Source: Candidatus Limnocylindria bacterium
Lineage (GTDB): Bacteria > Chloroflexota > Limnocylindria > P2-11E
Direction of reading: 5' to 3'
Assembly (NCBI GenBank): GCA_038207785.1
Contig: JBBQZK010000001.1
Location: 9,405-73,404, forward strand
Length of the DNA stretch: 64,000 nucleotides
Part shown: positions 1-64,000 of the stretch, one piece after another
How positions within the stretch are numbered: the first letter of the stretch is position 1
Layout: every line of letters starts with the position of its first letter
Made by a program: the position numbers and the translations under genes
Notes under the pieces: model-generated
Seen by the model: the letters and a program-made list of their open reading frames with translations, nothing else
Told to the model about the DNA's origin: nothing
The model's database searches: none

Positions 1-429
1 CGCGCGGATCGCGCGACCATCGAACGAACGCACCGCCGCGTGGCCCGCCACGCCGACGGCTGGCAGACGTCGATCAGCGATCCCGCGGACGCCGCCTGGC
101 GGATCGCGGACGTGCGCGCCAAGGTCGCCGAGGCCGGCCGTGATCCGAGCGCTCTCGAGACCCACCTCTATCACAACATCAATGTGGGCTCGGACCGGTC
201 GGTCGCGCTCGATGAGTCGAAGCGCTTCCTCGACACCTACTACTCCACGGACTTCGCGCCCGGCTTCGTCGCGGACTGGACCGCGGCCGGTACGCCCGAG
301 GAGTGTGCCGAGCACCTGCGCGTCTTCGGGCGCATGGGCTTCAGCGAGATCACGCTGCGCTGCACGAGCTGGGACCAGCGCGGTCAGCTCGAAAAAGTCA
401 TCACCGAGGTGCTGCCCCTGCTCCGATGA
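1..429 (+). CDS. LLM-class (luciferase-like) flavin/F420-dependent oxidoreductase, C-terminal part; the 5' end lies outside the window
   Basis: The reading frame is open from nt 1. The C-terminus ...GTPEECAEHLRVFGRMGFSEITL resembles LLM oxidoreductase C-termini. It is convergent with the minus-strand operon. Confidence 0.5.
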   Translation, partial: RADRATIERTHRRVARHADGWQTSISDPADAAWRIADVRAKVAEAGRDPSALETHLYHNINVGSDRSVALDESKRFLDTYYSTDFAPGFVADWTAAGTPEECAEHLRVFGRMGFSEITLRCTSWDQRGQLEKVITEVLPLLR

Positions 430-432
430 GCG

Positions 433-1239
433 CTACGAGCTGAAGGCGATGCGGGCGCTGCCGGCGGGTCCGGCTCGCAGCCGGCGCTCGGCCGCGGCGA
501 CGTCGCCCGTCGCGAGCACCAGCTCGTGGATGCCCTCCCCTTCCTCCGCGAGGATCCGTTCGACGGCCGGATCGCCGGCCGGGGTCACGAGCTCAATGGT
601 CGTCCCGCCCAAGCGGTAGCGGGGCCCGGCGTCCGAGTGCGCCCCGCCGGCTTCGACCACCTCGTCCAGGCCGAGCTGCCGGCCATAGATCTCGCGGGCG
701 CGGGCCGCGTCGGCCACGAGCACGCGCACGGCACGGATCCCGGTGGCCCCGTTCGGGTGCGTGCCGGGCACCTCCCAGGCGAGGCGTTCCGCGTCGGCGG
801 CGTCCCACTGGATGAGGAACGGCCACGGCCGTCGCCAGGCGAGGCCCTCCGGGATCAGCAGCCGCCACGACAGCACCCGCCCGTCGGGCCGGGTGCGGGA
901 CATCGCGAACGGCCCGACGGCGGCCAGGCCGGTGGCCGCGAAGCGGCGCGCGTCGTCGTCGATGTCCGTCGTCGCGACGGCGTATCCGATCAGGCCGCCC
1001 TCGCGGCGCTCCAGAAAGTCCAGCATCGCGCTGCGCGAGTCCTGTCGCCGCGCTTCGGCCTCGTCATGCACGGCGAGGAGCTCGATGTAGTCGGGGCCGA
1101 AGCGGATGAGCGCGTTGTGGGTGCCCAGACCGACGTGACGTCCGCCGGGCTGGACCTCAAAGCCGAGCGCGCGGTAGCGCTCGATCGCGACCGGCAGATC
1201 CCGCACCGCGATCACGACGTGGTCAAGCCGGCTGATCAT
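433..1239 (-). CDS. VOC-family (glyoxalase/bleomycin-resistance/dioxygenase fold) protein with two VOC domains
   Basis: The N-terminus is MISRLDHVVIAVRDL... and a second ...IRAVRVLVADAARAREIYGRQLGL module follows. The ATG at 1239 overlaps the stop of the upstream nitroreductase gene (ATGA); the ORF-track start at 1266 would give a 31-nt overlap. Confidence 0.6.
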   Translation of the reverse strand: MISRLDHVVIAVRDLPVAIERYRALGFEVQPGGRHVGLGTHNALIRFGPDYIELLAVHDEAEARRQDSRSAMLDFLERREGGLIGYAVATTDIDDDARRFAATGLAAVGPFAMSRTRPDGRVLSWRLLIPEGLAWRRPWPFLIQWDAADAERLAWEVPGTHPNGATGIRAVRVLVADAARAREIYGRQLGLDEVVEAGGAHSDAGPRYRLGGTTIELVTPAGDPAVERILAEEGEGIHELVLATGDVAAAERRLRAGPAGSARIAFSS

Positions 1240-1844
1240 CCTTGCGAGTGGCCCCAGTTGCCCCATTTCCCATAGTGCAGCGGCCGTTCGCGGGTGCGGG
1301 CGCGGTCCGATCCGGCCGGACCGACGTGCTCGGTCGGGTAGCCGACCGCGATCGTGCAGACCGCCGTATACGCGGCGGGCACGCCGAACGCCTCACGCAC
1401 GGCATCCTGGCGCTGCACCTCGAACAGGAGCGCGCCGAGGCCGTTGTCCACCGCCGTCAGGAGGACCAGGAGCGCGGCCATCCCGGTGTCGACGTCCCAG
1501 TACGGGACCGGCCACACCCGCTCCGGCTGACCCGGAGGACGTTTGTCAGGCCGCCCGTAGCGCTCGAGGTAGGCGTCCTTGTGGGACAGGCAGACGATGA
1601 GCACCGGCGCGTTGAACAGGAGCGGGAACTGGGCGTAGGCGGTCCCATCGGGGCCGCGATGGGCGCTCCAATACCGCTCGGTCTCCTCGCGACCCCGAAG
1701 GACGAGGAACGCCCAGCCCTGACTGAAGCCGGCCGAGGGTGCCCGGAGCGCGTTGTCGACGAGCAGCTGGACGAGGTCATCGGGGACGGGGCGGTCCGCG
1801 AAGCTTCGGACCATCTTCCGTCGCCGGACGACCTCTTGGAACAT
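1236..1844 (-). CDS. nitroreductase-family protein
   Basis: Composition is nitroreductase-like (…RRKMVRSFADRPVPDDLVQLLVDNALRAPSAGFSQGW…). The internal ATG at 1844 overlaps the stop of the upstream gene (TGATG). The ORF-track N-terminal extension is Gly/Arg junk. Confidence 0.65.
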   Translation of the reverse strand: MFQEVVRRRKMVRSFADRPVPDDLVQLLVDNALRAPSAGFSQGWAFLVLRGREETERYWSAHRGPDGTAYAQFPLLFNAPVLIVCLSHKDAYLERYGRPDKRPPGQPERVWPVPYWDVDTGMAALLVLLTAVDNGLGALLFEVQRQDAVREAFGVPAAYTAVCTIAVGYPTEHVGPAGSDRARTRERPLHYGKWGNWGHSQG

Positions 1845-2971
1845 CACGTGATCAACAGGGTCCCGTCGCGGATGATCGTCACGCCCTCCGCCTCCACCGT
1901 GGCGTCGGTGAACCACAGCTCGGCCGAGAAGCTCGAGGCGAACGTTCCCCCCGACTCGACGATGTCCCCGAGGTGGAACCGGAAGCCGCCGGCGCCGAAG
2001 CCCCAGTACACCGGCATGCGCGCGCCGTCGATCGTGAGCGGTAGGAGCGGATTGCTGCCGATGACGATCTCGCTGAGCCGATCCTTGTCGCCGGTCTGCG
2101 CATCCCAGGCCGCCCGGAGCTCGCCGGTCCGAGAGCCGGCGTTGGCCTCGACGAGGTGGCCGGCGCGGAAGATCAGCTCGAGGTCACCGGTGAACGCGTT
2201 GAGGTCCACACTGCGGCCGGCGACCCCCTGGCCCCGCCGATAGCGGATCGTCCCCTCGGCGCTGTCGGCGATCGGCAGCGTCCGGATCGCGCCGGCGGGC
2301 AGCTCCTCCTCCCGGTCGCGGGCGCATCGTGCGTTCCGCACCTTGTCCGGCGAGGCATCCCCGTCGTTGAGGTGATACCAGCCGTCGCGCTCGAGCGTCA
2401 CGCTGAGGTCGGTGCCGTCGGGTGTGCGGACGCGCAGCGTTTTGCCGCGGACGGCCGCGACGATCCGCTCCTGGCGCGCGCGCAGATCGGCGCGATCGAG
2501 GTCCAGGATCGCGTGCTGGTACGCCGCGTACAGCCGCAGGGTCACCTCGCTCCCGGACCCGCTCGCGAGGTCCGGGAACCAGTGGAAGTGCACGCCGCGG
2601 CCCGGCCAGCGGGCGAGGACCCATTCCGACTGCATCGTCGTCGTCGAGCCCCGGAGGGCGTAGTTGCCCGGTAGCCAGATGAAGACCTGCGCCGGGCGAA
2701 AGAGATCGAGCATCGCCTCGTTCTCGCGAAGGGCCGCGGCCGGGTCCGGATGCTTCCCCTCGCGGTCGCGTACCGCCGTCAGGCGCTCGGTCCAGTTGAC
2801 GGTGGTGGCGTGCTCGATGCCCCCCGCGCGCAGGACGGCGAGACGGACAGCCTCGAAGAGCTTCGGCAGCACGTACGGGTCGGCGAGGTAGATGACGCGC
2901 TCGCCCGGCTGCACGCGGAGGGTCCGGTTCACGATCTGGTCGGCCAGTGCGTCCCAGTCCGGGTCACTCAC
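1844..2971 (-). CDS. M29-family (aminopeptidase T/AmpS-like) metallopeptidase-like protein
   Basis: The N-terminal ...LRVQPGERVIYLADPYVLPKLFEAVRLAVLRAGG pattern is typical of the M29 fold. The GTG start overlaps the thioesterase stop (GTGA). Confidence 0.4.
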   Translation of the reverse strand: MSDPDWDALADQIVNRTLRVQPGERVIYLADPYVLPKLFEAVRLAVLRAGGIEHATTVNWTERLTAVRDREGKHPDPAAALRENEAMLDLFRPAQVFIWLPGNYALRGSTTTMQSEWVLARWPGRGVHFHWFPDLASGSGSEVTLRLYAAYQHAILDLDRADLRARQERIVAAVRGKTLRVRTPDGTDLSVTLERDGWYHLNDGDASPDKVRNARCARDREEELPAGAIRTLPIADSAEGTIRYRRGQGVAGRSVDLNAFTGDLELIFRAGHLVEANAGSRTGELRAAWDAQTGDKDRLSEIVIGSNPLLPLTIDGARMPVYWGFGAGGFRFHLGDIVESGGTFASSFSAELWFTDATVEAEGVTIIRDGTLLIT

Positions 2972-3390
2972 CGCGGCGGGTTCGGGTCGCGGGTGCTGTA
3001 AAGGACGCGACCGATCGCGATGAGCTCGCCCGTCGCGTTGCGCACCTCTGCGTCGGCGACGCCGATCGACCGCCCCAGCCGGACGACCCGTGCCGTCGCG
3101 GTCAATGCCTCACGGCCGGCGACCTTCAGGTAGTCCACCCGCAGGTCGATGGTCGGGACGCCGCGCCCGAGCTGGAGGGCGATCGCGTAGTCGCCGGCGA
3201 TATCGAGCAGCGACCCGATGACGCCCCCGTGGAGATACGGGACGGATGGGTCACTGACGAGCTCTTCCCGGAACGGCATCCGGATGAGCACGGCGCCGGC
3301 CGCGTCGGTGGAGAACTCGAGGCCGAGGAACGCGTGGAACGGGCTGGTCGCGAACTCGCGATCGAGCTCCGCGCGCGCGGCCGGCTCCAT
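2968..3390 (-). CDS. PaaI-family hotdog-fold acyl-CoA thioesterase
   Basis: It is 140 aa and has the PaaI-like ...PYLHGGVIGSLLDIAGDYAIAL... motif. Its ATG overlaps the stop of the acyl-CoA ligase gene. Confidence 0.7.
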   Translation of the reverse strand: MEPAARAELDREFATSPFHAFLGLEFSTDAAGAVLIRMPFREELVSDPSVPYLHGGVIGSLLDIAGDYAIALQLGRGVPTIDLRVDYLKVAGREALTATARVVRLGRSIGVADAEVRNATGELIAIGRVLYSTRDPNPPR

Positions 3391-4952
3391 CAGGCGACCT
3401 GCTCGGTCATCGACTCCTGTGCCTGCCGCTCGAGGGCCTTGCGATCGATCTTGCTCGTCCCGGACAGCGGGAACTCGTTCACGAAGAACACCCGTCGCGG
3501 GTGCGCGTACGCGGCGCCACGCTCGAGGTAGAAGGCCTTGATCTGCTCCTCGGTGACCTCGTGCCCTTCACGGCGCACGACGAACGCCACCGGCACGGCG
3601 CCCTTCAGTGCATGCGGGACCGGGACGACCGACGCCTCGAGCACCCCGGGGTGCTGGAGCACGATCGCCTCGACCTCCTTCGGGTAGACGTTTTCGCCGC
3701 CAACGCTGATCTGGTCGTCCTTGCGCCCGAGGAAGAAGTAGAACCCCTCGGCGTCACGGCGCATGAGGTCGCCGCTCTTCAGCCATCCATCCGGCGTGAA
3801 TCGGGCCGCGGTGACCTCGGGCAGGTTGTGGTAGCCGCGGGCATTCCCCGGATTGCGGATCCAGGTCTCGCCGATCTCGTCGACGCCGACATCGACACCA
3901 GCCTCGTCGACGAGCCGGACCTCCATCTCGGGCAGCAGGATCCCGCAGCTGCCGAGCTTCTTCTTCCCCCAGCGCGGGATGAGGATCGGGACCGGTCCGC
4001 TCTCCGTCATCCCGTAGCCCTCGACGACATCCACGCCGCCGAAGGCCTCCTGGAGCTGCTCGAGGAACTCGGCGGTCACGGGCGCCGAGCCGACGCCGAG
4101 GTAATTGACGCTCCGGACGTCGTGGGCCTTCAGGAACTCGTGGTCCCGCAGCATGAGCGCGAACATCGTGGGAACGCCGATCGTGTGCGTGCAGGCGTAG
4201 CGCTCGATGGCTTCGATCACCGCTCGCGGGTCGAACTTCGGCAGGATCACCGCGGACGCGCCGCCCAGGATGAACGGATAGAACGCGCCGCTCAGCGCGT
4301 TCGCGTGATACATCGGGCCGCTGATCAGCGTGCGCTCGTCCGGGCTGATGAGATGCGCCCGGCGGAGGATCTCGGCGTTGTGGATCTGACCGGCGTGGTG
4401 GAGCCGCACGCCCTTGGGCCGTCCGGTCGTCCCCGAGGTGTACGGCATCATGCATAGGTCCTCGAACTCGATCTCGACCGCGACGCGCTCCGCGGACGCG
4501 TCGGCGACCCAGCGGTCGTAGGAGACCCGGCCGGCGACCGACCTCACCGCGTCTTTGCCACAGAGGACGACCTGTCGGATCGTCGGGATGTCGGCGGCGA
4601 GCTGGACCGCGAGCTCGTGCCAGTCGGGTGAGGCGATGAGGATCCGAGACCCGCTGTCCGCCAGGACGTAACGCATCGCGTCGTTGCCCGACCGGACGTT
4701 CATCGGGACGGCGACCGCGCCGGCGCGCATGACACCGAAGAAGCACTCCACGAAATGGCGCTCGTTGCCCTGCATCAGGGCGACCCGCTCGCCCTTTTGG
4801 ATGCCACTCGCGAGCAGCGCGTTCGCGACCCTGTTCGCGCGAGCCTCGAGCTCGGCATAGGTGAGCTCGTCGCCGTCCTGGATGAGCGCGACCTTCGACG
4901 GCGAAACGCGATAGCCGATCTCCGGCAGGTACCCGAAGTTCTGGATGTACAC
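3390..4952 (-). CDS. AMP-dependent acyl-CoA synthetase/ligase
   Basis: It has the AMP-binding signature YTSGTTGRPKGV and the C-terminal ...SGDL...GRKDDQI...GENVYPKEVE. It uses a GTG start. Confidence 0.85.
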   Translation of the reverse strand: MYIQNFGYLPEIGYRVSPSKVALIQDGDELTYAELEARANRVANALLASGIQKGERVALMQGNERHFVECFFGVMRAGAVAVPMNVRSGNDAMRYVLADSGSRILIASPDWHELAVQLAADIPTIRQVVLCGKDAVRSVAGRVSYDRWVADASAERVAVEIEFEDLCMMPYTSGTTGRPKGVRLHHAGQIHNAEILRRAHLISPDERTLISGPMYHANALSGAFYPFILGGASAVILPKFDPRAVIEAIERYACTHTIGVPTMFALMLRDHEFLKAHDVRSVNYLGVGSAPVTAEFLEQLQEAFGGVDVVEGYGMTESGPVPILIPRWGKKKLGSCGILLPEMEVRLVDEAGVDVGVDEIGETWIRNPGNARGYHNLPEVTAARFTPDGWLKSGDLMRRDAEGFYFFLGRKDDQISVGGENVYPKEVEAIVLQHPGVLEASVVPVPHALKGAVPVAFVVRREGHEVTEEQIKAFYLERGAAYAHPRRVFFVNEFPLSGTSKIDRKALERQAQESMTEQVA

Positions 4953-4955
4953 CGC

Positions 4956-5987
4956 CTACGGGACCAGCAGGATCTTGCCGAACGCTTCGCGCCGCTCCAG
5001 CGCGTCCTCGGCGGCGCGGGCCTCCGCCAACGGCAGCACCCGGTCGATCACCGGCCGGATCCGGCCGCGTCGGACCAGATCGAGCAGAGCGACCAGGCCC
5101 TCGCGGGTCCAGCCATCCGACCCGATGATCGTTTCCTCACGCGTCCAGACGTATCGGAGGTCGGTGACCGCATCGAAGCCGCTGGTCGCGCCGCAGGTGA
5201 GAATGCGGCCACCCTTGCGGACGGAGCGGACGCTCGTCGGCCAGGTGTCTTTGCCTGAGTAGTCCACAACGACATCGACCCCGCGCTTGCCCGTCAGCTG
5301 CCAGAGCTGCTTGCCCCAGTCCGCTGCGCTCGTGTCGATGACGGCGTCGGCTCCGAGCTCCGTCAGGCGCTTCCTTTTATCCGCCGAGCTGCTGCCGGCA
5401 TAGATCGTCGCGCCCGCGAGCTTCGCGATCTGTACGCAGGCGGTCCCGACACCGCCGCTCGCGCCGTGGATGAAGACCGTCTCGCCCAGGCGGACCTGGC
5501 CACGATCCATCATCAGCCGCCAGGCGGTCCCGTAGCCGATCGGGAGGGCCGCGGCGTGCTCGAAGCTGACGTCGTCGGGGAGCGGGATCACGTTTGCGGC
5601 CGACACGACCGCAAATTCGGCCATGACGCCTTGGGCGTCCTCGCCGAGAGCGCCCTCGGGGATCGCCGGATCGATGAGGACTCGCTGACCGACGCGCACC
5701 GTCGTGACACCGGGCCCGACCGCCGCGATGACGCCGGCGCCGTCGCCACCGGAGATGTGCGGAAGCTCCGTCTTCTTGGCGGGCATCCCGCGCCGGACGA
5801 AGATGTCGAGGAAGTTCAGGGCGCAGGCCCTGATCTCCACGAGGACCTCGCCCGCGCCTGCCGCCGGCCGCGGCCAGCGCTCCTCGAGGCGCAGGACCTC
5901 GGATCCGCCGTGTTCGTGGAAGACGATCGCCCGCATCACCTGGCCCGCTGGCGCTTCCGCCTCGCCGACCGGGGCCGCCTGACCCAT
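4956..5987 (-). CDS. zinc-type alcohol dehydrogenase / quinone oxidoreductase (MDR superfamily)
   Basis: It has the MRAIVFHEHGG... GroES-like N-terminus and the Rossmann motif HGASGGVG. The ATG at 5987 has a GGAGG RBS 5 nt upstream. An alternative ATG at 5936 (MRAIVF) lacks an RBS. The 561-aa ORF-track entry is over-extended. Confidence 0.75.
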   Translation of the reverse strand: MGQAAPVGEAEAPAGQVMRAIVFHEHGGSEVLRLEERWPRPAAGAGEVLVEIRACALNFLDIFVRRGMPAKKTELPHISGGDGAGVIAAVGPGVTTVRVGQRVLIDPAIPEGALGEDAQGVMAEFAVVSAANVIPLPDDVSFEHAAALPIGYGTAWRLMMDRGQVRLGETVFIHGASGGVGTACVQIAKLAGATIYAGSSSADKRKRLTELGADAVIDTSAADWGKQLWQLTGKRGVDVVVDYSGKDTWPTSVRSVRKGGRILTCGATSGFDAVTDLRYVWTREETIIGSDGWTREGLVALLDLVRRGRIRPVIDRVLPLAEARAAEDALERREAFGKILLVP

Positions 5988-6012
5988 CCCTACCTCCGCA
6001 CTGCGTGCGCAT

Positions 6013-6034
6013 TGACATGTTACGAGGAATGTCA
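6013..6034. promoter_or_regulatory. everted inverted repeat TGACAT-N10-ATGTCA overlapping a perfect TTGACA -35-like hexamer on the minus strand, upstream of the dehydrogenase operon
   Basis: Read directly from the sequence. The half-site is the same as in the ATGTCACGTGACAT palindrome found elsewhere in the window. The 12-mer TGACATGTTACG recurs at 21183. Confidence 0.5.
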
Positions 6035-6060
6035 AAGGGCACGCGCTCCGCTCGCCGAAG

Positions 6061-6840
6061 TCAGACGGAGCGGACGGACCTCCGTCGGGGCTGCGGCGCA
6101 CGGACCGGAAGAGGCTCCGCCGCTCCATGCGTCGCCCGGACGCCGAGCAGGCTGCCGATGATCCGGGTCTGGCCGTCGCGCACGTGGCGCGCGGTCGCCT
6201 CTCGGGCACCCTGGCGGTCCCGCCGAGCGAGCGCCGAGACGATGTCGCCGTGATCGTTGGTCGGCAGCGCCTCCAGCAGCACCGGATCGACGTACGCGGT
6301 GATGGTCGGGTCGATGAGCAGGATCCGCCTGCTCTCATCGAGGAGGCCCTCGATGAGGTGGACCAGTCGCTCGTTGGCCGACAGGCGTGCGAGCGCCAGA
6401 TGGAACTCGGAGTTGGCCTCGATCGCGAAGCGACGGTATGCCGCGGGATCGGTGCTGAACTTCTTGGCCTCGGACTGCACCCGGCGCTGCAGGCGCTCGA
6501 ACCCGTCGACGTCGCGGTCCGTGACGTGGTCGACCGCGAGCTCGGCGGCCAGGGCCTCGAGGGCCAGACGAAGCTGGAAGATCTCCTGGACGTCACCGAC
6601 GCTGAGCTCGGTGACGACGTAGCCGACGCGGGGAATGACACTGACGAGGCCCTCGGTGCAGAGCAGCTTGAGCGCCTCGTGCACCGGCGTCCGGCTCATC
6701 TTGTACTTCTGGGAGACCTTTGTGCCGAGCACCATCTCCCCCGGCTTCAGCTTCGTGCTGAGGATGTCCTCTTTGAGCTGGCGATAGGCCTTCTGCGCGA
6801 GCGAGCGGGTGTTCTTGACGGATGAGCGGATCATCGGCAC
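6061..6840 (-). CDS. GntR-family transcriptional regulator (FadR-like, FCD C-terminal domain)
   Basis: It has the N-terminal winged HTH (…SQKYKMSRTPVHEALKLLCTEGLV…) and a helical FCD-like C-terminus. It sits 28 nt downstream of dppC in the same operon. Confidence 0.8.
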   Translation of the reverse strand: MPMIRSSVKNTRSLAQKAYRQLKEDILSTKLKPGEMVLGTKVSQKYKMSRTPVHEALKLLCTEGLVSVIPRVGYVVTELSVGDVQEIFQLRLALEALAAELAVDHVTDRDVDGFERLQRRVQSEAKKFSTDPAAYRRFAIEANSEFHLALARLSANERLVHLIEGLLDESRRILLIDPTITAYVDPVLLEALPTNDHGDIVSALARRDRQGAREATARHVRDGQTRIIGSLLGVRATHGAAEPLPVRAPQPRRRSVRSV

Positions 6841-6867
6841 TGCGCGGAGCCTAGCAAAGCACGGTCC

Positions 6868-7800
6868 TCACTCATTCGGGCCGCGACGTCGCGGATCGAG
6901 CACGTCCCGGAGACCGTCGCCGGCGAAATTGAATGCGAGCCCGGTGACGACGATGAGGACGCCGGGGATGGTGCTGACCCACCAGGCGACGTCGAGGATG
7001 ATGCGGCCGTCGGCCACCATGTTGCCCCACGTCGGCGTCGGGGGCTGCACCCCGAGGCCGAAGTAGCTGAGCGCCGACTCTTGCAGGATGACCGCGCCGA
7101 CGCGCAGCGTGGCCGACACGATGATCACCGGCGCGACGTTCGGAAGGATGTGCCGCACCATGATCCGCCCGCTGCGCGCGCCGACGGCGTGGGCGGCCTG
7201 CACGAATTCGGTGGTCCGGAGCGACAGAACGACGCTCCGAACGAGCCGCGCGGTCCCCGGCCAGGCCGACAGGCCAAGGAACACGATCAGCAGCTGCAGG
7301 CTCGAGCCGTAGATGCTGAGGACGGCGATGAGGAGGAAGAAGATCGGGATCGAAATGAAGACGTCCACGACGCGCATCAGGAAGTTGTCCGTCCGGCCGC
7401 CGACGTAGCCGGCGATCACGCCGATCGCGCTGCCGATGGTGACGCTGATCACCATCGCAACGAGACCGACGCTGAGCGACACCCGGGCTCCATAGATCGC
7501 GCGACTGAGCATGTCGCGTCCGAGCCCGTCGGTCCCGAGCCAATGAGCCGCCCCCGGCGCCTGCAGCCGGTCCCTCAGGATCTGCGCTTCGGGATCGGCC
7601 GGCGACACGAGAGGCGCGAGCAGACCGGCCACAGCGAACAGGAGCACGACCGATGCGCCCACCGCGACCCGGTGATTGGCGATCAGTCGCCGCCAGAGCT
7701 CGGGCCGCTTCCGCAGCACCGTGGCAGGAGCGGCGCCGGTCACGGACCGACCGACGACGGTCACGCTAGCTGTACTGGATCCGCGGATCCGCGGCGCCAT
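6868..7800 (-). CDS. peptide/nickel ABC transporter permease (DppC/OppC-like)
   Basis: It has the family-5 permease signature ...ESALSYFGLGVQPPTPTWGNMV.... An alternative GTG start at 7764 lies immediately after the dppB stop. Confidence 0.85.
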   Translation of the reverse strand: MAPRIRGSSTASVTVVGRSVTGAAPATVLRKRPELWRRLIANHRVAVGASVVLLFAVAGLLAPLVSPADPEAQILRDRLQAPGAAHWLGTDGLGRDMLSRAIYGARVSLSVGLVAMVISVTIGSAIGVIAGYVGGRTDNFLMRVVDVFISIPIFFLLIAVLSIYGSSLQLLIVFLGLSAWPGTARLVRSVVLSLRTTEFVQAAHAVGARSGRIMVRHILPNVAPVIIVSATLRVGAVILQESALSYFGLGVQPPTPTWGNMVADGRIILDVAWWVSTIPGVLIVVTGLAFNFAGDGLRDVLDPRRRGPNE

Positions 7801-8719
7801 AGAGCACGTCGGCGAGGAGGTTTCCGAGCACCGAGGCGATCGCGCTGAACAACGTGACCGTGATCACGACCGGATAGTCGCGGATGAACACCGAGTCGAC
7901 CGCGAGGCGGCCGACCCCTGGCAGCGAGAAGATGGATTCGACGATCGCCGCGCCGCTGATCAGGAACGGGAGCGTGAAGCCGAGCAGCGTGATCACCGGG
8001 AGGAGGGAGTTGCGCAGCGCGTGACGGACCACCACGGTCCGCCGCTGCAAGCCCTTCGCGTGGGCCGTCCGGACGTAATCCTGGCTGAGCGATTCGAGCA
8101 TCGACGACCGCACGTAGCGCGCGATCGTTCCCATGAGACCGGTGCTCAGGACGATAGTGGGCATCACCAGATACGGCGCCATCTCCATGGGATTCCATCC
8201 GGTCGCCAGTGGCGGTCGGATACCGCTCACCGGCAGCCAATGCAATCGGACCGCGAACAGCATGATGAGCATCAGGCCCAGCCAGAACGAGGGCACCGTG
8301 AAGCCGAACAGCGCGACGAGCGTGCCGAGGTAGTCGAGCGGCCCGTTGGGCCGGAGCGCCTGCAAGATGCCGATGGCGGCGCCCGCGAGCACGCCCACAA
8401 CGATCGCGAGCAGCCCGAGCGTCAGCGTTGTCGGCATGCGCTCGAGAACGAGATTGATCACCGGCTGGCGGGACCGGTACGAGTACAGCTCGCCCCGCGC
8501 GAGCGCGGTCATGGTCTTCACGTACTGCACCGGCAGCGGATCGTCGAGCCCGAGCTCCACCCGGAGCTCGCGGTATCGCTCGGGCGTGGCCTGCTCCGGA
8601 TCCACGAGCAGGCGCGCCGGATCGCCGGGGGCGAAGTGGATGATCGCGAACGACAAGATCGAGATCCCGATGATCAGCGGGATGAGCTGGATGAGACGGC
8701 GTGCGATGTACCGTCTCAT
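7766..8719 (-). CDS. peptide/nickel ABC transporter permease (DppB/OppB-like)
   Basis: It begins MRRYIARRLIQLIPLIIGISILSFAIIHFAPGDP, a typical DppB N-terminus. It has six TM segments and the EAA-like loop. Confidence 0.85.
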   Translation of the reverse strand: MRRYIARRLIQLIPLIIGISILSFAIIHFAPGDPARLLVDPEQATPERYRELRVELGLDDPLPVQYVKTMTALARGELYSYRSRQPVINLVLERMPTTLTLGLLAIVVGVLAGAAIGILQALRPNGPLDYLGTLVALFGFTVPSFWLGLMLIMLFAVRLHWLPVSGIRPPLATGWNPMEMAPYLVMPTIVLSTGLMGTIARYVRSSMLESLSQDYVRTAHAKGLQRRTVVVRHALRNSLLPVITLLGFTLPFLISGAAIVESIFSLPGVGRLAVDSVFIRDYPVVITVTLFSAIASVLGNLLADVLYGAADPRIQYS

Positions 8720-8773
8720 TCCAGCTCCCCCCTTACTGCGCGAACGCGGACGACCGGTGGCGTGGGTAGAACG

Positions 8774-10480
8774 CTAGACGGCCTCCCACTGTGCCGCGGT
8801 GGTCCAAAGCTGCGGGCTGACCTTGATCGGCGGGATCTTGACGGTGTTCCGAACGACGAGCAGGTCCTGGATCCGCCAGAGGTGGATGAATGGCACGTCC
8901 CCCTCGACGATGCTCTGGATCTCTCCGTAGATGCGTTTGATGTCCTTCTCCTCGGTCGCCTTCGTGCCCTGGACGAACAGGTCGTCGACCTTGGGGTTGG
9001 CGTACCCGACGGTGTCCGGGCTGGGAGGCGGGGTGTGGAGGAAGTTCGCCTGGAGGTCGATACGGGGATCGATCGTGAAGTTGCCCCAGCCTTGGAAGAA
9101 CCCTTCGTAGCCCCCGACCACGCCCTTGGAGATGATGGTGCCGAAGTCGAGCTGCTGGATCTGGAACGGGATGCCCATGGTCTTGAAATACGGCTGCAGC
9201 GCGGCCGCCCAAGGGGCAGTGCGCGGTGAGCACATGTAGGTCCACTCGAAGCGCTTGCCATTCTTCACCCGGACCCCGTCGGCGCCCATGGTCCACCCTG
9301 CCGCGTCGAGCAGCTGTTTGGCCTTGGCCGGGTCGTACTCATATTTGGGGGCCTGGGGGTTGTAGATGTAGGACAGCGGCGACACGAGCGAATAATTCGG
9401 TTCGGCCGTCCCGGCGAAGAGGGCGTCGGTGATCGCCTTCCGATCGGGGGTATGGGCCATCGCCTCACGGACATTGCGGTCGGAGAACAGGACATTGGTG
9501 GGGTCGAGCTGCATGTACCAAGCCGTGGTGCCCGGCGACCGCTGCGTCGTGTAGTTCGTCTTGTCCTTGTCGAACTCTCCGAACTGATCGGCGAGGACGG
9601 ACGCGACCTGCACGCTGCCCGCGCGGAGCTCGGCGATGCCCGTCGCCGCATCGGGGATGCCGCGGGAGATGATCGTGTCGAGCCGGGGACGCCCCGCGAA
9701 GTGGTCCTTGAACGCGGTGAGCACGACCCCCTCGCCGTTCTTCCAGTCGCTGACCATGAACGGTCCGGTCAGGATCGGCTTGCGCGCGAATGCCGACTTG
9801 GGATGGTCGGCGACGGGGATCGTCGAAAGGATGTGCTTGGGCACCATGATCGAGCTCGCGACGGTGACGAGGAAGATCGCCGACAGATTCTTCAGCTTGA
9901 AGACCACGGTGTCGTCCCCGCTGGTGGTGATCCCTGCGATCGTCGTCGCCTTCTTGTCCTTGAAGTCCTGCGCTCCGACGATGTTGGCGAGATTGGATGG
10001 CAGGCCGCCGGGCCGATCCGGATGGGACAGCGTCTCGTACGTGTACTTGATGTCCTCGAGCGTGAACGGATTGCCGTCGTGCCACTTGACGCCCTTACGG
10101 ACCTTGAACGTATAGGTCGTTCCGTCCGCGGACACCGTCCACGACTCGGCCAGGTCCGGCGTTGGGCTCATTTCCGGGAGCTGGACCCTGACCAGGCGAT
10201 TCGCCGTGGCGAAGAAGATGTTCCCCGCGTAAGCGTTCCCATTGCCGTAGGGCAAGAGCGTGTTCGGCTCCTGCCCCTGGTTGATGATGAGCGTGCCGCC
10301 GATCTTGGGCGCCTTCGTTCCGCCGGCCCCGGGCGCCGCGCTGCCGCTGGTGGTCGGTCCGGTCGTCGCCGGCTGGCAGGCGGCCAGCGCCGCGAGCGCC
10401 GCTGCGCTCAAGCCGGTCGCCGCGATGAGCTCTCTGCGCGTGAGGACCGTCTGCCCTGAAGGACCCTTCGCTCGCCTCAT
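8774..10480 (-). CDS. ABC transporter substrate-binding protein, family 5 (peptide/nickel), Tat/lipoprotein signal
   Basis: It has an RR motif and an ...AALAALAAC lipobox. It is 568 aa, and its start has a GGAGG RBS. Confidence 0.85.
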   Translation of the reverse strand: MRRAKGPSGQTVLTRRELIAATGLSAAALAALAACQPATTGPTTSGSAAPGAGGTKAPKIGGTLIINQGQEPNTLLPYGNGNAYAGNIFFATANRLVRVQLPEMSPTPDLAESWTVSADGTTYTFKVRKGVKWHDGNPFTLEDIKYTYETLSHPDRPGGLPSNLANIVGAQDFKDKKATTIAGITTSGDDTVVFKLKNLSAIFLVTVASSIMVPKHILSTIPVADHPKSAFARKPILTGPFMVSDWKNGEGVVLTAFKDHFAGRPRLDTIISRGIPDAATGIAELRAGSVQVASVLADQFGEFDKDKTNYTTQRSPGTTAWYMQLDPTNVLFSDRNVREAMAHTPDRKAITDALFAGTAEPNYSLVSPLSYIYNPQAPKYEYDPAKAKQLLDAAGWTMGADGVRVKNGKRFEWTYMCSPRTAPWAAALQPYFKTMGIPFQIQQLDFGTIISKGVVGGYEGFFQGWGNFTIDPRIDLQANFLHTPPPSPDTVGYANPKVDDLFVQGTKATEEKDIKRIYGEIQSIVEGDVPFIHLWRIQDLLVVRNTVKIPPIKVSPQLWTTAAQWEAV

Positions 10481-10525
10481 TCCACCGCCTCCTTCGCGTT
10501 CCTGACCGCTCGCCTCCCCATGTTT

Positions 10526-10539
10526 ATGTCACGTGACAT
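10526..10539. promoter_or_regulatory. operator palindrome ATGTCACGTGACAT upstream of the substrate-binding-protein-dppBC-GntR operon
   Basis: It is a perfect 14-bp palindrome lying about 45 nt upstream of the substrate-binding-protein ATG. It is part of the repeated promoter-operator cassette. Confidence 0.7.
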
Positions 10540-10557
10540 TCCAGACCGGGCCACCCG

Positions 10558-10586
10558 ATGATGCGTCGCCGCCGATGCGCGGTCAA
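10558..10586 (-). promoter_or_regulatory. putative promoter: TTGACC (-35) - 17 nt - CATCAT (-10-like), directly upstream of the operator
   Basis: The same -35/17-nt/-10 arrangement recurs at 12119-12147, 16280-16308 and 24872-24900. Confidence 0.45.
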
Positions 10587-10597
10587 TGACCGCCGGC

Positions 10598-12061
10598 CTA
10601 CGGATACGGATTGACCGAAAGGGTGTTGAAGTTGCGGAGGAACGCCGGGATCGGCGCATCCGTGAAGGCCGGGGCGACCGCGCTGGCGTCCGGCCCGCCG
10701 ATGAGCTTGCCGTATGGGTTGCTGAGCCCAGCGGCAGCGGTGTTGAGATCGGCGGCCTTCGTGCTCGGCCAGCTGCCGTGGTCGATCCGGCCCAGCAGCA
10801 CCTGGATCGCGGCGATCTGCTCGGCGGCGGTGAACTGGCAGTGACCCGAGCGGTGCACGAGCAGCTGTCGGAGCTGGCTCGAGGTGCCGGCGTCCAGGAA
10901 CGCCTGCGCGTAGCCCTGGTCCTGGTTCGGGTATCCATAGGGGTCGGCCTGGGTGTGCATCGTCATGACGACCGCGCGCCCGATGTTGCCGCTGAAGATC
11001 GGATCGAGGTCCTCGACCTTCGTCACCGTGCCGGGATCCGCGCCGATGCGCGGCGCGCGCGCGAGCGTGCGGAGATCGGCGGCGAGGTTGAGTCCCGCGG
11101 CGGCATACATCGCCCGAACGATGTCGGCCGATGCCGAGCGCGCGAGCTGCGCCCCGTAGTCGACGCCGGTGTTCCAGGAGAAGTTCCCTCCGGTCACCGA
11201 GCCGTCGACGCTGTTCCAGGTGCCGACGCGGATCTCATAGTCGGCCCGGCCGTCGTCGTGATACATCCCATTGAATCGGCTGTTGAGGTACTGGTTGTAC
11301 TGCCGTGTCGCGTAATCGGTCGCGGCCGGCTGGGTCGCTCGCGCGTCGTCGATCCAATCCGGCGTATCGACCATCGCCTCGGCCAGCGCGAGGCGGGCGC
11401 GGCCTGCGGCCGTCTGCTGCGCGGCGTCGACCGTGGCGATGTAGGCGTTGTAGTAGCGGGTCAGCTGTCCGCCGTACTTGCCGATGTTCACCAGCGGCTG
11501 ATCGAATCCGAGGAGCTGCTGCATCACGAAGGCGTGGTCGAGGCGCTCGTTCGCGCGTCCGATGCTGCCGGCGATGTAGGTGCATTCCGCGAGCCCGCCG
11601 GCGAATCGCCCGGGATAGAACTGGAGCAGGTGCGCGGTCACCGCCCCACCGGCGGAGAGACCCCAGGCGATCGTCCGCGCCGGGTGACCGACGAGCCGCT
11701 CGAACGTGTCGAGCACGAGGGCCTGAGATGGATACATCTGCTTCGGCTCGTAGCAGAAGTCGCTGCAGGCGTACGAGCCCCCGGCGATCGCGAAGCCCTG
11801 GCCCAGCAGCCATTGGCGCGTCCACTGGTCGGAGCTGACCTGCGCGAGATTCGGGTCGCCCTGGATCCCGTGGCTGTAGAGGAAGAGCGTGCCGTTGTAG
11901 CTCCCCGGGACCTCGATGCGGTAGGTCGCGCCGTCGCTCATCGTTCCGACGTACACCGTCGGAGTGCTCGTCGCCGATGCCGACGTCCCGGTCAGGCCGA
12001 TCGCGACGACGAGTGCCACGCCGACGAGCCAGGCCGGCCAGCTGCTGCGCCCTGTCATCAT
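10598..12061 (-). CDS. secreted alpha/beta-fold hydrolase (esterase/depolymerase-like), signal peptide
   Basis: It starts MMTGRSSWPAWLVGVALVVAIGLTGTSASA and has a GGAGG RBS. It has a G-x-S-x-G nucleophile elbow, GLSAGG. The ORF-track start at 12691 is an over-extension. Confidence 0.5.
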   Translation of the reverse strand: MMTGRSSWPAWLVGVALVVAIGLTGTSASATSTPTVYVGTMSDGATYRIEVPGSYNGTLFLYSHGIQGDPNLAQVSSDQWTRQWLLGQGFAIAGGSYACSDFCYEPKQMYPSQALVLDTFERLVGHPARTIAWGLSAGGAVTAHLLQFYPGRFAGGLAECTYIAGSIGRANERLDHAFVMQQLLGFDQPLVNIGKYGGQLTRYYNAYIATVDAAQQTAAGRARLALAEAMVDTPDWIDDARATQPAATDYATRQYNQYLNSRFNGMYHDDGRADYEIRVGTWNSVDGSVTGGNFSWNTGVDYGAQLARSASADIVRAMYAAAGLNLAADLRTLARAPRIGADPGTVTKVEDLDPIFSGNIGRAVVMTMHTQADPYGYPNQDQGYAQAFLDAGTSSQLRQLLVHRSGHCQFTAAEQIAAIQVLLGRIDHGSWPSTKAADLNTAAAGLSNPYGKLIGGPDASAVAPAFTDAPIPAFLRNFNTLSVNPYP

Positions 12062-12080
12062 CGGACCTCCCCACGCTCGG

Positions 12081-12094
12081 ATGTCACGTGACAT
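12081..12094. promoter_or_regulatory. operator palindrome ATGTCACGTGACAT upstream of the secreted hydrolase gene
   Basis: It is a perfect 14-bp palindrome 20 nt upstream of the ATG. A TTGACC-N17-CATCAT promoter lies at 12119-12147. Confidence 0.7.
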
Positions 12095-12143
12095 GCAACG
12101 TGCACCCGGCCTTGCGCGATGATGGGCTTCCTGGGCCCTCGGG

Positions 12144-13493
12144 TCAATGACCGGGCCCGGAGGCCGCGGGCGCATCCGATCGTGCCGCGGCGAACAGCGC
12201 CGCGCGATCGACCGGCGTCCCGCGCTTGAACACCATCGCGATGCCGGTGGTCGCGGCGATCGTCCGCGTCGGGTCGCCGACGACCAGAACGAGGTCCGCT
12301 CGCTTCCCCGGCGCAACGACGCCGATATCGCTCGCCCCGAGCGTCTCTGCAGGCACGCTCGTCGCCGCCCGGAGCGCGGCGGCGGGTGAAAGGCCGGACC
12401 GCACGAGAAGCTCGAGCTCGCGATGGAATGAACTGCCCGGCAGGATGTAGGCGAACGGCGCATCGGTCGCGGCATGCAGGCGCACGCCCGCTTCGAACAT
12501 CGCGCCGGTGAACCGCATGACCTTCTCGAGCGCCCGCGCCGCCTGCGAGTAATCGGCCGCCGACCAGCCCTCGACGAACCGGTCACGCGTCTCACGCCAC
12601 CCGGAGCGCGCGACCGCGGCGTACTCGGCCATCGCCGGGTCCGCGTCGAGCGCCTCGATGCCGCGCCGGCCCCGTTCCACCGTGCGATCAAGGGTGATGA
12701 GCGTGGGGTTCACGTAGATCCCCTGCTCGGCCAGCCGCGCCGCGATGCGCTTGGTCCGGTCGGCTCCGAGGTCGACGGCCGCCCAGCCGCGGACGAAGTT
12801 GGCCCAGAACGCGCCGAGCCCGCGGCGGCGGCGATCCTCCGCCGGCCAGATGAGCTCCTCGGGCACGACCTCGGTGTAGAGGGACTGGGCGGTGTGCTCG
12901 AGACCGGCGACGCCGCAGTCGATGGCCTCGCCGGCGCGCACCTGTCCGAGATGGGCGCTCGTGCTCAGGCCGTGCTCGCGGGCTCGCCGGACGAACGTCC
13001 GCATGGCGGCGGCAGGCAACATCATGTACGCCTTACACGCGTCGACCCGCTTCTCGTCCAGCAAGTCGGCCGCGCGCACGGCATCCTCGTCATTCGCGAG
13101 GGCAAGGGAATGATCGGGCCAGAACGGCTCGGCGCCGTCGATCAGCGGACCGCAGCAATAGATGCGCGGGCCGCCGTCGCCACCGGAGCGCTCCGCGGCT
13201 CGCCACGGCAGGATGCGTTCGAAGGAGTTCCCGACGTCCTTGACCGTGGTGATGCCATAGGCGAGCCACAGGGGGAGCGCCTGCGGCTGCACGTGCGTGT
13301 GCATGTCGATGAACCCTGGCAGCACGGTGTGGCCACGCCCCGCGATGGTCCGGGCGCCCGCCGGCACTGCCGTGCGTTCGCGCGGCCCGCAGGCGACGAT
13401 CAGCTCGCGCTCGAGCACGACAGTGGCGTCCTCGATCACCGGGGCGCCGGTCCCATCGAACAGCCGCGCGCCGACGATCGCGATGGGCGCCAC
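12144..13493 (-). CDS. amidohydrolase-superfamily metal-dependent hydrolase
   Basis: It has ...LPGFIDMHTHV... with HxH metal ligands and a C-terminal ...GTDAP.../...GKRADLVLV... region. The GTG start at 13493 follows the M20 stop; the ORF-track start would overlap 104 nt. Confidence 0.7.
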   Translation of the reverse strand: MAPIAIVGARLFDGTGAPVIEDATVVLERELIVACGPRERTAVPAGARTIAGRGHTVLPGFIDMHTHVQPQALPLWLAYGITTVKDVGNSFERILPWRAAERSGGDGGPRIYCCGPLIDGAEPFWPDHSLALANDEDAVRAADLLDEKRVDACKAYMMLPAAAMRTFVRRAREHGLSTSAHLGQVRAGEAIDCGVAGLEHTAQSLYTEVVPEELIWPAEDRRRRGLGAFWANFVRGWAAVDLGADRTKRIAARLAEQGIYVNPTLITLDRTVERGRRGIEALDADPAMAEYAAVARSGWRETRDRFVEGWSAADYSQAARALEKVMRFTGAMFEAGVRLHAATDAPFAYILPGSSFHRELELLVRSGLSPAAALRAATSVPAETLGASDIGVVAPGKRADLVLVVGDPTRTIAATTGIAMVFKRGTPVDRAALFAAARSDAPAASGPGH

Positions 13494-13497
13494 GGGC

Positions 13498-14853
13498 TCA
13501 GCCGGCGTCGGCGAACTCGCTGACGAAACGGGCCGTCGCCCGGGCGATCGGCTGAACGAGGTCCAGCCGGAGGTTCTCGTTCGGCGCGTGCAGGCGCGCA
13601 TCGGGATGCGTCATCCCGAGCGCGACGAACGGGACCTTGTGCGGATCGCAGATCGGATGCATCGGCGCCGTGCCGGGGCCGGAGATCAATCGAAGCCCTG
13701 GCGCGCCGTAGACCGCCTCGGTCGCCCGCTCCGCCGCGCGCACGAGCGGGTCATCGATCGGCGTCCAGTACGGCCGCTCCGCGGAATGCAGGGTCAGCTC
13801 GACATCGGCGAAGCCACGGCGCGCGAGGTGCTGCCGCAGCTGCTCGAACACCCTGAGTGGATCCTGGTCGGGCACGAGCCGCAGATCGAGGCGGGCCCTG
13901 GCCACCGCGGGAAGGATGGTCTTCGTTCCCGGCCCCATCCACCCTGCGGCGAGGCCGGTGATGTTGCAGGTGGGACTGAAGATCTGGGCCACCTTCGCGG
14001 CCTGTCCCGTCCGCCCCGCGACGAAGGCGGTCGCGCCATGCAGCGCGGCGAAGGCGCGCTCGTCGAACGGCAGCGTATCCAGATGCGCGAGCTGCCGTGC
14101 GGACGGCGGCAGAGCGTCGTCGAGGAATCCGTCGATGATGACCGAGCCATCCGGCGCGACCAGCGTGGCCAGCGCGGATGCCAGACGCGCCCCGGCGTTC
14201 GGCAGCAGCGAGGCATACATCGAGTGGGCGTCCTGGGCCAGCGTGCGGACCTCTAGCTCGAGATACAACATGCCGCGGACCCCGCAGCTCAAGAGCGGCC
14301 GATCGGCCGCGTCGACCTGACCGCCCTCGTTCAGCGCGCCGTCGGCGACGCCGAGCTCGGGACGCTTCGCGAGGAGGGCGCTCAAGTGCGGGCTGCCGGT
14401 CTCTTCCTCACCCTCGACCAGGAAGCGCACCCGGCAGGGCAGCTCGCCGAACGCCTCGCGGTACGCCTCGAGGACGTGGATGCGGGTCACCAGGTGCCCC
14501 TTGTTGTCGACGACGCCGCGCGCGAACAGCCGGCCATCACGCACCGCGGGGCTGAACGGCGGCGTCACCCATTCGGTCAGCGGATCGGCCGGCTGCACGT
14601 CGTAATGCTGGATCGCCAGCAGCGTCTTCGGTCCGGGTCCGATCTCCCCCACGACGAGCGCCGGGGCGCCGGGCAGCTCGACGGTCATGACCGCGCAGCC
14701 CGCGGCGCGAAGGCGCTCCGCGACCCACCGCGACGCGGTCGCGAGCGGCTGCGCCTGAGCGGTCTCGGACGGGATCGCGCAGAGCTCCCGGAGGTCCTCG
14801 ACGATGCGCGGCTGACGCTCGGACAGCAGGCGGTCGAAGGGACCGAACTCCAC
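13498..14853 (-). CDS. M20-family metallopeptidase (dipeptidase/ArgE/CPG2-like)
   Basis: It has ...HYDVQPAD...GVVDNKGHLV... and ...FLVEGEEETGS... motifs. It is ATGA-coupled to the upstream amidohydrolase. Confidence 0.8.
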   Translation of the reverse strand: MEFGPFDRLLSERQPRIVEDLRELCAIPSETAQAQPLATASRWVAERLRAAGCAVMTVELPGAPALVVGEIGPGPKTLLAIQHYDVQPADPLTEWVTPPFSPAVRDGRLFARGVVDNKGHLVTRIHVLEAYREAFGELPCRVRFLVEGEEETGSPHLSALLAKRPELGVADGALNEGGQVDAADRPLLSCGVRGMLYLELEVRTLAQDAHSMYASLLPNAGARLASALATLVAPDGSVIIDGFLDDALPPSARQLAHLDTLPFDERAFAALHGATAFVAGRTGQAAKVAQIFSPTCNITGLAAGWMGPGTKTILPAVARARLDLRLVPDQDPLRVFEQLRQHLARRGFADVELTLHSAERPYWTPIDDPLVRAAERATEAVYGAPGLRLISGPGTAPMHPICDPHKVPFVALGMTHPDARLHAPNENLRLDLVQPIARATARFVSEFADAG

Positions 14854-16235
14854 TAGCCCGCCTTCGCCGGCGCGCCGCCCGGTACGGCGGGCTGATCGTT
14901 CCTCGCGAGCGCATCCGCCGCCGCGAGCAGATCGGCGCGGTGGTGCAGCCGCCCGCCGAGCATGACCTGCTCGATGTCGTTGAGCGCCCGGATGTCGCGC
15001 GCCACGTCGCCGCGCGCGATGACCAGGTCGGCCCGCGCGCCCGCCCGGATGGTGCCCTCATCGGGAGCGCGGAACGCGGCCGCGGCCTGCCCGGTGGAGG
15101 CGTGGATGGCCTCGACCGGCGAGAGGCCGGCTTCGACCAGGTACTCGATCTCGCGGATGAGGCTCGCGCCGGGCGCGACCAGGCCGTCGACGGTGTCGGT
15201 CCCGGTGAGGATGCGGATCCCGGCTCGGTGCGCGAGACCGGTGAAGGCGGTCATGCCGGCCACCGAATCCTGCAGCTCGGTGATCTCGTCGTCGGTCAGC
15301 GGGTCGATGTACGGCGAGCCGGCGGTCTGCACGATCGCTTGGATCGCGGGGCTCAGGTGATCGATGCGCGGCCCGTCGCTGCGCGTCCGCTCGCCGACGT
15401 TGGACACCACGTTCTGGACCACGATCGTCGGATCGAGGAAGATCCGATCGCGGTGCGCCTGCCAGCTCTCGAGGGTCCGGGTCACCGCGCGCGAGTCCGG
15501 GTCGAACCGCGCCCAGTGCGCGGTGCGCCGCATCACGCGGAGGTCGAGCGGGAACCGGCCGACATAGGCCGGGTCGTCGTGCACCTCGCCGGGATGGGCC
15601 CGGACGTGCTCGAGGATCGTGAGGCCCTGGGAGATCGCCTCGACGCTCGTCATCGAGAGCGGCACGTGGCCGGTCAGCAGGATGTCGTGCTCCCGCGCGA
15701 ATGCGGTGATCTGGCGCATCGCGCCCGAGGAGACCCAGTTGTGGATCTTGAGGAACTCGACCCCGAAGGCGAGGTTGTTCTCGAGCAGCAGCTGGGTGTC
15801 GCGGCCCTCCCGCAGGAACCGCAGCTCGTTCTCCGCGCCGTTCAGGGTGACGCCGCTGATCCGCAGCCGGGGATTGACCTCATCCAGGTCGAGCCAGCGA
15901 CGGACGGCCGCGAGCTTGCCCAATGGCCCGCCCGCGTCCTTCAACCTGGTGACGCCATGGGCCAGCAGCAGCTTGAGCACCCATTTCGAGCGCGCGAGGG
16001 TGCCGTGGCCGATGTGGACGTGCATGTCCGACAGCCCCGGCAGCACGCTGTGCCCGGAGGTGTCGATGGCGGTCGCCGAAGACACTTCCGGAGGCGATCC
16101 CTGACCGACCGCGGCGATGCGTCCGCCGCGCACGTGGATCCAGGATCGCTCGAGCGGCGCGGCGCCGGTCCCGTCGATGAGCAGGCCGCCCGAGAGGATC
16201 AGATCGTTCGCGGTCGGGTCGGCCGTGTCACGCAT
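14853..16235 (-). CDS. amidohydrolase-superfamily protein
   Basis: It has ...VLPGLSDMHVHIGHG... and a C-terminal ...GTDTVDG.../...GARADLVIARGD... region. It is the first gene of the amidohydrolase-M20-amidohydrolase operon. Confidence 0.75.
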   Translation of the reverse strand: MRDTADPTANDLILSGGLLIDGTGAAPLERSWIHVRGGRIAAVGQGSPPEVSSATAIDTSGHSVLPGLSDMHVHIGHGTLARSKWVLKLLLAHGVTRLKDAGGPLGKLAAVRRWLDLDEVNPRLRISGVTLNGAENELRFLREGRDTQLLLENNLAFGVEFLKIHNWVSSGAMRQITAFAREHDILLTGHVPLSMTSVEAISQGLTILEHVRAHPGEVHDDPAYVGRFPLDLRVMRRTAHWARFDPDSRAVTRTLESWQAHRDRIFLDPTIVVQNVVSNVGERTRSDGPRIDHLSPAIQAIVQTAGSPYIDPLTDDEITELQDSVAGMTAFTGLAHRAGIRILTGTDTVDGLVAPGASLIREIEYLVEAGLSPVEAIHASTGQAAAAFRAPDEGTIRAGARADLVIARGDVARDIRALNDIEQVMLGGRLHHRADLLAAADALARNDQPAVPGGAPAKAG

Positions 16236-16253
16236 CGCTGCTCCAAGCCTTGG

Positions 16254-16267
16254 ATGTCACGTAACAT
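16254..16267. promoter_or_regulatory. operator ATGTCACGTAACAT in a divergent intergenic region; a TTGACC-N17-CATCAT cassette at 16280-16308 serves the minus-strand operon
   Basis: It lies 19 nt upstream of the minus-strand ATG at 16235 and 24 nt upstream of the plus-strand ATG at 16291. Confidence 0.7.
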
Positions 16268-16290
16268 GCAGGCGATCGGATGATGCGCGC

Positions 16291-17559
16291 ATGAGCACGG
16301 TCGGTCAAAGCGGGACGCTGCTGATCACGGGGGCGACCGTCTGGGACGGGACCGGCGACGCGGTGCGCGAGGACGTCGCGATGCGGATCGCGGGCTCGCG
16401 CATCGCGGCGATCGGCCGCACCGCGGACTTCGGCGCGCAGCCCGTGTCAGGTGCCGAGATCGACGGCCATGGCCTCTTCCTGATGCCCGGTCTCATCAAC
16501 ATGCACGAGCACCTGATCTTCCGTGGCACAGTCGGGCCACCGGCCGCGGCCCTCGGGCGCGGCGCCCCCGAGCTGACGATCCACGCCGTGCGGGTCGCGG
16601 CTACGGCGCTCGCGCAGGGCATCACGACGGTCCGCGACATGGGCACGAAGTTCGAGATCGCCCTCCGGCTGCGCGACGCGATCGGCGCCGGGCAGATCCT
16701 CGGTCCGCGCATCCTCGCCTGCAACAGCGCGATCCGGGTCACCGGCGGTCACGGCTATCAGGCGGTCCACGCCGATGGGGTCGCCGAGTTCCAGCGCGCG
16801 GCGCGGACGCAGCTCGCGGCAGGCGCCGATTTCATCAAGGTCATGGCGAGCCACGATCCGACGCCGATGCCCGGGCCCGAGCCCACGCGGCCGGAGTGCA
16901 CGGTCGACGAGCTCCGCGCCGCGTTCGAGGTGGCGCACGACTGGGGTCATCACGCCGGGTGCCACGTCATGGGGAGCACCGCGATCTCCCGCGCGCTGGA
17001 CGCCGGCGCCAATGTCATCGAGCACGGTCACTTCCTGACCGAGGACCAGGCCATCCGGATGGCTCGCGATGGGGTCACCTTCACGCCGACCCTCAGCGCG
17101 TACAACGTGCAGACCATGCATCCGCGTTTCAAGCGCGGCGCGGCATGGAAGGCGGCGCACGACGCGCTGCGCTCCGGGCATGCCTCGGCCATGCGCGCCG
17201 CCGTGAGCGCTGGTGTCGCGATGGTCGTGGGAACGGATTCCGTCGGCTGCTACGCCGAAGAGGTCGACCTCCTCCGCAAGGCCGGGGTCGGGACGTTGGA
17301 ATCGCTTCGCGCGTGCACCTCGAACGCCGCCCGCGCGCTCGGCTTGGACCAGGAGATCGGGACGATCAGCGTCGGTCGAATGGCGGACATCATCGCGCTG
17401 CGCGCCGATCCCCGGACCGACCCATACGCCCTCGAGCAGGTGCAGCTCGTGATCCGCGAGGGCCGGGTGCACCGACCGGCGGATCTGGTGTACGCCGAGT
17501 CCGCGCTTCCCGCCGAGGTATCGCTGACGACCCTGGTGCGCTCGCCTAGCAGCGCCTGA
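16291..17559 (+). CDS. amidohydrolase-superfamily protein
   Basis: It starts MSTVGQSGTLLITGATVWDGTG... and has ...MPGLINMHEHL... and ...GTDS.... The ORF-track start at 16117 is an over-extension. Confidence 0.75.
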   Translation: MSTVGQSGTLLITGATVWDGTGDAVREDVAMRIAGSRIAAIGRTADFGAQPVSGAEIDGHGLFLMPGLINMHEHLIFRGTVGPPAAALGRGAPELTIHAVRVAATALAQGITTVRDMGTKFEIALRLRDAIGAGQILGPRILACNSAIRVTGGHGYQAVHADGVAEFQRAARTQLAAGADFIKVMASHDPTPMPGPEPTRPECTVDELRAAFEVAHDWGHHAGCHVMGSTAISRALDAGANVIEHGHFLTEDQAIRMARDGVTFTPTLSAYNVQTMHPRFKRGAAWKAAHDALRSGHASAMRAAVSAGVAMVVGTDSVGCYAEEVDLLRKAGVGTLESLRACTSNAARALGLDQEIGTISVGRMADIIALRADPRTDPYALEQVQLVIREGRVHRPADLVYAESALPAEVSLTTLVRSPSSA

Positions 17560-18496
17560 GCTTCTGGAGGCTGCGGAGCTCGCGCGGTGGATCCAGGTAG
17601 CGGCCGGTCGTGCTCCAGGAGGTCTCGCCGACATAGAGGTCGCCGCGCGAATCCATCGCGAGGCCGTGTGGCGTGATGAAATCGCCGTCGCCTTCGCCGG
17701 CCGGCCCGTTCCCGATCCGGGCCACGCAGTCGCCGGCGGTCGTGTACACGCTGATCCGCGGACCCAGGCCCGGCGCCTCCTTATTAAAGGGGTATGTCGG
17801 GCCCAGCTCCGAGACGTACACATGGTCACGCGGACCGTCGGCTTCGATCCACAGTGCGCAGGCGCGATGCATGTTCACCCATTGATCGAGGACCCGACCG
17901 GAACGGTCGAAGATCTGGACCCGGTGGTTCTCGCGGTCGGCGACATAGAGCCGGCCGTCGCGATCAAGCGCGAGGTTGTGCGGAAGGTTGAACTCGCCCG
18001 GGTCGGTACCCGATCCGCCCCACGATGCGAGCCGGCGACCGTCCTGATCGAAGCGGTGCACCCGGGCGTTCCCGTAGCCGTCGGACACGTAGAGCTCGCC
18101 GGTTCCCGGGTCGACGACGGCATGCGTCGGCCGGTTGAACGGCGCACCGGAGTGGAACGCAGCCGGGGCGTTCGGCGTGCCGATCTCCCGCTCGACCTTC
18201 CCTTCCACGCTGCACCGACGAACGGTGTGGTCGCCCTCGTCGACGAGCCAGAGGGACCCGTCGGCCGCGGACGACGCGCCATGCGGGGCGCTGAAGATCC
18301 CCTCGCCCCACGACGAGAGAAAGGAGCCGTCGCGGTCGAACACCATGATCGGGTGGTCGCCGCGGGTGAAGAGGAACACCCGGTCCTCGCGATCGACCGC
18401 CACGGCGGCGACCTCCTTGAGACCCATCCCGGCCGGCAGGCGTGGCCAGTCGGGCACCGTCTCGAAGCGGAACGCGCCGGCCCCGAGGACCGCCAT
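17546..18496 (-). CDS. NHL-repeat beta-propeller protein
   Basis: It has repeated ...LYVSDGYGNARVHRFD... and ...LYVADRENHRVQIFD... blades. The ATG is at 18496; the ORF-track N-terminal extension is Arg/Gly junk. Confidence 0.6.
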   Translation of the reverse strand: MAVLGAGAFRFETVPDWPRLPAGMGLKEVAAVAVDREDRVFLFTRGDHPIMVFDRDGSFLSSWGEGIFSAPHGASSAADGSLWLVDEGDHTVRRCSVEGKVEREIGTPNAPAAFHSGAPFNRPTHAVVDPGTGELYVSDGYGNARVHRFDQDGRRLASWGGSGTDPGEFNLPHNLALDRDGRLYVADRENHRVQIFDRSGRVLDQWVNMHRACALWIEADGPRDHVYVSELGPTYPFNKEAPGLGPRISVYTTAGDCVARIGNGPAGEGDGDFITPHGLAMDSRGDLYVGETSWSTTGRYLDPPRELRSLQKLRRC

Positions 18497-18498
18497 CG

Positions 18499-19209
18499 TC
18501 AGGCAGTGACCACGAGGGAGAGCGAGCCCACCGCGCCGAGCGTGATCGTCCACCTTCCGACGGCGAGCGGCACGGGCGCGAAGACGGCCCCCGTCGCCAC
18601 GAGCGACGAGCGACCGGCGGCGGCGGTCGCCGCCAGGTCCAGCGCGCGGGCGATGGCGGCACGAACGTCGACCTGGCCGCGCGACACGACCTCGCCGTCG
18701 CGGGTCACCACCGCCTCCAGCGGATCCGCCGGCGGCGCGATCGGCCGTCCGAAGAGCATCGCCCCCTGCAATCCGAAATCGGCGACGGCGAGGGGCAGCG
18801 TGACGCTCCAGTCGCGGACCCGGCAATCAGCGATCTCGATGCACGGCAGCGCCATCGCGTGGCCGTCGGCCAAGAGGACGCCGACCTCGGTCTCGAACAG
18901 CGGCGCGATCAGTGAGCGCAGCGAGATCACCGAGTCGGCCGCGACGACGCTGGTGTCGAACACCGGGGCACTGAACGGCCGGTCGGTCCCGAACCGCCGT
19001 TGGATCGCCGGGTCGGTCGCGGCGATCTTCCAGCCGATCTGTTCCGCGCCGTCGCGGCGAAGCCGCTCGTACAGCAGTGCGGCGACCTGGCTGCCCTCCG
19101 CCGCCGACAGGCCCCCGATCGGCGGGAGCGGGTCGATGGGCTGCGCCGAGCGGCGCGCGGCCCAGAGGGCATCGGCGTGTGCCGCTACGGTGTCGCCGTC
19201 AGCGGTCAC
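18499..19209 (-). CDS. 2-keto-4-pentenoate hydratase / MhpD-HpaH-like hydratase-decarboxylase family protein
   Basis: Its architecture resembles E. coli MhpD (…SAAEGSQVAALLYERL… …ETEVGVLL… …CIEIADCRVRDWS…). Confidence 0.5.
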   Translation of the reverse strand: MTADGDTVAAHADALWAARRSAQPIDPLPPIGGLSAAEGSQVAALLYERLRRDGAEQIGWKIAATDPAIQRRFGTDRPFSAPVFDTSVVAADSVISLRSLIAPLFETEVGVLLADGHAMALPCIEIADCRVRDWSVTLPLAVADFGLQGAMLFGRPIAPPADPLEAVVTRDGEVVSRGQVDVRAAIARALDLAATAAAGRSSLVATGAVFAPVPLAVGRWTITLGAVGSLSLVVTA

Positions 19210-20120
19210 GGGAGATACGCCAGCAACCGGCGAGCGTTGTCGACGAAGAGCATCCGCAGCTCACGATCGGTCAGCCCGGCGTCGCGGAGGAGCGGCACGA
19301 AGCCGGTGAGCATGACGTCATAGCCCGCGCCAGCGTACGCGTGCAGGCGCGTCGTGAACGACACGTCGCACGAAAGGAACAGCTGGGCGCCGAACCCCCG
19401 TCGCACGAGGGTCGCGACGGTACGGGCGCGCTCCTCGTCGCTCTGCACGTCGGTCAGACCGACGTGATCGATACCGAGCGAGGCGCCGGTATCGAGCACC
19501 CGCAGCTGGAGATCGAGATCGCGCCGGTCGCCGAAGTGTCCGATGACGACGCGGCCCAGGTCGGCACCCTCCGAACGGAGCACGTCGACCTGCTGCAGCG
19601 CGAGCTCGCCGAACCAGGTATGGGTCAGGATCGGCGCCCCTGTAGCGGCCTGCGCCATCGCCGCCGCGCGGAACACCCGCTCCTCGGTCGGGCTCATCCC
19701 GTGCCGCCAGGTCCCGATCTCTCCGATCACCCCCGCGCGCACCCCACTGTCGCCGATGCCCTCGCGGAGCTCGCGCTGGAACACCAGGGCGAGCTCCGGG
19801 GCGGTCGAGGTCCGCACGCTGTCGGGGTAGTAGGGCTCGCGGTACAGCCCGGTGGCCGCGACGACCCGCACGCCCGACCGCTCCGCGGCGGTCCGCAGGC
19901 CGACGACATCGCGTCCGAGACCCTCGGGGGTCAGGTCCACGAGCGCGCCTCCCCCGGCCTCCCGGTAGCGGACGAGCTCGCTGGCCAGGACGTCGACGTC
20001 GGCGAGGACATGGACCAGGCCCCGCCAGGATCGATCGAACGCGCAGAGCAGGTGCTCGTGGGTCTGGGTATGACCCAAGGCTTCGCCATCGATCGGGCCG
20101 GCGACGGTCATGGCGCGCAC
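19206..20120 (-). CDS. phosphotriesterase-family (PTE/Php-like) TIM-barrel hydrolase
   Basis: It has ...GHTQTHEHLL... at the N-terminus and ...GVIGEIGT... and ...PILTHT.... It is ATGA-coupled. Confidence 0.75.
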   Translation of the reverse strand: MRAMTVAGPIDGEALGHTQTHEHLLCAFDRSWRGLVHVLADVDVLASELVRYREAGGGALVDLTPEGLGRDVVGLRTAAERSGVRVVAATGLYREPYYPDSVRTSTAPELALVFQRELREGIGDSGVRAGVIGEIGTWRHGMSPTEERVFRAAAMAQAATGAPILTHTWFGELALQQVDVLRSEGADLGRVVIGHFGDRRDLDLQLRVLDTGASLGIDHVGLTDVQSDEERARTVATLVRRGFGAQLFLSCDVSFTTRLHAYAGAGYDVMLTGFVPLLRDAGLTDRELRMLFVDNARRLLAYLP

Positions 20121-20123
20121 GCG

Positions 20124-21161
20124 CTAGAAGGCCAACGCTCCGTCCTTCACCACCGCGTGCCCGTCGAGCTCCAACGTCGCGTCGCGCATCGTCATGTCGA
20201 TGTGCGCCGGCGCCATCGCGCGTCCGCCGATGTGCACGTCCGCTCCCAACGCGAAGCTCACGCATCCGGTCGTGTGCGTGTCCTCGCATGGCGCGGCGAC
20301 ACCGCTGAGCCGGCAGCGTGGATTCGTCCCGAATGCCAGCTCGGTCACGTGATAGATCTCGCGGTCGCCGTGGCGCGCCAGCCAGCGGCCGAGCTTCCCT
20401 GCTTCGAGATCGCCCTCCACCTTCGTGACGTACCCGTCTTCGACGATGAAGCGGACGGGCTCGCCGAGCTGCTTGAAGTCGTTCGCCGCGATCGACCTGT
20501 CGATCACGATGATGCCGTTCGCGGTGCCGTCGTTCGGGACCCGGCTCACCTGGCCACCGGGCAGCGACTGCCGCGCACCCTTGGCCACGACCCCGTTGTG
20601 GGTCTTGCCGGTGTAGTCACCGAGCTCGAGGGTGAGGTCGGTGCCCGCCGGCGACGTCACGCGTACCTTCTTTGCGTTGGCTATGAGCGATCCGCCCTGA
20701 TCGGTGCGCGCGCGCAGCGCCTCGACCTCCTCGAGCGAACCCGGAAGCAGGCGCATCGCGGATTCGGTCGTGAGGTAGCTCAATGACACCACTCGCGTGC
20801 CGCCCGCCAGGATCTCCTTGAACGCGGGCGCGAACATCAGGAAGTCCAGATCCGACGTGGCGAACGCGATGACCGGGCAGCTCGCGAGCGCGCCAGCGAG
20901 ACCGGCGGGGATGCGTACACCGCCCGGCGGCAGGGAGGCTCCGGCGAACAAGCCGAACTCGGCCATCGGCCGATACGCAAGCGGCTGGTAGGTGAAGACG
21001 TACGGGCGGATGCCCGAGGTGATCGCCGCACAGCGCAGCGCCTCGACGAGGTCGGCGGTCACGGTCTCATCCCACACGATGAGGACCTCGTCGCCACGAC
21101 GCAGGGTCAGCGCGCCTTCGAGGACCGCCGCGGCCTGGGCGACGAGCTGGCTGGCCGACAT
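20124..21161 (-). CDS. M29-like aminopeptidase / NicX-like protein
   Basis: It has ...LRRGDEVLIVWDETVTADLVEALRCAAITSG... The ATG at 21161 has a GGGGGAG RBS. Confidence 0.4.
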   Translation of the reverse strand: MSASQLVAQAAAVLEGALTLRRGDEVLIVWDETVTADLVEALRCAAITSGIRPYVFTYQPLAYRPMAEFGLFAGASLPPGGVRIPAGLAGALASCPVIAFATSDLDFLMFAPAFKEILAGGTRVVSLSYLTTESAMRLLPGSLEEVEALRARTDQGGSLIANAKKVRVTSPAGTDLTLELGDYTGKTHNGVVAKGARQSLPGGQVSRVPNDGTANGIIVIDRSIAANDFKQLGEPVRFIVEDGYVTKVEGDLEAGKLGRWLARHGDREIYHVTELAFGTNPRCRLSGVAAPCEDTHTTGCVSFALGADVHIGGRAMAPAHIDMTMRDATLELDGHAVVKDGALAF

Positions 21162-21185
21162 CACAACTCCCCCGCCAAATATGAC

Positions 21186-21199
21186 ATGTTACGTTACAC
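21186..21199. promoter_or_regulatory. operator variant ATGTTACGTTACAC in a divergent intergenic region
   Basis: The TGTTACGTTACA core matches TGTnACGTnACA. It is flanked by TGACAT and GTGTCAC. Confidence 0.55.
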
Positions 21200-21204
21200 G
21201 TTAG

Positions 21205-21948
21205 GTGTCACTCCGCGAAGTGTTCATCGAGCGCATGACCTGGCCCGACATCGAGGCGGCGCTCGCCGCCGGCGCGCGTACCGCCGTCATCGCCGCCGGC
21301 GCGACCGAGCAGCATGGCCGGCACCTCCCGGAGGGGTCGGATGCCTTCATGGGCGAGGCCGTCGCCGAGCGGGTCGCGCGCGAGCTCGGCGACGCGTTGG
21401 TCGCGCCGGTCATCCGGCCGGGGTGCTCGGATCACCCTCTCGACTTCCCTGGAACGATCTCGATCCCGGCCGACACCCTCATCGACATCCTCGACGCATA
21501 CGTCACGTCGCTCCGTCGCAACGGCTTCGAGCGGTTCGTCGTGTTCTCGACGCACGGTGGGAACTTCCCGGTCCTCGAGCGGTGGCAAGGGTCCCGAAGT
21601 GCGCCGGGGCTCATCGTCATCCCCGATCGGCGCGGTCACGTCCGACCGGTCTACCAGTTCGCGGTGGCCTCCGGAACGGAGCAGCCCGGGGTGCTGCACC
21701 ACTCCGACGCCTTCGAGACGTCGCAGATCCTCGCCTTGCATCCCTCGCTCGTCCACCTGGACCGCGCGGAGCGCGGATATGTGGGTCCCCTGACCGCGGA
21801 CGAGCTGTTCGCCAGAGGCACCCGCATCGTCAGCCCGAACGGCGTGCTCGGGGATCCGGCGGGGGCGACGGCCGAGATCGGTGAGGTCATGTTGCGGTCG
21901 GTGACCGACTACATCGTGGGCAAGGTGCGGGCAGCGACACCGGCGTGA
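21205..21948 (+). CDS. creatininase-family amidohydrolase (creatinine amidohydrolase/MftE-like)
   Basis: It has ...AAGATEQHGRHLPEGSD... and ...FSTHGGN... motifs. It uses a GTG start. Confidence 0.75.
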   Translation: MSLREVFIERMTWPDIEAALAAGARTAVIAAGATEQHGRHLPEGSDAFMGEAVAERVARELGDALVAPVIRPGCSDHPLDFPGTISIPADTLIDILDAYVTSLRRNGFERFVVFSTHGGNFPVLERWQGSRSAPGLIVIPDRRGHVRPVYQFAVASGTEQPGVLHHSDAFETSQILALHPSLVHLDRAERGYVGPLTADELFARGTRIVSPNGVLGDPAGATAEIGEVMLRSVTDYIVGKVRAATPA

Positions 21949-21970
21949 GCGTCGTTCGACCGCGATCCCT

Positions 21971-22897
21971 GTGATACGCGTGCAGACCGTGCTGGGACCG
22001 GTGGAGCCGGCTTCGGTCGGTCAGGCCTCGATGCACGAGCACATCAAATGCGATTTCTGGAAATACCACCTCGAGCTCAGCTACGACGGCATCCTCGACG
22101 ACGAGGATCTCCTCGAGGCCGAGCTTCGATCGTTCCGCGGGACCGGTGGCCGGACGATCGTCGACGCGACGACGATCGGGATCGGGCGGGACCCGCTCGG
22201 TCTGGCACGGCTGGCGCGCGCCGCCGACGTCCAGATCGTCATGGGCGCGGGCTGGTATCGCGAGCGCGTCTACTCGCCGGAAGTAGTCGAGCGCACGAGC
22301 AACGAGCTTGCCGATGTGCTCATCCGTGAGTTCTCCGACGGCGTGGGCACGACCGGGGTGCGTCCGGGGATCATCGGCGAGATCGGGACCGAACGGTCAC
22401 TGGTCACGGCGGCGCAGGAGCGGGTCTTCCGCGCGGCCGCCCGCGCCCAGCGCGAGATCGGCGCGTCGATCACCACGCACACCACCTACTTCGGCGGCCT
22501 CGCCCTGGAGCAGGTCGCCATGCTCCGGCGGGAGGGCGTGCCGCCGGAACGCATCGTGATCGGACATCTGGCCGAGCAGCGATCGATCGTTGACGTGCTC
22601 GAGGTCGCGCGCACCGGGGTCTTCATCGAAGTCGACCACGTGGGCGCGCTCCAGGTCCAGTTCCAGCCGGAAGGTCAGCGGGTCCAGAATGTGGTCGCGC
22701 TCGTGCGCGCCGGCCACCTCGATCAGCTGCTCCTCTCGATGGACATCTGCAAACGGTCGCAGCTCGAGGCCTATGGTGGCAACGGCTACGGCTACCTGTT
22801 CCGCGTGTTCGTCCCACTGCTCCGCGAGGCGGGGCTGACCGAACGGGAGGTCACGACGATCCTGGTCGACAACCCGCGCCGCGTCCTCGCGTTCTGA
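21971..22897 (+). CDS. phosphotriesterase-family hydrolase (second paralogue)
   Basis: It has ...QASMHEHIKCDF... and ...GIIGEIGTERS... and ...SITTHTT.... It is a paralogue of the gene at 19206-20120. Confidence 0.75.
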   Translation: MIRVQTVLGPVEPASVGQASMHEHIKCDFWKYHLELSYDGILDDEDLLEAELRSFRGTGGRTIVDATTIGIGRDPLGLARLARAADVQIVMGAGWYRERVYSPEVVERTSNELADVLIREFSDGVGTTGVRPGIIGEIGTERSLVTAAQERVFRAAARAQREIGASITTHTTYFGGLALEQVAMLRREGVPPERIVIGHLAEQRSIVDVLEVARTGVFIEVDHVGALQVQFQPEGQRVQNVVALVRAGHLDQLLLSMDICKRSQLEAYGGNGYGYLFRVFVPLLREAGLTEREVTTILVDNPRRVLAF

Positions 22898-23817
22898 TGT
22901 CCGCCCCGCGCCCGAGGCCGGCCGGGGGCGCTCCGGGCATCGTCGCGATCGCGGGCGCGGGCCGGATGGGCGCGCAGATCGGCGCGGAGTACGCGCTCGC
23001 CGGCCACCCGACGATCTTGATCACCCGCGCGGGCGCCACCGCCGACCGTGCGCTCGAGGGGGCGACGGCCGCGATCCGGCTCCTCGCGGAGGAAGGCCTT
23101 GCGAGCGAGAACGATGCGCGAGCGGCCGTCCGCCGTCTGGGGATGGCGACCGACCTGCCGGGCGCGTGCCGCGGGGCGGACATCGTCGTCGAATCGGTCG
23201 CCGAGGACTTCGAGACGAAGGTCAGGGTACTCACGGCCGCGGGCGACGCGGCGCCCGACGCGATCCTCGCGACGAACACCTCGTCGCTCTCGATCGGGGC
23301 GCTCGGCGACGCGGCCGGCGTGGCTGACCGGCTCATCGGGACGCACTACTGGAATCCACCGACGCTCATGCCGCTCGTCGAGGTCGTCACCGGACCGAAT
23401 ACCGCCCCGATCGTGCGAGACCGGATGCTCGAGACGCTCCGGCGGCTCGGCAAGGATCCGGTCGTCGTCGGCGACGTGCCGGGCTTCGTCTGGAACCGTC
23501 TGCAGTTCGCGTTGCTCCGCGAGGCGGCGGCGCTCGTGGCTGCGGGCGTGGTCAGCGCGCCGGACCTCGATCGCATCGTCGCTCGCGGCCTCGCGCGGCG
23601 CTGGAGCCTCGTCGGACCGTTCGACACCATGGCCCTCGGCGGGCGGGAGACCTTCCTCGCGATCGCCCGCGGGCTGTTCCGCGAGCTCAGCGCAGGGACA
23701 TCGGTGGACGACCTGGCGGCGCTGCCGGAGACGGGACCACGCCGGCTCGCCGGGCTGGCGCAGGAGCGCGACCGAGGGTTGGCCGAGCTGCGGCGGCGCG
23801 ATGGCGCCGCGGAGTGA
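22897..23817 (+). CDS. 3-hydroxyacyl-CoA dehydrogenase family protein (NAD-binding)
   Basis: It has the ...IVAIAGAGRMGAQIG... Rossmann fold and ...NTSSLSI... and ...HYWNPP.... It is TGATG-coupled. Confidence 0.8.
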   Translation: MSAPRPRPAGGAPGIVAIAGAGRMGAQIGAEYALAGHPTILITRAGATADRALEGATAAIRLLAEEGLASENDARAAVRRLGMATDLPGACRGADIVVESVAEDFETKVRVLTAAGDAAPDAILATNTSSLSIGALGDAAGVADRLIGTHYWNPPTLMPLVEVVTGPNTAPIVRDRMLETLRRLGKDPVVVGDVPGFVWNRLQFALLREAAALVAAGVVSAPDLDRIVARGLARRWSLVGPFDTMALGGRETFLAIARGLFRELSAGTSVDDLAALPETGPRRLAGLAQERDRGLAELRRRDGAAE

Positions 23818-24845
23818 CGGTCGTCCCGGATCCGGCCCGCCTACGGATCCTCGCACCCGGCATCGCCCTCGCGCTCGCGCTGACCGCCGCGGCTGTCGCT
23901 CTCGGCGTTGTCGAAACGCGCGCGTTCGGCCACGATCTCATCGAGCCGCTCGTGCTCGCGCTCCTGCTCGGCGTCGTCGCGCGCAACGTGCTTCCGCGCC
24001 CCGAACGGTTCGTCGCGGGCGCGAATCTCGCGTCCAAGCAGGTGCTCGAGGTCGGCGTCGGGCTCCTTGGCGCGAGCGTCGATCTGCGCCAGATCCTGGC
24101 CACCGGACCGGCCCTCGTCTCGCTCGTCGTCATTGCGGTGGCGGTCGGCATGTCGGGAAGCTACGTCCTTGGTCGGATGCTGGGGCTCTCGGCGATCCTT
24201 GCCGCGCTCGTCGCGGTCGGCAATGCCATCTGCGGGAACTCGGCGATCGCCGCGGTCGCGCCCGTCCTGCGGGCGGAAAAGAAGGACGTGGCCAGCGCCA
24301 TCGGACTGACCGCGGTCCTGGGCGTCTGCCTCGTGCTGCTGCTGCCGGCCCTCATTCCGGTCTTCCTCCTGAGCAACTACCAGTACGGCATCCTCGCGGG
24401 CATGAGCGTGTACGCGGTGCCGCAGGTCATCGCGGCGGCATTCCCCGTCAGCCAGCTGTCGGGCGAGGTCGCGACCCTGGTCAAGCTGACCCGGGTCTTG
24501 CTCCTCGGTCCGACCGTGCTGATCGTGGCGTTGCTCGCGGCGCGCCGCGGCGGGCCGGTCGGTGTGCGGCGGAGCTGGTCCACCTACCTTCCCTGGTTCG
24601 TGCTCGCGTTCCTGATCCTCGCCGCGCTCCGCAGCACGGGCGTCCTCGGCGAGGCCGTTGCCACACCCGCGCGCGAGGCGAGCCGGTGGCTCACCACGAT
24701 CGCGATGGCCGGGCTCGGCTTCGGGGTGGAGCTGGCCGCGGTGAAGCGCGTCGGTCCTCGCGTCGGCGTCGCGATCGTGCTCTCGCTCGCGCTCATGGCG
24801 GGCCTCACCCTCGTCCTGCTGCGCCTGCTCGCGATCGCCGGCTGA
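23814..24845 (+). CDS. YeiH/UPF0324-family membrane protein (putative sulfate exporter family)
   Basis: It is a polytopic membrane protein. The GTG start overlaps the upstream stop (GTGA). Confidence 0.6.
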   Translation: MTVVPDPARLRILAPGIALALALTAAAVALGVVETRAFGHDLIEPLVLALLLGVVARNVLPRPERFVAGANLASKQVLEVGVGLLGASVDLRQILATGPALVSLVVIAVAVGMSGSYVLGRMLGLSAILAALVAVGNAICGNSAIAAVAPVLRAEKKDVASAIGLTAVLGVCLVLLLPALIPVFLLSNYQYGILAGMSVYAVPQVIAAAFPVSQLSGEVATLVKLTRVLLLGPTVLIVALLAARRGGPVGVRRSWSTYLPWFVLAFLILAALRSTGVLGEAVATPAREASRWLTTIAMAGLGFGVELAAVKRVGPRVGVAIVLSLALMAGLTLVLLRLLAIAG

Positions 24846-24910
24846 TCGCGGTCCGGACCGTCACCAGCCAGTTGACCCGCACCGCCATCGAGCGCATGCT
24901 TGCCGCATAC

Positions 24911-24924
24911 ATGTCACGTGAAAT
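24911..24924. promoter_or_regulatory. operator ATGTCACGTGAAAT, with a TTGACC-N17-CATGCT promoter at 24872-24900, upstream of the DJ-1 pair
   Basis: It matches the cassette architecture, here on the plus strand. Confidence 0.6.
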
Positions 24925-24953
24925 GCTTATCGTCCGCTCGGTTGTCGCTTCGG

Positions 24954-25571
24954 GTGACTGACCGCCGGCGGGTCGGCATCGTGCTGTTCGAGGATGTCGA
25001 GGACATCGATTATGTCGGGCCCCTCACCGTCTTCGGGATGGCCTCGCAGCTGTTCCCGGACGAGCTGGAGACCGTGACGGTGAGCGCCACCGGAGCGGCG
25101 GTCCGGACGTCGATGGGCGTCTCGGTGCTGCCGCACGCGAGCTTCGCGTCCGCGGGACGGATCGACATCCTGGTCGTGGCCGGCGGGACCGGACATCGCG
25201 CAGCGATGCTCGATCGCGAGCTGACCGACTGGATCGCCGAGCGCGCGCGGGATGCCGAGATCGTCTCGTCGGTCTGCTCGGGAGCGTTCATCCTCGCGGC
25301 CGCCGGCGTGCTGCGCGATCAGCCCGCGACCGCCGCCTGGATGGCCCTCGACCGGCTGCGCGCGACGTTCCCGAGCCTGGACGTCCGCTCGGACGTGCGG
25401 TGGGTCGACGAAGGCGGCGTGGTCACGAGCGCCGGGGCGTCCGCGGGCATCGACATGAGCCTCCATCTCGTGGACCGGCTGCTCGGCCCGGCCGCGGCCG
25501 CGCGGGTCGTGAAACACATGTCGTATACCGGCTGGCCGGTGCGTGAAGGGGTGCCGGGTGCGATCGGATAG
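24954..25571 (+). CDS. DJ-1/PfpI-family protein (glutamine amidotransferase-like class 1)
   Basis: It has ...RRVGIVLFEDVEDIDYVGP... and the nucleophile elbow ...SVCSGAFILAAAGVL.... The GTG start is at 24954; the ORF-track TTG at 24900 would include the operator. Confidence 0.7.
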   Translation: MTDRRRVGIVLFEDVEDIDYVGPLTVFGMASQLFPDELETVTVSATGAAVRTSMGVSVLPHASFASAGRIDILVVAGGTGHRAAMLDRELTDWIAERARDAEIVSSVCSGAFILAAAGVLRDQPATAAWMALDRLRATFPSLDVRSDVRWVDEGGVVTSAGASAGIDMSLHLVDRLLGPAAAARVVKHMSYTGWPVREGVPGAIG

Positions 25572-26187
25572 CGATCCGCGTCGGGTCGGCGTGCTCGTCT
25601 ACCCGGACGTCGAGGACCTCGACTTCGTCGGACCGCTCGAGGTCTTCGGCATGGCCGCGCGGCTGCGCACGGGCGCGCTCGAGGTGCTCACCGTCGCCGA
25701 GACCACCGCGCCGGTGCGCACGTCGTTCGGGCTGTTGGTCACCCCCCACTGCAGCTTCGCGACTGCGCCGCCGATCGACATCCTCGTCGTGCCGGGCGGC
25801 GGTGGCGCCTGGGCGAGCCTCGAGAACCGCACCTTGCTGGACTGGATCGCGCGGAGCGCGGCGGGGGCCGAGATCACGACCTCGGTGTGTTCGGGGGCGA
25901 TGCTGCTCGCGGTGGCGGGCGTCCTTCGTCACCAGCCCGCGACGACGCACTGGAACGCGATGAGCCGGATGCGCGAACGGTTCCCCGATCTCGAGCTGCG
26001 GGAGGGCGTGCGCTGGGTGGACGAGGGCGGCGTGATCACGAGCGCCGGCGTCTCGGCGGGGATCGATATGGCTTTGCACGTCGTCGAGCGGCTCTTCGGA
26101 CCCGAGACCGCGGACCTCACCGCGCACTGGCTGCAGTACGAGCCCTGGCGCGCCGCCCGGCTGGCGGCGGCCTCGGCCGCCGGATGA
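25558..26187 (+). CDS. DJ-1/PfpI-family protein (tandem paralogue)
   Basis: It is roughly 55% identical to the upstream gene (…SVCSGAMLLAVAGVL…). An alternative GTG lies at 25543. It overlaps the upstream gene. Confidence 0.7.
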   Translation: MRSDSDPRRVGVLVYPDVEDLDFVGPLEVFGMAARLRTGALEVLTVAETTAPVRTSFGLLVTPHCSFATAPPIDILVVPGGGGAWASLENRTLLDWIARSAAGAEITTSVCSGAMLLAVAGVLRHQPATTHWNAMSRMRERFPDLELREGVRWVDEGGVITSAGVSAGIDMALHVVERLFGPETADLTAHWLQYEPWRAARLAAASAAG

Positions 26188-26206
26188 ACGGGCCCGATCG
26201 GGCGGA

Positions 26207-28165
26207 CTAGCCCGGGCCGAACCCGTCGACCGGCGCGATCCGCCGTTGTCCCCGCGGACTCGTTTCCAGCACTTCGAGGATCGTGCCATCCGGTCCGAGG
26301 CGGTAGTCCTGCTCAGTGAGCTCGCTTACCCGATCGATCGCGACGCGCCAGGCCGTGCCTGCGGCCTCGCCAGCGGGCGGGCGGCTCGCCACAACGCTGA
26401 CACTGCGCGGCTCGCCACGCTCCAGCGTCAGCCCCTGCCGCGAAGCCTCGCCGGAGCTCGCCGCGACGGCCGCGGCGAGCGCGGTGACCGACACCCGTTC
26501 GGTGGCGATGACCTTCCCGGGCAAGGTGATCGTTGACTGGAATCCGTCGATGGCCTGGACCTCGACGATCGTGTCGCCACCCTCGGCGGACCGCACCTCG
26601 ATCGTGTCCTCGCCCAGCGGCGACACCATGCGCTGCGTGCCGCGGACGATGGTCCCGTCCGCCTTCAGATCGAGGCTGGTGGTCCGCACCATTCGCCCGC
26701 CCTGGCCCTGCTCGCTCGCGGTCCGCTCCTCGACGCGCAGCTCGCCCCGAGACGTACGGCTCCGGCGGAAGCTCGTCTCGGCGACCACCGCGCCGGCGAC
26801 CTCATCGCGCAGCCGCCCGGCCCGCAGGGCCGTAGCGTCGTCCGAGGGTGGATCGAGCTCCGTCTCGAACACGGGCGGCCGCTCAACAGCTCGCGCGCGG
26901 TCGGCCAGTCGCGCCTCGAGCGCATCGCGCGCGAAGTCGTAGCCGTTCACGAAGACGTGAGCGATCTCGCGGAGCGCGGCGACGTCGTCGACCGGATTGC
27001 CCGGGAGGAGCAGGAGATCCGCCCGCTTCCCCACCTCGACCGTCCCCCAGTCCGCCGTCTCGTTCACGAACCGCGCGGCTTCGACGGTCCCGCAACGCAG
27101 GGCCTCATAGCTCGAGAGGCCGGCCGCCCGCAGGTTTGCGAGCTCGCGGTGGATCGAGAAGCCCGGGATCACGTAGGGGTTCGGCGTGTCGGTGCCAAGG
27201 AGCAACGGGGCGCCTTCGCTATGCAGCACGCCGACGATGCGCCGGTAGACCTCGCTCAGCCGCGCGAGCGTGTCGTAGTAGTCGTCGTCGAAGGTCTGGC
27301 CGCGGAACCGGAAGTCCTGCGAGGGGTCCCAGGCCGCACGCGTGGCGGGGCTCATGTAGCGCAGGTACGGATCGAGCCTCGCCTGCGCCGGCCGTTGGGT
27401 GGTCTGCTGCCAGACGACACCGGTCGGGCAATTCCAGATCTGCTGCTCGTGCATCAGCACGGCGAGCCGCCGGATCGAATCCCAGTCGAGGTGCTCGATC
27501 GCGAGCTTCGCCAGGGCCAGGCGGTTGGCGCGGTCGCTCGGATCGGGCATCGTTACGCCCGCCTCCAAGTGATCGCGGCGAATGCCCGTGAGGTGCTCAA
27601 AGCAGGTGTGGCCGTTCGCGATCGCCTGCTCGTAGCTGATCGAGTCCGGGCAATGCCCGGTGATCATGACCCCGTGGGTCTTGGCCGCGACGCAGAGCGC
27701 GGCGTGGGACTCCGGGCTCAGCCACGAATACACTTTGATCTGCGGGTACCCGCGCTCCGCCCAGGCGCGCACGAGCGGCTCGGCCTGTTCGGGACGGGCG
27801 ACCATCGCCGAGGTGGACCAGATCGTGCGCCCGCTTTTGCCAGGGCCGTCGACGATCGGACTCGTCGTGATCAAATGGGGACCGGGGAGCAGGCCGTTAC
27901 GGATCTGTCGCTGGAGGGCCAGGTGCATCGGCGCGCCCCACATGTTGCGAACGGTCGTGACGCCGTTGGCGAGGTAGAGCCGGTACTCGTCCAGGTCCCA
28001 CCAGTGCACGTGCATGTCGGCGAGGCCGGGCATCAGGTACCGTCCGCGGCCCTCCACCACACGGGCGCCGGGTGGCACGACGCAGGTCGCCGCCGGACCG
28101 ATCGATCGGATCCGGCCGGCTTCGATGACGACGGTCTGATCGGGGATCACTGCGTCGCGGTCCAT
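26207..28165 (-). CDS. amidohydrolase-superfamily protein with a C-terminal extension of roughly 180 aa
   Basis: It has ...LMPGLADMHVHWWD... and ...GTDTPNP... and ...GKRADLLLLPGNP.... The ATG at 28165 follows the cupin gene stop; the ORF-track start at 28624 overlaps the cupin gene. Confidence 0.6.
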   Translation of the reverse strand: MDRDAVIPDQTVVIEAGRIRSIGPAATCVVPPGARVVEGRGRYLMPGLADMHVHWWDLDEYRLYLANGVTTVRNMWGAPMHLALQRQIRNGLLPGPHLITTSPIVDGPGKSGRTIWSTSAMVARPEQAEPLVRAWAERGYPQIKVYSWLSPESHAALCVAAKTHGVMITGHCPDSISYEQAIANGHTCFEHLTGIRRDHLEAGVTMPDPSDRANRLALAKLAIEHLDWDSIRRLAVLMHEQQIWNCPTGVVWQQTTQRPAQARLDPYLRYMSPATRAAWDPSQDFRFRGQTFDDDYYDTLARLSEVYRRIVGVLHSEGAPLLLGTDTPNPYVIPGFSIHRELANLRAAGLSSYEALRCGTVEAARFVNETADWGTVEVGKRADLLLLPGNPVDDVAALREIAHVFVNGYDFARDALEARLADRARAVERPPVFETELDPPSDDATALRAGRLRDEVAGAVVAETSFRRSRTSRGELRVEERTASEQGQGGRMVRTTSLDLKADGTIVRGTQRMVSPLGEDTIEVRSAEGGDTIVEVQAIDGFQSTITLPGKVIATERVSVTALAAAVAASSGEASRQGLTLERGEPRSVSVVASRPPAGEAAGTAWRVAIDRVSELTEQDYRLGPDGTILEVLETSPRGQRRIAPVDGFGPG

Positions 28166-28257
28166 CGGCACGAGCGTGACCGATGTGATCGCGACCGGAC
28201 CCTCGGGCCGCGCGGGAATGTCCAGGCCCTCGCGGAGGGCCGGCAGTCGAGCGGAGC

Positions 28258-28881
28258 TCACGCTCGGTCCGACCGCCAGGTCTCGCCGGCGTCCCGGATC
28301 GTCGCCGGTCCGCCGGCACGGACCCGGAGGTGGCCGAAGCGCTGGTTGATGCTCGAGCCGAGCGCCTCGATGTCGGCGCCGTACACGTGGATCGAGATGG
28401 CCGGACCTGCCCCGGCGTTGCTGACGCGGTGGATGTTCTCCTCGGGCGGGACGAGTGCCGAGCAGTCGCCGCGAGCCGCCCGCTCGTGTCCCGCCTCGAC
28501 GAGGTAGCGGTCCTCGCCGGACCGCATGAGGCGGTAGCGGATCTGGGACTCCTCCCCCTCGTACACGCCCACGACGCACCAGCAGATGTGGTCGTGGATG
28601 GGCGTGGCCTGGCCGGGATGCCACACGAGGGCGACGACGCTGAACGAGCGATCCGGGGAGACCGCGAGCACGTGTTGGGTGTAGCGGTCAGGGGTGCCGG
28701 CTCGCGCACCCTCGGGCAGCCACGAGCGATCCGCGAGGAGCGGCGGCAAGCGCCGCATCGCGAGATCGGCCATCTCCCGGGGACCTCTGCCGTCGGCCTG
28801 CGCCGCCGACAGCTGGGCCACGAACGATCGCAGCGCGGGCGCGAGCGTCGGCGCTGACGGACCGGACCTCACCGCTTGCAT
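28258..28881 (-). CDS. cupin-fold protein (cysteine dioxygenase type I-like)
   Basis: It has ...ALVWHPGQATPIHDHICWCVVGVYEGEE.... The ATG at 28881 lies inside the operator. The ORF-track GTG is at 28893. Confidence 0.55.
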   Translation of the reverse strand: MQAVRSGPSAPTLAPALRSFVAQLSAAQADGRGPREMADLAMRRLPPLLADRSWLPEGARAGTPDRYTQHVLAVSPDRSFSVVALVWHPGQATPIHDHICWCVVGVYEGEESQIRYRLMRSGEDRYLVEAGHERAARGDCSALVPPEENIHRVSNAGAGPAISIHVYGADIEALGSSINQRFGHLRVRAGGPATIRDAGETWRSDRA

Positions 28882-28893
28882 GTTACGTGACAC
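28880..28893. promoter_or_regulatory. operator variant ATGTTACGTGACAC spanning the stop of the amidohydrolase gene and the start of the cupin gene
   Basis: The amidohydrolase TAA is at 28885..28883 and the cupin ATG at 28881..28879. Confidence 0.5.
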
Positions 28894-30145
28894 GGCTGGT
28901 GCCGCCGCGCGGCCGCTCCTCGAGGGGAGCGGCTGAACGGATGCGGACCCCGGACTGCATCACGAACCGCACGCGCCCGCGGTCGCTGAAGAGCGCCGGC
29001 TCGGACAACGGGTCCCCGGCGACGCCGATGAGGTCCGCCTGCTTACCCGGTTCGAGCGTGCCGACCGTGTCCAGCCCGAGGCAGGCGGCCGCCGTCTTCG
29101 TGGCCGCCATGATGGCCTGCAACGGAGTCATGCCGGCTTCGACCATGAAGCTGATCTCCTCGGCGTTCGCGCCATGCGGGCCGATGCCGGTGTCCGTCCC
29201 CATCGCGATCCGCACGCCCATCCGGAGGGCCAGCTGGAATGCCTCACGATGCCGCCCGATCAGGGCGTCCGCCTTCTTGATCACGTAGCTCGGCATGGCC
29301 GCCGGATCCGCGTCGGCCCGCCGGCGGGTCCACGGCAGCGCCGAAAGCGTCGGCACGAGGAACGTTCCGCGCTCGACCATCATCAGGCAGGCTTCCTCGT
29401 CGAGGAAGGTCCCGTGCTCGATGGACTCGATCCCGGCAAGCACGGCGTTCTTGATCCCCTGCGCCGAGTGAGCGTGAGCCATCACGGTCTTCCCCGCGGC
29501 GTGCGCCTCGTAGACGACGACGGCGATCTCCTCCGGCGAGAATCCCGTGGCGGTCGGCTCGTCGCTCGGCGACATGACCCCACCCGAGGTCAGCACCTTG
29601 ATCTGATCGGCGCCCGCGCGGAGCAGCTCGCGGGTGCCACGCCGAACGGCGTCCACGCCGTCGACCACGGCCATCGGGCGCTCCGCGTCCACGGGAAGGC
29701 GCATGACCACGCCCATCGGCATGAGCTGATCGCCGTGCCCACCGGTCTGAGACAGCGCGCCGACCGAGAGGCGCATCCGCGGCCCCGGGAACAGGCCACG
29801 GTCCACCGCGAGCCTGACTCCACGGGGCGTCCCGCCGCCATCGCGCACGGTCGTGATGCCCGCCTCCAGCGTCGCGCGCGCGTTGAACAGAGCCTGGGCG
29901 GTCACGAGGCTCGACGGCGTGAGCAGCTTCTCCTGCGCGTTGAAGGTCGTGATCCCCAGGTGCACGTGGCTGTCGATGAGTCCGGGGAGGATCGTCAGCT
30001 CGGACGCGTCGATCACCTCCGCGTCTCGCGGGCGCTCGCTGCCGACGCGCTCGATGCGGCCGTCGGCGATGGTGATCCAGGCTGGGCGCACCGGATCGGC
30101 GCCGGTGCCGTCGATGACCCCGCCCGCGTGGATCGCCGTCCTCAC
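28883..30145 (-). CDS. amidohydrolase-superfamily protein
   Basis: It has ...ILPGLIDSHVHLG... and ...GTDTGIGPHG... and ...GKQADLIGV.... Confidence 0.75.
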   Translation of the reverse strand: MRTAIHAGGVIDGTGADPVRPAWITIADGRIERVGSERPRDAEVIDASELTILPGLIDSHVHLGITTFNAQEKLLTPSSLVTAQALFNARATLEAGITTVRDGGGTPRGVRLAVDRGLFPGPRMRLSVGALSQTGGHGDQLMPMGVVMRLPVDAERPMAVVDGVDAVRRGTRELLRAGADQIKVLTSGGVMSPSDEPTATGFSPEEIAVVVYEAHAAGKTVMAHAHSAQGIKNAVLAGIESIEHGTFLDEEACLMMVERGTFLVPTLSALPWTRRRADADPAAMPSYVIKKADALIGRHREAFQLALRMGVRIAMGTDTGIGPHGANAEEISFMVEAGMTPLQAIMAATKTAAACLGLDTVGTLEPGKQADLIGVAGDPLSEPALFSDRGRVRFVMQSGVRIRSAAPLEERPRGGTSRVT

Positions 30146-30149
30146 GGCC

Positions 30150-30863
30150 TCAGATCCCCCACTTGGCGCGATCGGCGGCCTCGGAGTCGGTCCAGTGCGC
30201 GACGCGCGCGGTCATCCCCATCGCGTCGATGTAGCTCTCGCCGCCGACCATCCGCGCGTGCCGCTCCTCTTCCAGCGCGGCATGCGCCTCGGTCAGCTCG
30301 ATGACCCGCTCGGCGTCCGCGCGCGGCACGACGACGACGCCGTCGTCGTCGCCCAGGATCAGGTCGCCCGGCTGCACAGGAATGCCGCCGCACTGGATCG
30401 GGATGTTGATCGCCCCCGGCCCGGCGCCAGGCCAGAGCGGCATCGCCACCGACCGGGCGAAGACCGGCCAGCCCTTCGCGCGCAGGATCGTCGCGTCGCG
30501 CACCCCGCCGTCCACCACGATCCCGGCCGCACCGGCCCGCTCCAGGTACCAGGCGATGCGGTCGCCCATGCAGCAGAACTCCTTGATGCCGGCCGCATCC
30601 ACGACGATGACCTCGCCCGGACGGACCACGTCCGACGACTTCAGGACGAAGAGCGCATCGGCGGCCCGGGTCCACACCGTCACCGCAGGCCCGCAGACCT
30701 TCATCCCCGGTGCGATCGGCTTGATCTCGTGATGCACGGCCCCGTGACGACCCATCGCGTCATACGCATGCACCGGCGGGTGCGCCCTGAACCGCTCGAT
30801 GAGCCCTGCGGGCAGCGGCTCGGGCGCCGCGAGGATCTTCCCGTACTGGCTGTGCCGCTCCAT
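30150..30863 (-). CDS. RraA-family protein (RraA/HMG-CHA aldolase/oxaloacetate decarboxylase-like)
   Basis: It has ...GIVVDGGVRD... and ...GWPVFARS.... The ATG at 30863 has a GGAGG RBS. The ORF-track extension is junk. Confidence 0.7.
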   Translation of the reverse strand: MERHSQYGKILAAPEPLPAGLIERFRAHPPVHAYDAMGRHGAVHHEIKPIAPGMKVCGPAVTVWTRAADALFVLKSSDVVRPGEVIVVDAAGIKEFCCMGDRIAWYLERAGAAGIVVDGGVRDATILRAKGWPVFARSVAMPLWPGAGPGAINIPIQCGGIPVQPGDLILGDDDGVVVVPRADAERVIELTEAHAALEEERHARMVGGESYIDAMGMTARVAHWTDSEAADRAKWGI

Positions 30864-30918
30864 GATGTCGCCTCCGTCGCCGAACTCTGGCCCACCCGGT
30901 CCGCGTGGTCGCTTGGGA

Positions 30919-31944
30919 TCACGACCAGTCCAGCACGACCTTTCCGCACTCACCCGAGCGCACGACGGCGAAGGCCTCCGCGAACTGCGCCGCGCGGAAC
31001 CGGTGCGTGATGACCGCACCGATGTCGAGGCCGCTCTGGAGCATCGAGCCCATCCGATACCAGGTCTCGAACATCTCCCGGCCGTAAATGCCCTTGATCG
31101 TGAGGCCGCGGAAGATGACTTGGTTCCAGTCGATCGCCACCTCTTCGTTGGGGATCCCGAGGAGCGCGATGCGACCGCCGTGGTTCATCGTGGCGAGCAT
31201 CGAACGGAGCGCGGCCGGGCTTCCGGACATCTCGAGTCCGATGTCGAACCCCTCCAGCATCCCGAGCTCTGCCATGACGCCGCTGAAGGTGGTCGCCGCC
31301 GGGTCCACCGCGAGCGTCGCGCCGAGCGTTCGCGCAAGGTCGAGCCGGTACGGATTGCGGTCGCTGACCACGACGTAGCGGGCGCCCACGAACTGGCTCA
31401 CCGCCGCGGCCATCACCCCGATCGGTCCGGCGCCGGTGATGAGCACGTCCTCGCCGGCGAGCTCGAAGGACAGCGCGCTGTGGATCGCGTTGCCGAGCGG
31501 ATCGAGGCATGAGCCGATCTCGTCCGGCATGCCGGCGGGCAGCACATACGCGTTCGTCGCAGGCACCGTCACCTCGTCGGCGAACGCTCCGGGGCGCTGG
31601 ACCCCGATCCCCTCGGTGTTTCGGCACAGGTGGCGGCGGCCGGCCCGGCAGTTCCGGCAATGGCCGCAGGTCACGTGGCCCTCGACAGCGACCCGCTGTC
31701 CGATCTCGAATCCGCGCACGAGATCGCCGATCTCGACGATCGACCCCATGAATTCGTGGCCGACGACCAGCCCGATCGGCACGTTGGCGCGGGACCAGGC
31801 ATCCCAGTTCCAGATGTGCAGATCGGTGCCGCAGATCGAGGTGTAATGGACGCGGATCCGTAGATCGTTGGGGCCGGTCAGGGGAGCCGGCACATCGTCG
31901 AGCCAGAGTCCGGCCTCGGGCCTGCTCTTCACGAGCGCGCGCAT
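30919..31944 (-). CDS. tdh: L-threonine 3-dehydrogenase
   Basis: It is near-collinear with E. coli Tdh (…[14 protein letters not shown]… …[19 protein letters not shown]… …GKVVLDWS). It is ATGA-coupled to kbl. Confidence 0.9.
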
Positions 31945-33134
31945 CAGCTGGCGCCGAGCTCCCGTCCGGCGGTCGCGAACGCCTCGAGCGCGCGGTCGAC
32001 GTGCGCGGACTCGTGGGCGGCCGAGAGCTGTACGCGGATCCGCGCCTCCCCGCGCGGCACGACCGGGAACGAGAATGCGATGACGTAGATCCCGAGCTCG
32101 AGGAGCCGGTCGGCCATCCTCGTCGCGAGGCCCGCGTCGCCAAGCATGACCGGCACGATCGGATGCTCGCCGGGAATGATCCGGAAGCCGCGCTGCGCCA
32201 TCCCCTCGCGGAACCGGACCGTGTTCGCCCAGAGCCGCTCTCGCTCCAGGCTGGATCGCTCGATGAGATCCAGCACCGCGATCGACGTCGCGGCGATCAC
32301 GGGTGCGAGGCTGTTCGAGAACAGGTAGGGCCGGGACCGCTGCCGCATGAGCTCGACGATCTCTTTGCGCCCGGAGATATAGCCGCCGGAGGCGCCACCC
32401 AGCGCCTTGCCGAGCGTGCCCGTGATGACGTCCACCCGGCCGACCACACCACCGGCCTCGTGGGATCCGCGGCCGCTCGCGCCCATGACGCCGACCCCGT
32501 GCGAGTCGTCGACCATGACGAGCGCGTTCGAGCGGTCCGCGAGATCGCAGATGCCGCGGAGATCCGCCACGACGCCGTCCATCGAGAACACCCCGTCGGT
32601 CGCGATGACCGTGAAGCGGGCTCCCGAAGCCGCGGCGAGCTGACGCTCGAGATCGTCCAGATCGTTGTTCGCGTACCGGTAGCGCGTCGCTTTGGACAGA
32701 CGCACGCCGTCGATGATGCTGGCATGGTTGAGGGCATCGCTGATGATCGCGTCACCCTCGCCCACGAGCGTCTCGAAGAGGCCCCCATTCGCGTCGAAGC
32801 ACGAGCCATAGAGGATGGTGTCCTCGGTGCCGAGGAAGCGCGTCAGGCGATCCTCGAGCTCGGTGTGGATCTCCTGCGTGCCGCAGATGAACCGGACCGA
32901 CGAGAGCCCATAGCCCCACCGATCGAGGGCCCGGTGGGCCGCGGCCACGACGTCCGGGTGATTGGAGAGCCCGAGGTAGTTGTTCGCGCAGAAATTGAGG
33001 ACCTCGCCGCCCGGGCGAGCGACGATGACGGCCCCCTGGGCCGAGGCGAGGACCCGTTCGCGCTTGAACAGCCCGGCATCACGGATGCCGTCGAGCTGCC
33101 CGCGGAGGTGGTCGGACAGCGCGGTCGTCCGCAT
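31944..33134 (-). CDS. kbl: 2-amino-3-ketobutyrate CoA ligase (glycine C-acetyltransferase)
   Basis: It is near-collinear with E. coli Kbl (…[15 protein letters not shown]… …SVRFICGTQ… …[12 protein letters not shown]…). The MRTT start at 33134 matches the E. coli N-terminus. An alternative ATG at 33146 lies inside the operator. Confidence 0.9.
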
Positions 33135-33158
33135 GCTACGTAACATGTTACGTCAGTG
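33133..33158. promoter_or_regulatory. two overlapping operator variants, ATGCTACGTAACAT at 33133-33146 and ATGTTACGTCAGTG at 33145-33158, between kbl and the asparaginase gene
   Basis: They overlap the kbl start codon(s) and end just before the asparaginase GTG at 33156. Confidence 0.55.
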
Positions 33159-34196
33159 CCACGCGGCGCAGCCGACCGCAGTGATCACGCGCTGAGCGAG
33201 CTGCTGCTCGAGGTCACCCGGGGCGCGCTGGTCGAGGAGCGACACCGGGGCGCGCTGGCCGTCGTCACGCCGGACGGTCAGCTGGCGCACGCGGCCGGGG
33301 ATCCGGACGCGACCGTGGCGTACCTGCGATCCGCGGCGAAGCCGTTCCAGGCCATCGCGCTCGTGCGGAGCGGCGCCGCTGACCGGTTCGATCTGAACGC
33401 CGCGGATCTCGCCCTGTGCTGCGCGTCGCACAACGGCGAGGAACGGCACATCGCCGGCGTGGCCGCGCTGCTCGAAAAGATCGGCTGCAGCGAACGGGAT
33501 CTCGCCTGCGGCACATACCCACCCCTCCTCGCGGCTGCCGCCGCCGCTCTGGACCGGCGCGGCGAGCGCCCCACCGCCCTGCACAACAACTGCAGCGGCA
33601 AGCACGCCGGCATGCTCGCGCTCGCGCTCCACCTTGGTGCTCCGATCAGGGGCTACCTGCAGTCAGACCATCCCGTGCAGCGGGAGATCCTGGCTGACGT
33701 CTCGCGTTTCACCGGCGTGCCGGTCGAGCGCATCGCCCAGGCTATCGACGGCTGCGGCGCACCCACCTTCGGCACCCCGGTCACCGGGATGGCCCTGGCC
33801 TTCGCGCGTCTCGCGAACCCGGATGTGCTGCGCGGAGCTGATCGCTCGGCTGCGCTGCGGCTCCGGGACGCGATGATCGCAGAGCCCTATCTGGTGGGCG
33901 GTGCGGAAAGCTTCGACACTGCGGCGATGACCAACGGCGTCGGCCGACTGGTGTCGAAGCGGGGCGCGAGCGGAGTGCAATGCGTCGGCGTCGTGGGCCG
34001 GCTGGGCATCGCGGTCAAGATGGAGGCCGGATCGGCGGCGCCCGGCCCGGCTGCCGCCGTGATGTGCGCGGCGCTTCAGCAGCTGCGGGTGCTCGATCAG
34101 CCCGGCGAGCTTGCGCTCGACGCTTTCGCCCGCCCGCCGATCCGTAGCGTCGTCGGAGACATCGTGGGGCAGACTCGCGCTGTGTTCGTCCTCTAG
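33156..34196 (+). CDS. L-asparaginase II family protein (PF06089-type)
   Basis: It has the hallmark ...HNNCSGKHAGMLAL... and an N-terminal ...LLLEVTRGALVEERHRGALAV.... It uses a GTG start. Confidence 0.8.
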   Translation: MPRGAADRSDHALSELLLEVTRGALVEERHRGALAVVTPDGQLAHAAGDPDATVAYLRSAAKPFQAIALVRSGAADRFDLNAADLALCCASHNGEERHIAGVAALLEKIGCSERDLACGTYPPLLAAAAAALDRRGERPTALHNNCSGKHAGMLALALHLGAPIRGYLQSDHPVQREILADVSRFTGVPVERIAQAIDGCGAPTFGTPVTGMALAFARLANPDVLRGADRSAALRLRDAMIAEPYLVGGAESFDTAAMTNGVGRLVSKRGASGVQCVGVVGRLGIAVKMEAGSAAPGPAAAVMCAALQQLRVLDQPGELALDAFARPPIRSVVGDIVGQTRAVFVL

Positions 34197-34245
34197 CCCT
34201 GGACGCACGCGATGCCCACGCGTGGGACCGCAAGTAGCGCGACGC

Positions 34246-34886
34246 TCAGGAAGCGGATGGACGGGAACGAGGGGACGATCCGGACGCGCGTCCTGTACCA
34301 GCGACGCGCGGCAGCCAGGCCGCGCGCTGCGACTCGTATGCCGCGATCGCCGGGGCGTGCGCGAGCGTCAGATCGATCTCGTCCCGGCCGGCGAGGAGTC
34401 GCGCGCGCGAGCTGTCGTCGATCGCGAACGGCGCGTGGTAGCCGAGCGCCGGCACCGCCACGCTCCGCCGGTCCACGTCGACCGTCAGCTCGATCAGGGG
34501 ATCCGCGGCGACCGCCGCGAGGATGCGCGCGACGTCCGCCGCCGGCAGCTCCGCGAGCACGAGCCCGACGGCGAGACAGTTGGAGCGGAAGATGTCGGCG
34601 AAGCTCGGCGCGACGACGGCCCGGAAGCCGCGATCATCGAGCGCCCATGCGGCGTGCTCCCGCGAGCTGCCGCAGCCGAAGTTCGCGCCGGCGACGAGCA
34701 CGGTCGCGCCGGCGAAGCGCGGATCGTTCAGAACGAACCCAGGGTCCGCGCACCACGCCGCGAAAAGTCCCGCCCCGTAGCCGGTGCGCTCGATGCGCTT
34801 GAGCCAGTCGCTCGGGATGATCTGGTCGGTGTCCACGTCGCGGCGGTCGAGCGGGAGCGCCCGCCCGGTGACCGCCCGCACGGCCC

Positions 34887-34890
<4 letters not shown>
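34246..34890 (-). CDS. leuD: 3-isopropylmalate dehydratase small subunit
   Basis: It has ...[19 protein letters not shown]... and is ATGA-coupled to leuC. Confidence 0.85.
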
Positions 34891-39314
<4,424 letters not shown>

Positions 39315-39327
39315 CTCTTCCTCCTGT

Positions 39328-39573
39328 TTATTCGGCCGGGTGGATGCGTGCGTCGCGTACGTCGATGAGCGATGCGAACTGACTGAGCGCGAGCGCCGCT
39401 TCCTTCGGCACCGCGCCCGCCTCGATGCGGACGGACCAGCGCCCCGCGTCGGCGCGGTCGGCGCGGAACGACCGCAGGCCGAGCCTGCGGCGCCGCACGA
39501 CGGACAGGACGCGCTCGATCGCGCCGGGTACCGCGTCGACCGTGAGCTCGAAGGTGTGTTGATCGTCGCTCAC
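39328..39573 (-). CDS. ilvN: acetolactate synthase small (regulatory) subunit, short single-ACT form (81 aa)
   Basis: It is ACT-like (…[31 protein letters not shown]… …[13 protein letters not shown]…). The GTG overlaps the ilvB stop (GTGA) and has a GAGGAG RBS. Confidence 0.6.
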
Positions 39574-41285
39574 GAGAACGGCTCCTCGATGAGATCCGCG
39601 TTCGCGCCGCCCGGCGGCACGATCGGCCAGACATTCGCCTCGCGCTCGACGCGGATGTCGAGCACGACCGGACCCGGATGCGCTTTCGCGGTGGCGAGCG
39701 CGGGCGCGAGGTCGGCGCGCCGCTCGACGCAGAAGCCGAGGACGCCGTACGCATCCGCGAGCTTCACGTAGTCCGGGCTGCTGATGGGCGTCTGCGAGAT
39801 CCGGCCGTCGTGGAACAGCTGCTGCCACTGCCGGACCATGCCGAGGTAGCCGTTGTTCAGGATCGCGAGCTTCACCGGCGTGCCCTCCTGCACCGCGGTG
39901 CCAAGCTCCTGGATCGTCATCTGCGCGCCGCCGTCCCCGGCGATCGCCCAGACTTCCGACGCGGGCCGGCCGAGCTGCGCGCCGATCGCCGCGGGGAGCG
40001 CGTAGCCCATCGCGCCGAGGCCACCCGAGGTGAGGAACCGGTCCGGCTGGGTGAGCCGGAGGTGCTGCGCGGCCCACATCTGGTGCTGGCCGACGTCCGC
40101 GACGAAGTACGCGTCTTCGCTCGCCGCCTCGCGGATCGCGCGGATCACCAGCCGCGGCGGGAGCTCGACACGTCGCTCGTACTCGCTGACCCGCGGCCGC
40201 GGCCGGTCGTGCTCGAGGCGGGCCCGCCACTCGGGGCGCGTGACCTTCGGGAGGCGCGCGGCGATGGCGAACAGCACGGCACCGGCGTCGCCGAGGATGC
40301 CGAGTGCCGTCGGCACGTTCTTGCCGAGCTGCGTCGCGTCGATGTCCGCGTGGATGATGGCGGCCCGCGGCGCGAACGCGCTGATCTTGCCGGTGACGCG
40401 ATCATCGAACCGCAGACCCACGCCGAGGATGACGTCGGCGTCGTTGACCATCCGGTTCGCGGCTGCGCTCCCGTGCATGCCGAGCATGCCCGCGGCGAGC
40501 GGATGTTCTTCGGAGATCGCGCCGATGCCGAGGAGGGTCGTGACGATCGGCGCGTCGATGCGCTCGGCAAGGGCCCGCAGCTCACCGTGCGCGCCGGCCA
40601 GGCGGACGCCCTGACCGGCGATGATCACCGGCCGCGCCGCGCCCTGGAGGAGCGCCGCCGCGCGGTCGAGCGCGACCGGATCCGCTCCGGCCGGGGGTGG
40701 CGGCGCGAACGCGCTCTCAGCACGTGCGCGCGCCGCCGTCGCGCGCAGCTGGATGTCCTTCGGGATGTCGACGACGACCGGACCCGGCCGGCCGGCACGC
40801 GCGACCGCGAACGCCTGGTGGATCGTGGGCTCGATGTCCTCGACCCGCTCGACGAGGAACGCGTGCTTCGTGACGGCGCCGACCAGCCCGAGGACGTCGG
40901 TCTCCTGGAACGCGTCGCGTCCCATGAGCGGCGTCGACACCTGGCCGGTGATCGCCACGACCGGGACGCTGTCCATGTACGCGCAGGCGAGCCCGGTCAC
41001 AAGGTTCGTGGCTCCGGGGCCGGAGGTCGCGACGCAGACGCCGGCGCGTCCGGTGGCCCGCGCGTAGCCATCGGCCATGTGCGCTGCACCCTGCTCGTGC
41101 CGCACGAGCACGTGATGGACGCGCGGATGGTCGGGGAGTGCGTCGTACAGCGGAAGGCAGGCGCCCCCGGGATAGCCGAAGACGACGTCGGCGCCGGCGT
41201 GCTCGAGGGCACGCCACACGAGGTCGGCACCGCGCAGCGTGACCGCGTCGGCTGCCGGGATCGCCGGCCGGATCTGCGTCGCCAT
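39570..41285 (-). CDS. ilvB: acetolactate synthase large subunit
   Basis: It has the TPP/FAD ALS fold (…GYPGGACLPLYDAL… …GDGGAQMTIQELGT…) and a GAAGGAGG RBS. Confidence 0.9.
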   Translation of the reverse strand: MATQIRPAIPAADAVTLRGADLVWRALEHAGADVVFGYPGGACLPLYDALPDHPRVHHVLVRHEQGAAHMADGYARATGRAGVCVATSGPGATNLVTGLACAYMDSVPVVAITGQVSTPLMGRDAFQETDVLGLVGAVTKHAFLVERVEDIEPTIHQAFAVARAGRPGPVVVDIPKDIQLRATAARARAESAFAPPPPAGADPVALDRAAALLQGAARPVIIAGQGVRLAGAHGELRALAERIDAPIVTTLLGIGAISEEHPLAAGMLGMHGSAAANRMVNDADVILGVGLRFDDRVTGKISAFAPRAAIIHADIDATQLGKNVPTALGILGDAGAVLFAIAARLPKVTRPEWRARLEHDRPRPRVSEYERRVELPPRLVIRAIREAASEDAYFVADVGQHQMWAAQHLRLTQPDRFLTSGGLGAMGYALPAAIGAQLGRPASEVWAIAGDGGAQMTIQELGTAVQEGTPVKLAILNNGYLGMVRQWQQLFHDGRISQTPISSPDYVKLADAYGVLGFCVERRADLAPALATAKAHPGPVVLDIRVEREANVWPIVPPGGANADLIEEPFS

Positions 41286-41304
41286 GAGCGGGCCTCCTTC
41301 TCGC

Positions 41305-41341
41305 GTACATAAGAGGAAGGCCTCCCATTGCTGGGAGGCCT
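41305..41341 (-). terminator. ilvB leader attenuator: a 10-bp GC hairpin (AGGCCUCCCA-GCAA-UGGGAGGCCU) followed by UUCCUCUUAUGU
   Basis: It lies about 30 nt downstream of the leader-peptide stop and about 20 nt upstream of the ilvB RBS. An alternative pairing, CUGGGAGGC (overlapping the leader stop) with GCCUCCCAG, would form an anti-terminator. Confidence 0.55.
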
Positions 41342-41372
41342 CCGTGGTGGGTTCTGCGTGTCGCCTGTGCCG

Positions 41373-41447
41373 CTAGCCTCCCAGCCGTCTCCCATCGCCC
41401 TCAATAAGGACGATGCCGATAACGACGACGAGGCCGAGCTGGCGCAT
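41373..41447 (-). CDS. ilv operon leader peptide MRQLGLVVVIGIVLIEGDGRRLGG
   Basis: It is a 24-codon ORF with 10 of 13 consecutive codons Val/Ile/Leu. It sits immediately upstream of the attenuator hairpin. Confidence 0.55.
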   Translation of the reverse strand: MRQLGLVVVIGIVLIEGDGRRLGG

Positions 41448-41524
41448 CAGGAAGATGGACGATGCGGCACGCGCACCGGCACGGTCAACGCTCGCGGCCG
41501 AAGTCGGTGCACCATGCACAGTGC

Positions 41525-42217
41525 TCACGACGCGAGCTCCTCGAGCGCGGTCTGGCCGAGCACGGCGAGGTACAGCGTCACGCGCTGGCCGGCATCCTCG
41601 AGGTCGGCTCCGGTGAGCTCGCCGATCCGCCTGAGGCGCTGGCGCACGGTGTTGCGGTGCAGGAACAGCGCGCGGGCAACGCCGTTCACGCTGCCATGCG
41701 ACCGCAGGAACTCCTCGAGCGTCCGGAGCTCCTCGCGCTGGGCCTGCTCGGCGAGCGGGCCGAGGACCGCGCGGCAGAAGGTGCGGATCTCCTCTGTCGG
41801 CCGGCCGAGGACGAAGCAGTACGGGCCGAGTTCGGCGAACGCGGTGACGCGCCCGTGGCCGTTGAGCGCGCGCCCCACGCGCACCGCCTGTTCGGCCTGC
41901 AACACGACGAGCTGGAGGGAACGCTCGCGATCGCGCGGACCGGCGATGCCGACCGAGAGCGTCGGATCGCCGAGCGCGTCGGCGACCGCGGCGCGAAGGC
42001 TGGCCGCCGCACCGGCAGGCTCGGCGCCGGGCGGCACGCGCTGGAGCGCGATGACCGTCGGTCCGCGTGCGCCGACGATCCGCGCGTCCGGTGGAAGCGC
42101 CCGGCGGACCGCACCGTGGAGCGACCGCAGGGTGCCCTCGGCCGCGCCCTGGAACGCGAACGCGTAGAGCGGCGATGGCGTCGTCGCCGGGGTCGTCCGC
42201 TCGGATCGCGCGTCCAC
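41525..42217 (-). CDS. PucR/CdaR-family-like transcriptional regulator (C-terminal PucR-type HTH)
   Basis: It has ...LRTLEEFLRSHGSVNGVARALFLHRNTVRQRLRRIGELTG.... It uses a GTG start with an AAGGAG RBS. Confidence 0.6.
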   Translation of the reverse strand: MDARSERTTPATTPSPLYAFAFQGAAEGTLRSLHGAVRRALPPDARIVGARGPTVIALQRVPPGAEPAGAAASLRAAVADALGDPTLSVGIAGPRDRERSLQLVVLQAEQAVRVGRALNGHGRVTAFAELGPYCFVLGRPTEEIRTFCRAVLGPLAEQAQREELRTLEEFLRSHGSVNGVARALFLHRNTVRQRLRRIGELTGADLEDAGQRVTLYLAVLGQTALEELAS

Positions 42218-42242
42218 CGCTCGCTCCTTTCATTTCGCACCG

Positions 42243-42273
42243 GAAACAGAAAAGACCTCCCGGTCTGGGAGGT
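42243..42273. terminator. GC hairpin (GACCTCCC-GGTCT-GGGAGGTC) with an A-run on one side and a T-rich tail on the other; candidate bidirectional intrinsic terminator
   Basis: On the minus strand the hairpin is followed by UUUUCUGUUUCC. It separates the ACT gene from the PucR-like gene. Confidence 0.5.
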
Positions 42274-42441
42274 CCTTGTTGGTGCCGGTCTCGATGTGTG
42301 TGCTACGCGGTCGTGGTGTTCCTCCCAGCGTCGTTCAAGCCCCACATGATGTGGAGCTCGATAACGATGGCGCGGAGGACGCTGGACCGCATCGCGACAA
42401 CGGTACATCCTGCCGGGGGTCCGGCCAAGCCCCAGGCAGTC

Positions 42442-43125
42442 CTAATACGTCCGGCCCCGCTGCCGCGCGATGTCGAAGCGCGCCGTCTTGGCGACCGCCA
42501 TCACGGCCATGACGCCCGCCTGGACGGGGTCGCTGACGATCAGATCGGCCGCCTTCGGCGCCGACCCAGCCATGTTCAGGCTGATCACCAGGATGCCGCG
42601 CCGGCGGACCTCCTCGACGGCCTCGGTGATCTCGCCGCCCATGAGCGAGCCGGCGAGCACGAGGGCCACCGCGCGCGGCAGGCGGGCAACCGCCCGGACC
42701 GCCGCGGCGAGGGTCTGCTCGCCGACGATCGGGATCGTGTCAATGCTGATCTTCTCGCCGCGGATGTTGTGGCGGTCCGCCTCCGAGATCGCGCCGAGCG
42801 CGACCTGCCCGACCTGCGCGCCGCCGCCCACCACGATGATCCGCTTGCCGTAGACCTCGGCCATCGTCGGCACGACCTGGACCGCCGAGAGCACGTCGAG
42901 CCCGTTCAGGTCCGTGACCAGCCGGCCGGGGTCGGCGCTCGCCGGCAGGTCGATCTCGACGTGGACCCGCGCGCGGTCGCCGCGCTCAGGGATCTCGATC
43001 CCGGTGATGTTGCCGCCGTGGGCGAGGATCACGGTCGTGATCGCGTGCAGCGTCCCCGGCCGGTCCGCGCCATCGCACGCGAGCGCGATGGAGACCGGGA
43101 CGCCGGTCCGCTCAGCGGGCGGCAT
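42442..43125 (-). CDS. ACT-domain-containing protein
   Basis: It has an N-terminal ACT-like ...GVPVSIALACDGADRPGTLHAITTVILAHGGNITGIEI.... The ATG at 43125 has a GGAG RBS. Confidence 0.45.
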   Translation of the reverse strand: MPPAERTGVPVSIALACDGADRPGTLHAITTVILAHGGNITGIEIPERGDRARVHVEIDLPASADPGRLVTDLNGLDVLSAVQVVPTMAEVYGKRIIVVGGGAQVGQVALGAISEADRHNIRGEKISIDTIPIVGEQTLAAAVRAVARLPRAVALVLAGSLMGGEITEAVEEVRRRGILVISLNMAGSAPKAADLIVSDPVQAGVMAVMAVAKTARFDIARQRGRTY

Positions 43126-43419
43126 CGAGCTCGCTCCGCTCCAGGTGGAGCGCTTCCAGGAACGCGACGCGGAGGCCGAGCAGGTTCGGATCGCGCCGAT
43201 CGCGCGGGTGCTCGGCGGCAACGCGCAGCACGTCCGAGACGCGTGCCGGCCGATCGGTGAGCAGGATGACGCGGTCCGCGAGATATACCGCCTCGTCGAG
43301 GTCGTTGGTCACGGGCACCAGGGTGGACGGTAGCGCGTCCGCGCCGCGAGGAGGTGATCCTGGGTCGCCGCAGGATGAACGTGTCGAGTTCCCAGGGCAC
43401 GGTGTAGCCGGGCGATGAG
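43112..43419 (-). pseudogene. remnant of an ABC-transporter ATP-binding protein (NitT/TauT-type C-terminus)
   Basis: ...LVPVTNDLDEAVYLADRVILLTDRPARV... matches an ABC ATPase C-terminus. No Walker A or signature motif lies upstream. The upstream part reads in a different frame. Confidence 0.45.
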
Positions 43420-44034
43420 TTACTGCTCGGCGATCGCCAGCCGGCCCGCGAGAGCAACGAACGACCCGGCGAAGCCCCGGCGCATCCAGGTGAGCACGCG
43501 CGGCCGGGCGATGACCTGCCTGCGCACCGACGCGGCGAAGACGCCGTAGCCGACGAACACGACGAAGGTCACGACCATGAAGACGCCGCTGAGCTCCAGC
43601 ATCCGCACGACCCCGTCCGGCTCCGCGCTACTGACGAACTGCGGGAGGAACGCGAAGAAGAAGATCGTGAGCTTGGGGTTGAGGATGTTGATCAGCACCC
43701 CGGTCATGACCATCCTCGCCACACCGCGCGGGGCCGCGCCCTCTGCTACGACGAGGGCGCGCTTGTCCCGGAGCGTGCTCCACGCGAGGTAGAGCAGGTA
43801 GGCGGCGCCCGCGTACTTCAGGCTCTGGAACGCGAGTGCGCTCGCGTGCACGAGTGCCGCGAGACCGGTGATCGCAGCAAGCATGTGCGGGACGATGCCG
43901 AGGGTGCAGCCGAACGCCGCGATGACGCTTGCGCGCGCGCCGCGAGACACGCCGGCGGAGAGCGTGTACAGGACTCCGGTGCCCGGTGTCGCCACCACGA
44001 TGATCGTCGTCACCAGGAAGGCGATGCTCACCAC
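43420..44034 (-). CDS. LysE/RhtB-family amino-acid exporter
   Basis: It is 204 aa with 6 TM segments and a typical LysE N-terminus, MVSIAFLVTTIIVVATPGTGVLYTLSAG. Confidence 0.75.
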   Translation of the reverse strand: MVSIAFLVTTIIVVATPGTGVLYTLSAGVSRGARASVIAAFGCTLGIVPHMLAAITGLAALVHASALAFQSLKYAGAAYLLYLAWSTLRDKRALVVAEGAAPRGVARMVMTGVLINILNPKLTIFFFAFLPQFVSSAEPDGVVRMLELSGVFMVVTFVVFVGYGVFAASVRRQVIARPRVLTWMRRGFAGSFVALAGRLAIAEQ

Positions 44035-44250
44035 GCGCCGCGCATGCCCGCCGCGGTCGCTGAGCCGCCGTCGCCCGGGATATTCGTACGCCCATCACCG
44101 GCCACCGTCGTGATGGTGCCGTCGGTCGCGATCCGGCGCACCCGATTCGTCGCAGGGCCGCCGTCCCGGCTGGATCCCTTCGTGTCCTTGTTGCCCGCGA
44201 TCGTCACCATCGTCCCGGTCCCCGGATCAACGCAAACGTACTTACTGAGA
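44028..44250 (-). pseudogene. fragment of an NHL-repeat protein
   Basis: ...DGGPATNRVRRIATDGTITTVAGDGRTNIPGDGGSA... has an NHL-type blade. There is no credible start or N-terminus. Confidence 0.35.
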
Positions 44251-44306
44251 GCGCGAGCATCACAGCGAGCGAGTGGACCACCATCGATGCGCAGTATCGC
44301 CGTTGA

Positions 44307-44456
44307 GCGGGTGCGGCTCGGTCCAGGGGCAGCTCCGGGACGGTCGGCGCCAGCACGGACGCCTACTCGGTCCTCGCGACGATCCAAGAGCTGTTCGGGC
44401 TGGCCAAACTCGGTGCGGCAGCGCAGGCAACGAGCTTCGCCGCGCTCCTCGACTAG
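44307..44456 (+). pseudogene. C-terminal fragment of a phosphoesterase (phospholipase C/acid phosphatase family) gene
   Basis: ...STDAYSVLATIQELFGLAKLGAAAQATSFAALLD* matches the family's C-terminal motif. An in-frame stop lies just upstream at 44304. Confidence 0.4.
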
Positions 44457-45271
44457 CTCCCCGCGAGGTCACCGAGCCAGTCGGCCGCGAGCGCGACTGC
44501 GGCGAGCGACACGAGCACCCGGTGCACGTGCGGGCGACGCGAAACGGTCACCGCGACCGCGAATAGGGCCAGCGCGGCGAGGAAGAACGCGCCCGGTGCG
44601 CCGCCGCGCGGGCGGACGAGCACGACCACGATGGCCGCAAGCGCGAATGCGGCCCAGCATGCGGCGCGCGCCCGGTCGGTGCCGAGCCGTGCCGCGAGCC
44701 CCGACGCGCCCGCGGACCGGTCCGTCCCGATGTCCGGAAGCGCGTCGGCGAGATGGATCGCGACCACGAGCGGTGCGCCGATGAGGTACGCGACGGGCAC
44801 CAGCAGATCCGCGCGCCCGACGACGGCGAACGCCGCGACCGCGAGCGTCGGCAGCGCGATCGAGAACGGCACGACGCTCGCGATGGTCCGATCGACGCCG
44901 CGGTCGTACACGAACCCGCATGCGGTGCCGAGCGCGACGAGAGCGGCGACCGCCGGGCTCACGACAAACGCGACGGTGAGGCCCGCGGCAAGGAACAGCC
45001 ATGCGCCGAGCCGCGCGCTGCCGGCGGCCACGACGCCACGTGGGATCAGCCGCCAGGGCTTCGTCGCCGCATCGAGCTCGCGGTCGCACCAGTTGTTGTC
45101 GAGCGCGATGGCGACCTGCGTGAGCAGGACCGCCGCGAGGAAACCCACGGTCGGACTGGGCGGCGGCCCGCCCTGTGCGGCGATCCAGACGAACGCGAAT
45201 GCGGCGAGGAGAACGACCGGGATCGCGCGCAGATGCAGGAACTCGGCCCACAGGAACGCGGTGCTGCGCAC
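44453..45271 (-). CDS. UbiA-family prenyltransferase (membrane)
   Basis: It has ...ALDNNWCDRELD..., an NDxxDxxxD-like motif, and multiple TM helices. It uses a GTG start. Confidence 0.65.
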   Translation of the reverse strand: MRSTAFLWAEFLHLRAIPVVLLAAFAFVWIAAQGGPPPSPTVGFLAAVLLTQVAIALDNNWCDRELDAATKPWRLIPRGVVAAGSARLGAWLFLAAGLTVAFVVSPAVAALVALGTACGFVYDRGVDRTIASVVPFSIALPTLAVAAFAVVGRADLLVPVAYLIGAPLVVAIHLADALPDIGTDRSAGASGLAARLGTDRARAACWAAFALAAIVVVLVRPRGGAPGAFFLAALALFAVAVTVSRRPHVHRVLVSLAAVALAADWLGDLAGS

Positions 45272-45335
45272 CGCGGGACGATAGAGGGGCGCCCGCAGGT
45301 CGCGGACGCCGCCTCTACAACAGCAGCCTTGGCCG

Positions 45336-45935
45336 CTAGATGCGGCCGGTGGTGGCCCCGCTCCGCTCGGCCTGCGCGGGCTCGATCCAGGCCTCGAGGA
45401 TCGCGCTCCGCGTGATCTCGGGCGCGGTCGCGTCCATGCCGGGGAAGTCCCCGTCCTGGAGCTCGCGGAAGACGGTCATCGGCACGAGCCGGTCGATCTC
45501 CGTGACGAACTTCGCGCACTCGACGAACGAGCGCTTCGCGAGGGACGCGGTCTCCGTGTCGCCAAGAGCCGTCGCCGTCGTATGCAGCATCGTGTAGCTC
45601 AGGTACACGAGGTTGAGGGCCGTGTGGTCGTCACGCAGGCCCTTCGCAGCGCCTTCGGTGCGGACCTTGTTGTACAGGCCGGCGGCGATGCCGAGGGCGT
45701 CCGAGACGACCTCCTTCACGGGGTGCGTCGGGCTGCCGCCAAGGGCGCCGAGGCGCGTGCCGATGGCCTCATCCTGACGCTTCAGGCTGAGTGCGATGCG
45801 CGCAACGGTCTGCGCCACATCAGGCTTGTCTTTGAACTCGTCCTTCTGCCGCTCCATCGCGGTATGGACGTGGCTCACCAGCGACTTCATGTCGCCGAGG
45901 TACTTCGTGATGGTCTCCTGCTTCTTGTCACCCAT
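45336..45935 (-). CDS. ferritin-like (DUF892/YciE-YciF-like) protein
   Basis: It has a helical repeat architecture and an AAGGAG RBS. It is Lys-rich, with a local GC content lower than its neighbours. Confidence 0.4.
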   Translation of the reverse strand: MGDKKQETITKYLGDMKSLVSHVHTAMERQKDEFKDKPDVAQTVARIALSLKRQDEAIGTRLGALGGSPTHPVKEVVSDALGIAAGLYNKVRTEGAAKGLRDDHTALNLVYLSYTMLHTTATALGDTETASLAKRSFVECAKFVTEIDRLVPMTVFRELQDGDFPGMDATAPEITRSAILEAWIEPAQAERSGATTGRI

Positions 45936-46046
45936 GGTGCTGTCTCTCCTTCATGTACGGGGTGCACGATGTAGAGCAAGGCGTCGGCCACATCTCCGCT
46001 CGCCCGCCCGTCGGCCGGGCGCTCGCGGAGCCGCCAGAATGCCCGC

Positions 46047-46646
46047 ATGAGCGAGCTCACTGCGGCGGAGGTCCGCTCGTTGCGCGCCTTGAAGTCACCA
46101 CACGGCGTACAGCGAGCGCTCGATGGGATGCCCTACCACCTCGCGACGACCGCATGGTCTCCCCGGCTCGTGCTTCGCGAGCGCACGGTGCACTGCCTCG
46201 AGGCGGCGATCTTTGCCGCGGCGGCGCTCCGGCACATCGGGCACCGTCCGCTCATTGTCGATCTCGAAGCGGAGCACGACACCGATCACGTGATCGCGGT
46301 GTACCGCGAGCGCGGCTTGTGGGGTGCGGTGGCGCGCTCCAATTACGCGGGCCTGGAGCATCGCGAGCCCATCTACCGGACGCTCCGCGAGCTCGCGCTC
46401 AGCTACTTCCCGATGTACTTCAACCTGCGCGGTGAGCAGACCCTCCGCACCTTTTCGCGCCCGGTCGACCTGACCCGGTTCGACGCGCGCGGATGGATGA
46501 CCTCGGAGAAGGACGTCTGGTTCATCCCCGAATACCTGCTGACCATCTCCCATACACGGCTGCTGCCATCGGGCGTCGCGAGCGCCCTCCATCGCTTCGA
46601 CAAGCGCACGTTCGACGCCGGGCTGGTCGGGCACCGCTGGACGTGA
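46047..46646 (+). CDS. hypothetical protein (possible transglutaminase-like/papain-fold cysteine hydrolase)
   Basis: It has Cys...His candidates (…TVHCLEAAIFAAA… …DHVIAVY…). No firm family assignment was possible. Confidence 0.3.
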   Translation: MSELTAAEVRSLRALKSPHGVQRALDGMPYHLATTAWSPRLVLRERTVHCLEAAIFAAAALRHIGHRPLIVDLEAEHDTDHVIAVYRERGLWGAVARSNYAGLEHREPIYRTLRELALSYFPMYFNLRGEQTLRTFSRPVDLTRFDARGWMTSEKDVWFIPEYLLTISHTRLLPSGVASALHRFDKRTFDAGLVGHRWT

Positions 46647-46650
46647 CGCC

Positions 46651-47631
46651 CTAGCGGTCGAGCGCGCCGATCGCGAGCAGCAGCCCGTCCTTCTTGATCG
46701 CTGGACTCGTCACGATGAACAGCAGCACGCCCCCGGTCTGCGCGTGGAGTGTCGCGAGCGGCTCGCCGACGAGGTCCACCATCTCGCCCACTACGTCGCC
46801 CTTCCGCAGCATGTGTCCGACGGCAACGCGCGGGTGGAAGATGCCCTCGGCCGGTGAGCGGAGCCAGTCGAACGCGTTGACCACGGTCGGCGGCTTCACG
46901 AGGTGCGGGACGCCGCTCAGCGCGCCGACCGCTCGAAGGATGTTCGTCACACCCTTCACATGTCGCGCCACATCGCGTTCGATCAGCAATCCGCGACCAC
47001 CGGACTCGGCGAGCATGGACGCGACGCCGTTCAGGCACGCGACGGCGTACAGCGAGCCGGGCCGCTCACCCGTGGGCGCGCTTTTCACCGCCCACTTTGC
47101 TCCGTACGCGTTCGCCATGCGTGTGATCCGCGCATCGAGCGCGGGCTCGTCCGTCTGACGGTAAATGACGAATGGCGTGAGATCCTCGATGAGATCGCCC
47201 GCGTGGAGGTCGATCGCGTTATCGCATTTCCGCACGATCTCGGTCAGCAGGCGATGGGCGAACCGCTCGCCCCAGGTTCCGTCGGCGCGACCGGGGAACA
47301 GCCGGTTGAGGTTGTCGTTGTCCTCCGGGTTGACATAGATGCTCCGCTCGTAGAACCCCGGCCGGTTGAGCAGCGGCAGGACCAGCACCGTGCCCCGCAC
47401 CTGCGCTGGATCAAGACCGCGCCCGATACGGATCGCCGCCTCGATGCCGGTGTACTCCGCGGCGTGGATGCCCGCGGTGATGAGGACCGTCGGGCCATCG
47501 GATGAGCCGCTCACCGCGATGAACGGCCAGCGGTACTTCTCTAGACCGGGGTCCCCGCCGAAGGTGAACTCGCCCGTCGCGCGCTCGCCCGTCGCGGGGA
47601 GCGGGATGGGACCCAGAGAACGGCCGGCCAC
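46651..47631 (-). CDS. succinylglutamate desuccinylase/aspartoacylase (AstE/AspA) family zinc hydrolase
   Basis: It has ...ITAGIHAAEYTG... and ...DLHAGD.... It uses a GTG start. Confidence 0.7.
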   Translation of the reverse strand: MAGRSLGPIPLPATGERATGEFTFGGDPGLEKYRWPFIAVSGSSDGPTVLITAGIHAAEYTGIEAAIRIGRGLDPAQVRGTVLVLPLLNRPGFYERSIYVNPEDNDNLNRLFPGRADGTWGERFAHRLLTEIVRKCDNAIDLHAGDLIEDLTPFVIYRQTDEPALDARITRMANAYGAKWAVKSAPTGERPGSLYAVACLNGVASMLAESGGRGLLIERDVARHVKGVTNILRAVGALSGVPHLVKPPTVVNAFDWLRSPAEGIFHPRVAVGHMLRKGDVVGEMVDLVGEPLATLHAQTGGVLLFIVTSPAIKKDGLLLAIGALDR

Positions 47632-47656
47632 GACGACACGCTAGCGCGATGCCGCG

Positions 47657-48511
47657 CTAGGGCGTGCACTTCGTGTAGTCACCGGTCGTGTAGCCCGTCG
47701 AGAGCCACTGCTGGCGCTGCGCCGCCGACCCATGCGTCCAGGCCTCGGGAGCGACGCGCCCCGCGGTCTGTTTCTGGATCCGGTCGTCACCGACCGATGC
47801 AGCCGCATCGAGCGCGGTGGCGATATCGGTCTGCGTCGGCGCCTGCAAGAAGCCCGTCTCGGCTGCATGCTTCGCCCAGACGCCCGCGAAGCAGTCGGCC
47901 TGCAGCTCTTGTTTGACAGAAGTGCTCTGCGGCCCGGCGCGCTGATCACTGCTGAGGATGCCCAGCACATCCTGCACGTGATGCCCGTACTCGTGGGCGA
48001 CGACATACGCCTCGGCGAACGGTCCGCCCTTCGCGCCGAATTTCGTTTGCAGCTCGTTGAAGAACGCGAGATCCAGATACACCTTGCCGTCGACGGGGCA
48101 GTAGAACGGTCCCATCGCCGTGGAGGCGGTCCCGCACCCGGCCTGGGTCAGGTCAGTGAACAGCACGGTCGTAGCCGGCGAATACGTCTTCCCGCGCCGG
48201 CTGAGCTCGTCCTTCCAGTACTGCTGGATGCTGTCGACGTAGCCGACGATCCGGCAGTCCTGTCGTTTGTTGGCGTCCGCGCCGCTCTTGCAGTCTGCGA
48301 CCGTGGGCGCATTCGGGTCCGTGACAGTGGTCGTGTCGGTCGGGATCGCGTTGAGGATCCCGGTCGGATCGACACCGAGGAGCAGCGAGACGACGAGGAT
48401 CACGATGCCGATACCGCCGCCTCCGACCATGAGGCCGCCGCCGCCCATGCGGCGGCCACGGACGTCGTCGACCTGCGATGGATCCAGGCGCGCCTCGTCG
48501 TTGAAGCTCAC
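47657..48511 (-). CDS. neutral zinc metallopeptidase (YpfJ/PF04228-like), N-terminal TM anchor
   Basis: It has ...AYVVAHEYGHHVQ... with the HExxH motif. It has a Gly-rich N-terminus followed by a TM segment. It uses a GTG start. Confidence 0.7.
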   Translation of the reverse strand: MSFNDEARLDPSQVDDVRGRRMGGGGLMVGGGGIGIVILVVSLLLGVDPTGILNAIPTDTTTVTDPNAPTVADCKSGADANKRQDCRIVGYVDSIQQYWKDELSRRGKTYSPATTVLFTDLTQAGCGTASTAMGPFYCPVDGKVYLDLAFFNELQTKFGAKGGPFAEAYVVAHEYGHHVQDVLGILSSDQRAGPQSTSVKQELQADCFAGVWAKHAAETGFLQAPTQTDIATALDAAASVGDDRIQKQTAGRVAPEAWTHGSAAQRQQWLSTGYTTGDYTKCTP

Positions 48512-48594
48512 GCTCGAGGACTCGCAAGACCGCGGCCAACCGCCCGGACAGCCGCCATTTGGGTGCGATACCGTCGCGGCAGCGAGGAGGGGAC

Positions 48595-49479
48595 ATGGCG
48601 GTCGCCATCCGCACCCAGGCGCTCACCAAGGACTACGGCGCGGGCCACGGCATCTTTGACCTTGACCTCGAGGTGGCCGAAGGCGAGGTGTTCGGCTATC
48701 TCGGACCGAACGGGGCGGGCAAGACCACCACCATCAAGCTGCTCATGGGCCTCTGCCACGCGACGCGTGGCCGCGCGGCGATCTTCGGGCTCGACACCGA
48801 TCGCGATGCGGTCGCGGTCAAGAAGCGCGTGGGGTACGTTCCCGGTGAGCTGCCGCAGTTCGGGGGCTGGCGCGGATCCGAGATCGTGGCGTACATCGCC
48901 GGGCTTCGCGGGGATCTCGACGACGCGTGGATCGCCGCGATCGCGTCGCGCCTGCAGCTGGACCTCTCGCGGAAGTATCGCGAGTACTCCCACGGGAACA
49001 AACAGAAGCTCGCGTTGCTGCTCGCCTTCGCGCCGGATCCGGACCTGCTCATCCTCGATGAGCCCACGAGTGGTCTCGATCCGCTCCATCAGCAGGAGTT
49101 CTACGGCCTCGTGCGCGACGCGCGGGCGCGTGGCGCCACGATCTTCATCTCGTCGCACGTGTTATCGGAGGTCGAGCACATCTGCGATCGGGTCGGCATC
49201 GTGCGTGAGGGTCACCTGGCCACCGTCGGCACGCTCGACGAGCTCACCGGCATCCGGGCGCACCACGTGCGGATCGAGTTCGCCGACGCGCCGCCCGCCG
49301 AGCGGCTCGATGCTTTGAAGGGCTTCGAAGGGCTCGCCATCGAGGGCCATCGCGTGACGGGGCTCTATCGGGGGAGCTTCGACGAATTGCTGGCCGCCAT
49401 ATCCGGTTCGCGGATCGCGACGCTCGAGAGCCGCGAGCCGACGCTCGAAGAGGTCTTCCTGAGCTTCTATTCCGGATGA
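48595..49479 (+). CDS. ABC transporter ATP-binding protein (ABC-2/DrrA-like)
   Basis: It has Walker A GPNGAGKTT, the signature HGNKQKL and Walker B LLILDEPT. The ATG at 48595 has an AGGAGG RBS. The ORF-track start at 48559 carries an extension. Confidence 0.85.
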   Translation: MAVAIRTQALTKDYGAGHGIFDLDLEVAEGEVFGYLGPNGAGKTTTIKLLMGLCHATRGRAAIFGLDTDRDAVAVKKRVGYVPGELPQFGGWRGSEIVAYIAGLRGDLDDAWIAAIASRLQLDLSRKYREYSHGNKQKLALLLAFAPDPDLLILDEPTSGLDPLHQQEFYGLVRDARARGATIFISSHVLSEVEHICDRVGIVREGHLATVGTLDELTGIRAHHVRIEFADAPPAERLDALKGFEGLAIEGHRVTGLYRGSFDELLAAISGSRIATLESREPTLEEVFLSFYSG

Positions 49480-51095
49480 CGCTCGTGCGCATCGCCCTTC
49501 GCGCCCAACGGACGGGGACGCTGGCGACGGCCTGGATCGGCACGGTGACGGGCATCGCCAACGGCGTCGGCTACGCCGCGGTCGCGGGGACGACGCACGC
49601 GGAACGCGTTGCCTTCGCCCGGCAGATGGAGCTTCTCGGGAAGCAGCTCTCGTATCTGCTCCCCCAGCCCGTCGCGCTCGACACCATGGGCGGCTACCTC
49701 ACGTGGCGGAGCTTTCCCACGCTCGCGATCGTGTTCGCGATGTGGGGCCTCCTTGCGGCGACGGGTGCAGGTCGCGGGGACGAGGAGCGCGGGCTCACCG
49801 AAGCGTGGCTCGCCACCGGCGTCAGCCGAGCGCGGTGGCTTGCCACCCGCACGGTCGGCTTCATCGCCGTCGCGATGGCGTCGCTCCTCGTCGGATGTGG
49901 GGTCACCACCGTCGCGGTCGCCCTGGTCGGCGATGCTGTGCCGCTCGGCGCGATGGCGTTCGCCGGCCTGCTCGTGCTCGGGGTGGCCGTGTGGGGCTTC
50001 GGACTCGGGCTGCTCGCGGCGCAGCTCGTGACGACGCGGCGAGCGGCGTCGGTCATCGGGGGCGCGGTGATCGTTGCGCTGTACGTCGTCAATTCGGTCC
50101 TCCGGGCGGGCGCGGATCCGGGGCCGCTCAAGTGGCTCTCTCCGTTCTACCTGTTCGACCGCAGCACGCCGCTCGTGCCGGGCGGCACGGTGGACCTCGT
50201 CGCCACGCTCCTCCTCGTCATGATCGGCGTGGTCCTGGCGGGCCTCGCGGCCGTCGCGTTCGCACGGCGTGACCTCGGCGGCGCGCTGTTCGAACGCCGA
50301 CCGGCGACCGCGGCGCCCACGGTGCGGCCGTCCTCCGACCCCCTGCTCCGGCTGCCGGTCCTCGCAGGGGTCGACCAGCAGCGGTGGTGGATCGTCGGCT
50401 GGGCCCTCGGCCTCGCGGTCCTCGGCTACTTCCTCACGTCGCTCGCGAGGACGATCGTGGACTCGCTCGCAGCGATCCCGTCGATGCAGGTCTATCTCAC
50501 GCGCGCGGGGATCAACGCGTACGCGGACATCGTCGGCGTCATCTGGTTCGGGACCGCGCTGCTGCTCATATCCGTCTTCGTGGTCGCGCAGGTGAACGGG
50601 TGGGCCGCGGATGACGCCGAAGGCCGGCTCGAGGCGTCCCTCGCCGCGGGCGCGTCCCGCCACCGGATCGTCCTCGAGCGCCTCGCCGCGTTGCTCGTGG
50701 CCGCCGGAATCGTCGCGGTCGTCAGCAGCGGGGGCGTGTACCTCGCGACGCGGGCGTTCGACATCAGCGTGCCCGGCGATCGGCTGCTGGTCGCCGCGCT
50801 CCTCGTGCTTCCCCTGGTGTTCGCGTTCGGCGGGATCGGACACGCGCTCGTCGGCTGGCGGCCGCGCGTCGCCGTGGTGATCCTGAGCACCGTCGCGATC
50901 GTGTCGTATTTCATTCAGCAGTTCGCGCCGGTCTTCGACGTGCCCGAGTGGGTCAGCAAGCTCTCGTTGTTCGTGCTGTACGGGACGCCGCTGACGAAGG
51001 TCGAATGGTCCGGTGCGCTGACGCTGACGGCCATCGGCATCGCCGGGACGGCTGTAGCGCTGGGCGGGATGCGCCGGCGGGACGTGGGTCGCTAG
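49476..51095 (+). CDS. ABC-2-type transporter permease (duplicated 6-TM domains)
   Basis: It is ATGA-coupled to the ATPase and is a 539-aa polytopic membrane protein. Confidence 0.7.
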   Translation: MTLVRIALRAQRTGTLATAWIGTVTGIANGVGYAAVAGTTHAERVAFARQMELLGKQLSYLLPQPVALDTMGGYLTWRSFPTLAIVFAMWGLLAATGAGRGDEERGLTEAWLATGVSRARWLATRTVGFIAVAMASLLVGCGVTTVAVALVGDAVPLGAMAFAGLLVLGVAVWGFGLGLLAAQLVTTRRAASVIGGAVIVALYVVNSVLRAGADPGPLKWLSPFYLFDRSTPLVPGGTVDLVATLLLVMIGVVLAGLAAVAFARRDLGGALFERRPATAAPTVRPSSDPLLRLPVLAGVDQQRWWIVGWALGLAVLGYFLTSLARTIVDSLAAIPSMQVYLTRAGINAYADIVGVIWFGTALLLISVFVVAQVNGWAADDAEGRLEASLAAGASRHRIVLERLAALLVAAGIVAVVSSGGVYLATRAFDISVPGDRLLVAALLVLPLVFAFGGIGHALVGWRPRVAVVILSTVAIVSYFIQQFAPVFDVPEWVSKLSLFVLYGTPLTKVEWSGALTLTAIGIAGTAVALGGMRRRDVGR

Positions 51096-53158
51096 CGGAC
51101 CGTCACGTACCAGTACACGCCGTAGTCCTCCATCCACTGCGCGCCCTCGACGAGCGGCCGGATGTACAAGCGATACGTCCCGGGCGTCGCGGGCGCCTGG
51201 ATCGTGAACTGGAACCAGGCGACCTGGTTCGGCCCGACGTAGGGAGCGGGCTGGAGGGCCACCCGGTTGTAGCGCGGCCATGCGGTGTTCGGCGAGCCGA
51301 GCTGGCCGTCACCGCCGAGAGGGCTCGGCTGATCCTGGCCGGGCATCGGCGACCACGTGCCGAGGTACGCGACCTCGCCCATGCGTCCGCTGACCCAGCC
51401 CCTCGAGCCCGAATTGTAGTACGCGACGGTCGCCGTCGAGCGGTCGCCGGCGCAGAGCGTCGGATATCCGGACTGGCCGTACCACGACGCATGGAAGCCG
51501 GGCTGCCCCGACGGCAGCGTCGGTGGCGGCGGGATCCCGGGTCCTTCGCTGGAGGTGCACGCAGCCGTCGACGGCGCCGGTGACACGACCGCGAGCTGGC
51601 CGGCTGCGACCGTGACCGTGCCGCTCGATGCGATGGCCCTGGTCGCGTCGATCGTCGCGGTATACGTGCCGGGGGCGAGATCGACGAAGCCGAACCAGCC
51701 CGACCCGTCGGTCGTGCGGCGCGCGATCACCACGTCGTTCGCGCCGTGGAGCGAGACGACCGCCTGCGTGATCGGCGCGCCGCTCGCGTCGACCGCGATC
51801 CCGCGGATGTGGCCCAGCGACGGCTGGTCCTTCCACGGCATGCCCGGCGCCGCGGCGGGTGTCGCGAAGACCGCGGGCGTCACGGGATCATCTGCACTCG
51901 GCTTCGTCAGCGCGGCGATGAGCTGCGCGCGCGCGGACGCGCCGGTGCGGGTCCCGGCATCCGTCGCCGCGTCAGGGGTGCGGTACGAGTAGCCGGCCCA
52001 TCCAGCCGATGGCACGCCGGCCGTGCTCGGCGCGACCGCGGTGCGCACCTGCCGGATGGTCGAGGGGATGTCGTTGAGGTACATCGCGGATCCCACCGCG
52101 CTCGACCGCTGGAACTGCGAATCCTTCGCGAAGTCGGACCACTGCGCGTACCAGGTGCGCTGATTGGCGTCGGTATCGCGCTTGTAGTTCATCGCGATGT
52201 TGAGATCGAGGATGCCCTCGCGCAGCCAGCCGACCCAATCCTGCAGCACTTCGGCATACGTCCGGGTCTTCTCCCAGCCGCCGACGCTCTGCGGCCCCGA
52301 GCCGTACGTGATCGTGTCCGCGCTGATCCGGATCGCAGGCCGGATGGCGTACGTCTCGAGATAGATCTTGCGCACGATGTTCGTGACCTGGTCGCGCCGC
52401 CACTGCGTCCACGCGACGTCCGTGTTCGCCGGCCGGTCCGTGCGTCCGGTCGAGGCCTGGAAGCGCGCGAGGGCCGTCGGGTTGTAGCCCCAAGAGGGCA
52501 CGTTCGTGCCGAAGTTGCCGTCGGGGTACCGGATGCGGTCGAGGTTGATGCCGTCGACGTTGTAGCCGCGCGCGATGCTCGTCGCGATGTTCACGATGTA
52601 CGCGGCGGCATCGGGGTGCCCGGGATCGATGAAGTACTCGTTCGTGAGGTTGGACGCGCCGTCGGAGCGGTAGTCGATCCAGTTGGCGGCGCCGGTCGTC
52701 GCCGGCCCGTGCTGGTTGTACGCGTGATTCGGGTCAGTAGGTGCGGCCGGGCCCTGCCACACGCCGGTGGTGATGATCCACGCGTGGACCTGGATGCCCT
52801 GGGCGTGCGCGGCATCGATGAGCGACTGCAGCGGATCGAACGGCGCGGGCGAGACCCCGGCGTATGCCGCGCGGGGCAGGCTCGAGCGGTTGCAAAGGCA
52901 GTCGCCGCGACGGACGACCTGCGCGACGATCGCGTTCATGTTGGCGCTCTTGACGTCCGTGACGAGCTGATCGATCTGGGCCTGCGTGTACAGGCCGTCC
53001 CCGAACGCGTCGACCCAGAACGCCCGCAGCTGGCCGCCGGCCGCGGCGACGGGCGCGATGTTCGGATCGACCGTCGTGCCCGCGGCGCGGGCTGGAGCCG
53101 CGCAGGCGAGCGCGGCCAGCACGACCGCGAGCGCGATCCCGATCGAGCGGCGGATCAC
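51092..53158 (-). CDS. secreted glycosyl-hydrolase-like family 10 (GHL10/PF02638-like) protein with a CarbR-like domain and a C-terminal ~140-aa beta domain
   Basis: It has a signal peptide VIRRSIGIALAVVLAALACAAPARA and ...FWVDAFGDGLYT... and ...GIQVHAWI.... The GTG at 53158 overlaps the upstream stop (GTGA). Confidence 0.55.
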   Translation of the reverse strand: MIRRSIGIALAVVLAALACAAPARAAGTTVDPNIAPVAAAGGQLRAFWVDAFGDGLYTQAQIDQLVTDVKSANMNAIVAQVVRRGDCLCNRSSLPRAAYAGVSPAPFDPLQSLIDAAHAQGIQVHAWIITTGVWQGPAAPTDPNHAYNQHGPATTGAANWIDYRSDGASNLTNEYFIDPGHPDAAAYIVNIATSIARGYNVDGINLDRIRYPDGNFGTNVPSWGYNPTALARFQASTGRTDRPANTDVAWTQWRRDQVTNIVRKIYLETYAIRPAIRISADTITYGSGPQSVGGWEKTRTYAEVLQDWVGWLREGILDLNIAMNYKRDTDANQRTWYAQWSDFAKDSQFQRSSAVGSAMYLNDIPSTIRQVRTAVAPSTAGVPSAGWAGYSYRTPDAATDAGTRTGASARAQLIAALTKPSADDPVTPAVFATPAAAPGMPWKDQPSLGHIRGIAVDASGAPITQAVVSLHGANDVVIARRTTDGSGWFGFVDLAPGTYTATIDATRAIASSGTVTVAAGQLAVVSPAPSTAACTSSEGPGIPPPPTLPSGQPGFHASWYGQSGYPTLCAGDRSTATVAYYNSGSRGWVSGRMGEVAYLGTWSPMPGQDQPSPLGGDGQLGSPNTAWPRYNRVALQPAPYVGPNQVAWFQFTIQAPATPGTYRLYIRPLVEGAQWMEDYGVYWYVTVR
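51095..51520. repeat. copy A of a ~420-bp direct repeat encoding the shared secreted beta domain
   Basis: It is roughly 80% identical at the nucleotide level and roughly 75% at the protein level with 53870-54295. Confidence 0.6.
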
Positions 53159-54426
53159 CGGACGTACGCCGCCTTGAAGGATTCGAAGCGCGCGTAGAAG
53201 ACGTCGGTGGGCTCGCCGAAGGCCTGCGCGAACGCGGCATGCCACTCGATCCCGCGACCCACGGCCTCGCACCACGTGCGCAGCGGCAGCGGTCCATTTG
53301 CGGCGAGGAGCCGATCGACCGCGAGGTACGAGACGCTGTACGGGTTCGCGCTGTCCGGCCATTGTGTCTCGAGCTGCGCGAGCGCCGGATGGGTCGTCGC
53401 GGTGACGAGCTGCCGCTTCGTGAACGTGTCCATGTTCCCCTGCGGGATGAGCCCGTCAGCGACGAGCGTGCGATACGCGAGCGACTCGGCCATTCCCTCC
53501 GAGAGCCAGCGGGGCCCGAGCATGCATGCGTTGCCGCCGAGCTCGCCCTGCCACACGTGGATGTACTCGTGCGCCGTGAGCTCTCGGCGCTCGGTGTCGG
53601 CGCTCCAGGTGTCCGCCGCCACGGCCCGTGGACTCACCCACTCGCTGTTGCTCGTGACGATGTCGATGCCATCGAGGCGTGCGAGGCAGCAGTACTGGTC
53701 GGCGGTGCTCCCGACCACGATCCGCGTCGTGGCCGTGCGCGAACGATCTCCGCCCACGGCGCGCGCCAGATATGCGGCCGCGCGATCGATGCCCTCGTGG
53801 ACGTCGGCGATGGAACGGGCATCGACGCCGGCCCCGACCGTGAAGTACATACCGCGCGGATCGGGCGGCGTGGCGGCCGGGGCGGAGCCGTCGGGGTTGA
53901 GGACGGTGATCTGCCAGAAGACCCCGTAGTCCTCCATCCATTGCGCGCCTTCGATGAGCGGGCGGATGGCGACGCGGTACGTGCCCGGGGTCGCGGGGGC
54001 CTGAACGGTGAACTGGAACCACGCGACCTGCCCGGGTCCGACGTACGCCGCGGGCTGCACGGCCGGGCGGTTGTACCGGGCCCAGCCCGTCGCCGGTGAT
54101 CCGAATGCACCGTCGCCGCCGACGATGGTCGCCGCGTCCTGCCCCGGGTCGCTGTCCGCGGTGCCGAGGTAGGCGACCTCACCGAGGCGCCCCCTGACCC
54201 AGCCCCGCGAGCCGGAGTTGTAGTAGGCGACCGTGGCCGTCATGCGATCGCCTGGGCAGAGCGACATGTACCCGGACTGGCCGAACCAGGCCGCGTGGAA
54301 CCCGGGCAACCCGGTGGCCCGGCTGGCCGGAGGGGGCACGCCCGGACCGACCGAGGAAGCGCACGTGGCTGCGTGTGCCGGACGGCCAAGCGCCGTCACC
54401 GACGCGACCACGAGCAGAGCCACCAT
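53155..54426 (-). CDS. secreted protein with an N-terminal shared ~140-aa beta domain and a C-terminal HExxH zinc-metallopeptidase-like domain
   Basis: It has a signal peptide MVALLVVASVTALGRPAHA and a GAGGA RBS. It carries ...TAHEYIHVWQGELGG...SEGMAESLAY.... Confidence 0.55.
   Translation of the reverse strand: MVALLVVASVTALGRPAHAATCASSVGPGVPPPASRATGLPGFHAAWFGQSGYMSLCPGDRMTATVAYYNSGSRGWVRGRLGEVAYLGTADSDPGQDAATIVGGDGAFGSPATGWARYNRPAVQPAAYVGPGQVAWFQFTVQAPATPGTYRVAIRPLIEGAQWMEDYGVFWQITVLNPDGSAPAATPPDPRGMYFTVGAGVDARSIADVHEGIDRAAAYLARAVGGDRSRTATTRIVVGSTADQYCCLARLDGIDIVTSNSEWVSPRAVAADTWSADTERRELTAHEYIHVWQGELGGNACMLGPRWLSEGMAESLAYRTLVADGLIPQGNMDTFTKRQLVTATTHPALAQLETQWPDSANPYSVSYLAVDRLLAANGPLPLRTWCEAVGRGIEWHAAFAQAFGEPTDVFYARFESFKAAYVR
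53870..54295. repeat. copy B of the ~420-bp direct repeat
   Basis: It pairs with copy A at 51095-51520. Confidence 0.6.
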
Positions 54427-54475
54427 CCCGATCCTCACTACGACCACAACTCTCACGCGCGCGAAGCGTGACGCG

Positions 54476-56656
54476 CTATCTCGCGTACCGTCCCAACCCT
54501 TCCACCAGCACTTCAGCGACGTGGCGCACGACGAACCCGTCGTGCGCCACGTTGGCGGCCCCGCGCAGATGCAGGAGGCAGCCGGGATTGTCCGTCGCGA
54601 GCACCGTCGCACCGGTCGCGCGAACGTTCTCGAGCTTGCGTTCGGCGATGCGCTGGGCGAGGGCCGGGTGATCGAGCGACGTCGAGCCACCGAACCCGCA
54701 GCACACCCCAGCCTCGGCGAGCTCGCGGACGGGGATGCCGGCGCGCTCGAGCAGCTGCCGACCGACGTCGCCGGAGCCCATGACGTTGGTCGTCTGACAG
54801 AACGCGTGGACAGTCACGGCCTCGGCATCTGCCCGGAGGGGCAGCGCCGGCGGGTCCGCGATCCGAGCGAGGAAGCTCAGCAGGTCGAGGGTCCGCTCGG
54901 AGAGGTGCTGTGCGCGGGCCCGCCACTCGGGCTCACCGGCGAGCAGCTCCACATAGTCGTGAGCGATGGCGATGGCGCAGGACGCACCGGCGCTCACGAT
55001 CCAGTCGGACCGCAGGTCCTCGAGCGCTTCGATCGTCTGCTTCGCCATGCGCCGGGCCGTCTCCCGATCGCCCGCATCGAGCGGCGGCAGGCCGCAGCAA
55101 TGCTGCCCGGCCGGGACGACGACGCGCACACCGCAGGCGCGCAGCAGCTCGATCGCGGCGCGAGCCTGCTCCGGGGCGAACCGGTCGGTGATGCACTGCA
55201 GGAAGTACGCGACCGTCAGACCGCGCGCCTTGCTTTCGCGCCACGGGCCGGTCGCATGCGCCTCGAACGCGCGGCCAAGGAGCGTGTCGCGCCCGGGACG
55301 CGACGCGAGCGCGGGGACGCTCCGCCACCGGAGAGCCGGCGGCAGGGGGATCCGCAGGAATGCGCCTCGCCGGAGCGGGCGCTGGACGACGGACGCGGCG
55401 CGCATCACGGCGTCGAAGACCCGCGGCCGGGACCAGACGGCGAACGCCACGCGCTTCGCGAACGGCAGGCCATTGGCCGCGACGACCGCCGCGCGCACCC
55501 GCAGGATCTGTTGCGGCAGCGGGATGTCGACCGGGCAGATGGTCGCGCACGCGTTGCAGCTCACGCAGAGGCTCTGCGGCCCGGCCGCGTTCTGGAGCCC
55601 GTGATGCGCGGCGGTATTCACGAGGCCGATCGGCCCCGAGTACACGTAGCCGAACACGTGCCCGCCGACGACCTGATATGACGGACAGACGTCGGCGCAC
55701 GCGGCGCAGCGGATGCAGCGCAATGCGTCGCGGAAGCCGGGATCCGCGTGCAGCTGCGTGCGGCCGTTATCCACCAGCACAAGGTGGATCTCGCGGTCGC
55801 CGTCGGTGCCGGTGATGAAGCTCGTGTAGCTCGTGATCTCCTGCGCGGTGGCACTGCGCGCGAGGAGACGGAGCTGTGACGCGGCGTCCGCGAACGTGGG
55901 CACGAGCTTTTCCCAGCCGGCGATGACGATGAGCGTGTTGGGCAGCGTGCTCACGAGGTCGCCGTTCCCTTCGTTCGTCACGAGCATGACGGTGCCGGTG
56001 TCCGCGATCAGCGCGTTCGCTCCGATCATGCCGGCGCCGGCCGCGAGGAACACCCGCCGTAGCTCGGCGCGCGCTAGCGCCACCATCGCGCCGATGTCGT
56101 CGGGATCGACTGCCCGCTGGGCCTCGGCCTCGAGAAGCGCGGCCACCTGCTGGCGACTCTTGTGGATGGCCGGCATGACCATGTGGCTCGGGGTCTCGTG
56201 CGCGAGCTGAACGATCCATTCGCCGAGATCCGTTTCGACGACGCGGATGCCCGCGGCCTCGAGGTGGTGATTCAGGAAGACCTCTTCACCAACCATCGAC
56301 TTGCCCTTCGCGAAGAGCGTCACGCCCCGCTCACGCAGGAGACCCAGGACGATGCTCCGTGCGTCGTCGGCCGTCCGCGCGTCGTGCACAACGCCGCCGC
56401 GCGCCGTGAACGCGCGTTCGAATCGTGCGCGGATCCCGGACGGATCCGCAAGCACGCTGTTCTTGGCTGTCACGAGGCGGGCCTTCTCCTCGGCGAACGA
56501 GCTGCCGGTGGCCCCGACAGCGGACGCTTCGGCTCGCAGTCGTTCGAATGCCGCGTCGCGGGTCAGCCGCCAGGCCCGCTGGAACGCGAGCAAGTTGCGG
56601 CGCAGGCGCGGGTCCGCCAGGGCGCGGCGATACCGCTCGCCGAATGGCGCGATCAC
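54476..56656 (-). CDS. lutB: lactate-utilisation LutB-LutA fusion protein (DUF162/LUD + 2x[4Fe-4S] + two CCG domains)
   Basis: It has ...CIRCAACADVCP... and ...CVSCNACATICP... ferredoxin motifs, then ...CCGLP... and ...CCGFGG... CCG domains. Confidence 0.7.
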   Translation of the reverse strand: MIAPFGERYRRALADPRLRRNLLAFQRAWRLTRDAAFERLRAEASAVGATGSSFAEEKARLVTAKNSVLADPSGIRARFERAFTARGGVVHDARTADDARSIVLGLLRERGVTLFAKGKSMVGEEVFLNHHLEAAGIRVVETDLGEWIVQLAHETPSHMVMPAIHKSRQQVAALLEAEAQRAVDPDDIGAMVALARAELRRVFLAAGAGMIGANALIADTGTVMLVTNEGNGDLVSTLPNTLIVIAGWEKLVPTFADAASQLRLLARSATAQEITSYTSFITGTDGDREIHLVLVDNGRTQLHADPGFRDALRCIRCAACADVCPSYQVVGGHVFGYVYSGPIGLVNTAAHHGLQNAAGPQSLCVSCNACATICPVDIPLPQQILRVRAAVVAANGLPFAKRVAFAVWSRPRVFDAVMRAASVVQRPLRRGAFLRIPLPPALRWRSVPALASRPGRDTLLGRAFEAHATGPWRESKARGLTVAYFLQCITDRFAPEQARAAIELLRACGVRVVVPAGQHCCGLPPLDAGDRETARRMAKQTIEALEDLRSDWIVSAGASCAIAIAHDYVELLAGEPEWRARAQHLSERTLDLLSFLARIADPPALPLRADAEAVTVHAFCQTTNVMGSGDVGRQLLERAGIPVRELAEAGVCCGFGGSTSLDHPALAQRIAERKLENVRATGATVLATDNPGCLLHLRGAANVAHDGFVVRHVAEVLVEGLGRYAR

Positions 56657-57057
56657 CCGACGAACACGACGTGCAGCTCGCGTGGTCCATGCACGCCCAC
56701 GGTGAGCGCGCGCTCGATGTCCGCCGTGCGGCTCGGTCCGGTCATCAACGTCACGTAGGGCCGGCCGTCGCGCACGAGACGGTCGATGCGCGCGAGCGCG
56801 TCATCGAGCGTGGGAAGGAGCTCGCCGGCGGGAACGAGGAGCCACAGCCGCTCGGCAAGCATCGCTTCGCCACGTTCTTCCCGCGGCAGCGCGACCGCGA
56901 CGGATCCGGTCTCGGCGACAGCGAACAGCGCGTCCACGATGCGATCGCCTTCGTGGTGACCAGCGGCCGCACGAGCAGCGGTCGCGTCGGTCGCGGTGGT
57001 GACGACGGCGCCGACGGCGGTCGCCTTTCGCGCGAAGTGCAGGTGCAGGTCGGACAA
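56653..57057 (-). CDS. lutC: LutC/YkgG-family (LUD-domain) protein, short form
   Basis: It has ...TLMTGPSRTADIERALTVGVHGPRELHVV... The TTG start lies immediately after the upstream stop. It is ATGA-coupled to lutB. Confidence 0.5.
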   Translation of the reverse strand: MSDLHLHFARKATAVGAVVTTATDATAARAAAGHHEGDRIVDALFAVAETGSVAVALPREERGEAMLAERLWLLVPAGELLPTLDDALARIDRLVRDGRPYVTLMTGPSRTADIERALTVGVHGPRELHVVFVG

Positions 57058-57684
57058 CTAGGTCGCGCGCTCGAACCGGTCCGTCTTCACGTTCCAACCG
57101 AACAGCAGCTTCGCGTCGGGCTTCCCGTCCTTCACGCCACGGATCTCGTGCACGGTGCTCACGACACGGCGCGTGGGGTGCTCCCACTCGCCGAGCGAAC
57201 GCAGGTACACCACGAGCGAGATCCGCGCGGCGTGGGCGTCGGGCACGCCGCAGCCGTGGCAGATGATCGCGAAGGCCTCGTCCGGGTCGGGCGCGTGCAG
57301 CGCCGTCGCGAGTGCGGTCCCTTGGGTGATGCCGTTGAACGCGCGGCGCACCGGATCGCCGAAGACGTACCCGGCAGACCACGTACCGCGGCTGATCTCC
57401 GGCACGATGAGGTAGCCGCCCTTCGCCTTCTCGATCAGCGGATCGACGTCGTCGCCGTCGTACCCGAGCGCGAGCACCGGCTTTGATTGCTCGGCGAGCA
57501 TCGCCCGCATCGTGGTCGTCTTGCCCGCGAGGCGCGGGACCGCCATCACGATGAAGCTCTTGTGCGCTCGCGCTGTATCGCGAAGGAGATCGGCGATCTC
57601 CTGGGACATCGTGCCGTTCGCCACCTGATCGGCGAGCCTGATCGGAGCTTCAGCCACGCGCAAACAGTAATCATCCGCCGACAT
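57058..57684 (-). CDS. truncated/divergent CpaF/VirB11-like secretion-ATPase core domain protein
   Basis: It has a Walker A-like AVPRLAGKTTT. ...YLIVPEISRG... resembles the rpDrIIVGEvRG box, and ...TALATALHAPDPDEA... resembles the TGHdGsmtTiHAnsa His box. It has no N-terminal domain. The ATG at 57684 has a GAGGTGGG RBS. Confidence 0.4.
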   Translation of the reverse strand: MSADDYCLRVAEAPIRLADQVANGTMSQEIADLLRDTARAHKSFIVMAVPRLAGKTTTMRAMLAEQSKPVLALGYDGDDVDPLIEKAKGGYLIVPEISRGTWSAGYVFGDPVRRAFNGITQGTALATALHAPDPDEAFAIICHGCGVPDAHAARISLVVYLRSLGEWEHPTRRVVSTVHEIRGVKDGKPDAKLLFGWNVKTDRFERAT

Positions 57685-57746
57685 GCACTGCGCCCACCTC
57701 GTGGGCGGGCGCAGTCGGTCAAGGAGGGAGTGGAGGAGTTGACGGG

Positions 57747-58463
57747 CTAGTGGCGCGGGCCGTGGCCGGTCGAGTCGGCGAGCTTGGCCATCCGGTCGGC
57801 CAGCCCGGTCTCGAGCTGCGTCGCCTGAGCGGCGGTGATGGTGCCGGCGGTCTTCGCGGCCTCGATCTTCGTGGTCGCGTCGGTGACGAGGGCTTGGATC
57901 AAGGCCTCGCGGGTCTTGCCTGCGGCCGTCGCGATCTGGGCCAGGGTCTGGCCGCCTTGCATCTTCGTGTGCAGATCGGCGGTCGTGGTGCCGAGGAACG
58001 TCGCCGCGGTGGCGAGCGGGTCCGCCTGCACGCCAAAGCCGAAGCCGTGGCCCGGGCCACCGGGGCCACCGTTCGGGTGCTGATCGGCCGTGCCGGGCTG
58101 GTCGACCATCGTCGAGATCGCCTGCCGCTCGGCACTGACGAGCGCGGCGATGAGTCCGTCGCGGGTCTTGCCGTTGGCGACCGCGATGGCCGCGAGGGTC
58201 TTGCCGGTCGCCAGCTGCGTCCGCAGGTCGGCCGCGGCGATGCCGATGTACGCGGCGGCGGCCGTCATGAGGTCGGCGCCCTTGGGACCGTTGTCGGACA
58301 GCACGCCGAGATCGGCGCCGATCTGCGCGGCGAGCTGGGTGCCTGGGCCGGGCTGGGCGGCCGCGGCGATCGCGGACGTCCAGACGATGCCGGCGCTCGC
58401 CACGCCGCCTGACAGGACGAGCGCGACACCGGTCGCGATGAGGGCCCGCTCGATGTTCTTCAC
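57747..58463 (-). CDS. secreted protein with internal ~45-aa tandem repeats
   Basis: It has a signal peptide MKNIERALIATGVALVLSGGVASA. Its repeats are ...ADLRTQLATGKTLAAIAVANGKTRDGLIAALV... and ...ADLHTKMQGGQTLAQIATAAGKTREALIQALV.... It uses a GTG start with an AAGGAG RBS. It is divergent from the two-component system. Confidence 0.5.
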   Translation of the reverse strand: MKNIERALIATGVALVLSGGVASAGIVWTSAIAAAAQPGPGTQLAAQIGADLGVLSDNGPKGADLMTAAAAYIGIAAADLRTQLATGKTLAAIAVANGKTRDGLIAALVSAERQAISTMVDQPGTADQHPNGGPGGPGHGFGFGVQADPLATAATFLGTTTADLHTKMQGGQTLAQIATAAGKTREALIQALVTDATTKIEAAKTAGTITAAQATQLETGLADRMAKLADSTGHGPRH

Positions 58464-58570
58464 ATCTGTTCTCCTTCGCTCGGACGCCGGTCGTGGCGTA
58501 CGACAGCCACGGTCGCATTCCCCATGCGGAGAATCATGAACGGGCCCTAAGAAACCGGCGGAATGCGGGC

Positions 58571-58588
58571 GTTCTTAGCCTGTTCTTA
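58571..58588 (+). promoter_or_regulatory. direct repeat GTTCTTA-N4-GTTCTTA, with 11-bp periodicity, upstream of the response-regulator gene
   Basis: Tandem direct repeats at one helical turn are typical of OmpR-family binding sites; this could be an autoregulatory site. Confidence 0.35.
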
Positions 58589-58612
58589 ACGCGCAGTTCC
58601 TAGACTCGCTCC

Positions 58613-59290
58613 ATGAACGTCCTCCTGGTCGAGGACGACCCCGCGGTACGCGGCGCGGTGGAGCGGGCGCTCCGCCACGCCGGGCACCAGCCGGCTGTCG
58701 CGGCGGATGGCGTTCGCGCGCTGGAGCAGGCGACGGCCGTCCTGTACGACGCGGTGGTCCTCGACCTCGGCCTTCCGGGTCTCGACGGGCTCGAGGTCTG
58801 CCGCCGGCTGCGAGCGGTCGGCAATCAGGTGCCGGTCCTGATGTTGACCGCGCGTGCCGCGGTGGCGGAGCGCGTGTCGGGCCTGGACGCGGGCGCCGAT
58901 GACTATCTGGTGAAGCCCTTCGCGCTCGATGAGCTGCTCGCCCGGCTGCGCGCATTCGAGCGGCGCGCGCCGACGAGCGGGCAGACCCGCGGCGAGCTGC
59001 GATTCACGGATCTCGCGCTCGATCGCGACGCGATGACCTGCCGGCGCGGGGCTCACGAGATCCCGCTGTCGCGGACCGAGTACCAGCTCCTCGAGCTGCT
59101 CATGGCGAACCAGGGCAAGGTGCTGAGCCGCGATGTCATCTTCGACACGGTGTGGGGCTACGACTTCGGCCCCGAGTCCAATTCGCTGGACGTGTACGTC
59201 GGGTATCTCCGCCGCAAGCTCGAGGTGGATGGCGGCTCGCGGATCATCCACACCGTCCGTGGGGTGGGCTACGTGATGCGCGAGTCATGA
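58613..59290 (+). CDS. OmpR-family response regulator
   Basis: It has a receiver domain (DD...D...K) and a winged-helix output domain (…VYVGYLRRKLE…). Confidence 0.9.
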   Translation: MNVLLVEDDPAVRGAVERALRHAGHQPAVAADGVRALEQATAVLYDAVVLDLGLPGLDGLEVCRRLRAVGNQVPVLMLTARAAVAERVSGLDAGADDYLVKPFALDELLARLRAFERRAPTSGQTRGELRFTDLALDRDAMTCRRGAHEIPLSRTEYQLLELLMANQGKVLSRDVIFDTVWGYDFGPESNSLDVYVGYLRRKLEVDGGSRIIHTVRGVGYVMRES

Positions 59291-60624
59291 GCTTCCGCCT
59301 GCGGATCGCGCTGCTCGCAGCGGGGGCGGTCGCCGTCGCCGTCATCGGGGCAGCGGTGCTCATGTACATCGTCGTCGAGACCCAGCTGGTCAACCAGTTC
59401 AACACCACGCTCGTCGACGCCGCGAATGCGGTGCGGTCCCCCGGCGGCGATCACGGTCCAGGCGGCCGCTTTCCTGGAGCGCCGCAGGGAACGGTGTCCG
59501 GCCGCTCGGATGTCGCTGCGCAGATCGTCAACAGCACCACCGGTACGGTGAGCCGCTCAGATGCGCAGCCGGTCGTGGCGCTCGTCACGCCGGACGTCCT
59601 CGCGGTCGCGAGCGGCTCGACGCCCGCTTACTCGTTCGATACGACCGTCGATGGATCGCGGCTGCGCGTATACGTGGCACCCGCGGGGCGCGGCACCGCG
59701 GTGGAGGTCTGGGGCCCGCTCGATCCCATCGAGAGCGCGCTCGCTGCAACGCGCGTCCGGCTCGCCGTGGTCGCGCTGGGGGGCGTCTTGTTAGCGGCGG
59801 CACTGGGCACCGTCGTCGCGCGCGCCGCTATCGCGCCGGTCGAACGGCTGACGTCCGTGGTCGAGGATGTCGCGCGCACGCGCGATCTGTCCCGCCGGGT
59901 GGCCGCGACCGGACACGACGAGCTCAGCCGCCTCGCCGCGAGCTTCAACGAGATGCTCGGCGCGCTCGAGGTCTCGCTGCGGCAGCAGCGCCAGCTCGTG
60001 GCGGACGCGTCGCACGAGCTCCGCACCCCGCTCACGAGCCTCCGCACCAACCTCGAGCTCCTCGCGCGCGGCCATCCGACGGACGAGGCCGAGCGTCATC
60101 TGGTGCTGACCGATCTCGTCGCGCAGATGGAGCGCCTCTCTACGCTCGTCGCCGACCTCATCGATCTGGCGCGCGACGAGGAGGCGGCAGTGCCGGTCGA
60201 AGAGCTGCAGCTCGATGAGCTCGTCGTGGACGCCCTCGCCGGCGTGCGGGGCCGCTACCCGGCGGTGACGTTCCAGCTATCGAGCCAGCCGACCGTGGTC
60301 ACCGGCGCGCGGTCGCGGATCTCGCGCGCCATCACGAACCTGCTCGACAACGCGGCGAAGTGGAGCCCACCGGGCGGTACGGTCGAAGTCAGCGTGGCGG
60401 CCGGCGAGGTCGTCGTGCGTGATCACGGACCCGGGATCGCGCCCGAGGACGCGCCGCATGTCTTCGACCGATTCTGGCGCGCGAGCAGCGCGCGAGGCAT
60501 GCCCGGCTCCGGCCTCGGCCTCTCGATCGTGAAGGACGTCGCCGAAAAGCACGGCGGCAGCGTCACCCTCGACCCAGCCCCCGGCGGTGGCGCCCGCTTC
60601 AGGCTCCGACTGGCGGGTGCCTAG
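59287..60624 (+). CDS. sensor histidine kinase (2 TM, HAMP, HisKA, HATPase_c)
   Basis: It has the H-box ...ADASHELRTPLTSL... and G-boxes. It is ATGA-coupled to the response regulator. The ORF-track start at 59152 is over-extended. Confidence 0.85.
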   Translation: MSFRLRIALLAAGAVAVAVIGAAVLMYIVVETQLVNQFNTTLVDAANAVRSPGGDHGPGGRFPGAPQGTVSGRSDVAAQIVNSTTGTVSRSDAQPVVALVTPDVLAVASGSTPAYSFDTTVDGSRLRVYVAPAGRGTAVEVWGPLDPIESALAATRVRLAVVALGGVLLAAALGTVVARAAIAPVERLTSVVEDVARTRDLSRRVAATGHDELSRLAASFNEMLGALEVSLRQQRQLVADASHELRTPLTSLRTNLELLARGHPTDEAERHLVLTDLVAQMERLSTLVADLIDLARDEEAAVPVEELQLDELVVDALAGVRGRYPAVTFQLSSQPTVVTGARSRISRAITNLLDNAAKWSPPGGTVEVSVAAGEVVVRDHGPGIAPEDAPHVFDRFWRASSARGMPGSGLGLSIVKDVAEKHGGSVTLDPAPGGGARFRLRLAGA

Positions 60625-60921
60625 ATCTACCATCGAACGACGGTCATCAATGCCCGCACCGTCCGTTGCAGCCACCGGGCCGACATCAAGCCGGTGTCTC
60701 CCGATGGCGACGGCTGCGCCGAATGTCTCGCCGTGGGCGACGAGTGGGTCCACCTGCGGATGTGCCTGACCTGTGGCGCCGTCCGGTGCTGCGACTCATC
60801 ACCGAATCAGCACGCCAGCAGACATGCGGACACGTCGGGACATCCGCTCGTGCGGTCGATGGAGCCGGGTGAAGGCTGGATGTGGTGCTACGTGGACGAG
60901 ATCTTCATAGAAGTCGCTTGA
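60625..60921 (+). CDS. UBP-type zinc-finger (zf-UBP) protein, with a start-codon problem
   Basis: It has ...RCSHRADIKPVSPDGDGCAECLAVGDEWVHLRMCLTCGAVRCCDSSPNQHASRHADTSGHPLVRSMEPGEGWMWCY.... The first Cys-His ligand pair lies upstream of the only in-frame GTG at 60694. No ATG, GTG or TTG lies between the histidine-kinase stop (60622-24) and that Cys codon. Confidence 0.55.
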   Translation: MYHRTTVINARTVRCSHRADIKPVSPDGDGCAECLAVGDEWVHLRMCLTCGAVRCCDSSPNQHASRHADTSGHPLVRSMEPGEGWMWCYVDEIFIEVA

Positions 60922-60930
60922 ATGGGGCTC

Positions 60931-60959
60931 GCTCGGGGCCGGCACAGCCGGGCCCGAGC
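60931..60959. terminator. 13-bp GC-rich hairpin (one mismatch, ACA loop) between convergent genes
   Basis: The arms are GCTCGGGGCCGGC and GCCGGGCCCGAGC. There is no clear U-tract. Confidence 0.3.
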
Positions 60960-60979
60960 GTACGCGCGGAGGAGGACGG

Positions 60980-61123
60980 CTAGTGCTGCCCCATCGTCAC
61001 GATGAGCACGATGATCAGGATCGACACAAGGAAGATCGGTATCGCCAGCGCCGCGAAGATGATGTGGTCCTGCTGCCGGTACTGCGGATCGGGCTTGTGC
61101 GGCGGGGTCCCATGAGCGGCCAT
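60980..61123 (-). CDS. hypothetical 47-aa single-TM protein
   Basis: It reads MAAHGTPPHKPDPQYRQQDHIIFAALAIPIFLVSILIIVLIVTMGQH. No RBS was evident. Confidence 0.3.
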   Translation of the reverse strand: MAAHGTPPHKPDPQYRQQDHIIFAALAIPIFLVSILIIVLIVTMGQH

Positions 61124-61151
61124 CGCGCGAAATCTAGCGCATAGTCCTCGA

Positions 61152-61412
61152 GTGGAGATCGCGCTCCTCATCTGGTTCGCCGTCGGTGCTGGCATCGCCG
61201 CAGGCGCATTCATCATCGCCCGATCCACGATCCAGATCGCGTCCGTTGCGTACAACGTCCTCGAGAAGCGCCTCGATCCACGCGTGGCCACGCGTCAAAC
61301 GATCCTGCTGACGCTCGCTGCGATCGCGGCTCTCGTCGCGACCTCGATCATCGCCGGCATCGCGACCCTGGCGATGCTCCAGGGATTGATCGATGCGAGC
61401 GGCCTGAGCTAG
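61152..61412 (+). CDS. hypothetical small membrane protein (2 TM)
   Basis: It uses a GTG start and is followed by a strong hairpin terminator. Confidence 0.35.
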   Translation: MEIALLIWFAVGAGIAAGAFIIARSTIQIASVAYNVLEKRLDPRVATRQTILLTLAAIAALVATSIIAGIATLAMLQGLIDASGLS

Positions 61413-61424
61413 GAGCGCACGAAG

Positions 61425-61450
61425 AAGCGCCGGCTTGCGGGCCGGCGCTT
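61425..61450. terminator. intrinsic terminator hairpin AAGCGCCGGC-TTGCGG-GCCGGCGCTT, bidirectional
   Basis: It is a perfect 10-bp stem, with an A-run upstream and TTCATTGATCT downstream. Confidence 0.6.
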
Positions 61451-61615
61451 CATTGATCTGCGCGAGTGCGGTCACATTGTCTTTGGCGTTTCAGGCTGCG
61501 GCGAGGGCCGCGGCTGAAGCGGCTGATCGATCGGCTGACCCCCCGTTTGGCCTGGCTCGACCTGCGGCGGGGGATGTTCGCCGGGCCGCGGAGGAAGGGG
61601 CCCTTGAGGATTCAA

Positions 61616-62128
61616 CTAGCGCTCGGTCTCGCCGGTCGAGCCCTGGCCCGGCTTGCCCTGGCCACCCTGCGTTCCGCTCTGGCCACCCTGGCCACCGTGC
61701 GATCCGCTCTGGCCACCCTGGCCAACCTTCGTTCCGCTCTCGCCGCCCTGGCCACCCTGCTGCGAACCGCCCTGACCGCCCTGGCCACCGTGCGATCCGC
61801 TCTGGCCACCCTGGCCACCGTGCGATCCGCTCTGGCCACCCTGCGATCCGCTCTGGCCACCCTGGCCACCCTGCGATCCGCTCTGGCCACCCTGGCCACC
61901 GTGCGATCCGCTCTGGCCACCCTGCGTTCCGCTCTGGCCACCCTGACCAACCTTCGTTCCGCTCTGGCCGCCCTGGCCACCCTGCTGCGAACCGCCCTGA
62001 CCGCCCTGACGGCCGGCCTGGTCCTGCGGCTGGCCCTGCTTGCCCTGCTCGCCGTGCTTACCCTGCTGACCTTGGCCACCCTGGGATCCACCCTGGCTTC
62101 CTTGTCCCTGCTTGTCCTTGTCCTGCAT
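61616..62128 (-). CDS. Gly/Gln/Ser-rich low-complexity (GGQ-repeat) intrinsically disordered protein
   Basis: It reads MQDKDKQGQGSQGGSQGGQGQQGKHGEQGKQ...(QGGQSGSHGG)n...GETER. It has a strong AAGGAGG RBS. The ORF-track start is over-extended. Confidence 0.6.
   Translation of the reverse strand: MQDKDKQGQGSQGGSQGGQGQQGKHGEQGKQGQPQDQAGRQGGQGGSQQGGQGGQSGTKVGQGGQSGTQGGQSGSHGGQGGQSGSQGGQGGQSGSQGGQSGSHGGQGGQSGSHGGQGGQGGSQQGGQGGESGTKVGQGGQSGSHGGQGGQSGTQGGQGKPGQGSTGETER
61640..62100. repeat. coding minisatellite with 24/30-bp periodicity (unit about CCGCTCTGGCCACCCTGGCCACCGTGCGAT) and a ~210-bp higher-order duplication
   Basis: Directly visible tandem repeats. The block ccaaccttcgttccgctct.gccgccctggccaccctgctgcgaaccgccctgaccgccctg occurs twice. 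Confidence 0.7.
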
Positions 62129-62216
62129 TGCGTGGCCTCCTTCGTATTTACCGGCGAGCCGGCTCCTTCTATCGCCGCAGAGGCCGTGCCAGAGACCGTA
62201 CGCGGCCGCCTGGCCG

Positions 62217-62657
62217 TCACCCGTTACGAACGGCCGAGCCGCGCCCACGCGGTCGGTCGTCCAGCCGCGCGACAAGCGCGCGGACCCGGCGCTCGATGCC
62301 GTCACGGACAAGCCGGAAGGCCGCAAGCCGCTCCTCGTCCGGACCGCGCGCGAGCGCGGGGTCGGCGAGCTTCCACCGCAGCTGTACCGCGGCGCCGGGC
62401 GGGATCGGACAGTTCGCATCGCACACCGTGACGCAGATGTCGAAGGGTCCGGCGACGTCGTCCACGCACGTGCTGCGCTGGGCCCTGATATCGATCCCCA
62501 CCTCGGCCATCGCGCGGATCGCGAGCGGATGGAGCTCGCTCGCGACCGTGCCCGCGCTCTCGGCGACGAACCGATCGCCGCCGAGCGCGCGGAGGAATGC
62601 TTCGGCCATCTGCGAGCGGGCGGAGTTGTGCCCGCAGAGGAACAGCACGCGCGTCAC
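62217..62657 (-). CDS. arsC: LMW-PTP-family arsenate reductase (thioredoxin-coupled ArsC type) / low-molecular-weight phosphatase
   Basis: It has the P-loop LFLCGHNSARSQMAEA (CX5R) plus downstream ...VTVCDANCP... cysteines in the ArsC positions. Confidence 0.65.
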   Translation of the reverse strand: MTRVLFLCGHNSARSQMAEAFLRALGGDRFVAESAGTVASELHPLAIRAMAEVGIDIRAQRSTCVDDVAGPFDICVTVCDANCPIPPGAAVQLRWKLADPALARGPDEERLAAFRLVRDGIERRVRALVARLDDRPRGRGSAVRNG

Positions 62658-62683
62658 ATGGCTATGGTGCCATCGCCGCGGAC

Positions 62684-62989
62684 CTACTCGGGAAGCTTGA
62701 GCTTCTTTCCCGGGTGGATCATGTCGGGGTCGTCCCCGATGACATCCTTGTTCAGCTCGTAGATCTCTTTCCAGCGGTTCGCGTCGCCGAGCTGCTCCTG
62801 GGCGATGTCCGAAAGGTTGTCACCGTCCTTGATCGTGTAGGACTTCTCGGACTTCTCGGACTTCTCCGACTTATCTGCGGCCTTGATCTCGTCGGGCGCG
62901 TGGATCTCGCTCCCGGGAATGACCTTGTACTCCTTCGGTGCGTAATCCGGGGTCTTGGTCTCGCTGTCGGTGCCTGCGTCGTTCGGCAT
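62684..62989 (-). CDS. small LysM-domain protein with an N-terminal Lys/Glu/Ser-rich (KSEKSEKSEKS) tail
   Basis: The C-terminal ...YTIKDGDNLSDIAQEQLGDANRWKEIYELNKDVIGDDPDMIHPGKKLKLP is a LysM fold. Confidence 0.65.
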   Translation of the reverse strand: MPNDAGTDSETKTPDYAPKEYKVIPGSEIHAPDEIKAADKSEKSEKSEKSYTIKDGDNLSDIAQEQLGDANRWKEIYELNKDVIGDDPDMIHPGKKLKLPE

Positions 62990-63062
62990 GTGTCGTCCTC
63001 CCGCGCGTCTTCGCGCGCGTCATGGCGGTGCAGTTTCGGTGCCGTCAAGGAACCAAGCCGCC

Positions 63063-63080
63063 GTGACTCCCTATCGTCAC
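63063..63080. promoter_or_regulatory. inverted repeat GTGAC-N8-GTCAC just upstream of the MFS transporter start (also CGCGCG-TCTT-CGCGCGCG at 63002-63019)
   Basis: Direct reading of the sequence. It lies in the divergent intergenic region between the LysM-arsC cluster and the MFS gene. Confidence 0.3.
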
Positions 63081-63083
63081 CCG

Positions 63084-64000
63084 ATGCGTTCGGGTCCGCT
63101 GCGTCACAAGTGGTTCGCGTGGTTCACCGTGACGGTCACGTCCGGATCGATCGGCGACGAGATCATGCGGCTCGCGCTCCCTCTCCTGATCCTCGACCTC
63201 ACGCACGACATCGGCGCCGCCGCGATCCTCCGGGTCGTCGAGACCGTCCCGTACGTGCTGTTCGGCGCCTTCGCCGGCGCGCTCATCGACCGATCGGAGA
63301 AGCGGCGGCTGCTCGCGATCACGACGATCCTGAGCTTCGTGTTCACGGCGGTGATCCCGATGTCCGTGCACCTGGGCTGGTTCTCGCTCGGGCTGCTCTA
63401 TGCGATCGCGTTCATCCTCGGGACGCTCGAGGTCGTGTGGGGCATCACCGCGGACTTCAGCATCGTGCCTGCGCTCGTGGATCCGGAGGAGCTGACGAAC
63501 GCGAACGCGACGTATCTCACCGCCGATCGCGTCGCGCGGATCGTTGGCCCGAGCCTCGGTGGCTTCGCCGTGGGTGCGCTCGCGTTCACGGGGGCGTACG
63601 GCTCCGCCAACGCCCTCTGGCTCTCGGCGTTCCTGTACCTGCCGTCGCTCGTGGTGTTCTTGCGCATGCCTCCGCTGAACGACGTGGACCCCGCGACCGT
63701 CGCACCACTCACCGTCGCCAACGTCAAGAGCGAGGTCGGCGAAGGGTTCACCTTCATCTGGCGAAGCACGGTCCTGCGCGCGCTGTTCGTGCTCATGTTC
63801 ATCAGCAACCTCGGCAGCCAGGGGATCAACACGCTCCTCCTCTTCGTCCTGCGCGAGGAGTACAAGCTTGACGCCATCACGATCGGCCTCGCGCTGTCGT
63901 TCACCGGCGTCATTCAGATCTTCGGCTCGGCGTTCGCGCCGCGTCTGGCGCGAGGCCGGCCGCTCGGACTGACGATGCTCATCGTCGTGTCCATCGCCGC
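63084..64000 (+). CDS. MFS transporter (partial, runs off the 3' end of the window); absent from the ORF track
   Basis: An ATG at 63084 opens a frame to the window end. It has multiple TM helices (…LLILDLTHDIGAAAILRVVETVPYVLFGAFAGALIDR…). Confidence 0.7.
   Translation, partial: MRSGPLRHKWFAWFTVTVTSGSIGDEIMRLALPLLILDLTHDIGAAAILRVVETVPYVLFGAFAGALIDRSEKRRLLAITTILSFVFTAVIPMSVHLGWFSLGLLYAIAFILGTLEVVWGITADFSIVPALVDPEELTNANATYLTADRVARIVGPSLGGFAVGALAFTGAYGSANALWLSAFLYLPSLVVFLRMPPLNDVDPATVAPLTVANVKSEVGEGFTFIWRSTVLRALFVLMFISNLGSQGINTLLLFVLREEYKLDAITIGLALSFTGVIQIFGSAFAPRLARGRPLGLTMLIVVSIA

Follow-up and report, generated by a model that had tools for sequence, protein, structure and literature searches.

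An open reading frame (ORF) for a Gly/Gln/Ser-rich repeat protein of 170 residues, here called the GGQ ORF, was found in the genome of a soil bacterium (Candidatus Limnocylindria). It is joined in frame, but for a single TAG codon, to a conserved small gene for a proline-rich protein, which seems to be its source. Since it is absent from every related locus sampled, we present the GGQ ORF as a candidate for gene birth by duplication and repeat expansion in one genome. The window, as we call the whole 64-kb stretch of DNA that was analysed, was compared with related loci from metagenomes; all data on the GGQ ORF itself are sequence data from this one genome.

Organization of the locus and its relatives

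The features of the locus, in window coordinates and in the order of transcription, are:

62989 to 62684, minus strand: LysM-domain gene (PF01476, E=2.1e-7; NF008399, YgaU-type LysM, E=5.9e-16, under the cut-off)
62657 to 62217, minus strand: LMWPc/ArsC-like gene (PF01451, E=7.7e-13; TIGR02691, 104 bits, under the cut-off)
62191 to 62177, minus strand: sigma54-type -24/-12 element TGGCACGGCCTCTGC, 63 nt upstream of the GGQ ATG
62176 to 62129, minus strand: 5' leader, with SD-like AGAAGGAG at 62170-62163 and AAGGAGG at 62142-62136
62128 to 61616, minus strand: GGQ ORF, ATG start, 170 codons plus TAG (61618-61616)
61985 to 61656, minus strand: minisatellite array of 9-bp GGTGGCCAG and 21-bp GGTGGCCAGAGCGGA[T/A]CGCA[C/G] units
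61615 to 61472, minus strand: proline-rich small ORF, LNPQGPLPPRPGEHPPPQVEPGQTGGQPIDQPLQPRPSPQPETPKTM and stop, TTG start, 47 codons
61451 to 61424, minus strand: GC-rich terminator-like hairpin, GAAGCGCCGGC...GCCGGCGCTTC, 11 bp, after the proline-rich ORF

Consistent with the first-pass annotation, which had placed a LysM protein and ArsC next to the GGQ ORF on the same strand, PF01476 and PF01451 domains were detected in the two upstream genes. The wider surroundings comprise a two-component system, LUD-domain proteins, transporters and amino-acid biosynthesis genes; a stress-gene neighbourhood around the GGQ ORF was not found. A metagenome search with the ArsC-like protein as query yielded one syntenic locus among 80 (L144, 81% identity), and a G/Q-rich ORF was present in none of the 80. 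The comparison was made with 17 related metagenomic loci, L144 and L225-L240, which have the gene order MerR/HTH_17, MFS_3, LMWPc, small gene, 86-aa membrane gene, 47-48-aa gene, zf-UBP, histidine kinase (HK) and response regulator (RR). At the position of the GGQ ORF, all 17 loci hold just a proline-rich small gene of 44-50 codons, and none contains the GGQ block, which makes the GGQ ORF lineage-specific with respect to every sampled relative. The small gene adjoins the LMWPc/ArsC-like gene in every relative, at a distance of 0-91 nt, with the stop and start codons overlapping in some. Like the GGQ block, the LysM gene is present in the window genome only; none of the 17 relatives carries it between MFS_3 and LMWPc, where the gap measures about 19-70 nt. 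The ArsC-like proteins of the relatives are 75-84% identical to that of the window, indicating that the sample contains no close relative.

In L144, the ArsC-like gene is followed by agaaggaggccccgcaATG and then by the 50-codon ORF MPLLNPQGPLPPRPGEHPPPQVEEGKQGGQPIDQPLQPRPAPHPETPKTI. The window counterpart of this leader is cgaaggaggccacgcaATG, after which comes the 510-bp GGQ block ending in GAG CGC TAG. The SD-ATG region is almost identical between the window and L144, and the GGQ block is placed in frame between the ATG and the sequence encoding LNPQGP.

The conserved proline-rich small ORF

The proline-rich ORF of the window (TTG AAT CCT CAA GGG...) directly abuts the TAG of the GGQ ORF in the same frame and has neither an SD nor an ATG of its own. 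It is intact and 74-89% identical to a family of repeat-free proteins of 44-50 aa with approximately 36% Pro (P0006, P0009-P0015). The family is sparsely represented in protein collections, with two representatives, besides one match to an unrelated repeat protein, among 1.84 billion proteins and eight clusters among 5.8 billion proteins. No Pfam match was obtained for the peptide, and AF2 on the family alignment gave a pLDDT of 70 and no regular secondary structure. Between the window and L144, the ORF differs at 15 codons synonymously and at six nonsynonymously, and third positions take 19 of the 26 base differences, the pattern of an evolving coding sequence. The substitutions alone do not separate the sense frame from one antisense frame with the same wobble positions (14/6), and the strand was assigned by the conserved SD-ATG, the conserved stop codon and the hairpin that follows the ORF. 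The window has 11 changes of its own, seven of them at third positions, which points to purifying selection over most of the window's own branch. At 0.69, GC3 in the window is close to that of L144 (0.71) and below the 0.81-0.90 of most relatives, and five of the seven window-unique third-position changes are G to A or T; these two observations could reflect relaxed selection or weaker expression at present.

The GGQ ORF and its predicted product

The GGQ ORF is real as an open reading frame. In line with the first-pass annotation, which had described a Gly/Gln/Ser-rich protein of 170 aa with an AAGGAGG RBS, it runs for 170 codons from an ATG with a strong SD, AAGGAGG, 7 nt upstream, and its product has an extreme composition, with Gly (42.4%), Gln (25.9%) and Ser (12.4%) making up 81% of the residues. 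The protein starts with MQDKDKQGQGSQGG (MQDKDKQGQG...) and ends with GSTGETER. It contains no aromatic residues, Leu, Ile or Cys and only two Val, one Ala and one Met; charges are few, with nine K+R and seven D+E among 170 residues, besides five His and two Pro; the sequence contains five SHGG sites, and GRAVY is -1.60. No signal peptide or hydrophobic segment was detected. AF2 on the single sequence returned a mean pLDDT of 46.1, a pTM of 0.11 and no DSSP elements, and the protein is thus predicted to be intrinsically disordered and very hydrophilic, as proposed from the sequence earlier. The most frequent codon of the block is CAG (42 of 170), and GC3 is 0.75 compared to 0.84-0.90 in most neighbouring genes, with zf-UBP at 0.77. 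All six frames are open across the repeat array, so that the length of the ORF is no evidence of coding. The antisense frames of the array (ALATLRS... and GHPGHRAIRS...) were rejected as candidates; they have no start codon or SD and continue into the antisense strand of the ArsC-like gene.

Searches with the GGQ protein identified no relatives. Neither Pfam nor NCBIfam contained a family at E<=1 (including KGG PF10685, LEA and collagen), the best PDB match had E=0.52, and phmmer against 5.8 billion proteins returned nothing at E<=0.001. At E<=10, three low-complexity coincidences appeared, namely MT0933-like and DUF2795 proteins with GGQ tails and an S1-domain protein. The composition correction of HMMER strips any signal from such a sequence, and the lack of matches is therefore weak evidence. 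In a genome pattern scan, none of 600 pattern matches was confirmed by tblastn, and viral contigs yielded unrelated matches only. The degenerate DNA pattern for QGGQGGQSG occurred at more than 120 genomic loci, mostly in SSB, Rho or IF2 linkers or off-frame. The few stand-alone G/Q-rich ORFs among these loci, from Gemmatimonadota, Alphaproteobacteria and Chloroflexota, include none that is demonstrably homologous to the GGQ protein, and the most similar of them shows no homology once composition is corrected for. By sequence comparison, the protein belongs to no known stress-protein family; the first-pass annotation had suggested a resemblance to hydrophilin- or stress-type disordered proteins.

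Repeat array and assembly support

The array is built from two modules, GGTGGCCAG, which encodes GGQ in 9 bp, and GGTGGCCAGAGCGGA[T/A]CGCA[C/G], which encodes GGQSG[S/T][H/Q] in 21 bp. Their combinations produce periods of 30, 51 and 81 bp, which corrects the 24/30-bp units assumed in the first-pass annotation. TRF detected a period of 30 with 11.5 copies (61656-61985, score 367) and a period of 81 with 3.0 copies at 90% (score 368), besides periods of 21 and 51. The higher-order copies are 225 bp apart, not approximately 210 bp as given before, and 79% identical. The 20-mer GGTGGCCAGAGCGGATCGCA occurs nine times with up to three mismatches in the 64-kb window, where 0.05 occurrences are expected, and is confined to the GGQ ORF. 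The tandem repeats are thus genuine, and the view that such DNA is prone to slippage is supported, each unit length being a multiple of 3. Differences between the units are restricted to nonsynonymous sites and the choice of codons is identical, indicating that the array is young or homogenized and provides no internal signal of selection on the protein. It is flanked within the ORF by a non-repetitive head of 40 codons and a tail of 16 codons.

An assembly artefact had been named as the finding that would overturn the original description, and we compared the window with two contigs, L001 and L224, from an independent assembly of run SRR19962011. L001 reproduces the ArsC-like gene, the leader and promoter, the ATG and the array up to position 61967, and gene calling on this contig picks the identical ATG for the GGQ ORF. 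L224 matches the window over the downstream genes and the TAG and into the array as far as 61687. Together they make both junctions of the array and the TAG solid, while for the 279 bp in the middle of the array (61688-61966), and so for the copy number, the deposited assembly is the sole source. That short-read misassembly created the repeat block, or its length, might be suspected since both contigs terminate inside the array and since the exact 170-aa protein is absent from the protein collection in an exact-sequence look-up that does find its neighbours. However, the junction sequence recovered independently, which includes unique and repeat DNA, amounts to 162 bp on the 5' side and 72 bp on the 3' side, and L001 stops exactly where the two higher-order copies part (GGCGGC|C in one, GGCGGC|G in the other), the behaviour that a genuine duplicated structure would produce. 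We consider such an artefact very improbable, and the risk is limited to the copy number.

Promoter, leader and terminator

The element TGGCACGGCCTCTGC is the sole match to TGGCAYGNNNNYTGC on either strand of the 64-kb window, with 0.12 matches expected. Its spacing is canonical with respect to TGGCAC-N5-TTGC, whereas the -12 element reads CTGC and not TTGC. Each relative has its sole match or near-match to the motif at the same position upstream of the small gene; the motif is exact in eight of ten relatives checked, and L144 and L225 deviate at one or two positions. In the intergenic alignment A3, T-GGCA-G-C...TGC is the only invariant block between variable flanks. This conservation suggests that the element may be a sigma54-dependent promoter, in which case expression would be conditional and depend on an activator, where the first-pass annotation had proposed strong expression. 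No GAFTGA or RpoN-box signature was found in the 64-kb window or the related loci. Actinobacteria are described as lacking sigma54 (PMC3162934). NCBIfam annotation of ten large ORFs of the window did not single out a phylum, and the best match of IlvB in a tblastn against plasmids was to Gemmatirosa, at 49.5% identity. A scan for sigma70 promoters found nothing, and the sigma54-type site is the only promoter-like element that was found for the GGQ ORF.

The leader of the window is predicted to be unstructured (-7.8 kcal/mol, z +0.78), in contrast to four of the six folded leaders of relatives, where the SD is paired within a hairpin or lies next to one (z -2.0 to -3.0); the hairpin is weaker in L228 and L232. 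Downstream, the terminator-like hairpin (-33 kcal/mol, z -3.1) is common to the proline-rich ORF and the convergent 86-aa gene and is also present in L144 (z -5.2) and L225 (z -4.3). There is no hairpin between the GGQ stop codon and the proline-rich ORF, and both ORFs should therefore share one mRNA. A scan for intrinsic terminators gave spurious sites only, and neither the Rfam nor the tRNA scan of the window found anything.

Origin of the GGQ ORF

The GGQ ORF and the proline-rich family have the promoter motif, the SD, the ATG and the locus in common, and the N-terminus of the GGQ protein appears to retain MQ[DE]K..QGQG and EQGKQ(G)GQPxDQ. A profile HMM built from nine family members assigned 17.0 bits to the first 45 residues of the GGQ protein and 19.7 bits to the first 60, compared to 7.2-7.6 bits (sd about 2.4) for composition-matched shuffles (p=0.001 and 0 of 2000, respectively), in an alignment that is colinear and covers only 11 residues (EqGkqggqPiDq, family positions 23-34, with EQGKQ-GQPQDQ, GGQ positions 27-37). 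At the DNA level, nt 77-111 of the GGQ ORF align with nt 56-93 of the small gene of L229 (p 0.001-0.008 with codon shuffles), and codons 26-37, GAGCAGGGCAAGCAGGGC---CAGCCG...GACCAG, match this relative. The alignments of the N-terminal DNA with several other family members were not significant. The start of the ORF, ATG CAG GAC AAG (GAC AAG) CAG GGA CAA GGA, resembles ATG CAG GAG AAG CAG GGT CAG GGT in L228, but taken alone, nt 10-29 do not align with the MQEKQGQG start of L228 better than codon shuffles (p 0.12-0.39). Smith-Waterman comparisons of the N-terminus with family members at the protein level were marginal (p 0.002-0.2). All these similarities are short and G/Q-rich. Past residue 40, the GGQ ORF has no likeness to the family, and the proteins differ strongly as a whole, with 44-50 aa and approximately 36% Pro in the family versus 170 aa and two Pro in the GGQ protein.

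The HMM and DNA similarities, combined with the expression signals in common (promoter, SD, ATG) and the in-frame arrangement, make a duplication the most economical account of the GGQ ORF. The small gene downstream of the ArsC-type phosphatase gene would have undergone either a tandem duplication or an internal one in frame. The upstream copy would have retained the promoter, the SD, the ATG and a recognizable N-terminal core, and the remainder would have been replaced by growth of the 9-bp GGQ and 21-bp GGQSGS[H/Q] units. Transcription would proceed from the conserved sigma54-type promoter through both ORFs to the conserved hairpin. Ribosomes would load on the AAGGAGG, probably exposed because the SD-sequestering hairpin of most relatives has been lost, and produce the GGQ polypeptide up to the TAG. 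Since the proline-rich ORF lacks its own SD and ATG, it would be translated, if at all, via termination and reinitiation at the abutting UAG-UUG. For this account as a whole, from the duplication of the small gene and the 9/21-bp expansion through capture of the promoter and SD to conditional expression of a soluble coil, we see the chances as evenly divided.

Alternative explanations

The repeat block could instead be a neutral accident, a recent minisatellite expansion that in effect disrupted the small gene at its 5' end and whose product, if one is made, has no selected function. Its restriction to one genome (0 of 17 related loci), the near identity of its units in DNA, indicative of a young or homogenized array, the GC3 of 0.75 below that of most neighbours and the stop codon that separates it from the conserved part would all fit such an origin, as would the reduced GC3 and the drift from G to A or T in the small ORF of the window. 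Yet this small ORF is still intact, with seven of its 11 unique changes at third positions, the head of 40 codons and the tail of 16 codons lack simple repeats, a hint of some age, and the leader has been remodelled so that the SD is exposed. A young neutral ORF deserves to be taken seriously as an alternative, although we estimate it to be rather improbable.

The in-frame arrangement of the two ORFs with only one codon between them also raises the question whether they encode a single fusion of approximately 218 aa, with the disordered GGQ part extending the N-terminus of the proline-rich protein. On this reading, the TAG would have arisen by a nonsense mutation specific to the strain, reflect a read error or be read through. 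It is one transition away from CAG, the codon used most in the block (42 of 170), and an in-frame internal duplication would yield exactly such a layout. However, the TAG was reproduced in the independent assembly of the reads, it also ends the adjacent LysM gene and is thus an ordinary stop codon here, and the window contains no tRNA gene. In E. coli, a U following the stop codon favours efficient termination, and the TAG is followed by U in the transcript. We regard the fusion as unlikely. Even less probability can be assigned to a structural or secreted protein, such as a collagen-like protein, a polyglycine-II bundle or a surface fibre, in place of a disordered cytoplasmic one. The Gly content of 42% and the many GGX triplets are reminiscent of such proteins, and a GGQ-rich ORF with a signal peptide occurs elsewhere, in L033, but the protein of the window has no signal peptide and, with two Val, one Ala and one Met, no hydrophobic segment. 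A collagen-like Gly-X-Y repeat was rejected because Gly does not occupy every third residue over long runs; the units of seven and ten residues (GGQSGSH and GGQGGQSGSQ) break the Gly-X-Y or GGX register. The missing Pfam collagen match and the lack of an ordered AF2 model (pLDDT 46) also argue against this possibility, which appears far-fetched.

Possible function and comparison with known systems

Garay-Arroyo and colleagues reportedly set the thresholds for hydrophilins in 2000 at Gly above approximately 6% and a mean hydropathy below approximately -1. The GGQ protein, with 42.4% Gly and a GRAVY of -1.60, lies within these limits, and the hydrophilin-like character attributed to it in the first-pass annotation holds for the composition, but does not extend to homology with any hydrophilin family. 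High Gly content and high mean hydrophilicity define the hydrophilins (PMC4190154), and those of bacteria have been tied to desiccation tolerance (PMC13552118). Bacterial hydrophilins such as YciG of E. coli and GsiB of B. subtilis, both from the KGG-repeat family (PF10685), and DtpA/DtpB of A. baumannii (PMC13552118) share with the GGQ protein a small size, strong hydrophilicity, a high Gly content, internal repeats and predicted disorder. In contrast to them, the GGQ protein has no KGG motif or sequence similarity to hydrophilins and contains much Gln and Ser but few charges (nine K+R and seven D+E per 170 residues), and its ORF is preceded by a sigma54-type element and not by a general-stress one. 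The product would be a soluble random coil that acts as a hydrophilin-like protectant or as an inert spacer, and this is the weakest step of the duplication account. A protectant role is plausible, albeit tentatively so and with the greater part of the probability against it. The absence of aromatic "sticker" residues and the low number of charges suggest an inert, highly soluble spacer rather than a domain that forms condensates.

Gly/Gln-rich appendages are found in the C-terminal tails of SSB, in N-terminal inserts of Rho, in MT0933-like/DUF2795 proteins and in the Hfq tail of Acinetobacter, in which the repeat is GGFGGQ. They have the same GGQ-type low complexity, encoded by GC-rich repeats, as the GGQ protein. 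However, these tails and linkers append folded domains, whereas the GGQ repeat constitutes nearly the whole protein and would be an appendage only upon readthrough of the TAG. The Gly-rich Hfq tail of Acinetobacter has been linked to desiccation tolerance (PMC13552118).

A stand-alone ORF of 185 aa in a Gemmatimonadaceae MAG (L030) is similarly G/S/Q-rich, with a charged N-terminus and runs of SGSHGG and GGQGGQ, and has a perfect sigma54 consensus, TGGCACACGCGTTGC, 88 nt upstream. It differs from the GGQ protein in its context, and no homology was left after composition correction (E=7.5). An EcfG-type motif, GGAAC-N17-CGTT, was noted upstream of a stand-alone G/Q-rich ORF in an alphaproteobacterial MAG (L103), and two further loci with G/Q-rich ORFs have near-matches only to alternative-sigma motifs. 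The alternative-sigma motifs of L030 and L103 provide a supporting analogy for the function of the GGQ protein.

The notothenioid antifreeze glycoprotein gene is derived from trypsinogen. In codfish, antifreeze glycoprotein genes gave rise to a new repetitive protein through amplification of a short coding unit (PMC8622921). The origin proposed for the GGQ ORF has in common with the fish genes the amplification of a short coding unit and the use of pre-existing expression signals. The fish proteins differ in being eukaryotic, secreted and glycosylated and in having a proven function, while the GGQ protein is known from its sequence alone.

Significance

If the proposed reading holds, the module of ArsC-like gene, sigma54-type promoter, structured leader and 47-aa proline-rich protein is a conserved one that had not been described. 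The GGQ protein would add a charge-poor Gly/Gln/Ser type to the hydrophilin-like proteins of bacteria, a group that attracts attention in research on desiccation and on the stabilization of proteins. Going further, the GGQ ORF may represent a gene shortly after its birth, in which a sigma54-controlled small gene was duplicated in tandem, minisatellite expansion then produced a new disordered protein, the new gene captured the promoter and ribosome-binding site, and the ancestral ORF came to be expressed via UAG-UUG reinitiation; we put this forward tentatively, as a possibility that more probably fails than holds. If true, it would be a rare clean case in prokaryotes of a new protein-coding gene that arose from a duplicated small gene by repeat expansion. 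Relatives would preserve the ancestral state, and the genome itself would still carry the ancestral ORF joined to the new one. Together with the sigma54- or EcfG-type motifs upstream of unrelated G/Q-rich ORFs in two other phyla, the birth of this gene would then point to a repeated, independent invention of G/Q-rich protectants under the control of alternative sigma factors in soil bacteria.

Proline-rich small proteins and their neighbourhood

The window and all 17 related metagenome loci (L144 and L225-L240) contain a gene for a small proline-rich protein:

61472-61615, (-), proline-rich small gene in the window
L144 3856-4008, its counterpart in L144
L225 2342-2523, public gene call (protein P0006) for its counterpart in L225

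The proteins comprise 44-50 aa, follow the consensus M..NPQGPLPPRPGEHPPPQVEQGKQGGQPIDQPLQPRPAPQPETPKTI and constitute a family without earlier description. The gene for the ArsC-like LMW phosphatase is always located immediately 5' of the small gene, at which a sigma54-type -24/-12 motif is conserved, and in most members of the family a hairpin in the leader sequesters the SD. In the public gene call for P0006, the TGA stop was taken as Trp, yielding a 60-aa product; this form is an annotation artefact, since the DNA of L225 contains an ordinary 47-codon ORF with TGA at its end.

Three further genes are kept in every relative locus and, together with the HK/RR pair, constitute one tightly conserved block:

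60694-60921, (+), 75-aa zf-UBP zinc-finger protein
60980-61123, (-), 47-48-aa ORF with hydrophobic C-terminus
61152-61412, (+), 86-aa membrane protein of no family

Other ORFs in the window

57747-58463, (-), 238-aa ORF with high GC3
12144-17559 and 26207-30145, five clustered paralogous amidohydrolase-family ORFs

The 238-aa ORF had no Pfam match and appears to consist in part of two copies of a ~35-aa unit (..ADL.T....G.TLA.IA.A.GKTR..LI.ALV..). In the relatives, a gene of about the same length adjoins the response regulator (L226 9054-9803). For the amidohydrolase-family paralogues, the top NCBIfam match was a Xaa-Pro dipeptidase, with all matches below the cut-off; an oligopeptide-type ABC substrate-binding protein adjoins the cluster.

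Stand-alone G/Q/S-rich ORFs in other phyla

Alternative-sigma consensus sites were also observed 5' of small G/Q/S-rich ORFs that stand alone in genomes of other phyla. The ORF in a Gemmatimonadaceae MAG (L030 1329-1901, (-)) is preceded at ~88 nt by the sigma54 promoter site TGGCACACGCGTTGC, the ORF in an alphaproteobacterial MAG (L103) by GGAAC-N17-CGTT of the EcfG general-stress type, and those in L068 and L115, two further loci, by near-matches.

Repeat-bearing ORFs around the ArsC-like gene

61616-62700, (+), two long shadow ORFs (421 and 321 aa), antisense to the repeat and the ArsC-like gene
62684-62989, (-), LysM-domain gene with YgaU-like C-terminus

Both antisense ORFs were rejected as genes; they are artefacts of the kind typical of high-GC DNA, and gene callers could mistake them for genes. 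Neither the GGQ ORF nor the LysM-domain gene was found in any of the relatives, where the gap between MFS_3 and the ArsC-like gene is ~19-70 nt. The N-terminal part of the LysM-domain gene carries a 9-bp repeat of its own, encoding KSEKSEKSEKS. Therefore, the window genome has gained two hydrophilic repeat-bearing ORFs, one on either side of the same ArsC-like gene.
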